Virus record (IMG/VR): IMGVR_UViG_3300021197_001703
Length of the DNA: 64,000 bases
Reading direction: 5' to 3' (one strand)
Origin: an uncultured virus (IMG/VR IMGVR_UViG_3300021197_001703)
Taxonomy: Duplodnaviria > Heunggongvirae > Uroviricota > Caudoviricetes
The position numbers and the translations under genes were made by a program. Positions 1 through 64,000 of this stretch are shown piece after piece (position 1 is the stretch's first letter; each line of letters begins with the position of its first letter). The notes beneath the pieces were generated by a model. The model was not told the DNA's origin, did no database searches, and saw nothing but the letters and a program-made list of their open reading frames with translations.

Positions 1-1
1 A

Positions 2-832
2 TATTGTAGTTATGTTGACCAGAGTTATGCTGACTTTGATATTATACTGCCAAGTATAGACAAAATTAATGTTCGCACGATTGCTGAAGCAAAACGTAAC
101 AAAGCCAAAAAATTAGGAACCGCAGAGTACGAAGCACGTAAACTTGCTGGTGAAAAAGTAAAACAAGCAGAGTGTGCCATTGATTATAGAAAAATGGAAA
201 AGAATGAATTAATTTTTAGAATTATGTCATTCGATCATATTCCAGAAGAAAAAGGACGTAAAAAGAATCCAAAGACTGTAGCAGATACAAGAGTTAAGTT
301 AAACTTTCCACCATTCCAACATTTTAAGTTTGATGAAGAAACACAAGAGTTATTGTGTGTTGGTAAAAGTCATTGGGAAGGTGGTATGGAAAACGGTGCG
401 TTTAGTTTGAAGCATGGTAAGACTACTGAAAAACTTGCTCGTATGTGGATGAAACTTTGTGATCGTTATGCAACAAGAGGTAATGTACGTGGATACACAT
501 ACAATGACGAGATGCGTGGACAAGCAATTTTACAATTAACACAAATAGGATTACAGTTTGACGAATCTAAGTCTGCTAATCCATTTGCATATTATACTGC
601 GGCAGTAACTAATTCATTTGTTAGAGTTATTAATATTGAAAAACGTAATCAAAACATTAGAGATGACATTTTAGAAATGAACGACATGACTCCATCATTT
701 ACAAGACAGCAACAAGGTGAATGGGAAAGACAAGTCGAAGACCAAAGAAAAGCAATGGCGAAGCAAGAAGCAGAAAAAGGTATTAAGAAACCATTTGTTC
801 CGCCTACTATTAAAGCCAAGGTGCCGAGATAG
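2..832 (+). CDS. gp55: T4-like late-transcription sigma factor (5'-truncated; the frame is open back to the window start)
   Basis: Motifs YTYNDEMRGQAIL, FDESKSANPFAYYT and NSFVRVINIEK match gp55. There is no stop from nt 2 to the ATG at 194, and the gene is adjacent to gp47/gp46 as in T4-like phages. Confidence 0.88.
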   Translation, partial: YCSYVDQSYADFDIILPSIDKINVRTIAEAKRNKAKKLGTAEYEARKLAGEKVKQAECAIDYRKMEKNELIFRIMSFDHIPEEKGRKKNPKTVADTRVKLNFPPFQHFKFDEETQELLCVGKSHWEGGMENGAFSLKHGKTTEKLARMWMKLCDRYATRGNVRGYTYNDEMRGQAILQLTQIGLQFDESKSANPFAYYTAAVTNSFVRVINIEKRNQNIRDDILEMNDMTPSFTRQQQGEWERQVEDQRKAMAKQEAEKGIKKPFVPPTIKAKVPR

Positions 833-842
833 CCAAATAAGG

Positions 843-871
843 TTGACTTTCATCAACAAATGCAGTACAAT
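843..871 (+). promoter_or_regulatory. sigma70-type (early/host RNAP) promoter for gp47-gp46
   Basis: TTGACT (843-848), 17-nt spacer, TACAAT (866-871), about 30 nt upstream of gp47. Confidence 0.7.
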
Positions 872-902
872 ATAAAGAGTATAGTAATTAGAAGGAAATA
901 TT

Positions 903-1907
903 TTGTTTAAAAAATGTGCAGTATTCACAGATATTCACTTTGGACTAAAGTCCAATTCAGTGGCTCATAATCAGGACTGTGAAGCGTTCGTAGATTGGTA
1001 TATTGAAAAGGCAAAAGCCGAAGGTTGTGAAACAGGCATCTTTATGGGTGACTGGCATCATAATAGAAATAGTCTAAATATTGTTACAATGGATTATTCA
1101 ATCCGTTGTCTTGAAAAACTTGGTAAAGCATTTGAACAGTTTTTTTACTTTCCTGGTAACCATGACTTATATTATAAAGATAAAAGAGATATTCAGAGTG
1201 TTGAGTTTGCAAAGCACATTGACGGTGTAACTGTAATTGATGAAATTACAACAATAGGCGACAGTACTATGGTGCCGTGGCTTGTTGGTGAAGAATGGAA
1301 GAAGATTCCTAAGATTAAAACAAAATATATGTTTGGTCATTTTGAACTTCCTAATTTTTACATGAATGCAATGGTACAAATGCCTGATACAGGTGAATTA
1401 CAATCTAAACATTTTGTACATCAAGATTATGTTTTTAGTGGACACTTTCATAAACGTCAAACACAAGGAAATGTAACATACATTGGTAATGCGTTTCCGC
1501 ACAACTATGCAGATGCATGGGATGATAAACGTGGTATGATGACGTTAGAACATGGCGGAGAACCACAATACATTGATTGGACAGATTGTCCTAAGTATAG
1601 AACTGTAAAACTAAGTCAACTAATTGATGAAAAAGACTCATTGCTAAAAAGTAAAATGTATCTAAGAGTTACACTTGATATTAACATTAGTTACGAAGAA
1701 GCAAGTTTTATCAAAGAAGAATTTATGAGGAACTACAGTTGTAGAGAACTTACATTAATTCCAAGTCAGCAAGATGACGAAATAAACAGTGACATTGACA
1801 TTACAAAATTTGAAAGTGTAGATCAAATTGTTGCAGAAGAAATTAATGCTATTGATTCAGAGAATTACAATAAGCAAACACTACTAAACATTTACAACGA
1901 GTTATAG
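903..1907 (+). CDS. gp47: Recombination endonuclease subunit, Mre11/SbcD-like metallophosphoesterase
   Basis: DIHFG, GDWHH, GNHD, GHFE and SGHFH phosphoesterase motifs; TTG start. Confidence 0.95.
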   Translation: MFKKCAVFTDIHFGLKSNSVAHNQDCEAFVDWYIEKAKAEGCETGIFMGDWHHNRNSLNIVTMDYSIRCLEKLGKAFEQFFYFPGNHDLYYKDKRDIQSVEFAKHIDGVTVIDEITTIGDSTMVPWLVGEEWKKIPKIKTKYMFGHFELPNFYMNAMVQMPDTGELQSKHFVHQDYVFSGHFHKRQTQGNVTYIGNAFPHNYADAWDDKRGMMTLEHGGEPQYIDWTDCPKYRTVKLSQLIDEKDSLLKSKMYLRVTLDINISYEEASFIKEEFMRNYSCRELTLIPSQQDDEINSDIDITKFESVDQIVAEEINAIDSENYNKQTLLNIYNEL

Positions 1908-1908
1908 A

Positions 1909-3681
1909 ATGATATTAATTAAAGACCTAACAGTAAAGAACTTTATGAGTGTGGGTAATCAGACTCAAGCAGTTAACTTTAATAATAAGCAATTAACCTT
2001 AGTCCTTGGAGAAAACTTAGATCAAGGTGGTGACGACAGTGGGTCACGTAACGGTACAGGTAAGACCACAATCATTAATGCATTATCTTACGCATTGTAT
2101 GGTGTGGCACTAACTAACATTAAACGCAATAACCTTATCAATAAAACAAATGGTAAAGGTATGCTTGTTACTCTTAACTTTGAAAAGGCAGGAGTAAATT
2201 ATCGCATTGAAAGAGGACGTGGTCCTAACTTATTAAAGTTTTTCATTGACGATCAAGAACAAGACATTGAGGATATGAGTCAAGGAGATAGTCGTAAGAC
2301 TCAAGCAGACATTGGCGAACTACTACAAATGAGTCATACAATGTTTAAGCACTTGGTTGCATTAAACACATATACTGAACCTTTCTTAAGTCTAAAAGCA
2401 AACGATCAACGTGAAATCATTGAACAGTTACTTGGTATTACTATACTTTCTGAGAAGGCAGAAGAATTAAAAGTAAAACAAAAAGAAATTCGTGACGCTA
2501 TTACAGAAGAAACTGCACGTATTAATGCTATACAAACAAGTAATGATAAGATAGGCGAAACTATTAACAGTTTGCAAATTAAAAGTACTGCTTGGAAAAC
2601 ACAAAATGCAAAAGACTGTGAACGCTTACAATCAGGCATTGATGAATTAGAACACTTAGACATTGAACAAGAACTTTCTAATCATGAATTACTTTCTAAG
2701 TGGGAAGAAATTGATACTTCGAGAAGAAACTTAACTAAAGAAAAAGCAACACTTGAAAGTGCATTATCACAAACAGATAAACAGGTTGCAAAAGCAAGTG
2801 GAGAACTTGAACATATTGATGAAGCAAAATGTCATGCTTGTGGACAAGACTTGCCAGAAGAAAAGATTGACGAAATACAAAAGAAATTAGAAGAAGAATA
2901 TGCTGATACAATGTCTTACTTAATGGAGATTGATGCAAAGTTTCAAAAGGTACAGGCTAAACTTGCTGAGTTAGGCGAAGAACAAACAAAGCCAAACACA
3001 TTTTATGAAACTGCAAAAGAAGCATATGAACACCGAAGCAATGTTGACAATTTAAAATCAGCACTTGGTGCAAAGGAAACAGAAACAGATCCTTACGTTG
3101 ATCAAATTGACGAACTAAACAATAGTGCTATTCAAGAAGTTGATTGGGATTCAGTTAACGATCTAACTTCAATGAAAGAACATCAAGACTTCTTGTACAA
3201 ACTGTTAACAAATAAAGATAGTTTTATTCGTAAAAAAATTATTGAACAAAACCTTGCATATCTAAACAATAGGTTAACAAATTATTTAGACAAGATAGGA
3301 TTACCGCACAGTGTTGTATTCCAAAACGATTTAACAGTATTAATTACACAACTTGGTCAAGACTTAGACTTTGACAACTTGAGTAGAGGTGAACGTAATA
3401 GACTTATACTTGGCATGAGTTTTGCATTCCGTGATGTATGGGAAAGTTTATATCAGAATATTAACTTGATGTTCATTGATGAGTTAATTGACAGTGGAAT
3501 GGATACTGCAGGTGTTGAACAAAGTCTTGCAATCCTTAAGAAGATGGGTAGAGAACGTAAAAAGAATATCTATCTAATATCACACAAAGACGAATTACAA
3601 GGTCGTGTGCAGAATGTACTTAAGGTTGTAAAAGAGAATGGCTTTACATCATACGCAAACGATATTGATATAGTACAATGA
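1909..3681 (+). CDS. gp46: Recombination endonuclease subunit, Rad50/SbcC-like ATPase
   Basis: Walker A NGTGKTT, coiled coil with CHAC zinc hook, LSRGE signature, Walker B MFIDE, ISH H-loop. Confidence 0.95.
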   Translation: MILIKDLTVKNFMSVGNQTQAVNFNNKQLTLVLGENLDQGGDDSGSRNGTGKTTIINALSYALYGVALTNIKRNNLINKTNGKGMLVTLNFEKAGVNYRIERGRGPNLLKFFIDDQEQDIEDMSQGDSRKTQADIGELLQMSHTMFKHLVALNTYTEPFLSLKANDQREIIEQLLGITILSEKAEELKVKQKEIRDAITEETARINAIQTSNDKIGETINSLQIKSTAWKTQNAKDCERLQSGIDELEHLDIEQELSNHELLSKWEEIDTSRRNLTKEKATLESALSQTDKQVAKASGELEHIDEAKCHACGQDLPEEKIDEIQKKLEEEYADTMSYLMEIDAKFQKVQAKLAELGEEQTKPNTFYETAKEAYEHRSNVDNLKSALGAKETETDPYVDQIDELNNSAIQEVDWDSVNDLTSMKEHQDFLYKLLTNKDSFIRKKIIEQNLAYLNNRLTNYLDKIGLPHSVVFQNDLTVLITQLGQDLDFDNLSRGERNRLILGMSFAFRDVWESLYQNINLMFIDELIDSGMDTAGVEQSLAILKKMGRERKKNIYLISHKDELQGRVQNVLKVVKENGFTSYANDIDIVQ

Positions 3682-3887
3682 GCATTGAAGACGATACACA
3701 TGACAAGTTAACCAAGGCATACTTGGAATATTACAAAGAACTTGCATTATACCAGAAGCACGGTGGAGAACGCACTATGCAATCAAGCCGGAAATGGCTT
3801 AGAGAGATACGTAGCCTTGCTAAAATACGTATGGACGAGATTAAATCCGACTTTGATGCCAAGAAAGAGGCGAGGAAAAGATCGTAA
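3678..3887 (+). CDS. Small hypothetical protein
   Basis: 69-aa ORF coupled to gp46 by an ATGA overlap. Confidence 0.7.
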   Translation: MSIEDDTHDKLTKAYLEYYKELALYQKHGGERTMQSSRKWLREIRSLAKIRMDEIKSDFDAKKEARKRS

Positions 3888-3901
3888 CAGTAAGTAAGTT
3901 C

Positions 3902-4324
3902 ATGCAGTGGACTTATAAAAGCAAAGAAGTAAAAGAAATCCCAGAAGACGTAGAAGGATTTGTGTACATAATCACAAATCTTACTAATAATAAAAAGTAC
4001 ATAGGCAAGAAATTAGCAAAATTTAAGACCACTAAACCACCACTTAAAGGCCGGAAGAACAAACGCAGAGGTTACAAAGAGTCAGATTGGCGTGACTACT
4101 GGGGAAGTTCAGACAAACTCAACGAAGACGTACAAGCATTAGGCACTGATAAATTCACAAGAGAGATACTTTACTATTGTAACAGTAGAGGCTTGATGAG
4201 TTACCTTGAGGCAAGAGAACAATTTGAACGCCGTGTGTTAGAGAGCGACGAATATTACAACGGTATTATTAATGTTAGAGTTGGCGGTTCAAAAATTCTC
4301 CGAGAAGCACTAAACAAACTATAG
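3902..4324 (+). CDS. Short GIY-YIG family endonuclease (catalytic domain only)
   Basis: GFVYIITN...KKYIGKK, YWGSS, LEAREQ and YYNG motifs; 140 aa with a Lys/Arg-rich insert. Confidence 0.85.
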   Translation: MQWTYKSKEVKEIPEDVEGFVYIITNLTNNKKYIGKKLAKFKTTKPPLKGRKNKRRGYKESDWRDYWGSSDKLNEDVQALGTDKFTREILYYCNSRGLMSYLEAREQFERRVLESDEYYNGIINVRVGGSKILREALNKL

Positions 4325-4334
4325 GCTATATACA

Positions 4335-4730
4335 GCACATAAGGTTAGCAGGCCAGTATAATATACTGCTGAGCAAAAGGTCCCGTGATAAGGACACTCG
4401 TACATATTGATCGACTACCCAGAGGTAGGAAGCCAACAAACAAATTGGGCTCACTGGTTGATATAGATTGAATGCTGTCAATCGAAAAACACAAACACAG
4501 TACATAAAAACTCTTTAGCAATAGGAACGAAGCGAGAGGTAGTTGGAAACAACGATGTCGACGTAGGTTGGGAAAGGTCAGAGCCCATTGTACTTTGTGT
4601 ATAAACAATTACCTATTTCCAAGTCTTGGCTGTGACGAGCTCACATGATGTTCAAGATTAGATGGAACCCTTAAACAGGTTCCGTCTGACTGAAACAATC
4701 TACATGATGCTAAATTGCTTCGCAATTATT
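4335..4730 (+). ncRNA. Candidate large structured non-coding RNA (family not recognised; strand inferred)
   Basis: Many hairpins (4354-4368, 4380-4395, 4415-4428, 4466-4483, 4542-4553 with GAAA loop, 4658-4689, 4713-4727) plus long-range pairs 4431-4436/4626-4631, 4446-4452/4581-4587 and 4489-4504/4589-4600. No credible ORF. Confidence 0.6.
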
Positions 4731-4752
4731 ATATCATTAATTAAAAGATATA

Positions 4753-4795
4753 ATGTTTGAGCGTTAGCGAAAACATAGTTGCTCAAAGAGCAACT
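4753..4795. other. Two adjacent inverted repeats (possible terminator or DNA structure element)
   Basis: ATGTTT..AAACAT (4753-4776) and AGTTGCTC-AAA-GAGCAACT (4777-4795), between convergent units. Confidence 0.45.
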
Positions 4796-4831
4796 TATAG
4801 CATTTTAATATGTTTCAGTATTCAAACAGTT

Positions 4832-5014
4832 CTAATCGTATAAATCAGGATCGCGTCCTAATCCACTTGGTCTTTCCGGATGTACTTCGAGTACAATATA
4901 CTCTTCATCTGGTTTCACATCGTTTAATTGTTGTACCGTTTGATATGCTTCACTCTGCGAAAGTGCGGATATGACTGCATTTTTAGGAACAACTACAAAT
5001 TTTGTCTCTGCCAT
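4832..5014 (-). CDS. Small hypothetical protein
   Basis: 60-aa ORF filling an otherwise empty interval; TAAATA on the minus strand just upstream. Confidence 0.55.
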   Translation of the reverse strand: MAETKFVVVPKNAVISALSQSEAYQTVQQLNDVKPDEEYIVLEVHPERPSGLGRDPDLYD

Positions 5015-5043
5015 CGTAAGATTATTTAAAAGAATCTGATCGG

Positions 5044-5051
5044 AATAAATA
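5044..5051 (+). promoter_or_regulatory. gp55-dependent late promoter (AATAAATA)
   Basis: Resembles T4 TATAAATA; about 30 nt upstream of the ATG at 5079. Confidence 0.65.
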
Positions 5052-5078
5052 GTTATAGTTAAAACAAAGGACTAATTC

Positions 5079-5882
5079 ATGAAAGTTACACACATTGTTG
5101 CTGAATCTACTAAAAAACCTGTTTCCGAGGCGCCTGCATCAGGCTTAGCACAGTTTGGCAAGAAGGTTCTTGCTAAAACAGCCGCAAAAGTAGGTGCAAG
5201 AGATTTCGCGGCAGGCGTTGCAGGCAACGTTGACACAGGTGCTGAAGCAAACGAATTACGTACAGCATGGCAAAATCATCAGGGTGCTACCGGCGGTAGT
5301 ATGAAGGCTAATGATCCTGTAGAGTTCAAGAATTGGTTAATGCAGAACGGATTTAAAGACAAAGGTCCAATTATTGATAAAGCAATCGCTGACGCAAGTG
5401 GTGCTGGCAAAGGTGCAGTTGCACCAGGCGATGTTGTTACAAGTGCAACAGGACAAAAAGTATTAGCAGGTATCGACGGTAAGGCTACTATGATCAAACC
5501 TGATGATGAAAAAGGCAAAGCAGAAATTGTAGCGTTGGCTAAGAAAAAAGGTATCAAGACTGCTGGAGGAGCAAAAGCACCCGGTGGACCATTTAATAAG
5601 AAAGTGCTTGATGCCGCATTATTACAAATAGTAAAAAATTCTAAAAAAGCGTCACCACAAGGGGATGGTGCAGATCAAACAGCCGCAAAAGCACAAGCAA
5701 GTGCAGGTCAAACAACTTCAAAAACACCAGCAGTAAAAGATCCATTACAAGGCGGAGCAGGTGGTGGAATTCCAAAAGGAATACAGGATCAATTAGATCA
5801 ACTTACACCGAGCGAGAGAGATTATTTAATGGCTACACTTGGTAAAGGCGGTGCACCAAAAGGCGCAGGAGCAACAGCATAA
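5079..5882 (+). CDS. Hypothetical Ala/Gly/Lys-rich protein, probable internal head protein
   Basis: 267 aa, late promoter, N-terminal MKVTHIVAE with possible protease-type (I/L/V)xE sites. Confidence 0.6.
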   Translation: MKVTHIVAESTKKPVSEAPASGLAQFGKKVLAKTAAKVGARDFAAGVAGNVDTGAEANELRTAWQNHQGATGGSMKANDPVEFKNWLMQNGFKDKGPIIDKAIADASGAGKGAVAPGDVVTSATGQKVLAGIDGKATMIKPDDEKGKAEIVALAKKKGIKTAGGAKAPGGPFNKKVLDAALLQIVKNSKKASPQGDGADQTAAKAQASAGQTTSKTPAVKDPLQGGAGGGIPKGIQDQLDQLTPSERDYLMATLGKGGAPKGAGATA

Positions 5883-5883
5883 C

Positions 5884-8649
5884 ATGAAACTTAATGAAGT
5901 AACAGCATACGATCTTAAATCACAAGCAATATTAACAGAATCTCAGTCATGGGAACTGTTAACTGAACAACAAAAAATCTATGTTGGTTCATGGGAAAAG
6001 AATGTTTGGCCATTAGTTGAGCAGTACAGCAACTTAATGGAAGCCGATCTTAAACCTGACGAAATACAGAAAATATTTACACAGGCTGAAAAAGTATCAA
6101 TTGAAGGTGGTGAGAATTTAACAGCATTAGGTAAAGCAGGTAAAGTAACTGCTGAAGTTTCAGGTAAGATGAAAACTGAAATTGACAAGTTAATGGATGC
6201 CGCGGCAAATAGCGGACCTGTTAAAAACTTTGATGCACAGTTTGAAAAACTAAAAACACAATTAAAGACCAAAGTAAAAGATATGCCCGGCGGTCAAAAA
6301 ATTATTGCAGGAGTTGACAAGTGGGGCGGATTTGCAAAAGACAATCCAGCCAAGAGTGCATTTATTATTGGTGCAATGACATCGGTACTTGCATTTGCAA
6401 GTGGTGGTATTTTAAGTGGTGCCGCAATTGGTTTCTTCTTAAAGTTAGCAAACAACACTATTAAGGGCGATAAACTATCAACAGCAGTTGCTAAAGGTGT
6501 TAAAGGCGCGGCAATTGGTGCTATTGCAGGTGCATTGGGCGATGCTATATCAGGAACAGCAGAAGATATGTTCCCAGCAGAGATTACACAAACATTTATG
6601 ACTACCAATGGCGAGATAGATATAACAGAACTAACAGCCATGGGTGCAGACAGTATTGAAGACTTAGATTCTGAAGCAGTTAAAGAACTTATTCAAACAC
6701 GTACAGCAATGATACAGATGATGCCTAAGTTAGACGCTGAAGCATCGGCAGTATTAGATAAACAGTTAGACGCATTAAACGATAAAATATTCGAACTTGA
6801 ACCAGATGGTAAAAATGTAAAACAAGCAATTGACAATCTTCAAACTAAATTTAACATTGAAGGTGAAGGTATTGACGTTGTTGTAAAACAAAACACTACA
6901 GGTGACGCAGAAGTTACTTTAGCAGATCCAGATAAGTTAGGTGATGAAGGCGACTACGGTTCAGGACCTGAGCAAGATGTAGGTGGTACTGGCAAAGACA
7001 CAGTTGACACAACAAGTACTGCTGACCCAGACGGAGATGTAGGTGTTAGAGGAACTGTAAAAGCACAGTATAGCAAAGAAGAAATGAACGAACTTGGTAT
7101 GGACACAAGTGAACAACCAACAAGTACAGGAATTGCTAAACTTGGTGACGAATTTGAGTTAAGTCCAGAACAAGTTGAAAAACTTCAATCAGTTTATCAA
7201 ATGGAAAAAGCAGTTACAAATAGAGAATTTATGGGCATAAGAATGTCCGCTGACACTTCAATAAAAGATTTTGGAGGTGGTACACCACAAGTAGTTGACG
7301 GACTTGAAGGCGAATATACAGCAGGGTCAACATTTAAAAAGACAATTGAAATACAAATTCCAGGTGCAGACAAACCATGGACGTCATTAGTGTCAGGTTC
7401 AGTTGAAGGTGTAGACGCAGAAGGAAATATTGTTTATTCAATGTCTAAAGTGTTTGTAGGTCCGGAAGTAATGGACAGTGAATTCTGGGCAATCATTGAT
7501 TCACTACCAGAAGACCAACAAGACAAAATGATGGAAATGTTTGACCTATATAAAGAAACAGCAGAGTTAGAAACAGGCATTGATACATTCAAGCAAGACA
7601 TGGCTGAAAAAATTATGCAAGGTGCGGCGGCAGTTGCACTTGGTGGAGCATTAGCCAAATCAGAATATGTAGAAAAAGGTGCAAAGAAAGAATCAAAAGT
7701 TTACAAAAGTGCAGAACAGTTAGAAGAACAATACTTTTACGAGTTAGAAGATTACATTCTTAATGAAATAGACATTAAACAAATGGCTAAGAAAGCCGCG
7801 GCAGGTGCGGCAAACATAGGTAAAGCGGCGGCTAAAGGTACAGGTAAAGCAGTAGGCGCTGGCTTAGACAAAGCAGGTGCAGTAGCAAACAAAGGTCTTG
7901 GCAAAGCAGTAGGTGCAGTTTCGGGTGCGGCTAAAAAAGCAGGTAAAGAATTAGGACAGAAAGTTACAACACGTAAACTTAATAAGGCTTGGACAAAAGC
8001 AGGTGAACCTACAGACACTGGATCTATTACTAATATACTTTCAGCACAAGGATTAAGCGATGAGCAGATCGGTACAGTTGCTAAAGATACAGGGCAACCT
8101 CTTAAGAAAGATCCAAACGCCGGTGGACAAGATCCAGAAGGCGAAACTGGTAGCACAGCAAGTTCGGGCGGTGTTAAAGGTGGTAAAAATGATAAAGCAA
8201 AATCAAGTCCAGACCCTAAATTAGACAAAGACGGTGACGGAATAGCAGACGGAAATAGTGCATCAACACTACAAGGCAAGTCTTCCGGAGATCCAGAAAA
8301 TGACGGACCGTTTAACATGAAAGGTAATCCACCAACAGGAACTAACGCAGGTTTAGAAAAAGATGATTATGTGTGGAAAGGCTCACAGTGGGTTAGTACA
8401 TCTACAGGTAAAGTTGCAGATAAGGGAACTGCGGCAAAACTTGGTAATCCTAAAATAAACGAATTAATACGTGAGATTCAAAAAGCAAAAGTTGAAAAAC
8501 TTGTTATAGATTATCTTGCAGGATCGGATAAGAAAGCACCAGCGGCTAAACCAAAAGTTACAAAATCAATGACTTCTAAAGCGGCTAAGAACACACCAGC
8601 ACCAGCACCAGGCGAAGCAGGTGGTAAGTACGCCTCAATTCAAAACTAA
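5884..8649 (+). CDS. Large hypothetical protein, probable internal head/ejection protein
   Basis: Likely start is the ATG at 5884 (MKLNEV), 1 nt after the upstream stop. Contains a hydrophobic/Gly-zipper segment and LTE/LNE sites. Confidence 0.6.
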   Translation: MKLNEVTAYDLKSQAILTESQSWELLTEQQKIYVGSWEKNVWPLVEQYSNLMEADLKPDEIQKIFTQAEKVSIEGGENLTALGKAGKVTAEVSGKMKTEIDKLMDAAANSGPVKNFDAQFEKLKTQLKTKVKDMPGGQKIIAGVDKWGGFAKDNPAKSAFIIGAMTSVLAFASGGILSGAAIGFFLKLANNTIKGDKLSTAVAKGVKGAAIGAIAGALGDAISGTAEDMFPAEITQTFMTTNGEIDITELTAMGADSIEDLDSEAVKELIQTRTAMIQMMPKLDAEASAVLDKQLDALNDKIFELEPDGKNVKQAIDNLQTKFNIEGEGIDVVVKQNTTGDAEVTLADPDKLGDEGDYGSGPEQDVGGTGKDTVDTTSTADPDGDVGVRGTVKAQYSKEEMNELGMDTSEQPTSTGIAKLGDEFELSPEQVEKLQSVYQMEKAVTNREFMGIRMSADTSIKDFGGGTPQVVDGLEGEYTAGSTFKKTIEIQIPGADKPWTSLVSGSVEGVDAEGNIVYSMSKVFVGPEVMDSEFWAIIDSLPEDQQDKMMEMFDLYKETAELETGIDTFKQDMAEKIMQGAAAVALGGALAKSEYVEKGAKKESKVYKSAEQLEEQYFYELEDYILNEIDIKQMAKKAAAGAANIGKAAAKGTGKAVGAGLDKAGAVANKGLGKAVGAVSGAAKKAGKELGQKVTTRKLNKAWTKAGEPTDTGSITNILSAQGLSDEQIGTVAKDTGQPLKKDPNAGGQDPEGETGSTASSGGVKGGKNDKAKSSPDPKLDKDGDGIADGNSASTLQGKSSGDPENDGPFNMKGNPPTGTNAGLEKDDYVWKGSQWVSTSTGKVADKGTAAKLGNPKINELIREIQKAKVEKLVIDYLAGSDKKAPAAKPKVTKSMTSKAAKNTPAPAPGEAGGKYASIQN

Positions 8650-8652
8650 TAA

Positions 8653-8883
8653 TTAAAAGAACGGCAATCCGGACTTCTTAGTAGTTTCCATATTATCTTC
8701 TACGATTTTTTTGACCATGTCTCGGTCTTCAGGACCCATTTCATATGCTTCAGATAGAGTCACTCCACCACGCATATACCAAACAAGTTTAAGAATATTG
8801 TGTCTTAGTTCTTTGGCTGAGTTTTCAAGATCAGTAACTTCTTTCTGGATTTTGTCAAGAGGCCACTGTGCTATTTGCGTACG
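8653..8883 (-). CDS. gp51-like C-terminal module, predicted -1 frameshift extension of the upstream gp26-like gene
   Basis: 76-codon open frame (RTQIAQWPLDK...WYMRGGVTLSEAYEM...SGLPFF*) missing from the ORF track. Its first ATG is at 8775, and it begins at the slippery sequence A AAT TTT TTC (8892-8883). Confidence 0.7.
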   Translation of the reverse strand, partial: RTQIAQWPLDKIQKEVTDLENSAKELRHNILKLVWYMRGGVTLSEAYEMGPEDRDMVKKIVEDNMETTKKSGLPFF

Positions 8884-9803
8884 AAAAAATTTGATTGGTC
8901 AAAAGACACTGGTACCTCCCAAGTGTCAGGTGCTCCTGCCGCCTTCTCTTCATCTGTTGCTTGTGCAACTAATGGTTTAAGTGAATGATCATTTCTTTTG
9001 TGTTCTATTGACTTTTTAACTCCATCAAAAATTTCTCCTGATGTTTGTTCAAAGAACTCAAGTATATGTTTCTTATCTGATACTTTATCTTCAGCACCAA
9101 ATTGAATCCAATCCATCTGTGTTACTACAGCGTCTAAAGTCATTGAAGTTAGTTTACTAAAACTTTGATTAAACTTCTTCATTTTTTCTTCTTCACCTAA
9201 ATCTGTATCAGCAATAGTTTGCATCATACGTTGTTCTTCAAATGCCTTTAATGCAGTTTTTGTAAACTGTCTATAATTTAAAGGTCTAATATTAAATGTA
9301 AATCCGTTGCTTACATATAATGGATCGTATGTTCTACCTTGTACAGTATCTAATAACATAATTAAATCTACTTCTACGTCCTTAGTCATTTCTGTGTTTG
9401 GTACTGGAGAAGTAATTGTAAGTTTTTCTCCATAAGTAGCAATCCTTACAGCAATCAAAATAGCATCAAGATCTAAACTTGGTGTATCGTATGCATTTTT
9501 AATATTAGGAATACAACTTTGAATCATTGTTGCTGTTGACTCACCGTTAATAAGTGCGTCTGGTGTTTTTAATACTAATTCATCTTTGGCAGTCATTGGA
9601 TAAACTGGAACTTCACCATTTTCTGGTAATTCAAGTGATCCTTCTGGCCAATATGATCCGCCTGACGGAAGTTTAAGATACAGTTTTGGCTGTCGAAAAT
9701 GCTTCGTTAGGGGATTTGCCCGAACCGGTTGTACTGGTGTACCCGGTTGTGGTCCATTAGGCATCATTGGTATACCGCCTTGTGGAATTTTATTTTCTGA
9801 CAT
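8871..9803 (-). CDS. gp26: Baseplate hub assembly protein / tail assembly chaperone, gp26-like
   Basis: LKLPSGG, VYPMTAKDELVLK and DLDAILIAVRIATYGE motifs; ends ...SNFFVRK; divergent from the tape-measure gene. Confidence 0.75.
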   Translation of the reverse strand: MSENKIPQGGIPMMPNGPQPGTPVQPVRANPLTKHFRQPKLYLKLPSGGSYWPEGSLELPENGEVPVYPMTAKDELVLKTPDALINGESTATMIQSCIPNIKNAYDTPSLDLDAILIAVRIATYGEKLTITSPVPNTEMTKDVEVDLIMLLDTVQGRTYDPLYVSNGFTFNIRPLNYRQFTKTALKAFEEQRMMQTIADTDLGEEEKMKKFNQSFSKLTSMTLDAVVTQMDWIQFGAEDKVSDKKHILEFFEQTSGEIFDGVKKSIEHKRNDHSLKPLVAQATDEEKAAGAPDTWEVPVSFDQSNFFVRK

Positions 9804-9815
9804 ATTTTTCTCCTG

Positions 9816-9842
9816 CTAAATAGTTATAGCAAAAGTATTTAT
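9816..9842. promoter_or_regulatory. Overlapping divergent late promoters
   Basis: TAAATA on + (9817-9822) serving the tape-measure gene and ATAAATA on - (9836-9842) serving the gp26-like gene. Confidence 0.55.
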
Positions 9843-9869
9843 TGCATTTATAAAGTGAGTATTTAATTA

Positions 9870-12134
9870 ATGGCTGTAACAGCAGATATACCCGGAATTG
9901 GAAATGTACAGATCCAAGACGCGGCTACCGAAGCGACACTAAAAGACATCCTTACGGCCCTCAAGAAGGGTAACAAAGGTGGAGGTGGTGGTTCTGGAGG
10001 TGGAGGCGCTGGTGGAGGACCTGGCGGAATGGCAGGCGTAATGGAAAAAGCCGCCAAGAAAACCGGAAACTTTGCAGACGAAATAGAATCTACTACTTCT
10101 GTACTTGGAGATTTTGGTAGAGGCTTGTCAATGGTTGGTGGAATGTTCACCAAAGGTATTGGAATGGCCGCAGGTGCTGTAACTGGATTAGCATCAGAGT
10201 TCATGGGTACCAGTGTTTCAATGAGCGACTTTGCCGCACAACTTCCTATAGTTGGTGGAGCATTAAGCGGAATATTACAAGTGGTTGAAGGCAGTGTTAA
10301 AGAATTTAGAACTTTATCAGAAGTAGGTGCAAGTTTTGGTAACAATATTGTTGAAATGAATTTGGCGGCATCAAATGCTGGAATGAGTTTAGAAAGTTTC
10401 TCAGGATTTGTAGTTAATCAATCACAAAACATGATGCTATTAGGTGGAACTACTTCTAATGGTGCAAAAGAGTTTGGAAAATTAATTAAGAGTTTACCAA
10501 GAAAAGAATTTATGGGAATGGGGTATGAAATGGATGCCCTTGCTGAACATACTGCTGAGTATATGGAACAGCAAGCCATGCAAGGTAGACTTGCTGGAAG
10601 AAGTCAAGCACAATTAAAAGCAGGTTCAGAAGCATACCTAATGCAGATTGATAGACTTGCTAAAGTAACAGGTAAATCACGTAAAGAAGCAGAAGCACTA
10701 TTAAAGAAACAAAGTGCTGAAGCAAACGTTATGGTTATGGCAAGTAAACTGTCAGGACAAGCATTAACTAACTTCCAAGACGGACTTGCATTTGTTGATT
10801 CAGAGTTACCAGGATTTAGTAACGCTATTAAAGATATGGCAGACGGTGTTGCACAAACTCCATTAGCACAAAAACTTGCGGCAACTATACCAGGCTTTGC
10901 AGACTTACAGAAACAACTTGGTGACGGTTCAATTAGTCAAGAAGAATATGTTAAGAAAATGGCAGGCTTTGGACCACAAATGGATGAATTCTTTAAGAAC
11001 ATGGATCCAGCACAAGTATCAGCGTTGATGGGTAAAGAAGGCTTTGAAGGTATGACATCAGGTCTTGCAGAATTTAATAAAATGTCTGCAAAATATCAAA
11101 ACGCAAACTTTAAAGCAATGGAAGACGAACAAAAAGGTCGTGATAAAACTACAGAAGCAGTTGCAAGTTTTGAAGTAGCAATAACAGAAATGCGTAACAA
11201 AATTAAAACAACTATACTGGACAGCGGATTGTTTGATTTGTTCATGGAAGGTATTGGCAAGTTTACTTCTTGGTTTACTGCTGAAGGTGAAGACGGCATT
11301 TCTGCTATGGACAAATACTTAGACGAACTTCTCATATACGGTGAAGAGTTAGCGGCATTCTTAAAAGATACTTGGGAAGCATCAGGTGGTGACTTAGGTG
11401 AATTCTTTAGCACAGTTTGGGAAAAAAGATTCAAACCTATGATTGATGATGGATTTGAAAAAGTAGGAAAAATATTTGGTGATTGGTTTGGAGACTTCTT
11501 CAAAGCACATATTGGAACAGTAATTACTGGTGTGCTTGGAGGACTTGCAGGACTATTACTTGCAGGATTTGTAACATCATTACTACCAGCAGTGTTTGGA
11601 ATTATACTTGGACCAATTATTGCACCATTCCTTGCAATCGGTGCGGCATTAGTTGCTATATTTGGTTGGGAAACAATTAAAGGTTGGGTAGCACCAATAT
11701 GGGACGTTCTATCAGGAATGTTTACTTGGTTTGGAGACTTCTTTGGCGGTCTCTGGGAAAAGACAAAAAATCTTGGTAAGAAACTTAATCCATTAAATTG
11801 GTTTGGTGGCGATGATGATGACGATGTAACTGATAAGCACATAAAGAAAAATCAAATTTCAACTATGGCTGAAATGCCAAGTGTACCAAAAACTGTAGCG
11901 GCAGGAACGATGCCAGACTATGAAATGCCAGCAGTTACTACACCAGAAGTTGATACTGCCAAAATTGTTGCCGATTCAGGAGTCACAAAAATGCTGGCAG
12001 ACACCACAGACACGGTAAATAGTAACAGTAGCGATTTGTTATTAACAACTTTGGGTGAACAAAACAAAATTTTGAAACAGTTACTACGTGCAACAAATCA
12101 GTTGCAAGGTAATATGTTGAAAGGACCTGCATAA
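9870..12134 (+). CDS. Probable tail tape measure protein
   Basis: 754 aa, helical and Ala/Gly-rich, with periodic Trp/Phe and a hydrophobic segment near the C-terminus; adjacent to the chaperone-like gene. Confidence 0.7.
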   Translation: MAVTADIPGIGNVQIQDAATEATLKDILTALKKGNKGGGGGSGGGGAGGGPGGMAGVMEKAAKKTGNFADEIESTTSVLGDFGRGLSMVGGMFTKGIGMAAGAVTGLASEFMGTSVSMSDFAAQLPIVGGALSGILQVVEGSVKEFRTLSEVGASFGNNIVEMNLAASNAGMSLESFSGFVVNQSQNMMLLGGTTSNGAKEFGKLIKSLPRKEFMGMGYEMDALAEHTAEYMEQQAMQGRLAGRSQAQLKAGSEAYLMQIDRLAKVTGKSRKEAEALLKKQSAEANVMVMASKLSGQALTNFQDGLAFVDSELPGFSNAIKDMADGVAQTPLAQKLAATIPGFADLQKQLGDGSISQEEYVKKMAGFGPQMDEFFKNMDPAQVSALMGKEGFEGMTSGLAEFNKMSAKYQNANFKAMEDEQKGRDKTTEAVASFEVAITEMRNKIKTTILDSGLFDLFMEGIGKFTSWFTAEGEDGISAMDKYLDELLIYGEELAAFLKDTWEASGGDLGEFFSTVWEKRFKPMIDDGFEKVGKIFGDWFGDFFKAHIGTVITGVLGGLAGLLLAGFVTSLLPAVFGIILGPIIAPFLAIGAALVAIFGWETIKGWVAPIWDVLSGMFTWFGDFFGGLWEKTKNLGKKLNPLNWFGGDDDDDVTDKHIKKNQISTMAEMPSVPKTVAAGTMPDYEMPAVTTPEVDTAKIVADSGVTKMLADTTDTVNSNSSDLLLTTLGEQNKILKQLLRATNQLQGNMLKGPA

Positions 12135-12135
12135 T

Positions 12136-13899
12136 ATGAGCTGGAAAAGATACTTTACAAATGTGCCAACAGGCAATAACGACAACGGTAACATGAGCCC
12201 GTTCAGTGGACGTGGCGGTAATGAGCCCGGTCCAGCAAAATCCAATTATTCATCATATCTACCGGACGTATATGTAGGCTCTCCAAATAGAGTAGAGCGT
12301 TATGGTCAATACAATACTATGGACAATGACAGTGAAGTAAATGCGGCTTTAGATATTTTAGCAGAATTTTGCTCACAACAAAATCCAAGAAATTTAACAC
12401 CATTTGAACTTAACTTTAATAAACAAGCAACAAACAGTGAAATTACTGTATTAGGACAATACTTAAAACAATGGACTAAACTACAGAAGTTTGACACTAA
12501 GATGTTTAGAGTTGTTCGTAATACATTTAAATATGGTGATGCATTTTTTGTTAGAGATCCAGAAACTAAAAGATGGTTTTATATTGATCCTGCAAAAGTA
12601 GTACGTATTATTGTAAACGAATCAGAAGGCAAAAAGCCTGAGCAATATATTATTAAAGATATTAACTTTAATTTTAGAGATCAAATTATTACTGATCCGC
12701 ACATTACAAGCGGAAATATTACAGGTGGCGGAACATCGTCAGGTTCTCAAGGTTATCAAACAGGTGGTGCACAAGGTGCAGTCGGTAATACAGGAACATC
12801 GCAATCGGGATCAAGATTTAATGTAAACAATAGAGAAGTTGCAATTGATGCAGAACATGTTGTACACCTAAGTTTATCAGAAGGATTAGACAACAACTAT
12901 CCATTTGGTAATTCATTACTTGAAAGTATTTTTAAAGTTTACAAACAAAAAGAATTACTTGAAGATGCAATTATTATTTACAGAACACAAAGAGCACCAG
13001 AACGTAGAGTGTTTTACATTGACGTAGGTAACATGCCATCACACCTTGCTATGCAGTTTGTAGAACGTGTTAAAACAGAAATACATCAAAGACGTATTCC
13101 AAGTGCAACAGGCGGTTCAACAAGCGTCATTGACAGTGCATACAATCCTTTATCAACTAATGAAGATTACTTCTTTCCGCAAACAGCAGAAGGACGTGGA
13201 TCTAAAGTTGAAACATTACCAGGTGGTACTAATTTAGGTGAGATTGATGACTTAAAATACTTTACTAATAAACTTATTAGAGGTTTACGTATTCCAAGTA
13301 GTTACTTGCCAACTGCGGCACAAGATGATGCACAAACGCAAAGTAACGATGGTAGAGTAGGTACTGCATACATACAAGAACTACGCTTTAACAAGTACTG
13401 TGAGCGTTTACAAGCACTTGTAACAGAAGAATTTAACCAAGAGTTTAAACGTTACTTGATGGAAAAAGGAATGAACATTGATGTTTCAATGTTTGATTTA
13501 AAACTTGAGCCACCAATGAACTTTGCAAGTTACAGACAATCAGAACTTGACAATGTAAGGATTCCAACGTTTACACAAATTATGGCAGTGCCATTTATCA
13601 GTAACAGATATGCAATGAAACGTTTCTTAGGATTAAGTTCAGAAGAGATTGCAGAAAACGAACGTTATTGGAAAGAAGAGAATGACGAAAACTTAACTCC
13701 ACCTCCAACAGACGCCGCAGGTGAAATGCGTGGCGTAGGTATTAGCGGAGCGGCATTAGATGCAGACATAGCAGGCGGTGAAGATATTGATCCAACTGCT
13801 GAGCCTGATCCAGTAGCAGGAGGAGAAGCGGCGGCACCTGACACAACAACAGGCGGCGGCGCAGGCGGAGCACCGGCTCCTGAAGTTCCACCAGCATAA
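12136..13899 (+). CDS. gp20: Portal vertex protein
   Basis: LLEDAIIIYRTQRAPERRVFYIDVGNMP, EDYFFP and TLPGGTNLGEIDDLKYF motifs; TAAATA at 12016-12021. Confidence 0.96.
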   Translation: MSWKRYFTNVPTGNNDNGNMSPFSGRGGNEPGPAKSNYSSYLPDVYVGSPNRVERYGQYNTMDNDSEVNAALDILAEFCSQQNPRNLTPFELNFNKQATNSEITVLGQYLKQWTKLQKFDTKMFRVVRNTFKYGDAFFVRDPETKRWFYIDPAKVVRIIVNESEGKKPEQYIIKDINFNFRDQIITDPHITSGNITGGGTSSGSQGYQTGGAQGAVGNTGTSQSGSRFNVNNREVAIDAEHVVHLSLSEGLDNNYPFGNSLLESIFKVYKQKELLEDAIIIYRTQRAPERRVFYIDVGNMPSHLAMQFVERVKTEIHQRRIPSATGGSTSVIDSAYNPLSTNEDYFFPQTAEGRGSKVETLPGGTNLGEIDDLKYFTNKLIRGLRIPSSYLPTAAQDDAQTQSNDGRVGTAYIQELRFNKYCERLQALVTEEFNQEFKRYLMEKGMNIDVSMFDLKLEPPMNFASYRQSELDNVRIPTFTQIMAVPFISNRYAMKRFLGLSSEEIAENERYWKEENDENLTPPPTDAAGEMRGVGISGAALDADIAGGEDIDPTAEPDPVAGGEAAAPDTTTGGGAGGAPAPEVPPA

Positions 13900-13914
13900 G
13901 GAATAAATAGTTAC

Positions 13915-14154
13915 ATGATACTAAGAGAATTATTTTACTTTGATAAAGAAACACTTGAACCTACAGAGGACAAGTCATACGATTCTGTTGACGACGAAGG
14001 TGTTGTACAAAAAAATGATACTCGTAAGACACGTTTAAGCCTACGACAAATTAATAAAGCACGTAGAGCAGGTGAATTTCATAAAGAAGAACAACAAAAA
14101 GAATTACATTTCGTAAGACAAATGTACGGATTAGCGGCACAACCTGAAGTATAG
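13915..14154 (+). CDS. Small head-module protein
   Basis: 79-aa ORF after the portal gene, AATAAATA at 13902-13909, starts MILRELF. Confidence 0.7.
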   Translation: MILRELFYFDKETLEPTEDKSYDSVDDEGVVQKNDTRKTRLSLRQINKARRAGEFHKEEQQKELHFVRQMYGLAAQPEV

Positions 14155-14162
14155 GAGAACCT

Positions 14163-14759
14163 ATGTCAACAGCATTCGTTGTTGGTAACGGCACAAGCCG
14201 TAAACCCATAAGTTTAGAATCATTAAAACAGTACGGTCCTATCTATGCCTGTAACGCAGTTTATAGAGACTTCAGACCAGACTATCTTGTAGCAGTAGAC
14301 GCCAAGATGGTAATGGAAATTTGCAAAACAGGCTGGCAAAAGCACAACAAAGTATACACTAACCACAATAAACAGTTGAATGACATACAAGGACTCAACA
14401 TTTTAAACCCCAGTAAAGGCTGGAGTAGTGGTCCTACAGCATTAGATCTTGCTTCAGACCACGGACATGATCCTATATATTTGTTAGGATTTGACTTTAA
14501 AGGCACTACAGGCACCGGAAAAGGCGATGATAAGGTAAACAACTTATACGCTGGTACATTTAATTACAAGCGAGAACACGACCCTGCAACATATTTTGGT
14601 AACTGGGAACGTCAAGTAGGCATAATATGCCAAAGAAATCACAGAAAGAGATATATAAGAGTAGTAGCAGAAGGAGACAAGTTCTTACCCGGAAGTCTAA
14701 AAAACTTCACAAACTTATCTCACATAACCATTGAAGATTTCCAGAAGATCTTTGGTTAA
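14163..14759 (+). CDS. Maf/DUF115-like (sialyltransferase-fold) glycosyltransferase
   Basis: AFVVGNGTS, IYACNAVY, PDYLVAVD, SSGPTAL and IYLLGFDF motifs typical of Maf/MptE-like/GT29-like folds. Confidence 0.65.
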   Translation: MSTAFVVGNGTSRKPISLESLKQYGPIYACNAVYRDFRPDYLVAVDAKMVMEICKTGWQKHNKVYTNHNKQLNDIQGLNILNPSKGWSSGPTALDLASDHGHDPIYLLGFDFKGTTGTGKGDDKVNNLYAGTFNYKREHDPATYFGNWERQVGIICQRNHRKRYIRVVAEGDKFLPGSLKNFTNLSHITIEDFQKIFG

Positions 14760-14873
14760 TTTCATTAAGGTTTCAAAATCCTGCGTTTTGAGCCTATATT
14801 CCACATATATTCCGAATAAAGTGTAAATATTATTGACAGCCTTACCAAACGTAAACTTATAGGAGGTACTACA

Positions 14874-15845
14874 ATGGCAGACCGTAACAAATTCGAGCAG
14901 ATGCTTGAAAAATTAGTTAACGAAGATAAGAAAGGTGCAGAAGAACTGTTCCATGATATCGTCGTAGAAAAATCAAGATCAATTTATGAAAATTTATTAG
15001 AAGATGAGTTAGCAGACGAGTCTAAAGACGAAGACACTAACGAAGCAACTGACGAAGAAGTTGATGAATCTTCAAAAGACGAAGAAGTCGACGAAGCAAA
15101 AGACGAAGATGAAAAAACAGATGAGTCTAAAGACGAAGAAGTCGACGAAGCAAAAGACGAAGAAGTTGACGAAGCATCAAAAGATGAAAACGTTGACGAA
15201 AACTTTGCAGAAATTACACCAGAAGCAGAAGACGACATGGGCGGTGATCCAGCAGACGATATGATGGCTGACATCGAAGGTGGCGACGATGCTGAAGGCG
15301 ACGACAATGGTGATGACGAAGATATGGAAGACCGTGTTGTTGATTTAGAAGATGCACTTGACGACCTTAAAGCAGAATTTGAAAAAATGATGGGCGATAA
15401 GGAAGAAGGTGACGATGAAGATTCTGAGGAAGCACCAATGGATGACATGGGTGACGACGAAGAAAAGGAAGAGGAAGCATTTGCTCCTGAATCCGATCTT
15501 AGCGTAGCAGACGAAGTACCAGCATTTGAAGGTACTAAATCTAACACTGAGCAAATGAGAGAGTATGTTGAAAAAATTGCTGAGCCAAAAGGCGAAGACA
15601 ATAAAGCAAAATCTCCAGTTGCTGGTGCAAACAACATGGGCGGAACAACTGCTAATATTGCAAAAGGTTCATCAGAAGAAAAAGGTGGTACTGTAAGTGC
15701 TCCTAAAACTGAAGATGGCGGCAATGTTAACGTTCCAGGTGGTAAAGCATCTAAGTCAATGTCAAACGCTAAAGGCCATGGCGCAGAGAAAAAAGGCGCA
15801 GGCGAAACAGGAACTGATGGTAAGTCAATCATTGGTTCTAAGTAA
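14874..15845 (+). CDS. Highly acidic prohead core/scaffold-like protein
   Basis: Extremely D/E-rich with EEVDE repeats; lies directly upstream of the prohead protease; strong AGGAGG RBS and TAAATA at 14824. Confidence 0.7.
   Translation: MADRNKFEQMLEKLVNEDKKGAEELFHDIVVEKSRSIYENLLEDELADESKDEDTNEATDEEVDESSKDEEVDEAKDEDEKTDESKDEEVDEAKDEEVDEASKDENVDENFAEITPEAEDDMGGDPADDMMADIEGGDDAEGDDNGDDEDMEDRVVDLEDALDDLKAEFEKMMGDKEEGDDEDSEEAPMDDMGDDEEKEEEAFAPESDLSVADEVPAFEGTKSNTEQMREYVEKIAEPKGEDNKAKSPVAGANNMGGTTANIAKGSSEEKGGTVSAPKTEDGGNVNVPGGKASKSMSNAKGHGAEKKGAGETGTDGKSIIGSK
15013..15200 (+). repeat. Intragenic tandem repeats encoding (K)DEEVDE(A/S)
   Basis: Exact 35-nt repeat at 15075-15109 and 15129-15163, plus degenerate copies. 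Confidence 0.85.
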
Positions 15846-15864
15846 TTGTTGAGGATAGTCTAAG

Positions 15865-16485
15865 ATGATGAACCTATTACGTGAGAACTTGACATTCGAC
15901 CAGGCGCAGATCGTTCTGGAATCTACTGAGGACGGCAAAGACCTTCATTTAAAAGGTATTTGCATTCAGGGTGGCGTTCGCAATGCGAACCAGCGTATAT
16001 ACCCCGTAAGTGAAATTAGTAGGGCTGTCAACACTCTTAACGATCAGATTCAAGGAGGATATTCAGTTCTTGGTGAAGTTGATCATCCAGAAGGCCTTAA
16101 CATTAACCTTGACCGTTGTTCGCACATGATTAAAGAAATGTGGATGGATGGACCAAACGGTTATGGAAAGTTAAAAGTATTACCTACGCCGATGGGACAA
16201 CTTGTTAAAACAATGCTGGAAAGCGGAGTTAAACTTGGTGTTTCATCGCGTGGTTCAGGTAACGTAAACGAAGATAGTAACGTAAGCGACTTTGAAATTA
16301 TCACTGTTGATATAGTTGCTCAACCATCTGCTCCAGGCGCATATCCAACGCCAATTTACGAGCATTTGATGAATACCAAAGATGGGTATAAGGCATTTAA
16401 TATGGCTCGCGAAGTCAAAGGCGACACAAAGGCACAGAAGTATTTGAAAGAATCTTTGGTAAACATTATCCAAGGTTTAAAATAA
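15865..16485 (+). CDS. gp21: Prohead core protease
   Basis: NANQRIYP, LGEVDHP, GVSSRGSG and DIVAQPSAPGA motifs. Confidence 0.95.
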   Translation: MMNLLRENLTFDQAQIVLESTEDGKDLHLKGICIQGGVRNANQRIYPVSEISRAVNTLNDQIQGGYSVLGEVDHPEGLNINLDRCSHMIKEMWMDGPNGYGKLKVLPTPMGQLVKTMLESGVKLGVSSRGSGNVNEDSNVSDFEIITVDIVAQPSAPGAYPTPIYEHLMNTKDGYKAFNMAREVKGDTKAQKYLKESLVNIIQGLK

Positions 16486-16492
16486 GGAGAAC

Positions 16493-17599
16493 ATGATGTT
16501 GGAAGCACTGAAATCACTTTTTGAGAATAACGTAATTTCTGAAGACATCAAAGCATCGATAGAAGAAGCATGGGCGGATAAGATCACTGAAAACCGTCAG
16601 GAAGTAACCGCAGAACTTCGCGAAGAATTTGCTCAAAAATATGACCACGATAAGTCAGTAATGGCTGAAGCAGTGGAAAAAATGGTTGAGGATAGACTTG
16701 GTGAAGAGATTACGGAATTTGCTGATGACCGCACAAAACTTGCTGAAGCGAGAGCAAAGTATCATGTGGCAATGCGTGAAAACGCAGACCTACTTAAAAA
16801 CTTTGTTGTTGCACAATTAGGCAAGGAAGTTTCCGAACTACATGAAGACCAAAAAGTAATGTCAACTAAATTTGGCAAACTTGAGGAATTTGTAGTAGAG
16901 GCTTTGGCAAAAGAAATTGCTGAATTCCATGAAGATAAGAAAGATCTTGCAGAAACTAAAGTTCGACTAATTAGAGAGGCTAAGAAGCATCTCAACACAG
17001 TAAAAGAAAAATTCGTTAAAAATGGAGCGAAGGTTGTTGAAAATACTGTTGCAAAAACTCTTACAAAAGAGATTGGGCAACTTAAAGAAGACATCGACGT
17101 TGCACGTAAAAATGATTTTGGTAGAAAACTGTTTGAAACATTCCAAGAAGAGTATACTAACTCTTACTTGAATGAGAAATCAGAAACTGCTAAACTTTTA
17201 AAAGTTGTTGAAGTGAAAGACAAGCAATTAGCAGAAGCAAAAGCAACTGTTAAGAAGGCAACTAAATTAGTTGAATCTAAGGATCTTGAGTTTAAAAAAG
17301 CACAAGAAACTGCAAAAAGAAAAGATGTAATTTCCGGGTTAACTGCTCCGTTGAGCAATGAACAAAAAGAGATTATGACAGACTTACTGGAGTCTGTACA
17401 AACTGCTAATATCCAAAAACAGTTTGACAAGTATTTGCCATCCGTTATAGATGGTAACACTCCGGCAAAGAAGAAGGCGACACTTACCGAGGCAAAAGAA
17501 GTAACAGGCAACAAAGAAGAATCTAACGTTAGAAATGGCGCAAGTAATTCTGCAACAGATAATGTCGTAGATATTAGAAGACTTGCAGGATTAAAATAA
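16493..17599 (+). CDS. gp22: Prohead scaffolding/core protein
   Basis: Coiled-coil E/K-rich protein between the protease and the major capsid gene. Confidence 0.85.
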   Translation: MMLEALKSLFENNVISEDIKASIEEAWADKITENRQEVTAELREEFAQKYDHDKSVMAEAVEKMVEDRLGEEITEFADDRTKLAEARAKYHVAMRENADLLKNFVVAQLGKEVSELHEDQKVMSTKFGKLEEFVVEALAKEIAEFHEDKKDLAETKVRLIREAKKHLNTVKEKFVKNGAKVVENTVAKTLTKEIGQLKEDIDVARKNDFGRKLFETFQEEYTNSYLNEKSETAKLLKVVEVKDKQLAEAKATVKKATKLVESKDLEFKKAQETAKRKDVISGLTAPLSNEQKEIMTDLLESVQTANIQKQFDKYLPSVIDGNTPAKKKATLTEAKEVTGNKEESNVRNGASNSATDNVVDIRRLAGLK

Positions 17600-17609
17600 G
17601 GAGAAATCA

Positions 17610-18773
17610 ATGTCAGAACTATTAGAAAGTAGATGGCAGGAAACTAAGAGCGCATTACTTGAAGGCCTACAAGGCAATAAGAAGTCTGTTATGTCTGCTA
17701 CGCTTGACAACACCAAGAAGTACTTGGCTGAGTCGGCTACAGCAGGAGCAACTTCTGCAGGTAATGTTGCAACTTTAAATAGAGTTATCCTACCAGTAAT
17801 AAGAAGGGTCATGCCTACAGTGATCGCTAACGAAATCGTTGGTGTTCAACCTATGACAGGACCAGTGGGTCAAATCCACACATTAAGAGTTCGTTACTCA
17901 GACACATTAGATGATGTGACTGCAGGCGAAGAGGCTCTATCACCGTTCAAGATTGGCTTAGGCTATTCAGGTGGTGGATCTACTGATAAGGCATCTGCTA
18001 CAGCGGCACTTGAAGGTGAAGCAGGTAAGAGATTGTCAATTCAGATCTTAAAACAAACAGTCGAAGCGAAGACACGTAAATTGTCAGCACGTTGGACTTT
18101 TGAGTCTGCACAAGACGCACAAGCACAACAAGGCATTGACGTAGAAGCGGAAATTATGGCGGCTTTAGCACAAGAAATTACTGCTGAAATCGATCAAGAA
18201 GTTCTTGCTTCATTACGTAACTTGGCTGGCGCGGCAGAAGCGGACGTACAATACGACCAAACTGCTGTTTCAGGTACTGCAACATTCGTCGGTGACGAAC
18301 ACGCGGCACTTGCTGTTATGATTAACAGAGCGGCTAATAAAATCGCACAGCGTACAAGACGTGGCGCAGGTAACTTTGCAGTGGTATCACCGCATACGTT
18401 AACTGTACTTCAGTCTGCTACAACTTCAGCGTTTGCAAGAACAACTGAAGGTACATTCGAAGCACCTACTAACACTAAACTTGTTGGTACACTAAACGGC
18501 GCAATGAAAGTATACGTAGACGCATATGCAACAGACGCAACAGACGTACTTGTTGGTTACAAAGGAACATCAGAAGCAGACGCGGCGGCATTCTATTGCC
18601 CATACATTCCGCTAATGTCTTCAGGCGTTGTTTTAGACCCAGGTACATTTGAGCCTGTAGTTTCATTCATGACAAGATATGGCTATGTAGAGTTAAACAA
18701 CACTGCATCATCTCTTGGTAATGCGGCAGACTACTTGGCACGTGTATCAGTTGCGGGTGTAACATTTAGTTAA
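17610..18773 (+). CDS. gp23: Major capsid protein
   Basis: IRRVMP, VGVQPMTGPVGQI, TRKLSARWTFE, EITAEIDQE, FYCPYIPL and FMTRYG motifs; possible maturation site LAE/S. Confidence 0.97.
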   Translation: MSELLESRWQETKSALLEGLQGNKKSVMSATLDNTKKYLAESATAGATSAGNVATLNRVILPVIRRVMPTVIANEIVGVQPMTGPVGQIHTLRVRYSDTLDDVTAGEEALSPFKIGLGYSGGGSTDKASATAALEGEAGKRLSIQILKQTVEAKTRKLSARWTFESAQDAQAQQGIDVEAEIMAALAQEITAEIDQEVLASLRNLAGAAEADVQYDQTAVSGTATFVGDEHAALAVMINRAANKIAQRTRRGAGNFAVVSPHTLTVLQSATTSAFARTTEGTFEAPTNTKLVGTLNGAMKVYVDAYATDATDVLVGYKGTSEADAAAFYCPYIPLMSSGVVLDPGTFEPVVSFMTRYGYVELNNTASSLGNAADYLARVSVAGVTFS

Positions 18774-18794
18774 TTCTTAGAATTAATTTTATTG

Positions 18795-18825
18795 AAAAGG
18801 GCGGTGGCAACACTGCCCTTTTTTT
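18795..18825 (+). terminator. Rho-independent terminator after the major capsid gene
   Basis: AAAAGGGCGGTG-GCAA-CACTGCCC followed by a T-tract. Confidence 0.9.
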
Positions 18826-18863
18826 ATGGCTATTCAAAATATATATTTTGGTAAACCTACCTC

Positions 18864-18892
18864 TTGCATTTTCCTACAAAGAGTGTTATATT
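18864..18892 (+). promoter_or_regulatory. sigma70-type promoter driving the candidate ncRNA
   Basis: TTGCAT (18864-18869), 17-nt spacer, TATATT (18887-18892) with an extended -10 TG. Confidence 0.7.
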
Positions 18893-18898
18893 AATAAC

Positions 18899-19142
18899 AT
18901 AGCAACAAAAAACTAATTACTTTTTGTTTATAGTGCAAGGAAGAGGCCTTTACCAGAAGGGTCGAACTTGACTGTCCAGGGGTGGTACCCAGGCTTGGTA
19001 GTAGAAATACGCTGAGTCACATCGCACTAACCCGCGGGGACAGGTTGTACGGTTTAGGAATGGTATTCCGGTCCGTGCTTGTAGGTGTACCCAAGTCCTA
19101 CCTATTATGCTTATATTAAAAGGCTCTTCGGAGTCTTTTTTT
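18899..19142 (+). ncRNA. Candidate stand-alone structured sRNA of about 240 nt (family not recognised)
   Basis: GC-rich island bounded by a promoter and a terminator, with helices 18931-18936/19024-19029, 18945-18963, 18969-18973/19015-19019, 19001-19010 (GAAA), 19047-19078 and 19081-19101; no sense ORF. Confidence 0.7.
19118..19142 (+). terminator. Rho-independent terminator
   Basis: AGGCTC-TTCG-GAGTCT followed by a T-tract. Confidence 0.88.
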
Positions 19143-19158
19143 ATGACTAAATATTTGT

Positions 19159-19578
19159 ATGAAGGACGAGTACACAACGGTCTTTTATGACCTTGTCCAA
19201 GAGACACAGTCCACTACAGGTTACGAACTTCCCTTAGAAGTTGAAGCGTATGTAGTAATGCTCCTTGCAGATAAGTTAGACAAACCAAATTTTCTTCCTC
19301 AAAAATCATTTGCAGAAGCATACTTGTCATTAAAACAACCTTATAGATTATCAGCAAAAGAACTGGGCGACACATGTCTTTTTGTTACAGGTGTATTTCC
19401 TGAATACGGATTGAGTGTTGATTACTATTCTAATATAGGTAAAAGCAGTTATAGTATTGCTACAACAAATTTTGATATTGAAATATTTGAACTATTATCG
19501 ACAAAATTTGATTTTGTACGTGAATTCATTAATATAGCAACAAAGCCAAAATATTCTCCAGTTTTGTCTATTAGATAA
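19159..19578 (+). CDS. Hypothetical protein resembling an uncharacterised bacterial family
   Basis: 139 aa; EAYVVMLL, KELGDTCLFVTGVFP and YYSNIGKSSY motifs; TAAATA at 19148-19153. Confidence 0.7.
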   Translation: MKDEYTTVFYDLVQETQSTTGYELPLEVEAYVVMLLADKLDKPNFLPQKSFAEAYLSLKQPYRLSAKELGDTCLFVTGVFPEYGLSVDYYSNIGKSSYSIATTNFDIEIFELLSTKFDFVREFINIATKPKYSPVLSIR

Positions 19579-19679
19579 ATACTTGTGTCAAATAGTGTGC
19601 CGCAAGGCGGACTTATGCTGTTTAACCCACAGCGTACTGGATAGAACCCAGATAGGACTACTTATATAGGAGAAAACAA
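19575..19679 (+). promoter_or_regulatory. Late promoter plus structured 5' leader
   Basis: ATAAATA at 19575-19581, hairpins at 19599-19608 (GCAA loop), 19614-19636 and 19637-19651, then an AGGAGA RBS. Confidence 0.55.
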
Positions 19680-20129
19680 ATGGGAAGACCAATAAATAAA
19701 AAGTTTTTCGGAGTACCTACAGCAGGTGGCAACGAAATCAAAGTAGACTTTCATAACGGCACAGCAGTTAAAGAAGGTTATATTGTTAAGCAATTAGGAT
19801 CTAAAAAGTTTCGTGTAGCGGCTATCGGTACACCAAATGATAAATTTGATCGTTTCTTAACAACAGGAAAATTAGCAACTGCACTTACTGGTACAGAAAT
19901 GGCTATTACTGTTAAAGGTGATGACGCAGAAACTTATCAAGTTTCTAAAATCTCTGGACGTAAAGCAACAATCATTTCACCAGATGGTACAGGCGCAAAC
20001 GCATTAACAGGAACATCAATTGCATGGAACTTTAGCACATCTAACACAGATAAAGCAGTACAGTTTGAAGAAGCAGGTGACGACGATACATTAGTTGGAA
20101 CTGATGATGATGACTTTGCTAACGCATAA
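19680..20129 (+). CDS. Probable virion structural protein (possible head decoration)
   Basis: 149 aa, monocistronic between a late promoter and a terminator, close to the capsid gene. Confidence 0.6.
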   Translation: MGRPINKKFFGVPTAGGNEIKVDFHNGTAVKEGYIVKQLGSKKFRVAAIGTPNDKFDRFLTTGKLATALTGTEMAITVKGDDAETYQVSKISGRKATIISPDGTGANALTGTSIAWNFSTSNTDKAVQFEEAGDDDTLVGTDDDDFANA

Positions 20130-20140
20130 GGAATAAATGT

Positions 20141-20169
20141 TGTAGGGGAGAAATCCCCTACATACTTTT
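20141..20169 (+). terminator. Stem-loop / probable terminator
   Basis: TGTAGGGGA-GAAA-TCCCCTACA followed by TACTTTT. Confidence 0.7.
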
Positions 20170-20180
20170 AAGGAATTATA

Positions 20181-21158
20181 ATGTCAAAATATTTAAGTGT
20201 ACCAAATGGTGATTATACAGTAAAAACGCAAAGTGGCGGGACTATACGTCTTGACACAGGATCAGGTGCTGGCGAAACAAGAGTTACAGGTGACCTTGTT
20301 ATTGAAGGTAACACTGTAAATGTAAGTACTGTAAACTTAGAAATTTCAGATAACATCATTGAACTTAACAAAGGCGAAACAGGTGCTGGAGTAGGTGAAG
20401 GAACATCTGGTATTAGAATTGACAGAGGTACAAAAGAGGACGCATTATTTTTAATTGACGAAACAATTGAACATGTAAATCCAAACGCACCAGCAACAGA
20501 AGTGTTTGGTACATTTGTATTTAGAGATGCAGTTGGAAATAATTTAGGTATTAGAGCGCCGAGCATTCAAACAGGCGGAAGTAGTTTGTATCTTGATACA
20601 AATGGGGAAACAGTTAAGATAGTTGGATCAGCGGTAACTTATAGTAACAGTATTAAAAACAATGACGATGATCATGCACTTGTAAATAAACTTTATCTCG
20701 ATGAAGTAGTTGATGCAACACTAAACGACTTAGCAATTAGAAAAATTGCAGACGGTAATACGCAAGTAGAAGTAACAGACGCTTCTGATATTAGCGGACA
20801 AAGTAGAGTTGACTTTATGATGGATAGTTCCATTATATCAACATTCTTTCCAGATAGAATTGAATTAAATGATGTACGTATTAAAGACCAAACTATCTCA
20901 GGAACAGTTAGTAACGGTGACTTAGTACTTGAAGCACCAGGCACAGGTACTGTAAGAATTAAAGATGTTTTAAATATTGCAACAACACCAGGAACTGATG
21001 ATGTTGCTGTTGATCCGTTAGCACCAGCAGACGGAGTAAGTCTTTATTCTAAGTCAGAAGGCCCAGGCAATACAGGCGTATATTACGTAAATACAAATAA
21101 CGAACGAGACGAATTAATTAGTAGAAATAGAGCCCTTATGTTTGGGTATCTATTGTAA
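20181..21158 (+). CDS. Virion structural protein (fibre-like)
   Basis: Beta-rich; ISDNIIELNKGE and GIRIDRG motifs; hydrophobic C-terminus. Confidence 0.7.
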   Translation: MSKYLSVPNGDYTVKTQSGGTIRLDTGSGAGETRVTGDLVIEGNTVNVSTVNLEISDNIIELNKGETGAGVGEGTSGIRIDRGTKEDALFLIDETIEHVNPNAPATEVFGTFVFRDAVGNNLGIRAPSIQTGGSSLYLDTNGETVKIVGSAVTYSNSIKNNDDDHALVNKLYLDEVVDATLNDLAIRKIADGNTQVEVTDASDISGQSRVDFMMDSSIISTFFPDRIELNDVRIKDQTISGTVSNGDLVLEAPGTGTVRIKDVLNIATTPGTDDVAVDPLAPADGVSLYSKSEGPGNTGVYYVNTNNERDELISRNRALMFGYLL

Positions 21159-21172
21159 GGATAAATATTAGC

Positions 21173-21529
21173 ATGGCATTAGCAAACATATTAATTGACA
21201 ATACACAAAAAGCAATAGTTACTGTACCAGCAAGTACTCAGTATGCTATCTTAACTTTAGTGGTTTGTAACACAGCGGCAGAAGACCTAAGTGGAGCAAA
21301 CGATGCAACTTTTGATTTATACATTGTTCCAGCAGTTGCTAATCCAAGCGGCACAGGATCAATTGCAGTAGGTGCTCAAACACAGATTGCAAAAAGAGTA
21401 AGAGTAGCAGGTTCAGACACATTTACGTTTGACACAGAGAAGATGGTATTAGCCGCTGGTGATAGAATTATATTAGAAGGACAAGCACCTTATAATCTAT
21501 CAGCAACAGTAAGTTACTTGGAAGTGTAA
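21173..21529 (+). CDS. Small structural adaptor-like protein (paralog of 28804 and 43125)
   Basis: 118 aa; shares the TVP..YA...VCN and C-terminal SY.E pattern. Confidence 0.65.
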   Translation: MALANILIDNTQKAIVTVPASTQYAILTLVVCNTAAEDLSGANDATFDLYIVPAVANPSGTGSIAVGAQTQIAKRVRVAGSDTFTFDTEKMVLAAGDRIILEGQAPYNLSATVSYLEV

Positions 21530-22056
21530 TGAAATTTCTTAAAGCACAAACAACTAATAATAGAGGAATCGACAGAGGTGTAGGTATTTTTTATAATACT
21601 GATCAAACTGTTGATATCAGATCTAAAAGTGCTTTGAAAGTTCCAGTAGGTGCAGACGCAGATCGTCCAGCATATCCAGCATTAGGTCAAATGAGATTTA
21701 ACACTACAAACAACAGTGTTGAATTTTATGATAATGGTGTTTGGAAAGAGATTAGACTTAAAGAACCAACACCAATTACACAACAAAGTTTAGGCACAGG
21801 AGACGGTACTGAAACTGTGTTTGGGCCTCTTAATGCTAACGACAGTTCATATCCAGTACCAGCATCAGCACAGAGTGCATTAGTAATTGTAGAAAACGTT
21901 TTACAGTTATCTGTAACAAACTACACATTAGAACAAAGTTCAAGTGGTAACCTTGCAGGACCAAATAGTCCATATGCAGACGGTTATTACATCAAATTCC
22001 TTTCAGCAGTACCAAACGGCAAAGCCGTAACAGTCCTACATAACTTCGACAAGTAA
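21529..22056 (+). CDS. Virion structural protein
   Basis: VPVGADADRP...GQMRFNTTNNSVEFY fibre-junction motif. Confidence 0.7.
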   Translation: MKFLKAQTTNNRGIDRGVGIFYNTDQTVDIRSKSALKVPVGADADRPAYPALGQMRFNTTNNSVEFYDNGVWKEIRLKEPTPITQQSLGTGDGTETVFGPLNANDSSYPVPASAQSALVIVENVLQLSVTNYTLEQSSSGNLAGPNSPYADGYYIKFLSAVPNGKAVTVLHNFDK

Positions 22057-22087
22057 ATCCAATAAATATAGTTAAGGAGTATTAACT

Positions 22088-24940
22088 ATGAGTTTGGGAA
22101 GAATATCCGGTCCGTTATTAAAGGCCAATTTACAGCGTGAAGCAGATCTTTCAGTAGAAACTAATCTACTGTACATAGGTCATACTGATGGTAAAATTGG
22201 TATTAACACAGTAACAAGGCCAAGGGATCTTACAGTTGACGGTACTTTAAAAGCAAGAAGCGCCGGACAAGACTTAACAGTAACTAATGATTTAAACATT
22301 GGTAACTTTACATTCGGTCCAGACGGTATAAGTGTTCCTTCAGGAAATATTAATATTAATCATGCCGGCGGTGCAGGTAGTGGAGTAGTTGTTGGCGGTA
22401 TTAAAACATCTTCAGTTGACATACAAAATAATTACATTGGCTCGCATACTACAAATGCTGATGTAGACTTTATTCCGCAAGGCGCAGGTACTAACGAACT
22501 TATTACAGCAGGACAAACAGTTGGTGTTGATGGTAACATTCATGCAACAGGTAATATTACATTTGATGGTAATGTTTTAATAGGCGGTGATGGTTCTGAA
22601 GATAACGTTAGATTCTTAGGAGACATTGATAGTGATTTAATTCCGGATGCTACTTCAACTTACAATATAGGTACTACTACTAAACGTTTTGACTTACAAA
22701 CAGAAGATTTTACAGTAACTAATAACATCGGCGTAGAAAATATTACAGTTGCTGGTATTGAAGTTACACTTTCGCAAGGTAACATATGGTATGTTGCTGT
22801 TAACGGTGACAATACTAATAGAGGAACAGCACCACAAGGTAGACTTGCAACAATTAAGTATGCATTGAGTCGAGCAACAGCAGGAGATACTGTTCTTATT
22901 GCGGCTGGCGATTATGAAGAACAGTGGCCATTAGAAGTTCCAGCAGGTGTTACAGTAAAAGGCCAAGACTTACGTAATGTTGAGATACGTCCGACCACTG
23001 ATAACCAAAGTGAAGACTGCTTCTTATTGAACGGTGAAAGCACTGTTGAAGACTTAACAATTAAAAACTTCTTTTATGACAGCACAAATGATAAAGGATA
23101 TGCTTTTAGATTTGCAGGTGACATGAAAGTTACATCACGTAGCCCATATGTTAGAAATGTAACAGTAATTACGCAAGGACAAACCACAAGTGCAAGTGAT
23201 CCAAGAGGATTCGATTCTGGTGATGCTGGTAAAGGCGCACTTGTAGATGGTAGTGTTTGTGATCATGATACAAATGAAGCAAGTATGTTATTCCATGCAG
23301 TAACATTTATTACTCCGGGTGTTGATGCACTTACAATGACTAACGGTGTTAGGGTTGAATGGTTAAATTCATTCGCTTATTTCGCTAATAGAGCAATGTA
23401 CATAGTGGATGGCGCTGGTAGATGGCGTAGTGATAGTGTATTAATTAAAGGTGGAGAAATAAGATCCATTGGTTCAGCAAGTGTGTATGGAAACAAAGGT
23501 ATTGAAGTAGATGGAGCAGACTGTTTAGCATATCTAATATCACATAACTTTGCTTATGTTGGTTCAGGAAAGAATGTAACAAATGATAATACACAATCTA
23601 TTGTTGCAAATGAAGTTACAAAATTAAATAACGGAAAAGTTTACTATCAATCACAAGATCAACAAGGTAACTTTAGAGTTGGTGATACATTTTTTGTAAA
23701 TCTTAAAGACGGTACAACAAGTATTGATGCTGATACTGTTGATGCTACGGGACTTTCAAGTTTAAGAGTAAGCTCAAACGCAGATACAACGTTTATTGAT
23801 GGCGGAATTGTTGAAACAGGTGCAATAAGAATTCTTTCTCCTAACACAATTAGATCCGTTGCAGGTCCAATTAACTTTGCATCTCCTTCAAACACACATG
23901 AGTTACTTACAAATACAAGAATGGCAAGTGTAGATGTTTCAGGAAACTTAACACTTGGCGGAAATATTGTAACACTTGGTGATCAACCAGGTGATACTGT
24001 TGACTTTACTACATCTTTTGCACAAGACTTATATGCAGATACTACAGACACATATACTTTAGGTACATCTACTAAACGTTGGAGGAAAGGTTACTTCAAT
24101 GAGTTAGCAGTAGATAGTTTTAATTTCAATGCAAATACTATTAGTGTTAATAATACAAATGAAGATTTAGATTTACGTGCAAGTGGTTCGGCAAATGTTG
24201 TATTTGACAATATTACTGCAAGAAGTAATATATTAGGATCGTATACTACTGATCTTACATTAGCACCAACTAATAATCTTACTATGTCAGCAACTAATAA
24301 CTTAGGACTTCCTACAGGTACTAATTTACAGCGTAAAGACAACGTTGGTGATTTACGCTACAATAACTCATTAGGAATATTTGAAGGTTATAGTGGTGGT
24401 AATGTTAGTTTTGACGGCTTATATGACACTGACCGAGATACATATATTGACCTAAGTAACAATCAATACTCATTAGTAACAGGAAATGCGGCTAATACAA
24501 CAATTAATCATTTAACATTAACTACAAATAGACTTGATTCACAAAATAGTTTCTCAATTGACGGTAATACAATAACAAGTGCTACACCTAATTCAGATAT
24601 TCAGTTTTTATCCAATGGTTTAGGGAGTATTGGTCAGGAAGATCTTACATTTAAAAACAATACTATTACAAATACACTTAATACACCATTTACATTTAGT
24701 CTTGCAGACATTTATTCATACTTAAAGTTTGATCAAACCAAAGGACTTGTAGTACCATTCGGTACAGATGCACAACGACCAGCAGTGCCAGCACAAGGTA
24801 TGACACGTTTCAACTCACAGCGTGGATACCTTGAAAGTTACAACGGAACACAGTGGGTTTTAGCGGCAGGTGGTGGTGAATCTGTTACTGAAGAATATGC
24901 CGAATCAATTAACTTCCTTTGGAACCTTATCTTAGGCTAA
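22088..24940 (+). CDS. Tail fibre/spike-like structural protein with a beta-helix domain
   Basis: 950 aa; WYVAVNGDN..TIKYAL..GDTV..GDY pectin-lyase-like entry and RSPYVRNVT; paralog of 25081. Confidence 0.75.
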   Translation: MSLGRISGPLLKANLQREADLSVETNLLYIGHTDGKIGINTVTRPRDLTVDGTLKARSAGQDLTVTNDLNIGNFTFGPDGISVPSGNININHAGGAGSGVVVGGIKTSSVDIQNNYIGSHTTNADVDFIPQGAGTNELITAGQTVGVDGNIHATGNITFDGNVLIGGDGSEDNVRFLGDIDSDLIPDATSTYNIGTTTKRFDLQTEDFTVTNNIGVENITVAGIEVTLSQGNIWYVAVNGDNTNRGTAPQGRLATIKYALSRATAGDTVLIAAGDYEEQWPLEVPAGVTVKGQDLRNVEIRPTTDNQSEDCFLLNGESTVEDLTIKNFFYDSTNDKGYAFRFAGDMKVTSRSPYVRNVTVITQGQTTSASDPRGFDSGDAGKGALVDGSVCDHDTNEASMLFHAVTFITPGVDALTMTNGVRVEWLNSFAYFANRAMYIVDGAGRWRSDSVLIKGGEIRSIGSASVYGNKGIEVDGADCLAYLISHNFAYVGSGKNVTNDNTQSIVANEVTKLNNGKVYYQSQDQQGNFRVGDTFFVNLKDGTTSIDADTVDATGLSSLRVSSNADTTFIDGGIVETGAIRILSPNTIRSVAGPINFASPSNTHELLTNTRMASVDVSGNLTLGGNIVTLGDQPGDTVDFTTSFAQDLYADTTDTYTLGTSTKRWRKGYFNELAVDSFNFNANTISVNNTNEDLDLRASGSANVVFDNITARSNILGSYTTDLTLAPTNNLTMSATNNLGLPTGTNLQRKDNVGDLRYNNSLGIFEGYSGGNVSFDGLYDTDRDTYIDLSNNQYSLVTGNAANTTINHLTLTTNRLDSQNSFSIDGNTITSATPNSDIQFLSNGLGSIGQEDLTFKNNTITNTLNTPFTFSLADIYSYLKFDQTKGLVVPFGTDAQRPAVPAQGMTRFNSQRGYLESYNGTQWVLAAGGGESVTEEYAESINFLWNLILG

Positions 24941-24952
24941 TATCCAAAAACG

Positions 24953-25080
24953 ATAAATACTATTAATGCAATGAAGGGCTGGCCAAGCCGTTGCAGGACA
25001 AACCGTGGTTATCCAGCGATAGAGGCAAGTATTTGTCTGACAGGGTAGAGGGACAGGATCCCCGTTTATAGGAGAAAAAG
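24953..25080 (+). promoter_or_regulatory. Late promoter plus structured 5' leader (candidate cis-regulatory RNA)
   Basis: ATAAATA at 24953-24959; hairpins at 24967-24995, 24996-25014, 25023-25038 and 25050-25063 ahead of the RBS and GTG start. Confidence 0.55.
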
Positions 25081-28000
25081 GTGGCAGTTGGTCGTATATC
25101 TGGTCCGCTTTTGAAGGCAAATTTGCTTCGTCAAGGAGTGGATTTAGCGTTTGAAACAGACTTACTTTACTTAGATGTTAATAATAGCCGTATTGGTATT
25201 AAGACATCAACACCGTCAGCCGAGCTCGATATAAACGGTTCAGCAAGGATACAATCTTTAGACATTTTAGACACAACACTACCAATTGGTAATATAACAA
25301 TTGATGGTGGTACTAATACAATCTCTACTTCAGCAAGTCAATTTAATATTGCAACTCCAAACAGTGTAATTTACCAAGATAGATTACAAATTGATGATAT
25401 TGAAATTGACGGCAGTGTAATTCGCACATTAGGAACTAATCAAAACTTAGAATTTCGTCCTAACGGGACAGGTACTATTAACTTTGTAGGTAATACAAAT
25501 GTTACTGGTAACTTACATGCAACTGGTAACATCAGTGCAGACGGTGATATTACTATTGGTGATGACGATACAGATACTATCACTATTAATGCCGACATAG
25601 CAAGTAATATAATACCGGATACAACAAACACATATACAATTGGTAGTTCAACTAAAAAGTGGAATCATGGTTACTTTGATGATGTAACAGCAACAACAGT
25701 TGTTGCAAACAGTATTACATTGTCAGACTTAGACTTAACATCAACACCAGGCAATATTTATTATGTTGCTAAGAATGGTAACGATACAAATGCTGGCGAT
25801 CACCCACAAGCACCATACACAACTATTACAAAAGCACTAACTTCTGCAACAGCAGGAGACACTATTCACATTTATCCTGGTAATTACGAAGAAGTATTTC
25901 CGTTAACAGTACCAGCAGGTGTTGCAATATTAGGTGAAGGCATTAGATCAGTAAACATTACACCTACTGCTGGAACAAATAACAATGACTGCTTTATATT
26001 ACAAGGCGAAACAAGTGTTATGAACTTGTCAATTAAAGACTTTTACTATAATAGTGTTGCTGACGAAGGTTATGCTTTTAAATTTGCAAGTAACTTTAAT
26101 GTTACTTCAAGATCACCTTACATTAAAAACGTAACAGTAATTACAAAAGGTAGTGTAACAAGTGCAAGTGATCCAAGAGGGTTTGATCAAGGAGATGCAG
26201 GACGTGGTGCATACGTAGATGGTGCAGTAGCAGTTTCAGGATCAAGAGAAGCATCAATGCTTTTCCATGCAGTAACATTTATTGTTCCTGGAGCAGTTGG
26301 ATTATATGTAACTAACGGTGCAAGAGTTGAATGGTTAAACTCTTTTGTATACTTTGCAGACAAAGCGATGCAAGGTATTAATGGTTCTACAGGATTAAAA
26401 GGTACAGGACGTACTAAAATTAAATTAAGCGGACTTGTTGGAACACCAACAGCGTCTGAAGTGTTTCAATACACACAAGCCGGCGGAACTGTAATTAGTG
26501 CAACAGTAAATGAAGTAGACGGAAACTACATTTACCTAAATGGTAATGCCGCTGGACTTGAAACTAAATTTGAACGTGGCGGAAAAACAGTAGTTGTTTC
26601 AGGCCAAGCACAAATAGATACAACAATTAAAAAATACGGCACTGGTAGTTTACAATTAGACGGTACTGGCGACTATATCAGTATTGCAAACGATCCAGAC
26701 TTTGGTTTAGGAACAGCAAACTTTACTATTGAAGGTTACTTTTATGCTAATAGTGTAACAGGTACAACATCATTAGTTGATATGAGAGCCGGTACTGCTT
26801 CTGACACAGGCTTATACATATATCAAGTAGGCGGTACGGTAAAAGTTTATTACAACGGTGCAGATATATTATCCGGCGGAACGTTATCAACTACAACATG
26901 GACACACGTTGCAGTATCACGTTCAGGCAATACAATTAATTTATATGTTAACGGAACAAGAGTTGACAGTGATAACGCATTTAGTACCACACTTGGAACA
27001 AGTAAACCATTTATTATTGGTGCAGTGTATGATGCTTCAAATGCCTGGAACGGTTATGTAGATGACTTTAGAATTTCAGACAGTGCAAGATATACAGCAG
27101 GTTCTTATACACCACCATTGAACGAAGTTGCAAACGATAATAACACTAAATTGTTATTAAGATTTAACGGTACAGATACTTCAACAACACTTGATGACGA
27201 AACTATTTTAGATCAAACAATTGGCTTTGGTGGAGGTGCATATGCAACTGGAATGGAACTGGTTGACTTCTCAGACTTTGGTTGTGAGATTAGATCAATT
27301 GGTAGTGCATGTGTTTATGGTAACTATGGAATATACGGCGACGGTAACGGCGTTGTTATGTATCTTATCTCTCAGAACCTTGCATACATTGGTAACGGTA
27401 AAGCAGTTGATAATGATCCTTCAACAGTTGTGCAAAGTCAAGAAGTTACAAAATTAAATAATTCAAACATTTACTTTAGTTCAGTTGACCATAAAGGTGA
27501 CTTTAGAGTTGGTGATGTATTCCATGTTGACCAATCATCTGGTACTGTTAACTTTACTAACGCAAACTTTAACGTTGATACTTTACAAAGTGTTAGATTT
27601 AGCACTGGCACAAGTACAACTATTATTGATGGCGACAAGATTCAAACAGGTAACACAAGATTAAGTGGCAACACTGTAGAAAGTTTAAGTGGAAACTTGA
27701 ATATCGACAGTGCTGATGGTATTATTAATTTTGCAGACAATGTAAACATCACAGGAAACTTAGATGTAACAGGAGATGTTACAATAGGTGGTAACATTAC
27801 AATTGGTGATGAAGCAAGTGATAGTATTAACATTGTGGCAGGTATTGCAAGTAACCTTGTACCAAGTCAAGATGGAACATATGACTTAGGTACTTCAAGT
27901 TATGAATGGAAGAAAGTTCATACAGGAGAAGTACAAGTTGATGATATTAATATTAATACGAATGTTATTCAAACAACTAACACAAACCAAGATTTAGAAT

Positions 28001-28791
28001 TACGTGCAAGTGGTACAGGAAGTATTGTTGTAGACGATTTAAGTTTTAAAACTAATATTATTTCAACACCAGGTGACATAGTTCTTAATCCAGGAAGTGA
28101 AACAGTTAAGATTGATTCAACAGGTTCATTAACATTACCAAAAGGTACAACAGCACAACGTCCAGGTACAGCAGTAAATGGTATGATACGTTACAACACA
28201 GACACAGATGTGTTTGAAGGTTATGACGGAGCATGGATTACTCTTAACGGTGTACGTGACAATGACCAAGATACTTATATTACAGCAGAATTAACTCCAG
28301 GCGCAGACGATGACACACTACGGTTTTATGCACAAGGAAATTTAATTGCTGATGCTAACGCAACACGGTTCAATGTTGCCAAATTATTAGTTGATGACAT
28401 TGAAATTGAAGGAAATACTGTAAGAACCATTACTACAAACGCTGATTTGAACCTTTTAGCAAACGGAACTGGTAAAGTTATTGTAGAAAATTTTGGATTC
28501 AACGCAAATTCGATAACTAATACTGTAGCCGGCGCTATTACTACACTTGCACAAACAGGTGATGGTTACTTCAAAATTGAAGGAACGGGTGGTTTTGTTA
28601 TTCCAACAGGAACACTACTAAACAGACACCCAACACCGGAGACAGGCATGATGCGTTTTAATACGCAAGACGATAGAGTTGAAATTTACGACCAAGCAGG
28701 GCAGTGGGTTTCAGTAGCAGGTAGTTCAGGTGCTGTATCAGCACAAGACGCAGAAGAAATTGCTATTAAAATGGCAGTAACAATAGGATAA
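25081..28791 (+). CDS. Tail fibre/spike-like structural protein with beta-helix and LamG/concanavalin-like domains
   Basis: 1236 aa; N-terminus shared with 22088; LamG motifs FTIEGYF, WTHVAVSR and GYVDDFRIS at about 26620-27170. Confidence 0.8.
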   Translation: MAVGRISGPLLKANLLRQGVDLAFETDLLYLDVNNSRIGIKTSTPSAELDINGSARIQSLDILDTTLPIGNITIDGGTNTISTSASQFNIATPNSVIYQDRLQIDDIEIDGSVIRTLGTNQNLEFRPNGTGTINFVGNTNVTGNLHATGNISADGDITIGDDDTDTITINADIASNIIPDTTNTYTIGSSTKKWNHGYFDDVTATTVVANSITLSDLDLTSTPGNIYYVAKNGNDTNAGDHPQAPYTTITKALTSATAGDTIHIYPGNYEEVFPLTVPAGVAILGEGIRSVNITPTAGTNNNDCFILQGETSVMNLSIKDFYYNSVADEGYAFKFASNFNVTSRSPYIKNVTVITKGSVTSASDPRGFDQGDAGRGAYVDGAVAVSGSREASMLFHAVTFIVPGAVGLYVTNGARVEWLNSFVYFADKAMQGINGSTGLKGTGRTKIKLSGLVGTPTASEVFQYTQAGGTVISATVNEVDGNYIYLNGNAAGLETKFERGGKTVVVSGQAQIDTTIKKYGTGSLQLDGTGDYISIANDPDFGLGTANFTIEGYFYANSVTGTTSLVDMRAGTASDTGLYIYQVGGTVKVYYNGADILSGGTLSTTTWTHVAVSRSGNTINLYVNGTRVDSDNAFSTTLGTSKPFIIGAVYDASNAWNGYVDDFRISDSARYTAGSYTPPLNEVANDNNTKLLLRFNGTDTSTTLDDETILDQTIGFGGGAYATGMELVDFSDFGCEIRSIGSACVYGNYGIYGDGNGVVMYLISQNLAYIGNGKAVDNDPSTVVQSQEVTKLNNSNIYFSSVDHKGDFRVGDVFHVDQSSGTVNFTNANFNVDTLQSVRFSTGTSTTIIDGDKIQTGNTRLSGNTVESLSGNLNIDSADGIINFADNVNITGNLDVTGDVTIGGNITIGDEASDSINIVAGIASNLVPSQDGTYDLGTSSYEWKKVHTGEVQVDDININTNVIQTTNTNQDLELRASGTGSIVVDDLSFKTNIISTPGDIVLNPGSETVKIDSTGSLTLPKGTTAQRPGTAVNGMIRYNTDTDVFEGYDGAWITLNGVRDNDQDTYITAELTPGADDDTLRFYAQGNLIADANATRFNVAKLLVDDIEIEGNTVRTITTNADLNLLANGTGKVIVENFGFNANSITNTVAGAITTLAQTGDGYFKIEGTGGFVIPTGTLLNRHPTPETGMMRFNTQDDRVEIYDQAGQWVSVAGSSGAVSAQDAEEIAIKMAVTIG

Positions 28792-28803
28792 TAGGAAAAT
28801 AAG

Positions 28804-29133
28804 ATGGCAACATTTTTTAGAAATAAAGCAGTTAAAGAAATAGGAAAAGTAAAAGTTCCAATTTACTCCGCTGGACCAAGTACAACAGCAACAGTTGTTG
28901 GATTATCTTTAGCCAACCTAACTGAATCTGTTGTAAGTACAAGTGTTTTAATTGCAGACGACACATCAATTGAAGCATTCTATTTAAAAGATGTGTTGCT
29001 TCCACCAAACTCAACTATGAAAGTTTTGAACGGTGGTGAAAAAATTATTATTGCGGCAGACAATACAATATCTGTAGTATCAGACATTGATGCAAGTTTA
29101 GATGCTGTAATGAGTTATGTGGAGATAGTGTAA
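28804..29133 (+). CDS. Small structural adaptor-like protein
   Basis: 109 aa; paralog of 21173 and 43125 (TVVGLSLAN, SYVEI). Confidence 0.65.
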   Translation: MATFFRNKAVKEIGKVKVPIYSAGPSTTATVVGLSLANLTESVVSTSVLIADDTSIEAFYLKDVLLPPNSTMKVLNGGEKIIIAADNTISVVSDIDASLDAVMSYVEIV

Positions 29134-29134
29134 T

Positions 29135-29593
29135 ATGTCAGTTTTTAACATAGGACAAACAATAACGCAAACCATTGAAGACAATCTTGGTGAACGATAT
29201 TTTTATGGACTACGTAGAACAGACGCTGGTGAATTATTTTTAGGTAAGTTAGACCAATTAAGTTTGGAAGATACTATAGTAGTTAACAAGCAAGGTGATC
29301 CAGTAGATAACTTTCCAGACTTTGACGAAGGTGCAGAGTTCTTTGAAGGTAGAGATTCATCACATAACTTGACATATAAGAATTTAAACTATGAACAGTT
29401 TCGTTGGGATGACGCTAATTTATTTTATTATGTTAATGATGACGGTGAGTTAGTTGTAAGAATTAACCAAGGTCTTGCAGATGGCGCAGTTGAATATGCT
29501 GGCGACACTATAACAATCATTGACAGCGACAAAGAATTTGACAATACAAGTATAACGCTTGATAACAACAACTTTACATTTGATCAAACGTAG
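29135..29593 (+). CDS. Virion structural protein (paralog of 31076)
   Basis: RYFYGLRRTDAGEL and YEQFRWDD shared with 31076. Confidence 0.7.
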   Translation: MSVFNIGQTITQTIEDNLGERYFYGLRRTDAGELFLGKLDQLSLEDTIVVNKQGDPVDNFPDFDEGAEFFEGRDSSHNLTYKNLNYEQFRWDDANLFYYVNDDGELVVRINQGLADGAVEYAGDTITIIDSDKEFDNTSITLDNNNFTFDQT

Positions 29594-29607
29594 GAGTAGG
29601 AGATAAA

Positions 29608-31065
29608 ATGAGCAAACAACAAGTAAACGTAGGTGTTCTACCAAATGATGGGCAAGGTGATAACCTTAGAGCAGGCGCTACGAAAATTAATAATAACTTT
29701 AACGAGTTATATACAGCATTAGGTGATGGATCAGTACTTGACGTTATCACAAACGGAGTATTTAATTCATATCCAAGTACAGTAACAGGAAGTAACAAAG
29801 TTACTTTCTTATATCCAACATTTGCAGACCTACCGAGTCCTACAACCTACGATGGTATGTTAGCAAAAGTTACAGCAGACGCGGCAGTTTACTACGCTCA
29901 TAGTAATGCTTGGGTCAAGATGTTAGATACTACTACAAGCGTTGGTGCTTTAACAGATGTTGATATAACAGGTATTAATGATGGACAAGTTCTTGTATGG
30001 AGTGCATCAGGTGGAAAATTTGCACCAGGCGCAGGCGGTGGTGGTGGAGGCTCTACTTCGTTTATTGCATTAACAGATACTCCAAATAACTTTACAGCGG
30101 CCGGTGGCAATCTTGTAAGAGTTAACTCTGGTGCAACAGCATTAGAATATTCAACATCAATTACAGCATCAGAAGTTAGTGGTATTACAATTGGTTCATT
30201 AAGTGATGTTTCAAGTACAGCGGCAAGCACAGGTGATGTTCTTAAATGGGATGGCGCACAATGGGCACCAGGAACAGATATTACATCAGGCGGCGGCGGA
30301 ACAGACGCTGATACGTTAGACGGATTTGATAGTGCATACTTCTTAGACTACACTAACTTTACTAATAAGCCAACATTGTTTGGTGGTGCTTTCTTAAACT
30401 TATCTGATACACCAGTAAACTTTACAGGTGCGGCAAATAGATTTGTTAAAGTTAACTCAGCAGGAAATGCTTTAGAGTTTGTTGTTGATCAATCAACAGA
30501 CCAAAACTTGTTCGAATCATTTACAGGTGACACAGGAACAGTAGCGGCAACAGGATTAACAGACACACTTACAATAGCAGGTGGTACAAGTATTGCAACT
30601 GAAGTTACAGGTAACACATTAACAATTAACTACGATGGAACAGTTGGTGCAACGACACTTAATGCATTAACAGATGTTTCTACAACAAACGTATTAGTTG
30701 GTTACACACTTGGATACAACGGAACAAGTTATGTTATGCAGAACGGTCCGGCAACAACTTGGACTATTGGTTCAGCAGGAACTTCAGACTACACATTTAC
30801 AGGTCCTGGATTTCCAACTACAACTAATGATCCAGTTTTATATTTGAAAAAAGGACAGACATATTACTTTAATAATCAAAGTGGTGGCGGTCATCCTTTA
30901 CAAATTAGAGTTTCAAACGGTGGTGGAGCATACGGTAGCGGAGTATTAAACAACGGAGCATCAACAGGGGTTATTACTTTTGTAGTACCGATGGATGCAC
31001 CGGCAACATTATATTATCAATGTACTGCACACAGCAACATGGGTAATGTTATTAACATTGCGTAA
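29608..31065 (+). CDS. Baseplate/fibre protein with a gp9/gp10-like N-terminus and a cupredoxin-like C-terminus
   Basis: NDGQGDNLRAGATKINNNFNELY, LTDV fibre repeats, and HPL...YYQCTAHSNM. Confidence 0.75.
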   Translation: MSKQQVNVGVLPNDGQGDNLRAGATKINNNFNELYTALGDGSVLDVITNGVFNSYPSTVTGSNKVTFLYPTFADLPSPTTYDGMLAKVTADAAVYYAHSNAWVKMLDTTTSVGALTDVDITGINDGQVLVWSASGGKFAPGAGGGGGGSTSFIALTDTPNNFTAAGGNLVRVNSGATALEYSTSITASEVSGITIGSLSDVSSTAASTGDVLKWDGAQWAPGTDITSGGGGTDADTLDGFDSAYFLDYTNFTNKPTLFGGAFLNLSDTPVNFTGAANRFVKVNSAGNALEFVVDQSTDQNLFESFTGDTGTVAATGLTDTLTIAGGTSIATEVTGNTLTINYDGTVGATTLNALTDVSTTNVLVGYTLGYNGTSYVMQNGPATTWTIGSAGTSDYTFTGPGFPTTTNDPVLYLKKGQTYYFNNQSGGGHPLQIRVSNGGGAYGSGVLNNGASTGVITFVVPMDAPATLYYQCTAHSNMGNVINIA

Positions 31066-31075
31066 GGATTAGAGA

Positions 31076-31444
31076 ATGGCAAGTTTTTATCAAGGTACAG
31101 AAGTAGGAACACTACTTAAATCAGTTAAGGGAAGTAGATTCTTTTACGGATTACGTAGAACAGATGAAGGCGACTTGTATTTGGTCAAATCAGATCAGTT
31201 AAAAGCAACTGACGGTGTGCAATTGAATAGACCAGGAGATCCAGAACAGAACTATCCAGATTTCCAAAGAGGAATTGAGTTTTTTGAAGGTAGAGATGAG
31301 GAACATAACACATCATACACCAACTTACGTTACGAACAATTTAGATGGGACGATAGAAATCTAATTTATTATGTTGACGACGAAGGAAACTTAATAGTTA
31401 GAATTAATCAAAATTATGATTTTCCAGATGGGGTATCTCCATAA
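31076..31444 (+). CDS. Virion structural protein (paralog of 29135)
   Basis: RFFYGLRRTDEGDL and YEQFRWDD. Confidence 0.7.
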   Translation: MASFYQGTEVGTLLKSVKGSRFFYGLRRTDEGDLYLVKSDQLKATDGVQLNRPGDPEQNYPDFQRGIEFFEGRDEEHNTSYTNLRYEQFRWDDRNLIYYVDDEGNLIVRINQNYDFPDGVSP

Positions 31445-31483
31445 TGGTTAAATACAATATGAACATGCAGGAAAGTAGAAACA

Positions 31484-34400
31484 ATGGCTGAATTTAAACT
31501 TGATAGAATCCGCTTTAGATGGAAAGGTCCTTGGCTTACATCGACACAATATATTAAAGATGACATTGTAAGTTATGGTGGTAAAACGTTTGTTTGCTTA
31601 AACGGACATACTTCTGATCCAGACTTTTATATTGATTACTTAAACGCAACATTACCTAAGTGGACACAAATGACTGACGGTTATGAGTGGCTTGGTGATT
31701 GGAAACCTAACTACTATTATAGAGTTAACGACATGGTTCGTTATGGTGGACAAGTTTACTCAGCAATCATCGGACACACATCTGCAACATACACTGTTCC
31801 AAGTACAACTACTACAATAAACGTAACAATCGACTATGATAGTGGTAGTATATTTGCAACAGGTAGAGGACAATCTTCTACAGGTACAATTTATTTAAAT
31901 GGTACTGAGAAAAATATTTTAACTTTTCAAAAAGGTACTACATACGAATTTTCACAAACGGAAGCAACAAATGTTAACTTCGGTGGACAAACACACCCAT
32001 TAGGATTTAGTGTTTACGAAGATGGTAGCAATGCAGATACTGCCCTTGTAGATTATTACACAGACGGATTTACATATTACATTGACGGTGTTGTAACTAC
32101 ACTTTCAGCATACCTAAGTAACTTTGCAAGTGCTTCAAGTAGAACTATTAGATGGACAGTTCCACTAAATGCTCCAGATAAAATTTGGTACTTTGACAGA
32201 ACTGTAGACAGTGAAGACAAAGGTTCATACATTAATATTGAAGAGCAAGGTGTATTAGGCGATGGCGATTTTGGTAATTGGAAATTAATGGTTGCTGATC
32301 AGAATTGGTTATACGAATGGTTACCACAAGTAAACTATGCTATTGGCGATACTGTAAAATATGGTGGAGTAGTTTATATTGCAACACAAGAACATACAAG
32401 TTCAACTACTATTGCAGGTCTTGAAGCAGACTCTACTAAATGGGAAATTGTAACAAGATCCGATCAATGGAAATACAACTGGGCACCAAGAGTAAGATAT
32501 GTAGCAGATGATTTAGTAAGATACGGCGGAATGGTTTATCGTTGTGTAACTGGACATTTGAGTGCAAATGACGATGGTCTTGGGTTAGAAGAAGATCTAA
32601 CTAAATGGGAAACTTTACTTTCGGGTATAGATTATAAACAGCATTGGATTGCAAAACGTGATGTAGCAGTTGAATCAATAGCAACAGGTGTACTTACAGT
32701 AACAAGTCACGCTATGAGCAACGGCGACTTAGTTCAGTATACAACTGACGGTACACAAGCAGACAATCTTGTTGAAAACACTTACTACTATGTAAGAATT
32801 GTTGACAGCGACAATCTTAAATTATATTTTAACAAAGAAGATGCACTTGCAAATAGAAATAATAGAAATGCATCAGGCGGAACAGGAAACCAAACACTTT
32901 CTAAAAGAGAAAAATATAAAGTTGGTGACGTTGTAAGGTTTGGACCTACAATGTGGTATTGTACTACAGGACATAATTCAGATATAACATTTGCAGAAAG
33001 TTTCTTTAGCATCTGGTTACCAGGTTACGAATATGAAACACAATGGCTTGATTCAGAAATTTATCAGCCAGGTGATGTTGTACGTTACGGTGGTTACACT
33101 TATACTGCATTAACAATTAATACTAATAGTACTCCAAGTACTAACGGAATTACTCAAGACACTGGCGACTGGGAACTAACTGTACAAGGCTACAGATTAG
33201 GTTCACAGTATAATCAAAATCCAGACTTAAGAGAAACTGCAACAGATTGGAATGCCGCTAACGCTTATAGAACAGGTGATATTGTAAGATTTGGTGGTTG
33301 GTTGTACCATGCACTTAGAGATAACGTAGGTACAGAACCAGATGATGTTAAGACAACAGTTAATGTTACAATCACAGTTGGTAATCCAGGCAGTGGAAAT
33401 GTGTATTATGTTAACGGTGCTGAGAAAGGACCATTAACGTTAAAAGAAGAAAACACTTATAGATTTTATCAAAACGATGCATCTAATCTTACACATGCAT
33501 TATACATTAGCACAAGTAAGAACGGTCATCATACAGGCGGACAATATAACTATGTTGGCAATGGCCAAACATGGTGGTTAGACGGAACTCAGGTTGCAGA
33601 CTTAGCGGCATATGTTTCAGGATTTGCGGCGGCAACAGAAAGATATGTACAGTACATTGTACCAAGAGATGCATATAAATCAAACTATCTTGTATGTAAC
33701 GCCCATAGTGGTATGTATGGCGATGCTATACTAACAACAGAATATTCAGACAACTACTGGCAAACATTAATCGACGGCGATAAGTTTAGAGGTAACTGGG
33801 CAGAAACAGTAATAGTAAACTCTTCTCCAGTAACCAACGAATACTACTTAGGTGACATTGTAACTTATGTTGGTACACTATATCGTTGTATTAAAAGACA
33901 TAGTGCAAGTACTTCAGGATCAAGACCAGACTTAGACATTGATTATACACAAGAAGACTTCTGGACAACAGTTGTTGAAGGTGGTAATACAAACGTACTT
34001 CAATATTACGGTGACGTTAGAACTCATGGTTCAACAAACACTGCAAGATTAGGAATTAACAATCCAGGTGATGCACTTAAAGTTAAAGCAGATACAGATT
34101 TAAATTGGGAATCATTAGAGCAAACACAAAAAGTTTACTTTGTTTCTCCAGACGGCGTTGACGCTAACAGTGCAGGTAGAGGATTATCAGCAACATCTCC
34201 ATTTAAGTCAATTAAGTATGCTACACAATATATTTTAGAAGATGAAGGTACAAGAGCACCAGCAACAATACTTGTTAAAACAGGACGTTACGAAGAAATT
34301 TGTCCAATTACTGTTCCAAAAGATGTTGCTATTGTAGGTGACGAACTACGTTCAACATCAGTAGTAGCAACTGCTGAAACTAAAGGTAATGACATGTTCC

Positions 34401-37400
34401 GTGTTAGAAACGGTTGTGGTATTAGAAACTTAACAATGTCAGGACTTGAAGGACAGTTTACAGTAGCAGATGAAAACTTAATTAAAAGAGTTACATCAGA
34501 CGGAGAATTAGCAAGTTTAAGTAATGCATTCGTAGCACTTGATCCAGGTACAGGTCCAGACGATACAAGTGTTTGGGTAACAACTAAATCAACATACGTA
34601 CAAAACTGTTCAACATTTGGATTAAAATGCGTTGGTATGAAAGTTGACGGAACACTACACAACGGCGGTAACAAATCTATTGTTGCTAACGACTTTACAC
34701 AAATTATACAAGACGGTATTGGTTACTGGTGTAACGCAGACGGATTGTCAGAACTTGTATCAGTGTTTACATATTATTGTTATATTGGTTACTTGTGTAC
34801 TGAAGGCGGAAAAGTACGTGCTACAAACGGTAACAACTCATATGGTGAATATGGTTCAGTTGCATTAGGATTTGACACTAACGAAACTCCAATCAGTGCT
34901 AAAGTAGACAACTATTCGACAGAAGCAACAGTAGGTAAAGTATACAACGATGAAAACAAATTGTTTGCAGTTGGATATACTACAACTGGTACACATTACA
35001 CAAATGGTACAGTAGCAGTTACTGGTTCAGGATCAGGAGCAACAGGGTTATTAACAGAATTTAGAGATGGTTCAGTACAAGAAATTAGAGTTACTGATCC
35101 AGGTGACTCAAGTTTTGCAGGTGGTGACGGATATACATATGCTAACAACAGAGCACAAAGTGGTAATGCAACAAGCATACAAATTGCTAACCAAGATGTT
35201 AACAACGAAGCATACTACCTAAACAAATTAATTACAATTATTGAAGGTGAAGGTAGAGGACAATACGCCTACATTACAAGTTATGATTGGAACAACGGTG
35301 GTGCAATTACAACAACAGTAACAAGTGGACAAGATGCAACACTTACTGAAGGTGTGTATACAAACATATTAGGTACAAGTAGTAGAGCAGATACTACTCC
35401 ACCAACAGTTACAGTAAGTATTGATGCAACAGGAATTGTAGGAATAGCAATTACAGGTGTAGGTACTAAGAACCAAGTTGCTGATATTATTACTATACAA
35501 GCGGCGGCAATTGGCGGTACAGGTAACAATGTTACATATACTATTGACTCAGTATCCGCAGGTGATAAAACAATGACTGTAGCAAGATGTATTGACGATG
35601 GTCCGGGTTGGGAACATCATCTTCCAGGTGAGCCTATTGCAACAGTGTTAGATGAAACTACACGTTATGAGATTACACCAAGATTAACATTTACAAGTCC
35701 AACGTTTACACAAAATAGTGCAACACTTCCAAGTAATAGTGCGGCAATTGATAGTGCTGAAGCGATTGTTAGTGGTAACAAAAGAACTGTTATTGTAGGA
35801 ACAAATAGTATTATATATACAGATGATGGATCTTCATTTACTGAAGCACCGTCATATCAAGATTTAACTTACATTGGAGTTGTTAAAGGTAATACACAAT
35901 TTGTTGCAGTTGACGGTAATGGTAGAGTTAAACAATCCAATGACGGAACAAGTTGGGGAGATTCTGCAACTAACTTATTAAGTTACGGAGTTACATTTAA
36001 TAAAATTGAAGTAGGTAATAATGTTATTTGTGCTATTGGATTAGGAACAGATAAAATTTATAGAAGTGCTAATGACGGCGCTAACTGGACAGAAGTTACA
36101 GCGGGTGTTAGTAACGTAAAATTCCTTGCTTATGGTAATGGTAAATGGATTACTGCAAACGAATCAGGCGATACTTGGGAAAGTGTTGACGATGGTGTTA
36201 CATGGACTTCTGGACCAAACATTGGTGAAGTACAACATGATGTTTGTGATCTTGTGTTTGGCGCAGGTAAATTTGTTGCATCAACATATGATTCACCAAA
36301 CGATATTTCAACAGTTAACAATAAATTCTTCCACAGTTTCACAGACGCTTCAATAGCAACTGCAAGTACTGTATGGATTACAGGAAACAATACTGATATT
36401 GCTGATAACATTTTTATTAATTACAATCAAGGTGTATTCTTAGGTGTTAGTGCAAGTGGAGGCATTGTTCAATCAGACGATGGTGTTTATTGGACAAGTA
36501 AAACTTCATTGGGTGGGTCATTTTCAGGAATGATTCCAGGAGCAACATCATCTGGACCTATATTTTATCCATTAACAGGAGGAACTATTTCATCATTAGC
36601 AACTTTAAGAACAGGTGCAACAACAAGAGCAACTGTGTTAGGAGCGAGTGGCGGTAAATTACTTACGTTCTACATACAAGAACCTGGATCAGGATACGGA
36701 GCAACACCTCCAACAATGACAATTATTGATCCAGATAATACAAGAGATGTTTACTATGATGTTAGAATGGCAAACGGTTGCGTTGGACAAGTTGAATTTA
36801 CAAACAGAGGTACAGGTTATATTAATATTGGTGTTACTGTTCAAGGTGACGGTTATGCAGACATGTATCAAATTGGTACAAGTATTGTAGTTAAAGATTT
36901 AACAAGAGAGCCTGGACCAGGTGATAACTTATATATCGCTGGTATTAATGATGTATTTTATGCTGTACAAACTATTACAAATGTTACAGGCAGTGCGCCA
37001 AACTTTACAGCAACACTTGGTATTACTCCAAACATTGATAGAGCAGAATCACCAGAACATGAAACTGCTTTAACTATTAGACAGAAATATTCACAGGTAA
37101 GATTAACAGGACACGATTTCTTAGAAATTGGTAAAGGTAACTTATACAATTCACAGTATCCATTACTAACACCAATTGAAGGTTACGACGTAAGAGAGTT
37201 TCAAGAAACTGAAAACAAAGGTGGTGGTAGAGTATTCTATACAAGTACTGACCAGGATGGTAACTTTAGGGTTGGTGAATTATTTACAGTTGAACAGGCA
37301 ACTGGTATTGTTACACTAAACGCATCGTACTTTGAGTTAGATGGATTAAGTGAATTACGATTAGGTGGTGTTACACTTGGTGGTACAAATGCTGTTATTA

Positions 37401-37729
37401 GAGAATTTAGTACTGATACAACATTTACTGCAAACAGTAACGAAATTGTACCTACACAACGGGCTATTGCAGGATATATTGACAGTAGAATTAGTGGTGG
37501 TGGTACTAACGTTAACGTTAACGCAGTGATTGCTGGTGAAGTGCGTATTCAAGGACGTAAAATTAGTTCAGAAGCAGGTAGAAAAATTAATATCGCTACC
37601 CAAATGAACTTTCAAAAATCAATTGACGGTGACATGGCGGCCCACAGTATGTTCTGCGGCGCTACAAACTTTGGTCTTGTAGATGAGGGCGATCCTACAA
37701 CACCGCAAGAAATGGGATACGGGAAATAA
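31484..37729 (+). CDS. Very large tail fibre/structural protein (2081 aa)
   Basis: Repeated W...Y..GD.V.YGG..Y (CBM5/12-like) modules, a beta-helix, BNR/Asp-box propeller (S.DG..W) repeats, C-terminal HDFLEIG motif. Confidence 0.8.
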   Translation: MAEFKLDRIRFRWKGPWLTSTQYIKDDIVSYGGKTFVCLNGHTSDPDFYIDYLNATLPKWTQMTDGYEWLGDWKPNYYYRVNDMVRYGGQVYSAIIGHTSATYTVPSTTTTINVTIDYDSGSIFATGRGQSSTGTIYLNGTEKNILTFQKGTTYEFSQTEATNVNFGGQTHPLGFSVYEDGSNADTALVDYYTDGFTYYIDGVVTTLSAYLSNFASASSRTIRWTVPLNAPDKIWYFDRTVDSEDKGSYINIEEQGVLGDGDFGNWKLMVADQNWLYEWLPQVNYAIGDTVKYGGVVYIATQEHTSSTTIAGLEADSTKWEIVTRSDQWKYNWAPRVRYVADDLVRYGGMVYRCVTGHLSANDDGLGLEEDLTKWETLLSGIDYKQHWIAKRDVAVESIATGVLTVTSHAMSNGDLVQYTTDGTQADNLVENTYYYVRIVDSDNLKLYFNKEDALANRNNRNASGGTGNQTLSKREKYKVGDVVRFGPTMWYCTTGHNSDITFAESFFSIWLPGYEYETQWLDSEIYQPGDVVRYGGYTYTALTINTNSTPSTNGITQDTGDWELTVQGYRLGSQYNQNPDLRETATDWNAANAYRTGDIVRFGGWLYHALRDNVGTEPDDVKTTVNVTITVGNPGSGNVYYVNGAEKGPLTLKEENTYRFYQNDASNLTHALYISTSKNGHHTGGQYNYVGNGQTWWLDGTQVADLAAYVSGFAAATERYVQYIVPRDAYKSNYLVCNAHSGMYGDAILTTEYSDNYWQTLIDGDKFRGNWAETVIVNSSPVTNEYYLGDIVTYVGTLYRCIKRHSASTSGSRPDLDIDYTQEDFWTTVVEGGNTNVLQYYGDVRTHGSTNTARLGINNPGDALKVKADTDLNWESLEQTQKVYFVSPDGVDANSAGRGLSATSPFKSIKYATQYILEDEGTRAPATILVKTGRYEEICPITVPKDVAIVGDELRSTSVVATAETKGNDMFRVRNGCGIRNLTMSGLEGQFTVADENLIKRVTSDGELASLSNAFVALDPGTGPDDTSVWVTTKSTYVQNCSTFGLKCVGMKVDGTLHNGGNKSIVANDFTQIIQDGIGYWCNADGLSELVSVFTYYCYIGYLCTEGGKVRATNGNNSYGEYGSVALGFDTNETPISAKVDNYSTEATVGKVYNDENKLFAVGYTTTGTHYTNGTVAVTGSGSGATGLLTEFRDGSVQEIRVTDPGDSSFAGGDGYTYANNRAQSGNATSIQIANQDVNNEAYYLNKLITIIEGEGRGQYAYITSYDWNNGGAITTTVTSGQDATLTEGVYTNILGTSSRADTTPPTVTVSIDATGIVGIAITGVGTKNQVADIITIQAAAIGGTGNNVTYTIDSVSAGDKTMTVARCIDDGPGWEHHLPGEPIATVLDETTRYEITPRLTFTSPTFTQNSATLPSNSAAIDSAEAIVSGNKRTVIVGTNSIIYTDDGSSFTEAPSYQDLTYIGVVKGNTQFVAVDGNGRVKQSNDGTSWGDSATNLLSYGVTFNKIEVGNNVICAIGLGTDKIYRSANDGANWTEVTAGVSNVKFLAYGNGKWITANESGDTWESVDDGVTWTSGPNIGEVQHDVCDLVFGAGKFVASTYDSPNDISTVNNKFFHSFTDASIATASTVWITGNNTDIADNIFINYNQGVFLGVSASGGIVQSDDGVYWTSKTSLGGSFSGMIPGATSSGPIFYPLTGGTISSLATLRTGATTRATVLGASGGKLLTFYIQEPGSGYGATPPTMTIIDPDNTRDVYYDVRMANGCVGQVEFTNRGTGYINIGVTVQGDGYADMYQIGTSIVVKDLTREPGPGDNLYIAGINDVFYAVQTITNVTGSAPNFTATLGITPNIDRAESPEHETALTIRQKYSQVRLTGHDFLEIGKGNLYNSQYPLLTPIEGYDVREFQETENKGGGRVFYTSTDQDGNFRVGELFTVEQATGIVTLNASYFELDGLSELRLGGVTLGGTNAVIREFSTDTTFTANSNEIVPTQRAIAGYIDSRISGGGTNVNVNAVIAGEVRIQGRKISSEAGRKINIATQMNFQKSIDGDMAAHSMFCGATNFGLVDEGDPTTPQEMGYGK

Positions 37730-37768
37730 CAGATATGATAAATATAAATGTAACGTTAGGAAATAACA

Positions 37769-40700
37769 ATGGCTGAATTTAAATTAGGTAGAATCAGGTT
37801 TATTTGGAAGGGATCTTGGGTCACTGCCAAAGAATACTTCAAAGATGATGTAGTCCGCTACGGTGGTCGTACATATATTGTTAATATTGGTCATATAAGT
37901 TCCAACTTCGACTCACAAATTGCTAATTTTGATAAAATGGCAGATGGTAACGAGTGGAAAGGTAATTGGTCTTTATCAACTGTTTACAAACCTAATGACA
38001 TTGTTAAGTACGGCGGCTACTTATATATTGCAAATACAGGACATACATCAGCATCAACAACATCAGATGGCTTAGAATTAGATCAATCTAAATGGGATTT
38101 ATTTTGTGAAGGATTTGATTGGTTAGGTGATTGGGGTGTTACAACAAGATATAAAGTTAACGACATTGTTCGTTATGGCGGTGTTATGTACTTGTGTACA
38201 GAAGCACATACATCTGGAGCAACAGTAGGCGACGGATTAGAATTAGACAACACTAAATGGGATTTATTTGCAAACGGTTTAACTTGGTTAAACGCTTGGA
38301 TTGCAACAACAAGATACAAAAAGGGTGACGTTGTACGTTACGGTGGACAAGTTTATGTTTGTAACACTGGACATACAGCAGGCGCTGATAACACAGCGGG
38401 ACTTGAAGAAGATCAAGCCAAGTGGGATTACTTACACAAAGGTATTGAATACTTAGGTGACTGGGTTACAGGAACAAGATATAAAAACAATGATGTTGTT
38501 AAGTATGGCTCAGACTTATGGATTTGCGGAACGTTCCACACAGCAGGTGCAACACTTGCGGCTGACGAAGCAAAATGGTCTATCTTTATTCCAGGATTAG
38601 AATTTGAAGACAGTTGGCAGAACAATGAAAACTTCCAACCAGGTGACGTTGTTACTTATGGTGGTTACACTTACGTTTCAAAAACAAACAACTTTAATAT
38701 TATTCCATACAACAATGCAAGTGATTGGGATTTATTTACAACAGGATTTTCTTTCCAAGGTGATTACAATAACGCAACGGCTTATAAGATCGGCGATGTA
38801 GTTAGACTTGGAGGTTGGACATTTATTGCACTCGCAGATGGTACAGGTAACAGACCACCAGATGCAGTTTACTGGGACAAACTTAACGAAGGTTTATACT
38901 GGAAGAATGCTTGGACAAACGCAACTTATTATGACAAAGGTGATGTTGTTAGAGGTATTAACGATGTCAACTCATATGTTTGTGTTGCTCCACATACTTC
39001 AGAACAAGTTGGTGCAGGTCAAAATAGACCAGACCAAGATACAGCAGGTAACTTTTGGAATTTATTAAATGGTGGTGCTGAAGCAGGTAACTTAACTACA
39101 CGTGGTGACCTTGTTTACTACGGTGGATCAGGTCCGACAAGATTACCAGTTGGACAACCTGGACAAGTATTAAAAGTTAACGAAACAGGAACAGACCCAG
39201 AATGGTCATTCTTTGGTCAACTTGATGCAGTTTATTATACTGCACTTGATGGAGTTGATGCAGATGTTCCAGCGGCAGGTGTTACACTTGATAAACCTTT
39301 TAGAACTGTACAGTTTGGTTTACAGCAAATTGAAAAAGGTGCAAGAAAACCTAACGCAACAAAATTATTAAAAAGAAATAAATCATTTATACAAGACGAA
39401 GTTATAAGTTGGGTTGATACACAAATTGTTGGATCAATTAGTCCATTCACAGGTTCATTTACTTACACTGCGGCAGACTGGCGTAGAGATATAGGTACAT
39501 TCATTGATGCACTTGCTTGGGATTTATCACATGGTGGTAACAAGAGAACAAGATTAGAAACACTTGCATACTTTGACAGTGCGGCGGATCAATACTATGT
39601 AAGCAACGATGGTATTACATCAGAGTTTGCGGCGGCACTTACATTTATTACAACATTAATTGATGATGTAATTACACAAGATGCACCAGCAACAGATTAC
39701 CAAGCGGCAAGAAGTGTTGCTACTCCAACTTTACGTATAACAGATTCTACACTAACTGAAGAACCTGAAGCACAAGGCATCTTAAACGCTCTTAGAGCTG
39801 TTGCTACAGCGGCTTTGACCGCAGGCAATACAACTGGAGTCCCAGCACAATTAGTTGCAAACGACACGCTTTTTGTTAAGACAGGACAGTTCAACGAAGT
39901 ACTTCCGATGGTTGTACCAGAAGGTTGTGCTGTGGTTGGTGACGAACTACGTTCAACTAAAATTTCACCAGCAGGACAATTAACAAATTCAGGTGATAGT
40001 GTATATTCAATAGCAGGACTTGTACACTTGGCAAGCATTGTAGATGATGTTATTACAAACTCAGCAGTAACAAGTACTCAAACAAGTTTTGTTGTACTTG
40101 CATCTAACGCATCAGCAACTACTTTAGATATAATGACAGGTGCAAACAGTTATGCTCACACTTATACAAGTGGAGGTACAGTTACATTTAGCGGAACTAC
40201 TGTAAACGTTACAGCGGCCGCTTATGATAATGTTACAGGTATAGTATCAATAACAACAGACGCGGCACACGGTGCAGTGGCAACTGATGTTGTACAGGTT
40301 TCAAGTATTACTTGGACTTGTTCATTAGGTACTAAAGTATATCCAGCAGTTAAAGCACAAGACGTTGCGGCACCGGCAGGTTCAAGTGCGGCAGGTACAT
40401 CGGCGGCAGGAGTTGCTACAGCAATTAAAAATAAAATTGACTTTGTATTAAATGCAAACGGTTCAGATGTTGCTTTTGCAGGTGTTAATGATCCTGTTAA
40501 GACAGCAGGATACACTGACGCAGTTATTAGACTTGAAGCAAATAAAGAATTCTTAGTTGAAGAAGTAGTTAGTAAAATTGCAATTGATTATCCTGCTTAT
40601 TCTTTTACAACTGCACTTAAAAATTCTTGTAAACGTGATGTTAGACGTTACATTGAAGCAATACAACATGACATAATTTACACAGGTAATTACAAAGGTT

Positions 40701-43111
40701 TGAGGGCCGCAGAACTATATATTAACTCTGCAAACGGTTCAACACTAAACGACATGTTCTATGTACGTAATGGTACAGGCATTAGAAACATGACACTAAT
40801 TGGATTAAATGGTGTACTTGGTTCAGTAAACACTTATGGAACTAAACGTCCTACAGCAGGTTCTTACGTATCGTTAGATCCAGGTTGGGGTACTGCACAC
40901 AAAGATGTTTGGATTATTAACAAATCTTGTTATGTACAAAACGTAACAAACTTTGGTACAGGTTGTGTTGGATTAAAAATTGACGGTGACTTACACGCAG
41001 GTGGTAACGACTCGATTGTTGCCAACGACTTTACACAAGTACTATCAGATGGTATTGGTGTATGGTGTACAAACTTAGGTAGAACTGAGCTGGTGTCAGT
41101 GTTCTCATACTACGGACACATTGGTTACCTTGCAGAGAACGGTGGTAAGATTCGTGCTACTAACGGTAACAGTTCATATGGTACATTTGGTGCTGTTGCT
41201 GAAGGTGTTGACTCAACAGAAGTTCCAATCCTTGCATACACAGATAACAAAGATAAACAGGCTCAAATTGGTCAGGTAATGACTGATGCGGCAAGAGTCA
41301 TAGCAGTGGAGTATTTAAATGCTGGTAGAGATTATGATACTAACGGCGGTAATGCAGTCATTACTATTACTGGCGACGGTTTTGGTTTAGGAACTGTAAC
41401 ACCAACATACAGAACAGGCGGTGTTATGGAAGTAAGATTACTTAACACAAGTGATAACTTCGGTGGTAAAGATTACAACACAGCAGGTAACGCGGCACAG
41501 ATTGGTAATGCAACACAGATTACAATTTCAAACACTGATACAAATACATCAGGAGAACTTGCAGGAATGGCTATTTGGATTGTTTCAGGATTAGGAACAG
41601 GACAATACGCTTACATTGACACATACAACGCAGGTACAAAAGTTGCAACAGTTAAAAAATATTCAGATGACACAGCAGGTTGGGATAACATTATTGGTGA
41701 AGCGATTGTACCATTATTAGATAGTACTACAACATACGAAATTGAACCAAGGCTAACATTTAGTACACCAACTGGTGACGGTTCAAGTACAAGTGTTCAA
41801 GCAATTGGTAGATGTAGAGTACAAGATGAAAAAATTAACCAAATTAGAATTATTGAGCCAGGACAAGGTTATGACAGTTCAGTAACAATGACAATTACTG
41901 ATCCAAACAACACTATTGAAGCACCATTTGAAATTAGAGTTGGTGACGGTGTATTAGGTCAGCCAACATTTGCTGGTGCAACTAACGCAGGTAGAGGTGA
42001 TGGATTTGATACTGCAACAGCACTTGTTACTGCAACAACTATTGAGAAAACTATTACAGGAGCATCTAAGGCTAACCCATGTAGAATTACAGCAGTAGCA
42101 CATGGTATTACAATAGATGGAACTAAAGTAAACATTAAAGAAGTATTAGGAATGATTAGATTGTTTGATCCAACAACTTATTTTGTAAAAGTTATTGATG
42201 CAGACAATTTTGATCTTTACAAAAATCCAACATTAACAGAAACACTTGATACAACAGCACAAGGTACATATACAACTGGTGGTAAAGTAATATATGGTGG
42301 TGGATTTATGGATAACTTACAAAGTGGTAAGTTTGTCCAAGTATCAGGATTAAACACAACACCAAGAGCTGGTTCAAACGTTGTGTTTGCAAATCAGCCA
42401 ACAGTGTTTTACAAACTTGTTGCTATAACAAATTTATTAGGTGGAGCGTCAGGACCATTTACTGCACAGTTGCAAGTAAGTCCAAACATTCCAGTAGACA
42501 ATGCCCCAGTGCATACAGAAAGTTCAGAGATTAGATTAAGATACTCACAAGTACGTCTAACAGGACATGACTTCTTAGACATTGGTACAGGTAACTTTAC
42601 AAATACAAATTATCCAAACCTACCATTGCAGGACCCAGTTCCAGCAAGTGAAGCCGTTGAAGGCGGAGGCGGAAGAGTATTCTTTACGTCAACAGACCAA
42701 GATGGTAACTTTAGAGTAGGTGGACTGTTTAACGTTGAACAGTCAACAGGTGTTGCGACACTTAACGCTGATGCATTTAACATTAGTGGATTGCAAGAAC
42801 TGTCATTGGGTAATATCGCACTTGGTAACACAGGTGCTACAGTCAACGAATTTAGCACCGATGGTACATTTGCCGCGAACAGCGACAGTATTGTACCAAC
42901 ACAAAGAGCAATTAGAACATATATCACGTCACAGATTGGTGGTGGTGCATCCACTCTTAACGTTAACCAAATTATTGCAGGTCTTGTACAGATTTCCGGA
43001 CAGGAAATTACTACAACTACAGTAGTTCCGATTAACGTCAAAGCACAATTTAACTTCCAAGGTGGAGTTGATGGTGCACCTGTGGCGCTAAATATGTTTT
43101 TGATGGGATAA
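37769..43111 (+). CDS. Very large tail fibre/structural protein (1780 aa), paralog of 31484
   Basis: Same MAEFKL.RIRF.WKG start, CBM5/12-like repeats, VGDELRST, SIVANDFTQ and YSQVRLTGHDFL motifs. Confidence 0.8.
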   Translation: MAEFKLGRIRFIWKGSWVTAKEYFKDDVVRYGGRTYIVNIGHISSNFDSQIANFDKMADGNEWKGNWSLSTVYKPNDIVKYGGYLYIANTGHTSASTTSDGLELDQSKWDLFCEGFDWLGDWGVTTRYKVNDIVRYGGVMYLCTEAHTSGATVGDGLELDNTKWDLFANGLTWLNAWIATTRYKKGDVVRYGGQVYVCNTGHTAGADNTAGLEEDQAKWDYLHKGIEYLGDWVTGTRYKNNDVVKYGSDLWICGTFHTAGATLAADEAKWSIFIPGLEFEDSWQNNENFQPGDVVTYGGYTYVSKTNNFNIIPYNNASDWDLFTTGFSFQGDYNNATAYKIGDVVRLGGWTFIALADGTGNRPPDAVYWDKLNEGLYWKNAWTNATYYDKGDVVRGINDVNSYVCVAPHTSEQVGAGQNRPDQDTAGNFWNLLNGGAEAGNLTTRGDLVYYGGSGPTRLPVGQPGQVLKVNETGTDPEWSFFGQLDAVYYTALDGVDADVPAAGVTLDKPFRTVQFGLQQIEKGARKPNATKLLKRNKSFIQDEVISWVDTQIVGSISPFTGSFTYTAADWRRDIGTFIDALAWDLSHGGNKRTRLETLAYFDSAADQYYVSNDGITSEFAAALTFITTLIDDVITQDAPATDYQAARSVATPTLRITDSTLTEEPEAQGILNALRAVATAALTAGNTTGVPAQLVANDTLFVKTGQFNEVLPMVVPEGCAVVGDELRSTKISPAGQLTNSGDSVYSIAGLVHLASIVDDVITNSAVTSTQTSFVVLASNASATTLDIMTGANSYAHTYTSGGTVTFSGTTVNVTAAAYDNVTGIVSITTDAAHGAVATDVVQVSSITWTCSLGTKVYPAVKAQDVAAPAGSSAAGTSAAGVATAIKNKIDFVLNANGSDVAFAGVNDPVKTAGYTDAVIRLEANKEFLVEEVVSKIAIDYPAYSFTTALKNSCKRDVRRYIEAIQHDIIYTGNYKGLRAAELYINSANGSTLNDMFYVRNGTGIRNMTLIGLNGVLGSVNTYGTKRPTAGSYVSLDPGWGTAHKDVWIINKSCYVQNVTNFGTGCVGLKIDGDLHAGGNDSIVANDFTQVLSDGIGVWCTNLGRTELVSVFSYYGHIGYLAENGGKIRATNGNSSYGTFGAVAEGVDSTEVPILAYTDNKDKQAQIGQVMTDAARVIAVEYLNAGRDYDTNGGNAVITITGDGFGLGTVTPTYRTGGVMEVRLLNTSDNFGGKDYNTAGNAAQIGNATQITISNTDTNTSGELAGMAIWIVSGLGTGQYAYIDTYNAGTKVATVKKYSDDTAGWDNIIGEAIVPLLDSTTTYEIEPRLTFSTPTGDGSSTSVQAIGRCRVQDEKINQIRIIEPGQGYDSSVTMTITDPNNTIEAPFEIRVGDGVLGQPTFAGATNAGRGDGFDTATALVTATTIEKTITGASKANPCRITAVAHGITIDGTKVNIKEVLGMIRLFDPTTYFVKVIDADNFDLYKNPTLTETLDTTAQGTYTTGGKVIYGGGFMDNLQSGKFVQVSGLNTTPRAGSNVVFANQPTVFYKLVAITNLLGGASGPFTAQLQVSPNIPVDNAPVHTESSEIRLRYSQVRLTGHDFLDIGTGNFTNTNYPNLPLQDPVPASEAVEGGGGRVFFTSTDQDGNFRVGGLFNVEQSTGVATLNADAFNISGLQELSLGNIALGNTGATVNEFSTDGTFAANSDSIVPTQRAIRTYITSQIGGGASTLNVNQIIAGLVQISGQEITTTTVVPINVKAQFNFQGGVDGAPVALNMFLMG

Positions 43112-43124
43112 AGGAGATTAAACC

Positions 43125-43442
43125 ATGGCAACAGGAAGATTAGGAGCGAGCGATTTGGTCGCTGGAACTAACACTACCGTATATACTGTGCCAACTGACA
43201 ACTATGCAGTTGTAACGTGTTCGGTGTGTAATAGAGGAAATCAAGCAATTGGTGTGCAAATGGCAGTTGCGGCGGCTGATACCCCAACAGGCGCAGAGTA
43301 TATAGAGTGGGAGACGGAAGTCTTGGCACACGGTGTACTTGAGAGATCGGGGATAGTAATGGACGCAGGGAAGAAGTTGGTCGTTAGATCAAGTTCAGGA
43401 AATGTTAGTGCAGTCGCGTTCGGTATTGAGACTGCGGCATAA
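43125..43442 (+). CDS. Small structural adaptor-like protein
   Basis: 105 aa; YTVP..YAVV..VCN; paralog of 21173 and 28804. Confidence 0.7.
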   Translation: MATGRLGASDLVAGTNTTVYTVPTDNYAVVTCSVCNRGNQAIGVQMAVAAADTPTGAEYIEWETEVLAHGVLERSGIVMDAGKKLVVRSSSGNVSAVAFGIETAA

Positions 43443-43464
43443 ATACATATAGAAGGATAAAACA

Positions 43465-43791
43465 ATGGGAAGATACATAACTACAACTGGAACCGCTGGT
43501 ACTGTACTCAAAACCGTTAGTACGACTTATCAGGCTGAAGTTAATGACAGAATTCTTTGTACAGGTGGGAGCTTTACGGTAACCCTACCAATTAGTACAA
43601 GTTTGTTAGAAAACGATACAGTTCAGATTGTCGACGTAACAGGAGCGTTTGCCGCGGCAAACTTAACTGTAGGACGTAACGGCGCGAAGATCCAGAATTT
43701 AAATGAAGATTTAACATTAGATATTAATAACTCAGCAGTAACACTTGTTTACACAGGTGCAACGTACGGCTGGATTATTAGTGGAACGTAA
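43465..43791 (+). CDS. Small tail fibre-associated protein (T4 gp34-type repeat domain)
   Basis: FTVTLP...DTVQIVD...NLTVGRNG.KI...LVY....GW motif; ATAAATA at 43439-43445. Confidence 0.65.
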   Translation: MGRYITTTGTAGTVLKTVSTTYQAEVNDRILCTGGSFTVTLPISTSLLENDTVQIVDVTGAFAAANLTVGRNGAKIQNLNEDLTLDINNSAVTLVYTGATYGWIISGT

Positions 43792-43811
43792 GATAATAGG
43801 AAAAGAAGAAC

Positions 43812-44543
43812 ATGTCAACATTACGTAATTTTCTTTCAGACGTTGAGCCAGCAAAAGCCGGCGTACAGAGAAACTTTTGGGTTTGGAATGATAGTACGAG
43901 CATCGGTAACGGTGGTAAGTGTTGTCTATGGACTTTACCAGCCAGCAAAGTAAACATAACTTTTGAGTTATGGGGCGGTGGCGGAGGCGGACACGGCGGT
44001 TGCTGTTGTCAGTTTCCAAATAGACCGGCCGCAGGCGGATCTTATGCAATCAGAACAATACAAAGTACGGCAGGATGTCAATATACAGTCTGTGCAGGCG
44101 GTTCAACTACATGTTGCTGTCACGGATGTATAGGCGGAAACGGCTATCCAAGTTTTGTTACTGGTTCAAGTATTCCAACAACTTGTGCACCAGGTGGTTG
44201 TGGAGGTAAGGCATGTTGCTTTACTGATGCATACACTTGTCACCCATCATTTGTGTGGCAGTGCGGTACAGGAGATTGGGGACTTCCACAAATTACAGGA
44301 AGTTCAAAAAGAAGTCAATATTGTCATAACCAAATGTGGAACTTTGTAACAGGTCCTGCATTATTTGGTGTGTCAAGAAGAACTAAAGACTGGTGTGCGG
44401 GTAACTTTACCAACACTGGTTCATGCTTTAACTGTTTAGCGGCTTTCCCAGGTGGTGGCGGCGGTGGTGGAGCGGCTTGCGGAGAACCATGTTGCTGGGG
44501 CGGCTGGGGACAAGCAGGTGCAGTCAAAGTTAGTTATAGTTAA
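43812..44543 (+). CDS. Cys/Gly-rich protein 1 (adhesin/fibre-tip-like)
   Basis: About 24 Cys in 243 aa; GGKCC.WT.P, FE.WGGG...CCCQ and FPGGGG. Confidence 0.75.
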   Translation: MSTLRNFLSDVEPAKAGVQRNFWVWNDSTSIGNGGKCCLWTLPASKVNITFELWGGGGGGHGGCCCQFPNRPAAGGSYAIRTIQSTAGCQYTVCAGGSTTCCCHGCIGGNGYPSFVTGSSIPTTCAPGGCGGKACCFTDAYTCHPSFVWQCGTGDWGLPQITGSSKRSQYCHNQMWNFVTGPALFGVSRRTKDWCAGNFTNTGSCFNCLAAFPGGGGGGGAACGEPCCWGGWGQAGAVKVSYS

Positions 44544-44562
44544 GGAAACGGAGAAATAAATT

Positions 44563-45270
44563 ATGCCTACTAATACAACAATTACACAGCAATTTACCTA
44601 CGATCTTCCAGACGACTATCTTGCCCAAACAAACGCAGACGGTAACACTGCGACTGCGAATTACAACGGGCCTGATAAGATTTGGATTTTTGTAGATCAA
44701 GATACTGGACGTAGTGATACTTCCAGGCTCGTGTTAACAGAAGAAGAAAACGGGGAAACATACCCTGTACCAGAAGATCAATTTAAAATAGAAGTCAACT
44801 GTGCAACTGACCCAGTACTTTGTTCATTATTTGATGCACAAACAGAATGGGACACAGTAGTTGGACAAACTAATATCGTTGTAGATTTACCAGATGGTAC
44901 TACATACGAAAGACCAGATCCAACAGATGTTGATCATACATACGAATTAGACGAGTGTGTTTACAATAAAGATGGTACATTAACTGACGGAACTTATACT
45001 GGCGGTACATGGACTATGAGTTGGAAGAAACCTTGGTCATCATGGGATCAGTTAATTATTGTTAGAAACAATATGTTAACAGGTTCAGATAGTAAGATTG
45101 CTGACGATATGCCTGCGGACCATAAAGCAAAGTGGACAACGTACAGACAAAAATTACGTGATTTACCAGCATTATTTAAACACGGCGAAGCAGATGAGTT
45201 TCCAGCACATATGGTAAACTTTCCAGTTGAGCCAGATGCGGATATTGCAACAGTAGAGGACGACGAATAA
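44563..45270 (+). CDS. Tail fibre assembly chaperone-like protein 1
   Basis: RNNMLTGSD...WTTYRQKLRDLP motif. Confidence 0.75.
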   Translation: MPTNTTITQQFTYDLPDDYLAQTNADGNTATANYNGPDKIWIFVDQDTGRSDTSRLVLTEEENGETYPVPEDQFKIEVNCATDPVLCSLFDAQTEWDTVVGQTNIVVDLPDGTTYERPDPTDVDHTYELDECVYNKDGTLTDGTYTGGTWTMSWKKPWSSWDQLIIVRNNMLTGSDSKIADDMPADHKAKWTTYRQKLRDLPALFKHGEADEFPAHMVNFPVEPDADIATVEDDE

Positions 45271-45271
45271 T

Positions 45272-46012
45272 ATGTCAAGTTTAAGAACCTTATTACAATA
45301 TGGAACAAGTTCCGGAGGATCTACTCCTTTAACTTCATTAAGAGTATACGCTACAAACATTACCGATCAAAACAATGGCGGTAAATGTTGTCAATGGACA
45401 GTACCAGCAGGTGCTGACTGGGCGGCTTTTGAAGTTTGGGGAGGCGGCGGACCAGGCGCTGGTGTATGTTGTTGCCAACAAGGTTGGGCAGGTGGATCAG
45501 GTTCTTATGGTAGACGAATTATTACAGTTACACCAGCAGAAACATTTACAATATGTGCGGCAGGATCAACTTGCTGTCACTCAAGATGTTATCCTTGTAG
45601 AGGATTTCCGAGTTACGTATGCGGACCAAGTTCATTTTGTATGTGTTCATCGGGCGGTGCAGAAACAGCAAGTAAATGTTTTTGGAGCCAAGGATGTTCA
45701 TACAGTGGATGTCAAATGTTCAACTGTGGTTGTGTAAATGGAGCAACTTTAGCAATGTGTGGTACAACAGGTGGCGGACATGGTTCAGCTCACTGTGCAT
45801 CAGACATGCACCAGTTTATTCCGAGTGCACCGTTTACAGGAGTTACAAGAATGTCACGTTCAGGTTGTTATAAATCACATGGACAAGATCAAGGAGACCA
45901 CGGAGTATTCCCTGGAGGGGGTGGTGCTTCTGGAGTAACACACAACGAAACATGTTATTGCGGAGCGAAAGGCATGGGCGGATTAGTAACAGTTTACTAT
46001 ACGGCAACATAA
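45272..46012 (+). CDS. Cys/Gly-rich protein 2
   Basis: About 23 Cys in 246 aa; same conserved blocks as 43812. Confidence 0.75.
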   Translation: MSSLRTLLQYGTSSGGSTPLTSLRVYATNITDQNNGGKCCQWTVPAGADWAAFEVWGGGGPGAGVCCCQQGWAGGSGSYGRRIITVTPAETFTICAAGSTCCHSRCYPCRGFPSYVCGPSSFCMCSSGGAETASKCFWSQGCSYSGCQMFNCGCVNGATLAMCGTTGGGHGSAHCASDMHQFIPSAPFTGVTRMSRSGCYKSHGQDQGDHGVFPGGGGASGVTHNETCYCGAKGMGGLVTVYYTAT

Positions 46013-46027
46013 GGAGAATATAGTAGT

Positions 46028-46750
46028 ATGTCAACATTAAGAGATTTTTTATTCGGCTATGAAGAGGCTAAAGCAATTCCAGCAGAACTTGCAGTCTATG
46101 CCACAAATACTACTACCGAAAATAACGGTGGAAAATGTTGTTTGTGGACGGTACCAGCAGGCGTATCATATGCAACCTTTGAAATATGGGGCGGCGGAGC
46201 GGCTGGTGACGGCGGATGTTGTTGCCAAATGGGATATCCATCAACAGGTGGAGCATATGGACAAAAAGCGTCAGAAGTAGAGGCTGGACAACAATTAACA
46301 ATTTGTGCGGCAGGTTCAACTTGCTGTAGACAAAAAGGAAACTGTCAACAAGGTTGTGATTCATATGTATGTAGATCAGGTAACTGGTGTGCAAGAGCAT
46401 GTGGAGGAAGAGTTATGCGTACAGAATGTTTCATGTACAGAACATGTTATTCATGTTGTAGAATGAGATACTGTGTACACGGACACTCAGGCATGGACTT
46501 TGGAATTGGAACTACAAATTCAACAGCACAATTAAGTCAATACTGCCATGATAGAGGTAACATGATGGTTGCTGATACATATGGTAGAGGTGGATTTAGA
46601 AACGGACCAAACGGATGTTGTGCATGGGGCGGATCGCAAGGCTTTGGATTATTTCCAGGTGGTGGCGGTATGTCTGCACAAGCATACGGAGAAGTTTGTT
46701 GTTGTGGTTCACCAGGAGCAGGAGGCTTAGTTTACGTAGTTTACTACTAA
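46028..46750 (+). CDS. Cys/Gly-rich protein 3
   Basis: About 24 Cys in 240 aa; same conserved blocks. Confidence 0.75.
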   Translation: MSTLRDFLFGYEEAKAIPAELAVYATNTTTENNGGKCCLWTVPAGVSYATFEIWGGGAAGDGGCCCQMGYPSTGGAYGQKASEVEAGQQLTICAAGSTCCRQKGNCQQGCDSYVCRSGNWCARACGGRVMRTECFMYRTCYSCCRMRYCVHGHSGMDFGIGTTNSTAQLSQYCHDRGNMMVADTYGRGGFRNGPNGCCAWGGSQGFGLFPGGGGMSAQAYGEVCCCGSPGAGGLVYVVYY

Positions 46751-46762
46751 TAAGGAAAAAAC

Positions 46763-47722
46763 ATGGCAGATATTACACATACATTTAACTACGCTAAACC
46801 AGATGAATATTTGGGGCAGTTTGATAATCAACAATTAGTAGGTACGCACACGTACGAAGGCCCAGATGCAATGTGGGTGTTTATTGATAAAGCAACAAAC
46901 AAGATTGCACCAGCAGGATACATGACCGAAGAAGATGGAAATGATTTTAATCCGCCTGTAAACTTAAAAAAAGTTTTTGTAGACTGTACAGAGTTTCCAA
47001 TTATTTGCTCATTAATGGAAGCAGATCAAGATGATGAAGCACATGAAACAATGGTAGAAACACTACCAAATGGTGTAGAATACACAACTTATGTTGATCC
47101 AGATCCACATCATACATACGAAAAATTTGACATTGAATGTAATAACAATGACGAATTTATTAAAGTAGCAAGTAGCATAAAAGGTGGAAATCCACATTAT
47201 CCTTGGAAGAAGCCACACATTACTTGGGCACACTTACGTAGACATAGAACATCTTTATTAGGTTGGTCAGACGATAAAACAAGTGACGATATGCCAACAA
47301 GTTTAATTGCTTCATGGGCAACATACAGACAAGCATTAAGAGATATTCCTGTAAGTTTTGGAGATAGTTTTGCTGTTGATATTACTGCTGGCGGTTCTAA
47401 TTACGAAGTAGGTGACAAAATTAAATTTGCAAAAGCAAACTTAGACAATTTTATTATTGCTGACGAACTTGTTGCTACTGTAAAAACAGTTAACAGTGGT
47501 GCTATTACTGCATTAACTTTAAGCAGTAACCAAGCAATTAACGATGGTAAAGATATTGTAGAAGGAAGACCGGCAAAAGAATTTGTTGGTGCTACATTTA
47601 CATACGAAGCAGTTGCTGATGGTGCAGATGCTGGTACAGGTGCTACATTTAGAGTTCACAAGTGTCAACGTTATGCGGCATGGAAAGTAGATGTTCCTCG
47701 TTCACCTTGCGGTACTGCATAA
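46763..47722 (+). CDS. Tail fibre assembly chaperone-like protein 2 with an extra beta domain
   Basis: WATYRQALRDIP; paralog of 44563; carries an additional GGSNYEVGDKI module. Confidence 0.75.
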   Translation: MADITHTFNYAKPDEYLGQFDNQQLVGTHTYEGPDAMWVFIDKATNKIAPAGYMTEEDGNDFNPPVNLKKVFVDCTEFPIICSLMEADQDDEAHETMVETLPNGVEYTTYVDPDPHHTYEKFDIECNNNDEFIKVASSIKGGNPHYPWKKPHITWAHLRRHRTSLLGWSDDKTSDDMPTSLIASWATYRQALRDIPVSFGDSFAVDITAGGSNYEVGDKIKFAKANLDNFIIADELVATVKTVNSGAITALTLSSNQAINDGKDIVEGRPAKEFVGATFTYEAVADGADAGTGATFRVHKCQRYAAWKVDVPRSPCGTA

Positions 47723-47767
47723 GCCAAATCTCACCCTAAGAGTTATACCCTATATGTAAATAATTGT

Positions 47768-48601
47768 ATGAGTAATACAGTTAGATTTGCGGGTGCTCAA
47801 ATACCTGTAACACAAGATCTTAATAAAAATAAAGATAGTATTCTAAAGGCAATTGACTGGGCCGCAGAAAATAACTGCGACTGGCTATTAACACCTGAAG
47901 GTTCACTGTCAGGTTACTTTCCAAACTTTGATATAGTATTAGAAAATGGCATGCCCGACTTAGCCAAAGCCGCATACGAAGTTATTTCATATGCAAATAA
48001 AAAAGGCATGGGTATTGCACTTGGTACTCTATGGGTTGATATTGAGCATCGAGGAAGTATTAGAAAAAATCAGATCAGGTATTATGATAAACAAGGCGAA
48101 TTACTTGGAGCAACTAATAAGCAATATATTGTAGGTGGGGAAGATAGTCCACATCATAGTTGGGATCAAGTATTAGCAGATCCACCAGGAACAACTAAAA
48201 CACATTATCTTAATAACGTAAGAACATGCGGAATGATATGTAATGATTTTTGGGGTAATGGATTTAGATTTAACGCACCAAGTTTACCGTTAATGGCAAG
48301 TATACATAGCGTAGAAGTTATATTACATGCTACAAATGGTGATAGAGGAAACAGTCAAGACAAGTTATGGATGGAATGGCATGATGTACACTTACGTATG
48401 ATGAGTACGCAATATGGAATTCCTATTATAACTGTTGATAGTTGCTGTGATAAGTTTGGTGAAAGAGAAGATTTACCAACAAGTAGTCCAAGTGGAGTAT
48501 TAGTAGATGGAGAATGGGTGGTACAAGTACCACGTACCGGACAACAACACTTCTATTGGGACTATGTCAAGAATGATGAACAACAACAAACTATACAATA
48601 A
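47768..48601 (+). CDS. Carbon-nitrogen hydrolase (nitrilase superfamily)
   Basis: Glu-Lys-Cys triad motifs TPEGSLSGY, NKQY and ICNDFW; TAAATA at 47757-47762. Confidence 0.85.
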   Translation: MSNTVRFAGAQIPVTQDLNKNKDSILKAIDWAAENNCDWLLTPEGSLSGYFPNFDIVLENGMPDLAKAAYEVISYANKKGMGIALGTLWVDIEHRGSIRKNQIRYYDKQGELLGATNKQYIVGGEDSPHHSWDQVLADPPGTTKTHYLNNVRTCGMICNDFWGNGFRFNAPSLPLMASIHSVEVILHATNGDRGNSQDKLWMEWHDVHLRMMSTQYGIPIITVDSCCDKFGEREDLPTSSPSGVLVDGEWVVQVPRTGQQHFYWDYVKNDEQQQTIQ

Positions 48602-48630
48602 GTAATTGCATAAAGGAACTATAAAACATA

Positions 48631-49614
48631 ATGTCAAACAAAAGAAACACAGCATTTTTTATTAACGGCGGAGCAGGCAGAGTTATTTGTTCAATCCCTG
48701 CTTTAGAACTCTATCACACAGAAAATCCAGATGATGATTTTATCATTGTATGCGAAGGCGGAATGGACTTTTACAAAGGACATCCTGTACTACATAAAAA
48801 AGCATATGATGTTTTTCACAAAAACTTATTTGAAGATAAGTTAATTGATCGTGAACTTAAAACACCTGAACCATATAGAGTATGGGAATATTATAATCAA
48901 AAAGCATCGTTAGGTCAGTGCTATGACATTGAAATTAATAATAAAGGTGTAAGAGAATTACCAAGACCTAAACTTAAACTTAGTCAACAAGAAGCAATGT
49001 CTGGACTAAAGTTAATTGAAGAAGTAAAAGAAAAAACTAAAAAGAAAAAAGTAATAGTTTTCCAACCATTTGGTAGAGGAACAGTTAACGAAAACGGAAT
49101 GATCGGTGATCCAAGCGGAAGAAGTTTTGATCCAGAAAACGTAGTTAACATTGTTAAGAAACTTTCAAAGGATTATGGTATAATCTTTATGAGTGAAATT
49201 GCTATTGAGTTTAACAAGCACGGTGTAAAAGAACCTGTTGCTATTCCACAAAACATTGATTTAAGATTCTGGTGTGGAATTATTCAAGCCGCAGATCACT
49301 TCTTAGGTTGTGATAGTGTAGGCGGACATATTGTTAATGCAATAGACGGCTCAGCAACTATTGTTGTTGGATCAACATTTAAAGAAAATATTTCTTATCC
49401 TGAGAATCCTAAGTTTGACATCCTTGATATGGGCGAAGGTGCAAGAGTTTATAGTCCTATTAGGATTACAATGGACGAATGGTCTGACAGAACTAATGAA
49501 GGTATTATGGCAATGAATGATACAATAGAAGATCTTGTTGTTAAGTCAGTCCATAGTATGATTAAAGATGGAAAACGAGTTGAAATCCCAGAAGCACCAG
49601 AACAAGAAGAATAG
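48631..49614 (+). CDS. GT-B glycosyltransferase, GT9 (heptosyltransferase)-like
   Basis: GGAGRVICSIPAL, IVFQPFG and IIQAADHFLGCDSVGGHI resemble GT9 motifs. Confidence 0.65.
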   Translation: MSNKRNTAFFINGGAGRVICSIPALELYHTENPDDDFIIVCEGGMDFYKGHPVLHKKAYDVFHKNLFEDKLIDRELKTPEPYRVWEYYNQKASLGQCYDIEINNKGVRELPRPKLKLSQQEAMSGLKLIEEVKEKTKKKKVIVFQPFGRGTVNENGMIGDPSGRSFDPENVVNIVKKLSKDYGIIFMSEIAIEFNKHGVKEPVAIPQNIDLRFWCGIIQAADHFLGCDSVGGHIVNAIDGSATIVVGSTFKENISYPENPKFDILDMGEGARVYSPIRITMDEWSDRTNEGIMAMNDTIEDLVVKSVHSMIKDGKRVEIPEAPEQEE

Positions 49615-50500
49615 ACTATTTGTATTTGGCTGTAGTTTCACAATGTATGCGTGGCCAACGTATGCTGACTTCTTAGGTTATGAATTTGACTACTATGAGA
49701 ACTGGGGCTTTCCTGGTTTAGGCAATCGTGCTATTGCAGAACGTGTTGCAGAATGTCACGTAAAAAATAATTTTACAAAAGACGATACAGTAATTGTACA
49801 ATGGAGTACGCATACACGTAACGACTGGCATACTTTTAAAACTGTAGAGTTTAAAGGTAAGCGAGGTGATGCAATTAGAAATACTGACGAAATAGGTTGG
49901 AAAACTAAAGGCAGTATTTTTAATTACATGAATAGAGAAGTTTGCTATGATGATAAATGGATAGAAACTTTCTGGGACGAGCATAGTTATTATATGCACG
50001 GACAAAATGCAATAATACTTACACAAGGATTATTAGAAAGCACAGGTTGTACATGGCGTATGACAAGTATTGGTCATATGAATAAGTTAGGTACTGACAT
50101 GCCAAACATAAATGACTTTGGAGAAACACCAACTGATACTGCTGACGTATATAAAGAAAGACCTGAATTAAAAGTTTACAAAAACATAGACAAAACAAAT
50201 TGGTTAGAACCTTTAGGTTTGTTTGCTTGGACACGTAAAGAAAAACATTACACTTTTTATGATCCAGAATCAAAAGAAGATTGGATGGAACCACACCCAA
50301 GTCATTGGCAACATTACGACTATCTTAATGAAGTAGTGCGTCCAAGTTTGGGTCTTAAAAGCAAAAATAACGATAAACAACATAGTACAGTTGAACTATT
50401 AGATAAACTAAAAGATGAAAATCACGACCTTTTAAGTTTCGAAGAAGGCATTTTAAAAGAAGTTGTTGATTATAATCATACTGGATACATAGGATTTTAA
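49568..50500 (+). CDS. SGNH-like hydrolase/acyltransferase
   Basis: FVFGCSFT, WGFPGLGN and EPHPS...H motifs. Confidence 0.5.
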   Translation: MENELKSQKHQNKKNRLFVFGCSFTMYAWPTYADFLGYEFDYYENWGFPGLGNRAIAERVAECHVKNNFTKDDTVIVQWSTHTRNDWHTFKTVEFKGKRGDAIRNTDEIGWKTKGSIFNYMNREVCYDDKWIETFWDEHSYYMHGQNAIILTQGLLESTGCTWRMTSIGHMNKLGTDMPNINDFGETPTDTADVYKERPELKVYKNIDKTNWLEPLGLFAWTRKEKHYTFYDPESKEDWMEPHPSHWQHYDYLNEVVRPSLGLKSKNNDKQHSTVELLDKLKDENHDLLSFEEGILKEVVDYNHTGYIGF

Positions 50501-52327
50501 ATGAAGAAACCAACATTATGGATAGCAGGAATAGCAAGAGGACATAACGGCGGAGTATGTTTACTTCAAGACGGAGAAGTAGTATTTTCTATTGAAGAAG
50601 AACGTTTAAGTAGACACAAGTATGACGGAGGTCCGTATGCATCAATGATGAAAATTCTTGAATATACAGACAAGTTAGATTACGTTTGTATTGCACATAC
50701 GCAAAGTTTAGAAGCAACAGCAGGACAAGTTGACTTTACTGGCGACGATGTGTATACTGGTATTTGTCGTAAGTTAGGCCTTATTGATAGAGATCCTAAG
50801 TTGTTACCAAAACATCCTCAAGTACTTGATCTAAGTTATTTCCATCATAAATTACATGCAGGATTAAGTTTTTATAATTCAGGATTTGAAACTGCAACAG
50901 CAGTTATTGTTGACGGAGCAGGAACTTTCTTTAGTGCAAACTTAGGTGGTGATCCTAATAATCCTACTACACTTTGGGAAACAGAAAGTATTTACACTTG
51001 TGAATATCCGGCTACAATTAAAACAGTTTACAAACACTTAGGAACTTATGGACCTATTGTTGGTGCTGAGTATCCTGAATTTAGTGCAGACTTTTTTGGC
51101 GAAGGTGATAGAGAAGGTAAAGGTACAGTACCTGAAGTTGTTATTAGTGAGACAGCAGGAATTGTAAAAACATATGAAGCAGTAACAGAATATTGTGGAT
51201 TTAGTTTTATTGAAGCAGGCAAAACTATGGGACTATTTCCATATGGTAAACCAAACGAAAACATTCCTAAATTGTTTACAGAAGATTTAACAAATCCGTT
51301 ATCAAATAGAAATGCAATTATTCCAACTTATCCAAACGGTGCATATGTTAATAAAAACTTTATTGAAGAAACAAGAGACCGTGTTGGACAAGACGAAGAT
51401 CTTACAAAATTAGAAAATAGAAGAGACATGGCATATGCTGTGCAGACACAAACACAAAAACAAGTTGCAAACTTAATTAGAAAAGCAGTTAAAATGACTG
51501 GCAACAAAAACATTGTCCTTAGTGGTGGTTATGGATTAAACTGTGTTGCAAATTATTGGTACTTAGAAGAACTAAAAGACGAAGGTATTAATTTATATGT
51601 TGAGCCTGTTAGTAATGATGCTGGTACAGCAATGGGTGCGGCAATGATTCAGCATAGACTTATTACAAATGACAGTAGTATACACGAAGCAGTTGATACA
51701 TTATATAACGGACCACATTATCATTATACTGACGAAGAAATTAGCATTATAGCAGAGAAGCATGAAGCAGAAGTATTTGATACTTCAAACGGATATGTTG
51801 TTGATTTAATCTCTGATAAGAATATTGTTGCTGTATTCCAAGGTCAAAGTGAGAACGGTCCACGTGCTTTAGGTAACAGAAGTTTCTTATATGATCCAAC
51901 AGATCCAGACGGTAAGGATCATGTAAACAAAGTAAAACGCAGAGAATATTTCAGACCATTTGCTGGAACTATTCTTGAAGAAGATGTACATGAATGGTTT
52001 GACTTACGCGGTATGAAAAGTTCACCAACAATGATGTATGCTGTAAACTGTCAACCAGGTATTGAAGAAAAGATTCCTGCAATTATTCACGTAGATGGTA
52101 CATGTAGAATTCAAACAGTAAATGAAAAACAGAACAAAAACTACTATGATTTAATCAAAGCATTTAAGGAAAAAACAGGCGTTCCTATGGTGTTTAACAC
52201 TTCATTCAATTTAGGTGGTGATCCATTGGTTGAAACATTAGACGATGCTGTGCGTACCCTTGCAAAGAGTGACGTAGAATACTTATATTTGCCTGAATAC
52301 TCTAAACTCATTACAGTCAAAAATTAA
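50501..52327 (+). CDS. Carbamoyltransferase (NodU/CmcH/TobZ family)
   Basis: EEERLSR, HHKLHA, VDGAG, GKTMGL.PYG, LSGGYGLNCVAN, GPRALGNRS, REYFRPFA and NTSFN motifs. Confidence 0.93.
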   Translation: MKKPTLWIAGIARGHNGGVCLLQDGEVVFSIEEERLSRHKYDGGPYASMMKILEYTDKLDYVCIAHTQSLEATAGQVDFTGDDVYTGICRKLGLIDRDPKLLPKHPQVLDLSYFHHKLHAGLSFYNSGFETATAVIVDGAGTFFSANLGGDPNNPTTLWETESIYTCEYPATIKTVYKHLGTYGPIVGAEYPEFSADFFGEGDREGKGTVPEVVISETAGIVKTYEAVTEYCGFSFIEAGKTMGLFPYGKPNENIPKLFTEDLTNPLSNRNAIIPTYPNGAYVNKNFIEETRDRVGQDEDLTKLENRRDMAYAVQTQTQKQVANLIRKAVKMTGNKNIVLSGGYGLNCVANYWYLEELKDEGINLYVEPVSNDAGTAMGAAMIQHRLITNDSSIHEAVDTLYNGPHYHYTDEEISIIAEKHEAEVFDTSNGYVVDLISDKNIVAVFQGQSENGPRALGNRSFLYDPTDPDGKDHVNKVKRREYFRPFAGTILEEDVHEWFDLRGMKSSPTMMYAVNCQPGIEEKIPAIIHVDGTCRIQTVNEKQNKNYYDLIKAFKEKTGVPMVFNTSFNLGGDPLVETLDDAVRTLAKSDVEYLYLPEYSKLITVKN

Positions 52328-52364
52328 ATCTTCTTAAGCGATAAATATACTAAAGAGGACTATT

Positions 52365-52784
52365 ATGTTTGATATTGGTAAATTTTTCGGTAAAGGCTTA
52401 AAGAACACAGTACTAATGAAAAACGGTACTAATTTAAGTTATCACGGACCGTGGAAAAAAATAACAGAAGATACGTTGATCGATCGTTGGTTAGTGGGTG
52501 ACTTTTGCGCCGCTGAATATACTATTGTTGCTGATCTTGGAACTTTTCAAAAAGAAATCATTAAATGTTTAGTAGTTGCTGGTCCAAGTACAGCAGAATT
52601 AACTGTATATGGACGTAGTAACTTAGGTAATCAGATTATTGATTTGAGTGCTACAGTTAATGATAGTTATGTGAATATTATTTGCAACGCAAAACCACTT
52701 GATGATTCTGCTCCAGGTCGTGGAGCAAAGGTAGTGTTTAGTGCAAACTATTATCAGACACAAAACGTATTGGTACCTTCATAA
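52365..52784 (+). CDS. Hypothetical, probable structural protein
   Basis: 139 aa, beta-rich; ATAAATA at 52341-52347. Confidence 0.6.
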   Translation: MFDIGKFFGKGLKNTVLMKNGTNLSYHGPWKKITEDTLIDRWLVGDFCAAEYTIVADLGTFQKEIIKCLVVAGPSTAELTVYGRSNLGNQIIDLSATVNDSYVNIICNAKPLDDSAPGRGAKVVFSANYYQTQNVLVPS

Positions 52785-52799
52785 TGAGGAGCATATAGC

Positions 52800-53834
52800 A
52801 TGGCTGTAAACTACATACCATTTGAGGCAGATTACGGATTTTCAAGTCCGGGATTTACTGTTGACGCTGAAGGTAATGTCACACTAAAAAGTCTAACATA
52901 TTCAGTTGTAGAAGAAGCAATAGTTGACAATAGATTCTATATGAGACAAACTGGTGAAGGTTCTGGATCAAACTTTGTTGAGAATACAACATACTCAACA
53001 GGCACACAAATTAATTTAGAAAATCCTCCATTTAGTTTTGTTAGAGGTTCTGAGTATTCATTTAGTTTAAGCAACTTTCCTTACTTAACTTGGAATATTT
53101 TTTATGCTGATCCGGCAGGAATCTCAGCAACACAAATTGCTGGTACACCTGTTATATTTTATAACGAAGGATTAACATATAAAGAGACAGCAGACTCAAC
53201 AGCATTAGAAGGTGTTAACGCACAAGGTAAAACAACAGGAATTGTAACATTTAAAGTTCCAGCACTTGCACCTGATACACTTTATTACGCTACAGGAGAC
53301 GGTACTGTTTACGGAACAATTACAACTGCTGATCCAACTATTACAGGTGTTGGTGCATTTAGTAGTTTAAATGTTGTTGGCGATGTTACATTCACAGGAC
53401 AAGACGCAGAAATTCAGATCGCCCCACAAGGAGAATACAGTACAGTACTAATAAATCCAACAGGCGAAGGTACTATGAGTAACATGTATGTAAATGCATT
53501 AACTTTAAGTGCTACAGATACAGTAAATTTAAGTCCTGTAAACAAGAACGTTACAATAAGTCCGAGCGGTACAGGACAGTTAGTTGTAAATACTGGAGTT
53601 GCAGGAACAATAAATAACATGTCGATAGGACAAACCACTGCAAGGGACGGTTCGTTCTTAGCATTGAATGCATCAAATGGGTTAAATAGTACTGTGATAG
53701 GCAATACAAATCCAACAAGTGCAACGTTTACTACAGCAATAGGACAAAATAGACCAGTGACGCAACAAGAACTAACAAACAAAGCATACGTAGATAGTAC
53801 AGCAACAGCGTTGGCTATTGCATTAGGAGTTTAA
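52800..53834 (+). CDS. Virion structural/fibre protein
   Basis: INNMSIGQTT and TNKAYVD fibre motifs; ends ALAIALGV. Confidence 0.7.
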   Translation: MAVNYIPFEADYGFSSPGFTVDAEGNVTLKSLTYSVVEEAIVDNRFYMRQTGEGSGSNFVENTTYSTGTQINLENPPFSFVRGSEYSFSLSNFPYLTWNIFYADPAGISATQIAGTPVIFYNEGLTYKETADSTALEGVNAQGKTTGIVTFKVPALAPDTLYYATGDGTVYGTITTADPTITGVGAFSSLNVVGDVTFTGQDAEIQIAPQGEYSTVLINPTGEGTMSNMYVNALTLSATDTVNLSPVNKNVTISPSGTGQLVVNTGVAGTINNMSIGQTTARDGSFLALNASNGLNSTVIGNTNPTSATFTTAIGQNRPVTQQELTNKAYVDSTATALAIALGV

Positions 53835-53839
53835 ACTAA

Positions 53840-56800
53840 ATGGCAAAACAAAAAGTTAATGATTATATTTTCCATACAGGAATTCCTTACAGCGGAAACT
53901 ATCACCCAAGTGCTTATTACCTAATCCAACAAAACGTTGAGTTTCTAAAAGACGAAACTCGTGCTTGGATTAACGATGCAATTACAAGACAATTAACAGC
54001 AGGTGTGCATACTCCAACAGGCGCTACATATATTCCTACAACAGGAGTAATGACACTTACTATCAACAGTCATCCTTATGAAGTTGGTGATTATATTAGA
54101 TTCGAAACTGGAGCAATTACATTTAGATGTGCTCAAGACGCATACGCAACAGACCATCCATATCCAAGAGCAAGTGGTGCACCTAATGCCACTGGAACAG
54201 ATCCTAAATTTAATAATATTGTAAGAGTTGATGCAATACCAGATGCAAATACAATTACAGTTAATGTAGGTATTAGTTCAAACACTACAGACCATCAGTT
54301 TCAAAGTGCATTAGCAGACGGTACAAAGAGTGTAATGTATGGTTACACAAATGACAGTGATGATAAGTGTGAAAGAGATATGGGTTACAACCTTATTGGT
54401 GGTGACACTTACAATCCAGTACAAGATCAACCAGGTGGCTTACTACACGATTTAAGATACAACGGTAACGAACAAGCACGTTACCTTGCTTCAACATATT
54501 GGGACGGAGCAATACCCCAAATTGATGGCGACAGAATGCCAGAGAAAGCGGCAAAAGCAAAAGCCGCAGATATCATTAACAATTATATCTTAACAAACAC
54601 AGCATACACAACTAAACAATCACCAGTAGTAACTACACAAACTACAAACGAAGAATACATTGCAGAATCAACTGCGGCGGCACAAGTTACAAAAGTACTT
54701 GTTGACACTATCGGTAACGTTATTGTTAATGGTTTAGATGCAATGCCTGAGTTTCATAGAGCAGAAATTAGTAGAGCAATTTTTCCAACAAAAGTTACAC
54801 AAGATAATATATTATTAATTACTGATACATCTGTAAACCAAGTTTTATTTAATTTTAGTGATCCTGGTAAAGGTGCTGATGTAAAATATTCTTATGATTC
54901 AGTAGAATTTACACCAACATATTTTTACTTTCAAAAGTTTCTTGAAAATACTGATACAATTACACAAGTATTATTTGATACTGACACTACTAACGAAGAA
55001 TTTGTTGTAGCCTCAAGAGCATTAATTTTAAGTAACAAAGAATTTATTAAAGATGAAGTACGTGCTTGGATTGCCGATAATGTTGCAACTGCTGAAAACG
55101 GTTCATTCTGGTACAATTATACTTACAATGCGGCCAAGTGTGAAAGAGATACTGCTTTTAATATTGATGCTATCCTTGCTGATATGCAATATGGCGGTAA
55201 TGCCAATGTAAGATCAACAGCCGCAAAATATTGGAAAGGTCCTACTCCACAAATTGATGGTACACGTGAACAAGAGATTGCCGCTAAAAACTTTATGCGT
55301 GATCTTATTAACAACTACATCTTAACTAAAGTAGGATACACAACAAAACAAAGTCCGGCAGTAACTACACAATACTTTTTAGGTAATACTGCTGAAGCAG
55401 GAACATCAGGTAGAGTAACTGAATTAGTAAAAATACTTACTGACGTTATTACTAACGGATTAGGAGATCTTCCAGCAGAAGATAAACCTGTAGTATGGAC
55501 AGATACAGATACATTACAAATTTTTATTGATCAAGGTGACTTAAAAGTTAGACCATATGACTTTGGTACTGATGCTATTGAAAGACACAGAGTTGCAAAC
55601 TCAGTATCCATGCTTGATGCTGACTTTGAGTACGGACTACAGCCTACCAAGTGGCAGGCAATTGGTACAATGCGTGGTTATCCATCAACATACGAAGTGC
55701 CAGGAACAGACACTGGTGTTAGTGCAGTATCTACTGATGCATCATCAGGCAGTAGTGGTGTAGGTCAATCATTGATTACTGTAACGACAGTTTCACCACA
55801 TGGAGTTTTAGCAGGTAATCCAATTACTATTAGAGGTCTTGATGGATCAGTTAAAGGTAACGGTCGTGCTGAAGGTACATTTATTGTTAACTCAGTTATA
55901 GACAGCAGAAATTTTACATATTACGCAAAGGCTAAAGTTGGTGTAACATCAGGTACAGCACTTGTAACATTCTATACAATTTTAAGACAAGCGGCATTCT
56001 ACACAGGGGCAACTATTCAAGGTGACACACCATCATATGCTGTTACTACACAAGGTGCAAGTGGTTCATTTAGTTTACCATTAGGATCGGCAACTGGCGC
56101 AGACAGACTTACATTTACTGGTGCAGTACCGGCACTTGGTGCTCCTCTTGTTGCAGTAGGTGGCGGCATACCATTAGGTTCTCAGGTTACTGGTGTAACT
56201 GGAACAGGTACAATTATTGATACACCTGTATTAACATCAGATATAGCACAAGGCTCAACAACAATTACAGTTGAAGACGCTACAGCAGTTGAAGTTGGCG
56301 CTGGTCTTGATAGAGGAGATGGTGTTGCAACTTTCGTAACAAACGTTGCAGGTAATGATTTAACAATATCAGAAGCAACAACAAGAATACTTGTTGGTAA
56401 CACAGTAAACTATATAGGTGTAACTGGATCTAATGATAGTTCAATTGGTAACGGTGCAAGTTTTGATGTTACAAGAACAAATGGTACATATGCAACTGTA
56501 TTAAACGCAGGCGGCCAAGATTATAAAGTTGGTGATAGAATTAAAATTGGCGGACAACAACTTGGCGGTACTGACGGAACTAACGACTTAACACTGCTTA
56601 TTGATACTATTGACGCCCTTGGAGAAGTATTAACATTTACAGAATCAGGTACAGGTTTTGATGGTAATGGTACATTCTTTGGACAAGAAGGTAATTTAGC
56701 AGGTGGAGTTGGTAGTGATGGTAACTTTGATGTAACATACACTAACAACGCTTATACAGTTTCAATGGCATCACCAGATACATCAACAGGTTATACAGTT

Positions 56801-59800
56801 GGTGATAAAATTAAAATTAGTGGTTTCGACTTAGGCGGTGCTGATAGTACAAACGATGCAATTATGACAGTGTCTGGAATTGGTGCAGGAGGTTCAATTA
56901 CTTCTCTAACTACAACAGGTACAGCAGTTGATGCAGACGTAAGTTATAGTTCACCTCCAATGACAGCCTCAACAGCAAACGGTGTTGATGCTCAATTTAA
57001 CATACAAAGAATTGGTACAGTTTACTCAATTAACATTACTAACGGTGGTACTGGTTACTTGGCGTCAGAATCATTTGTAATACTTGGTTCAGACTTAGGT
57101 GGTACTGATGGTGTAAACAATTTAACAATTACAATTTCAACAGTTGACGTTAATGGTACTATTACTGGAACATCAACTTCAGGTACAGCAGTTAATACTA
57201 AAGATTATCCAAACGTAACTAATATTTCAAGAATTGTTGGTAACGGTGTACAGTTTCAAGTTGGACTATCAGGAGGAAACTACACAGTTACTATTGATAA
57301 TGCAGGATTTAATTACGGTATTGATCAAGAAATTACAATTTTAGGAACAAATTTAAGTGGTGCTTCTCCAACAAACGATTTAGTAATTACAGTAACAGGA
57401 GTCGACTCAGGCGGTGGTATTACAGCAGTTACATTTACTGGTACAGGTGCTACAGGAAGTGGCAGTGTAACAGCAATTCAAGGTAATAACGAAATTAATT
57501 CAGGGTCGGGAGCAATCTTTACAGTTACAAGAAGCGGCGCCGCATACAGTCTTGTTGTTGCAACCGATGATGGTGCAAGTTATGAGGTAGGTAATAGAAT
57601 TATTATTCCAGGTGATCAACTTGGTGGTACTACTCCTACAAACGATTTAACATTACGTTGTACACAAGAATCAACAGAAGGTAATTTTGTTGGTGTTAAT
57701 GTTAGTGGTACAGCAGTTGCAGGTGAAACATTAAATACTTACAGTTCTGTCACAATGTCAGAAGAAACAACAGCACCTATTGCAGGTGGCGTTGTTGTTA
57801 CTTACAGTGCATTAGCAAGTGTTAGGATTACATTCTTAACACCACATGGACTTGTTCCAGGAGATAGTTTTGCTGTAACAATATCATCAGATGACGGTTC
57901 AAACAATCACAATTTAGCGGCAGGACCGTTTAGTGCAACAGCAGTTCCAAGTTTAACACAACTTGATTATCAGTGTAGAGCACCTGGTACAATTAACGTA
58001 ACAGAGCAAGAGATTACTGGTAATGTTTATCCAAGACCAGATTCGTTCTTTATTCACAGACCATATGATGGTGGTGTGCAGTTAGGAACAGGCGGACCGC
58101 AACACGGTGCTCAAGCAATTAGACAGAGTAAAAAATATATTAGATATCAGTCAGGTAAAGGTATTATGTATACCACTGGTGCATTGTTTGCTCCAAGTTA
58201 TAATATTCTTAATATTACAGCGGCGGCAACATCCGTTGGTTCAATTATTACAGTAACTACAGATGAAACAGAACACGGATTACAAGTTGGTGGAATAGTT
58301 AGACTTATTGGAGTAAAAACTGTAGGCTATAATGGCAAATATACAGTTACAGATATTAACGATGAAAATACATTTGAAGTTGTTGCTCAAACAGCATTAG
58401 GTTCAACTACTCCTGAATTAACGTCAGAATGCCAAGTTTCAGTTGTAACGTTCCACGGTGCAACTGTACGTTCAGGAGCATTTGACGATCAGAACGGTAT
58501 TTTCTTTGAATATGATGGCACACAATTTAGTGCAGTACAAAGAACTGCTACTTTACAGTTAGCAGGAGTTGTTGATATTGATATTGATTCAAATACATGT
58601 ACAGGTATAGGAACAAGATTTAGAGAACAATTAAAAGCAGGTGATAGAATTGTATTAAAAGGTATGACACACGTTGTATCACAAGTTGTTGACAACACAA
58701 CAATGTATTTAACACCAGACTTTAGAGGTGTTACTGATGTAAGATCAAGTAAATTATGTTTAGTTAAAGATAAAAAGACAGAACAGAAAGATTTTAACCG
58801 AGATAGAATGGACGGCACAGGTCCAAGTGGATACAACATTGACATTAGTAAAATGCAGATGGTAGGAATTCAGTATTCATGGTATGGTGCTGGATTTATC
58901 GACTACATGCTTAGAGGAGCAGATGGTAACTTTGTGTTTGGTCATAGAATGAGAAATTCAAACATTAATACAGAAGCATTTATGCGTACTGGTAACATGC
59001 CTGTGCGTTATGAAATTATTAACGAAGGTCCAAGTGGCAAATTAGCAAGTGATATTACAAATTCACAACAAACTATACCACTACAAGATGCTTCATTCTT
59101 CCCACCCGAAGGTGGAACAGTTTATATTGATGCTGAAATGATACGTTTTACAGGTATTGATGGTAAAAATTTAACAGGTTGTACAAGAAGTTCGCCAATG
59201 ACTAACTTTGCGGCTGGTGCAACAAGAACATACTCAGGCGGTCCAGCAGAAACACACGCAAGAAATACAGGAGTTGTTCTAATTAGTAATACTATATCAC
59301 CGGTTATATCACACTGGGGTTCAGCGTTTATTACAGATGGCGGCTTTGATTCAGATCGTGGTTACTTGTTCTCATACAAATCTACAGGAGTTGAGATTAG
59401 TACAACAAGAGCAACATCATTCCTATTAAGACTTGCACCAAGTGTAAGTAATGCACTTGTTGGTGATTTAGGAGAACGTGAACTTCTAAACAGAGCACAG
59501 TTGCTACTTGAAGGTCTTGAAATTACAACAGATCAACCGGCGGCGTCAGACACAGGTGGTATTGTTATTGAAGGTGTTCTTAATCCACAGAACTATCCAC
59601 TTAACCCTGACGACATTGGGTGGCAAGGATTATCAGGACTGGCACAGGGTGGACAACCAAGTTTCGCACAGATTGCACCGGGTGGTTCTACTAACTGGAA
59701 CTCGGGTGATATTCCATCAAATACTACTGTGACTACTCAAGCGGCTCTGACTGCAAGTGTAGTTGCAAAAGATAGAAACTATAGAAGTGGTAATAGTTAT

Positions 59801-60517
59801 TGGGATAACGGTTTAACAGCAGGCAGAAACAGATTTTTTGTACTTGATACTTTCTATCAGTCAAATCCATCACTATTTGAAATTGGTGCTGAAGTACAAA
59901 GTGATTCAGGAAATTACTATCCTGCAGGTACTACAATTACAAGTGTATCAACATATACATGGAGCTCAAATGGTTTAGGAAACATGAGACACATATTTAC
60001 AAGTGCTAATCCAACCACAAATATACCAGGTGATGTTCCTTTAACAATTACAAAAACATTTAAAGGTGCACCTACTAACAACATTTACTTCCAAAAGGCG
60101 GCTTACGAAAGTGCTGAAGTTGTTGAAGGTACTACTGTAAGTGATAGCAGGTTTCCAGCGGGAACACAGGTTTCCACAGTTCAATTAAAGACTTATGGTT
60201 CAACACAATATTATGATGTGGTATTTAACCAACCATCAGATGGAACTGCGATCGTCGCAGGTACTACTGCAATTGAGTTTGAATTTGTAAATCCTCCATA
60301 TGCACAGCCAGGTGAAACGATCTTCTCATTCATTGCACAACCAGGAGAAAGATCAACATTGGATTTATCATTTATTAAAGAATTAACTAATACTACACTT
60401 GGTGGTAGAGGTACTTTTCCAAATGGTCCAGACGTGTTAGCAATTAACGTGTTTAAAACGTCAGGAGCGGCTATAAACAGTAATGTTGTATTGAGATGGT
60501 CGGAAGCACAAGCCTAA
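53840..60517 (+). CDS. Very large virion structural protein (2225 aa)
   Basis: Duplicated helical domain, DADFEYGLQPTKW, tandem beta repeats, RQSKKYIRYQSGKG and YSWYGAG motifs. Confidence 0.8.
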   Translation: MAKQKVNDYIFHTGIPYSGNYHPSAYYLIQQNVEFLKDETRAWINDAITRQLTAGVHTPTGATYIPTTGVMTLTINSHPYEVGDYIRFETGAITFRCAQDAYATDHPYPRASGAPNATGTDPKFNNIVRVDAIPDANTITVNVGISSNTTDHQFQSALADGTKSVMYGYTNDSDDKCERDMGYNLIGGDTYNPVQDQPGGLLHDLRYNGNEQARYLASTYWDGAIPQIDGDRMPEKAAKAKAADIINNYILTNTAYTTKQSPVVTTQTTNEEYIAESTAAAQVTKVLVDTIGNVIVNGLDAMPEFHRAEISRAIFPTKVTQDNILLITDTSVNQVLFNFSDPGKGADVKYSYDSVEFTPTYFYFQKFLENTDTITQVLFDTDTTNEEFVVASRALILSNKEFIKDEVRAWIADNVATAENGSFWYNYTYNAAKCERDTAFNIDAILADMQYGGNANVRSTAAKYWKGPTPQIDGTREQEIAAKNFMRDLINNYILTKVGYTTKQSPAVTTQYFLGNTAEAGTSGRVTELVKILTDVITNGLGDLPAEDKPVVWTDTDTLQIFIDQGDLKVRPYDFGTDAIERHRVANSVSMLDADFEYGLQPTKWQAIGTMRGYPSTYEVPGTDTGVSAVSTDASSGSSGVGQSLITVTTVSPHGVLAGNPITIRGLDGSVKGNGRAEGTFIVNSVIDSRNFTYYAKAKVGVTSGTALVTFYTILRQAAFYTGATIQGDTPSYAVTTQGASGSFSLPLGSATGADRLTFTGAVPALGAPLVAVGGGIPLGSQVTGVTGTGTIIDTPVLTSDIAQGSTTITVEDATAVEVGAGLDRGDGVATFVTNVAGNDLTISEATTRILVGNTVNYIGVTGSNDSSIGNGASFDVTRTNGTYATVLNAGGQDYKVGDRIKIGGQQLGGTDGTNDLTLLIDTIDALGEVLTFTESGTGFDGNGTFFGQEGNLAGGVGSDGNFDVTYTNNAYTVSMASPDTSTGYTVGDKIKISGFDLGGADSTNDAIMTVSGIGAGGSITSLTTTGTAVDADVSYSSPPMTASTANGVDAQFNIQRIGTVYSINITNGGTGYLASESFVILGSDLGGTDGVNNLTITISTVDVNGTITGTSTSGTAVNTKDYPNVTNISRIVGNGVQFQVGLSGGNYTVTIDNAGFNYGIDQEITILGTNLSGASPTNDLVITVTGVDSGGGITAVTFTGTGATGSGSVTAIQGNNEINSGSGAIFTVTRSGAAYSLVVATDDGASYEVGNRIIIPGDQLGGTTPTNDLTLRCTQESTEGNFVGVNVSGTAVAGETLNTYSSVTMSEETTAPIAGGVVVTYSALASVRITFLTPHGLVPGDSFAVTISSDDGSNNHNLAAGPFSATAVPSLTQLDYQCRAPGTINVTEQEITGNVYPRPDSFFIHRPYDGGVQLGTGGPQHGAQAIRQSKKYIRYQSGKGIMYTTGALFAPSYNILNITAAATSVGSIITVTTDETEHGLQVGGIVRLIGVKTVGYNGKYTVTDINDENTFEVVAQTALGSTTPELTSECQVSVVTFHGATVRSGAFDDQNGIFFEYDGTQFSAVQRTATLQLAGVVDIDIDSNTCTGIGTRFREQLKAGDRIVLKGMTHVVSQVVDNTTMYLTPDFRGVTDVRSSKLCLVKDKKTEQKDFNRDRMDGTGPSGYNIDISKMQMVGIQYSWYGAGFIDYMLRGADGNFVFGHRMRNSNINTEAFMRTGNMPVRYEIINEGPSGKLASDITNSQQTIPLQDASFFPPEGGTVYIDAEMIRFTGIDGKNLTGCTRSSPMTNFAAGATRTYSGGPAETHARNTGVVLISNTISPVISHWGSAFITDGGFDSDRGYLFSYKSTGVEISTTRATSFLLRLAPSVSNALVGDLGERELLNRAQLLLEGLEITTDQPAASDTGGIVIEGVLNPQNYPLNPDDIGWQGLSGLAQGGQPSFAQIAPGGSTNWNSGDIPSNTTVTTQAALTASVVAKDRNYRSGNSYWDNGLTAGRNRFFVLDTFYQSNPSLFEIGAEVQSDSGNYYPAGTTITSVSTYTWSSNGLGNMRHIFTSANPTTNIPGDVPLTITKTFKGAPTNNIYFQKAAYESAEVVEGTTVSDSRFPAGTQVSTVQLKTYGSTQYYDVVFNQPSDGTAIVAGTTAIEFEFVNPPYAQPGETIFSFIAQPGERSTLDLSFIKELTNTTLGGRGTFPNGPDVLAINVFKTSGAAINSNVVLRWSEAQA
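56420..57720 (+). repeat. About five tandem protein-level repeats (G..Y.VGD.I.I.G..LGG....ND)
   Basis: Visible in the translation of 53840-60517; degenerate at the DNA level. Confidence 0.75.
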
Positions 60518-60918
60518 GGCATTGTGGGTGGCGGAGAGTTTTTCTTAATTACGTCTTTTTGACTATCACCAGGTATAATACGATAGTTATCTTCCACTGA
60601 ATCAGCAGTACTCACTTCACTAATACTACTATTGGCTTCAAGGCAAGTTAATTGGTGTGGTTGTAATGGAGGATTGTGCCAAGTATCTCCAGGAGTTAGT
60701 TCTTTACTGTAAAGCATAGCATCTTTAGTGTCAATCCACTTAACTTCAAACCGGCCTGAATTAACAAACCATGTTTCGTCCTTCTCTTTATGGAAATGCA
60801 TGGAGAATTTTGCTCCTGCTTTTTCAAATACCATAAGTTTGCCACAATACTTGTCATTGGTTGCCCATATTAATTCATATCCCCAACCTTTTTCTACTTT
60901 ACCTTCAAGTCTACTCAT
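60514..60918 (-). CDS. Cupin-fold protein (sugar isomerase-like)
   Basis: KGWGYELIW, SMHFHKEKDETW, PHQL and EVST motifs. Confidence 0.8.
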   Translation of the reverse strand: MSRLEGKVEKGWGYELIWATNDKYCGKLMVFEKAGAKFSMHFHKEKDETWFVNSGRFEVKWIDTKDAMLYSKELTPGDTWHNPPLQPHQLTCLEANSSISEVSTADSVEDNYRIIPGDSQKDVIKKNSPPPTMP

Positions 60919-61607
60919 TTTTTACTCCATACTTCTTTGAATTTCTTGTAAGCACCCTTAAACTTACTTTGAAATATTAAATTACTCACAAAACTTGCAC
61001 GATACTTCTCTTGATCTTCATCTTGCACCGTAGTTTCAAGGTTTGCAATCTTTATTGGTACGTACATTGCTAATGGTGTACCTTTTTCCAGTAAAAATTC
61101 ACCTTCTTTCTTGATTAACAGTTGCTGGTTAATCTGATGACTCCATTCAGTGTGTGTTACCCCAGGCATACATGTAAAATTTTCATTAAAATCATAAAAC
61201 ATTGGTAATTGCATCATTGCCCACCCAGGACTGGTACGCACACGCCAAGGACAATCAGTTTTTGCAACACATACAAAGTCATCTTTGGCATTTTGTGGTG
61301 CATGTTCTAAAAACTGCTTGTCAGTGTGCAGGCTCATAGTAAAGTTTTCATTACTCGAGTGCCATGCAAAGTTTTTATTGTCTGCCTTGATGTGAAAGTC
61401 GCACCACATAGGTACAACATACGCATTTTTGTATAAATCTATAAATCCAGGACAGTTCTTGATAGTGCCTTTGTCTGCAAAGTCCTCAGTCAAGTACTTA
61501 GGTGCATGTTTGAACCATTCAGGCATGAACTTTGTTGCATCTTTGATTGGTTCGACTTTAGTAAGTCCAGGAACAACGCTCCACCATTCAACTTTACAAT
61601 CAGTTTG
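60915..61607 (-). CDS. Conserved-looking hypothetical protein (5' end lies in the assembly gap)
   Basis: The frame stays open upstream of Met 61526 to the gap edge (QTDCKVEWWSVVPG...); TIKNCPG and KGTPLAMYVP motifs. Confidence 0.7.
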   Translation of the reverse strand, partial: QTDCKVEWWSVVPGLTKVEPIKDATKFMPEWFKHAPKYLTEDFADKGTIKNCPGFIDLYKNAYVVPMWCDFHIKADNKNFAWHSSNENFTMSLHTDKQFLEHAPQNAKDDFVCVAKTDCPWRVRTSPGWAMMQLPMFYDFNENFTCMPGVTHTEWSHQINQQLLIKKEGEFLLEKGTPLAMYVPIKIANLETTVQDEDQEKYRASFVSNLIFQSKFKGAYKKFKEVWSKK

Positions 61608-61707
61608 NNNNNNNNNNNNNNNNNNNNNNNNNNNNNNNNNNNNNNNNNNNNNNNNNNNNNNNNNNNNNNNNNNNNNNNNNNNNNNNNNNNNNNNNNNNNN
61701 NNNNNNN
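61608..61707. other. Assembly gap (100 N; true length unknown)
   Basis: Run of N. Confidence 0.99.
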
Positions 61708-62008
61708 TAAAGTGTGTTTGTTCTCCATATACGCTTGCCGAACTTGCATATTGTAAAGAAGTACCCATCATGTCACAAATTTCAATTAACTTCATTGTGT
61801 ATTCAAAGTTGTGTTGCATAATCTTTTCAACATCACGTTCAGTTGTACTTGAAATTGCACCTAAGTGTATAATTCTATCATACCGTTGAACATCTGGGTA
61901 CTTGTGTAGTTCCCACGGGAAGCCTTCTACATCATGTCCTTTTGCTTTTAGATATGATGCTACATTTGAACCAATAAATCCTTGGTAACCTGTAATTAAA
62001 ATTTTCAT
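61708..62008 (-). CDS. hldD: NAD-dependent epimerase, ADP-L-glycero-D-manno-heptose 6-epimerase-like (3' part in the gap)
   Basis: ITGYQGFIGS, HLGAISSTTE and YASSASVYG motifs; overlaps the hldE stop. Confidence 0.82.
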
Positions 62009-63255
62009 ATCTTCATCTTCTCTATAATGCTTGTTGTTGATTGATCTTTTACTGTTGGAAAAATGTCAACTTCTGCAAGTTCATGACCTACAACAGTGTC
62101 AACAGTATAATCACCACCTTTAACTATTAAGTCTGGTTGAAATCTTTCAATGGAATTAATAGGAGTATCTTCATCAAAGATAACAACTTCGTCAATCCAT
62201 GGTAAAAGTTCAAGATTCATTTTACGCTGTAGTTGGTTGTTAATAGGCCTGTCTTCACCTTTGAGTCTTTTTGTACTTGCATCACTATTAATACCTACAA
62301 CAAGTTTTCTACCCTTGGATTTCGCATGTCTTAATAGTCTAAAATGTCCTTCATGCAGTATATCAAATACACCATTAGTCCATACTATTTGTCTTTTTAA
62401 GTCTTCAGGTTGTATTGCATACACACCTCTATGTTCTACTGATCTTGCACCAGCATAACAGGCTAACTTACATGCGGCAAACACATCCATGCCTCTCTCG
62501 ATACCATAAGCAATAACAGCAAGTACAGTATCACCGGCACCAGTTACATCTGCAACTTCTCTTACAGGTTCTTGATAGTGTTGGTAATATAATTCGTTAC
62601 TTAGAACATGTACTCCATTTGCACCATCAGTTACTATAAGGTATTTCCATCCATACTCTTTTAATTTTATAAGTGCAGTTTCTTTTTTAAACTTTCCAAA
62701 CCATGCTTTGTATTCTTTCATGTTTGGCTTTACAAGAAATGCTCCTTTGTACACCTCTGGTCCTTGTTTAGGATCAACTAAAACTTTACAGTCTTTGTTT
62801 ACTAATTGTTCTACTAAATTAACACCAATAGTACCTTTGTTATAATCACTTAAACATACAATATCTTCTTTGTTAACACTCTCAAGGAATCTTGTTTGTG
62901 CTTGACCTTTGTATTTTTTCTCTTTATCCCAACGCATGATGTGTTGTCCACGTTGACCTACTAATCTTGTTTTAGTAGTTGTAACTTCTGCATCTGACTG
63001 TATGCTACAATCTATATTATTTGTTTTTTCAAGTATTCTTAAAACGTCAAACCCTTCATCGTCCATACCTACTGCACCGTACAAAGAAACATTGTCAATA
63101 ATGTTACTAAGATTAAGTGCAAGATTAGCCGCACCGCCTATGCTGTTTTTCTTTTCAATTTCTTTTAATACTGGTACAGGTGCTTCAGGACTAATTCTAC
63201 TGGCTTTACCAATAATCCAACTGTCCAGCATTATGTCGCCGTAAACTTTTACCAT
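62005..63255 (-). CDS. hldE: Bifunctional heptose-7-phosphate kinase / heptose-1-phosphate nucleotidyltransferase
   Basis: GDIMLD, RISPEAPVPV, GGAAN and DVTGAGDT (PfkB domain); NGVFDILHEGH, KGGDY and STT (nucleotidyltransferase domain). Confidence 0.93.
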   Translation of the reverse strand: MVKVYGDIMLDSWIIGKASRISPEAPVPVLKEIEKKNSIGGAANLALNLSNIIDNVSLYGAVGMDDEGFDVLRILEKTNNIDCSIQSDAEVTTTKTRLVGQRGQHIMRWDKEKKYKGQAQTRFLESVNKEDIVCLSDYNKGTIGVNLVEQLVNKDCKVLVDPKQGPEVYKGAFLVKPNMKEYKAWFGKFKKETALIKLKEYGWKYLIVTDGANGVHVLSNELYYQHYQEPVREVADVTGAGDTVLAVIAYGIERGMDVFAACKLACYAGARSVEHRGVYAIQPEDLKRQIVWTNGVFDILHEGHFRLLRHAKSKGRKLVVGINSDASTKRLKGEDRPINNQLQRKMNLELLPWIDEVVIFDEDTPINSIERFQPDLIVKGGDYTVDTVVGHELAEVDIFPTVKDQSTTSIIEKMKI

Positions 63256-63256
63256 G

Positions 63257-63697
63257 TTAACTCTCTAATATATCGATCAATTCAAACACTGTTTGTAACT
63301 TTGTGATATTAGTTTTGTTTTGTAGTGTGTTCCTTAACCCTTGATGTAAAGGTTTTGGATATTTGCTAAAACTTGCCCATGCATAGCCATCATGTTCACT
63401 GTTCAATGTTGGTAAGAATTCGTCCTTAACAACTATAAGATATGTATGGAAGTTGAACTTTTCGTCAGTACTGACAAAGGTTTCTAAAGGGATAGTTTTA
63501 ACAGAGTTTGGTGTATTACCAATTTCTTCTTGAATTTCTCGATGTAACGCATCAATAGGTGATTCGTCAACAGCACCTCGGCCGCCTACAAGTCCCCAAA
63601 CATTGTTTTGTTTGCTTTGAGTTCTATGTAAAAATAGAAAACGTTTTGTTGATAATGCATAAAATAATGCACCACTGCAATTGATTTTGTCGCTCAT
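63257..63697 (-). CDS. Nudix hydrolase
   Basis: Nudix box GRGAVDESPIDALHREIQEEIG. Confidence 0.9.
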   Translation of the reverse strand: MSDKINCSGALFYALSTKRFLFLHRTQSKQNNVWGLVGGRGAVDESPIDALHREIQEEIGNTPNSVKTIPLETFVSTDEKFNFHTYLIVVKDEFLPTLNSEHDGYAWASFSKYPKPLHQGLRNTLQNKTNITKLQTVFELIDILES

Positions 63698-63706
63698 ACA
63701 AGTAAT

Positions 63707-63712
63707 TATTTA
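63707..63712 (-). promoter_or_regulatory. Late promoter (TAAATA) upstream of the Nudix-hldE-hldD operon
   Basis: TATTTA on + at 63707-63712, overlapping the upstream stop, about 10 nt from the Nudix ATG. Confidence 0.5.
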
Positions 63713-64000
63713 AAATTGTATGCGCCACGCTCCATTCCGGTATTCGCCTTCAATGGATTTGACCCATTCTGAGCCAGTCCATTTGTATTGGATACCTGTA
63801 TTTAGATTGGTTGTAAATTTGATATCTGATTGTGTACTTGAATCAAATAGTATTGTCCATGCTGTACCAGTCCATTCAATAATGTCATTTTCATCTGCTA
63901 CAAAGTCTGTGCCATCATTGTTTTTCCAAGCATCAGCGCCATCAGTGTTTGTTGCACTACCAATAGGACCTAATAATAATACCCTAATCCCATTAACTGA
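63710..64000 (-). CDS. C-terminal 96 aa of a probable structural protein (truncated by the window edge)
   Basis: Open frame SVNGIRVLLL...AWKNNDGTDFVADENDIIEWTG...EGEYRNGAWRIQF*; not in the ORF track because it has no start. Confidence 0.7.
   Translation of the reverse strand, partial: SVNGIRVLLLGPIGSATNTDGADAWKNNDGTDFVADENDIIEWTGTAWTILFDSSTQSDIKFTTNLNTGIQYKWTGSEWVKSIEGEYRNGAWRIQF

Follow-up and report, generated by a model that had tools for sequence, protein, structure and literature searches.

What kind of gene occupies the variable spot directly behind the major capsid gene in a T4-like myophage from the sea? In the window, that is, the whole stretch of 64,000 nucleotides from an uncultured virus that was analyzed here, an earlier note had read this spot as a self-contained, early-type gene for a structured RNA of unknown kind inside a late structural region, GC-rich, ORF-free, flanked by its own promoter and terminator, and neither tRNA nor tmRNA. 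The intrinsic terminator of the head gene would part the capsid transcript from such a unit. The high GC content was borne out, with 48% at 18900-19099 compared with 27-39% in the downstream flanks, though the upstream capsid gene likewise reaches 44-50%. The + strand of 18895-19145 folded at -75.1 kcal/mol (z -2.07), and 5 of 200 shuffles were equally good. The - strand of the same interval gave no fold signal (z -0.02; 94 of 200 shuffles equally good). ARAGORN found no tRNA or tmRNA gene in the 64-kb window, in agreement with the earlier judgment. The features of the locus are collected in Table 1.

Table 1. Features of the RNA locus and its surroundings (positions are those of the window; counts refer to distinct sequences or upstream regions among the matches listed)
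Feature	Position	Strand	Remarks
Major head protein (capsid) gene	17610-18773		phrog_138, E 4.9e-101
Intrinsic terminator of major head protein gene	18803-18826	+	Stem 18803-18817, then CTTTTTTTAT; generic consensus scan
-35 TTGCAT	18864-18869	+	Weak, 3/6 compared with TTGACA; TTGAC[A/T/C] in 48/63 listed relatives
Extended -10 TGtTATATT	18884-18892	+	TG 18884-18885, TATATT 18887-18892
P0, 5' strand AUAGCA	18899-18904	+	About 7 nt past the -10, at the inferred transcription start
manA-family RNA core	18906-19111	+	RF01745 match and covariation, 69 listed sequences
P1	18906-18911 / 18921-18926	+	
P2	18929-18933 / 19102-19106	+	
P3	18945-18950 / 18958-18963	+	
L3 UACCA	18951-18955	+	UACCA in 61/69 listed; complementary to two UGGUA-type loops
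P4	18972-18977 / 19038-19043	+	6/6 pairs covary, 99.3% paired (matches listed)
P5	18979-18981 / 18988-18990	+	
L5 GUGGUA	18982-18987	+	Invariant, 69/69 listed
P6	18992-19003 / 19008-19018	+	GAAA loop
L6 GAAA	19004-19007	+	GAAA in 48/69, GAGA in 9/69 listed
P7	19022-19025 / 19034-19037	+	
L7 ACUAACCC	19026-19033	+	Holds UAACC/ACC complementary to L5
P8	19047-19052 / 19073-19078 and 19057-19060 / 19066-19069	+	
L8 UGGUA	19061-19065	+	UGGUA in 49/69, GG invariant (matches listed)
P9	19081-19085 / 19097-19101	+	
P0, 3' strand UGCUUAU	19108-19114	+	One-base bulge in the window copy
Intrinsic terminator AAAAGGCTC-TTCG-GAGTCTTTT and T run	19118-19142	+	Dedicated hairpin scan
TAAATA, late-promoter-like core	19148-19153	+	5 nt before the ORF139 ATG; context, outside the RNA
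Downstream ORF139 (139 aa)	19159-19578	+	Open reading frame; context, outside the RNA

The kind of RNA was revealed by a search against Rfam. The core aligned to positions 1-192 of the 192 positions of the manA model (RF01745), untruncated and with a score of 51.5 bits; the E value was 2.6e-12 for a search of 601 nt and 2.8e-10 across the whole 64 kb. With a full-model match to a known family, the idea of an RNA of unknown kind had to be given up, an outcome that the earlier note had itself counted as speaking against it. The match surfaced in E-value mode alone. The Rfam gathering score of 55.2 bits is an operational cut-off curated for the family, and the window copy lies below it and is missing from the gathering-threshold scan; standard Rfam annotation therefore overlooks it. 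The window RNA keeps the manA helices in order, together with the conserved AGUG, the GGUGGU loop, the ACC loops, and the CCU...3' strand. Like the manA RNAs described in the available text of Weinberg et al. (2010, Genome Biol 11:R31, PMC2864571), it is found in a marine T4-like phage.

Among 50,697 phage records, the sole phage with a similar stretch was Pelagibacter phage Mosig EXVC030M (MT647606.1, 108169-108391), whose copy is 75.2% identical over 220 nt and sits in an unannotated gap. It scored 64.0 bits against the manA model, above the cut-off, and has the same fold as the window RNA. Unlike the window copy, it lies away from the capsid gene and has no terminator behind it, and since the start codon of the Mosig rubrerythrin gene (PF02915) follows about 21 nt past the RNA, this copy is of the leader type.

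Two stretches common to the window and Mosig were used as a search pattern, which recovered at least 120 loci from viral contigs. Full flanks were available for 105 of the matches listed, and their identity to the window ranged over 58-99%, with a median of 73%. Distinct sets of 69, 63, 78, and 85 were used in the comparisons below. Both TAGTGCAAGGAAGA and GGTGGTAC were unvarying in 69/69 of the listed sequences, in part as a consequence of the search pattern, which demanded both; they also fall on uppercase consensus positions of the manA model. When 20 short relatives from among the matches listed were searched against Rfam, all 20 matched the full manA model and 10 reached the cut-off, which means that the cut-off misses about half of the window branch among those tested. 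We conclude from these comparisons that the window RNA is almost certainly homologous to manA RNAs. On sequence grounds, the window copy is placed in a divergent, abundant branch of the known manA family that straddles the Rfam threshold.

The helices P1 to P9 covary in manA relatives. For this analysis, 69 distinct sequences among the matches listed were aligned with MAFFT, not fitted to structure. The manA helices and two loop-loop candidates were 90.7% paired, compared with 37-47% in slid controls. Compensatory changes were seen at 37 of 66 pairs, amounting to 610 cells compared with 189 in shuffles, and 0 of 500 shuffles matched the observed pairing or compensatory values. The earlier note had proposed covariation among homologs as a check on its structured RNA, and both the structure and the covariation were found. 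The helix numbers are our own and were chosen to fit the text, figures aside, of a preprint on manA (Ren et al. 2026, bioRxiv 10.64898/2026.07.01.735769).

The individual pairings that had been proposed by eye fared less uniformly. The complementarity CTGTCC/GGACAG is a real helix, P4, but it is nested and forms no pseudoknot. A second presumed pseudoknot, CTTGG/CCAAG, was 69.6% paired compared with 70.2% in shuffles among the matches listed, and CTTGG lies in the P6 stem. The suggested closing helix TAGTGC/GCACTA had 0 compensatory cells among the matches listed and clashes with the covarying P2 and P7, and both of these pairings were dropped.

The ends of the RNA are closed by another helix. 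In addition to the helices of the Rfam manA model, the window subfamily has an extra outer helix, P0, which lies outside the model. It joins the 5' end of the inferred transcript, whose opening bases are commonly AUAAGCAA, to the tail ahead of the terminator (UUGCUUAU). A perfect run of at least 6 nt between 5' leader and 3' tail was present in 63 of 78 distinct relatives among the matches listed, compared with 10.8% for shuffled tails. On alignment A2, also drawn from the matches listed, P0 was 83.2% paired compared with 33-49% in slid controls, and its compensatory cells numbered 27 compared with 7.2 ± 2.4 in shuffles. The sequence of P0 differs in minor subtypes, an example being the 12-bp version in L055.

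The sigma70-type promoter TTGCAT-17-TATATT, with its spacer of 17 nt, proved to be a regular companion of the RNA. Among the matches listed, TTGNNN-16..18-TANNNT was present in 63/63 distinct upstream regions, compared with 173 of 5646 background windows (3.1%). The -10 hexamer was TATATT in 49 of these 63 listed regions, and 44 of them carried the TGn extension. Between the conserved hexamers there were 53 distinct spacers in the same listed set, and the -10 ended 13-15 nt ahead of P1 in 52 of the 63. A generic consensus scan of the window reported neither the promoter at 18864-18892 nor the terminator at 19118-19142.

The TTCG terminator consists of a hairpin, GGCTC-TTCG-GAGTC, at 19122-19135, with A/T arm extensions to 19118-19139 and 7 T at 19136-19142. 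To compare it with relatives, the 3' ends of their RNAs were placed by alignment mapping before the terminator scan. A GC-rich hairpin and T run followed 9-16 nt past the P2/P0 end of the fold in 55 of 85 distinct loci among the matches listed, with widely varied stems. By the strict scan, such a near terminator was absent in the other 30 listed loci; L043, L089, and L117 have one by eye. Behind the terminator of the window stands TAAATA. The sequence TATAAATA is the T4-type late promoter, and we take the TAAATA at 19148-19153 to be its core. It occurred within 70 nt past the terminator in 42 of the 55 listed loci, compared with 65 of 2073 background windows (3.1%). Its distance of 5 nt to the ATG suggests that a late mRNA of ORF139 may have almost no leader.

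Promoter hexamers, P0, and the downstream intrinsic terminator are thus conserved together with the RNA in the relatives among the matches listed, in keeping with the earlier picture of a self-contained early-type unit inside a late structural region. The locus is likely an independent transcription unit. The own promoter, paired ends, and separate terminator followed by a late core argue for a fold that functions independently. Early in infection, the unmodified sigma70 RNA polymerase of the host would start near 18899 and stop at 19142, for a primary transcript some 244 nt long. Once its ends are paired through P0, the transcript would yield a stable particle some 215 nt in length. We moderately favor the reading that the locus is a free-standing manA RNA gene whose early-made product has paired ends, acts in trans, and is probably a self-assembled particle. 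Such an RNA would act in trans and not by controlling the ORF at 19159-19578.

The strongest competitor is a cis-acting riboswitch, in which a metabolite would bind to the manA fold, and the hairpin at 19118-19142, as expression platform, would regulate the share of transcription that proceeds into the ORF at 19159-19578. This is what the published descriptions would lead one to expect. manA was rated a riboswitch candidate in 5' UTRs (Weinberg et al. 2010, PMC2864571), it is labelled cis-regulatory in Rfam and in the available text of both that paper and the S-CREM1 paper, and the accessible portion of the 2026 preprint (10.64898/2026.07.01.735769) treats it as a putative 5'-UTR element. The succession of promoter, aptamer-like fold, terminator, and same-strand ORF is also the usual riboswitch layout. 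The model end is 47 nt away from ORF139, with the terminator and TAAATA in between, and the ATG is just 16 nt past the T run, so that read-through could add to ORF139 expression.

A riboswitch of this type should link its terminator to the fold, and here the reading fared poorly. The terminator neither overlaps the fold nor is complementary to it in the loci among the matches listed. Shuffled arms paired with the RNA just as well as its 5' arm did (mean z -0.36; 5 of 59 listed loci below -2), and hence we see no antiterminator; the mean duplex of this arm with the RNA amounted to -7.8 kcal/mol, compared with -12.8 kcal/mol for the terminator hairpin itself, likewise among the matches listed. 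The stem sequence of the terminator varies freely whereas the fold is conserved. In addition, the recurrent late-promoter core behind the listed terminators would supply the next gene separately, and no manA ligand was reported in the literature that we found.

The genes around the RNA speak in the same direction. The gene upstream was the capsid gene in 42 of 84 listed loci, an AdoMet-decarboxylase gene in 13, and a Mosig-type 285-aa gene in 12. The 66 downstream ORFs of the matches listed fell into 23 families, of which the largest (150-220 aa) accounted for 21 loci and the 139-aa family of the window for 10. Fourteen of these 66 ORFs were on the other strand, and those in L080, L081, and L024 are real genes. 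Among the downstream genes on the other strand are one resembling class-II tRNA synthetases, one for a carbamoyltransferase, and a 769-aa ORF. With a recurring capsid gene upstream and variable genes downstream, the RNA holds its position behind the capsid gene while the next gene changes. Neither ORF139 nor ORF149 had a Pfam, PHROG, or NCBIfam match, and ORF139 shows no relationship to the rubrerythrin of Mosig (E 5.3). Control of the downstream gene by a riboswitch is improbable for the window copy.

The family as a whole does include copies that look like leaders, which speaks in favor of the cis-acting reading. Of the 30 listed loci that lack a near terminator, 7 are followed at 21-35 nt by the ATG of a gene (rubrerythrin and peroxiredoxin genes), and 4 precede gp32 with TATAAATA in between. 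To obtain a set of cyanophage-type copies, a second, loose pattern scan was run, which gave at least 119 loci, most of them chance matches; a stricter motif kept 31 cyanophage-type manA loci, and the other 88 were dropped without a covariance-model check. An nhmmer profile of the window subfamily had 0 matches at E <= 1e-3 among the 119 second-scan loci listed. Like the window subfamily, cyanophage-type copies have a sigma70-type promoter directly upstream (20 of 30 among the matches listed, by the strict pattern). In contrast, a near terminator followed only 2 of 28 of them, as opposed to 55 of 85 distinct loci in the window subfamily, again among the matches listed, and in most of the listed cyanophage-type loci the RNA leads on into an ORF or a tRNA gene. 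The window copy has UACCA in L3 and UGGUA in L8, and the listed cyanophage-type copies carry other L3 and L8 sequences. The cyanophage-type copies and the 7 copies with a nearby ATG indicate that the manA family includes true leader-type copies.

The functional idea of the earlier note amounts to an RNA that works in trans as a decoy or sponge, aimed at a defence protein or an RNA-binding protein of the host, or else to a self-cleaving ribozyme. A stand-alone early-type transcription unit suits a trans-acting RNA, and a multimeric particle could, by inference, show many binding sites. The Rfam searches of the region and of the 64-kb window gave no match to a ribozyme family, and cleavage is not mentioned in the available portions of the two manA papers (PMC2864571; 10.64898/2026.07.01.735769). 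The claim of a novel kind of RNA, with which these proposals came, did not survive the manA match. As no partner protein travels along with the RNA and the flanking genes vary among the matches listed, we consider this pair of roles quite improbable.

Still less credit is due to a put-like processive antitermination, by which the nascent fold would let polymerase from the early promoter pass through the terminators that follow, giving the downstream genes early expression as well. Processive antitermination of the put type is the action of an RNA on the polymerase that is transcribing it. The strong sigma70-type promoter that is always directly ahead of the RNA, and the terminator and same-strand genes that usually follow it among the matches listed, would fit, and the reading would suit terminated and leader-type copies alike. 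To our knowledge, however, known put RNAs are far smaller than the manA fold, and the downstream genes of L080, L081, and L024 are convergent. It also gives no role to the invariant, mutually complementary loops or to the self-assembly reported in the accessible text on manA. Its chance is slight.

The chance that the locus instead encodes a small protein is practically nil: a 45-aa ORF at 18982-19119 (+) and an 85-aa ORF at 18950-19207 (-) do overlap the RNA in the mechanical ORF list, to which extent the segment is not ORF-free, but homologs among the matches listed carry single-base indels at several places within both; these indels, and substitutions that compensate each other in pairs, speak against a coding role, and the promoter and terminator of the unit face the + strand while the - strand lacks a fold signal.

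Returning to the free-standing, trans-acting RNA gene, we examined whether its loops could support the assembly of particles. According to the available text of the preprint, cryo-EM shows that manA RNAs assemble in vitro into closed homo-oligomers (10.64898/2026.07.01.735769). Pentamers are the building blocks throughout, whether of decamers, of an octamer, or of an icosahedral-like cage with 60 subunits. In one construct the pentamers are joined by the kissing loops L5-L7' and L8-L9', whereas manA_pho34_A767, which forms a decamer, has a GNRA-receptor contact L6-P6' and the contacts L5-L7' and L3-L8'. Assembly is described there in vitro only and at high RNA concentration.

Complementary loops are also a feature of the window subfamily. 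Watson-Crick complementarity of at least 4 nt was present between L3 and L5 in 69/69 and between L3 and L8 in 59/69 of the listed sequences, compared with 10-18% for shuffled loops. Between L5 and L7 it was present in 37/69 of the listed sequences, compared with 13% for shuffled loops. When the L5-L7 pairing was evaluated at fixed alignment columns, 58.5% was paired in the 69 listed sequences, and on these fixed-column and register-free values this contact is weakly supported in the window subfamily. L3 can pair with L5 as well as with L8, which leaves the loop partners ambiguous from sequence alone. In resemblance to manA_pho34_A767, the window RNA has a GNRA loop L6 and L5/L7 and L3/L8 complementarity; this putative likeness depends on helix numbering inferred from the preprint text.

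By means of the exposed loops L3 UACCA, L5 GUGGUA, L7 UAACC, L8 UGGUA, and L6 GAAA, copies of the RNA would clip together. Self-assembly of window-type manA RNA in vivo is a tentative possibility. A more far-reaching version is rather doubtful, namely that manA RNAs of the window subfamily are never gene leaders but early trans-acting RNAs that function as closed oligomers made of RNA alone (a pentamer-based decamer or cage), built in the infected cell via the UACCA/UGGUA-type loops and serving as scaffold, sequestering particle, or decoy. If this were true, the only RNA so far reported to form an icosahedral shell would have its natural form in the stand-alone copies behind the capsid gene.

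Since 2010, manA has counted as an orphan among riboswitch candidates. The locus and at least 100 relatives represent a large marine-phage branch with its own sigma70-type promoter, paired ends, a terminator without an antiterminator, and then a late core. The family is known, and this gene layout is undescribed in the literature found; neither terminated stand-alone manA genes nor manA in pelagiphage-like contigs were described there, in a search that covered subscription journals thinly. The branch offers natural compact constructs, about 18899-19114 in the window, for assembly and infection experiments.

RNA libraries gave a weak hint of expression. Parts of the stretch occur in 14 RNA-library runs, and four runs from four studies were compared, all as contigs. 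Contigs from X1, X5, and X8, representing three of the four studies, lie on the RNA, while X11 has almost no cover there. RNA libraries can contain DNA, and contig depth cannot rank genes. In X5, a contig of 204 nt matched 18922-19121 with 10 differences; contigs show no ends, strand, or level. Cover in X5 is absent at 18817-18910 and past 19146, and that in X8 past 19052, though gaps in contig cover carry no weight as evidence. In X1 all 30 bins are covered, and its contigs continue upstream through the promoter of a relative, with a loose end at 18901; this run may thus contain DNA or read-through.

Other structured RNAs share the neighborhood. The sole gathering-threshold Rfam match in the scan of the region was a freshwater-2 RNA at 19596-19682. 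At the same spot in 20 loci among the matches listed, glutamine-riboswitch matches lay ahead of manA in 6 and freshwater-2 matches behind it in 5.

Matches to the glutamine riboswitch were found approximately 150 to 200 nt upstream of manA in 6 of the 20 short loci, among the matches listed, the L-numbered loci being those on viral contigs that carry manA relatives. These matches make the spot that follows the capsid gene an island with as many as three structured RNAs, namely, the glutamine riboswitch, manA, and freshwater-2. The last of these follows a late-promoter-like element in the window, and its match extends to the RBS and ATG of a 149-aa ORF.

In several relatives, the manA terminator is directly followed by the late-promoter-like element, freshwater-2, and a gene of the 149-aa ORF family. 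This family also forms the biggest downstream cluster, present at 21 of 66 loci among the matches listed. Since the order of promoter, RNA, and gene recurs and the family is this frequent, freshwater-2 looks like the late-mRNA leader of a phage protein.

Features at the window's post-capsid spot and at manA-bearing loci
Feature	Locus and position	Remarks
Glutamine riboswitch (RF01739)	L095 82-129; L102 65-112; also L098, L083, L084, L103	Upstream of manA copies
Late-promoter-like GATAAATAC	Window 19574-19582	Overlaps stop codon of ORF139, the next ORF after the manA terminator
Freshwater-2 RNA (RF02980)	Window 19596-19682	70.2 bits (cutoff, 49.9); 3' of GATAAATAC
149-aa ORF (MGRPINK...)	Window 19680-20129	RBS and ATG reached by freshwater-2 RNA
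(C/A)TAAATA-ATG layout	L009	Example: TATAAATAATTGTATG
S-adenosylmethionine decarboxylase gene (PF02675)	L040 1813-2184; L067 2030-2428; 11 further loci	Upstream of manA

A (C/A)TAAATA core was also noticed 3 to 5 nt before an ATG on the 3' side of the manA terminator (window 19143-19161), with the same layout in L009, L015, L025, L053, L057, L058, and L060. If this core is a late promoter, late mRNAs starting there would be leaderless or almost leaderless.

On the other side of manA, a gene for S-adenosylmethionine decarboxylase lies immediately 5' in 13 of 84 loci, among the matches listed, and is a further cargo gene in manA's variable spot.

The major head protein (window 17610-18773) is nearest to those of jumbo T4-like phages, identity being 71.6% with Vibrio phage 2.275.O (349 kb) and 68% with each of Serratia BF, GAP32, and CBB. 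Pelagibacter phage Mosig EXVC030M is not the nearest by this protein, although it is the sole isolate with a similar manA RNA. It therefore seems that manA RNA moves between phage lineages.

Cyanophage-type manA loci were selected by motif and are distinct from the window's subfamily. When the upstream 75 nt of seven of them (L131, L141, L150, L153, L170, L198, and L239) were viewed, the -35 element TTGACA of the manA promoter was located inside the loop of a GC-rich hairpin followed by a T run, e.g., GGAGGG-TTGACA-CCCTCC-TTTTTTT. In these seven loci, the manA promoter thus overlaps the predicted terminator of the gene that precedes it. Downstream of cyanophage-type manA, GACCTAAGATGCAAC...GGGCAGATGGTC with a T run recurs in L153, L157, L161, L170, L198, and L218, and a tRNA-like sequence directly follows the RNA in L137 and L240.
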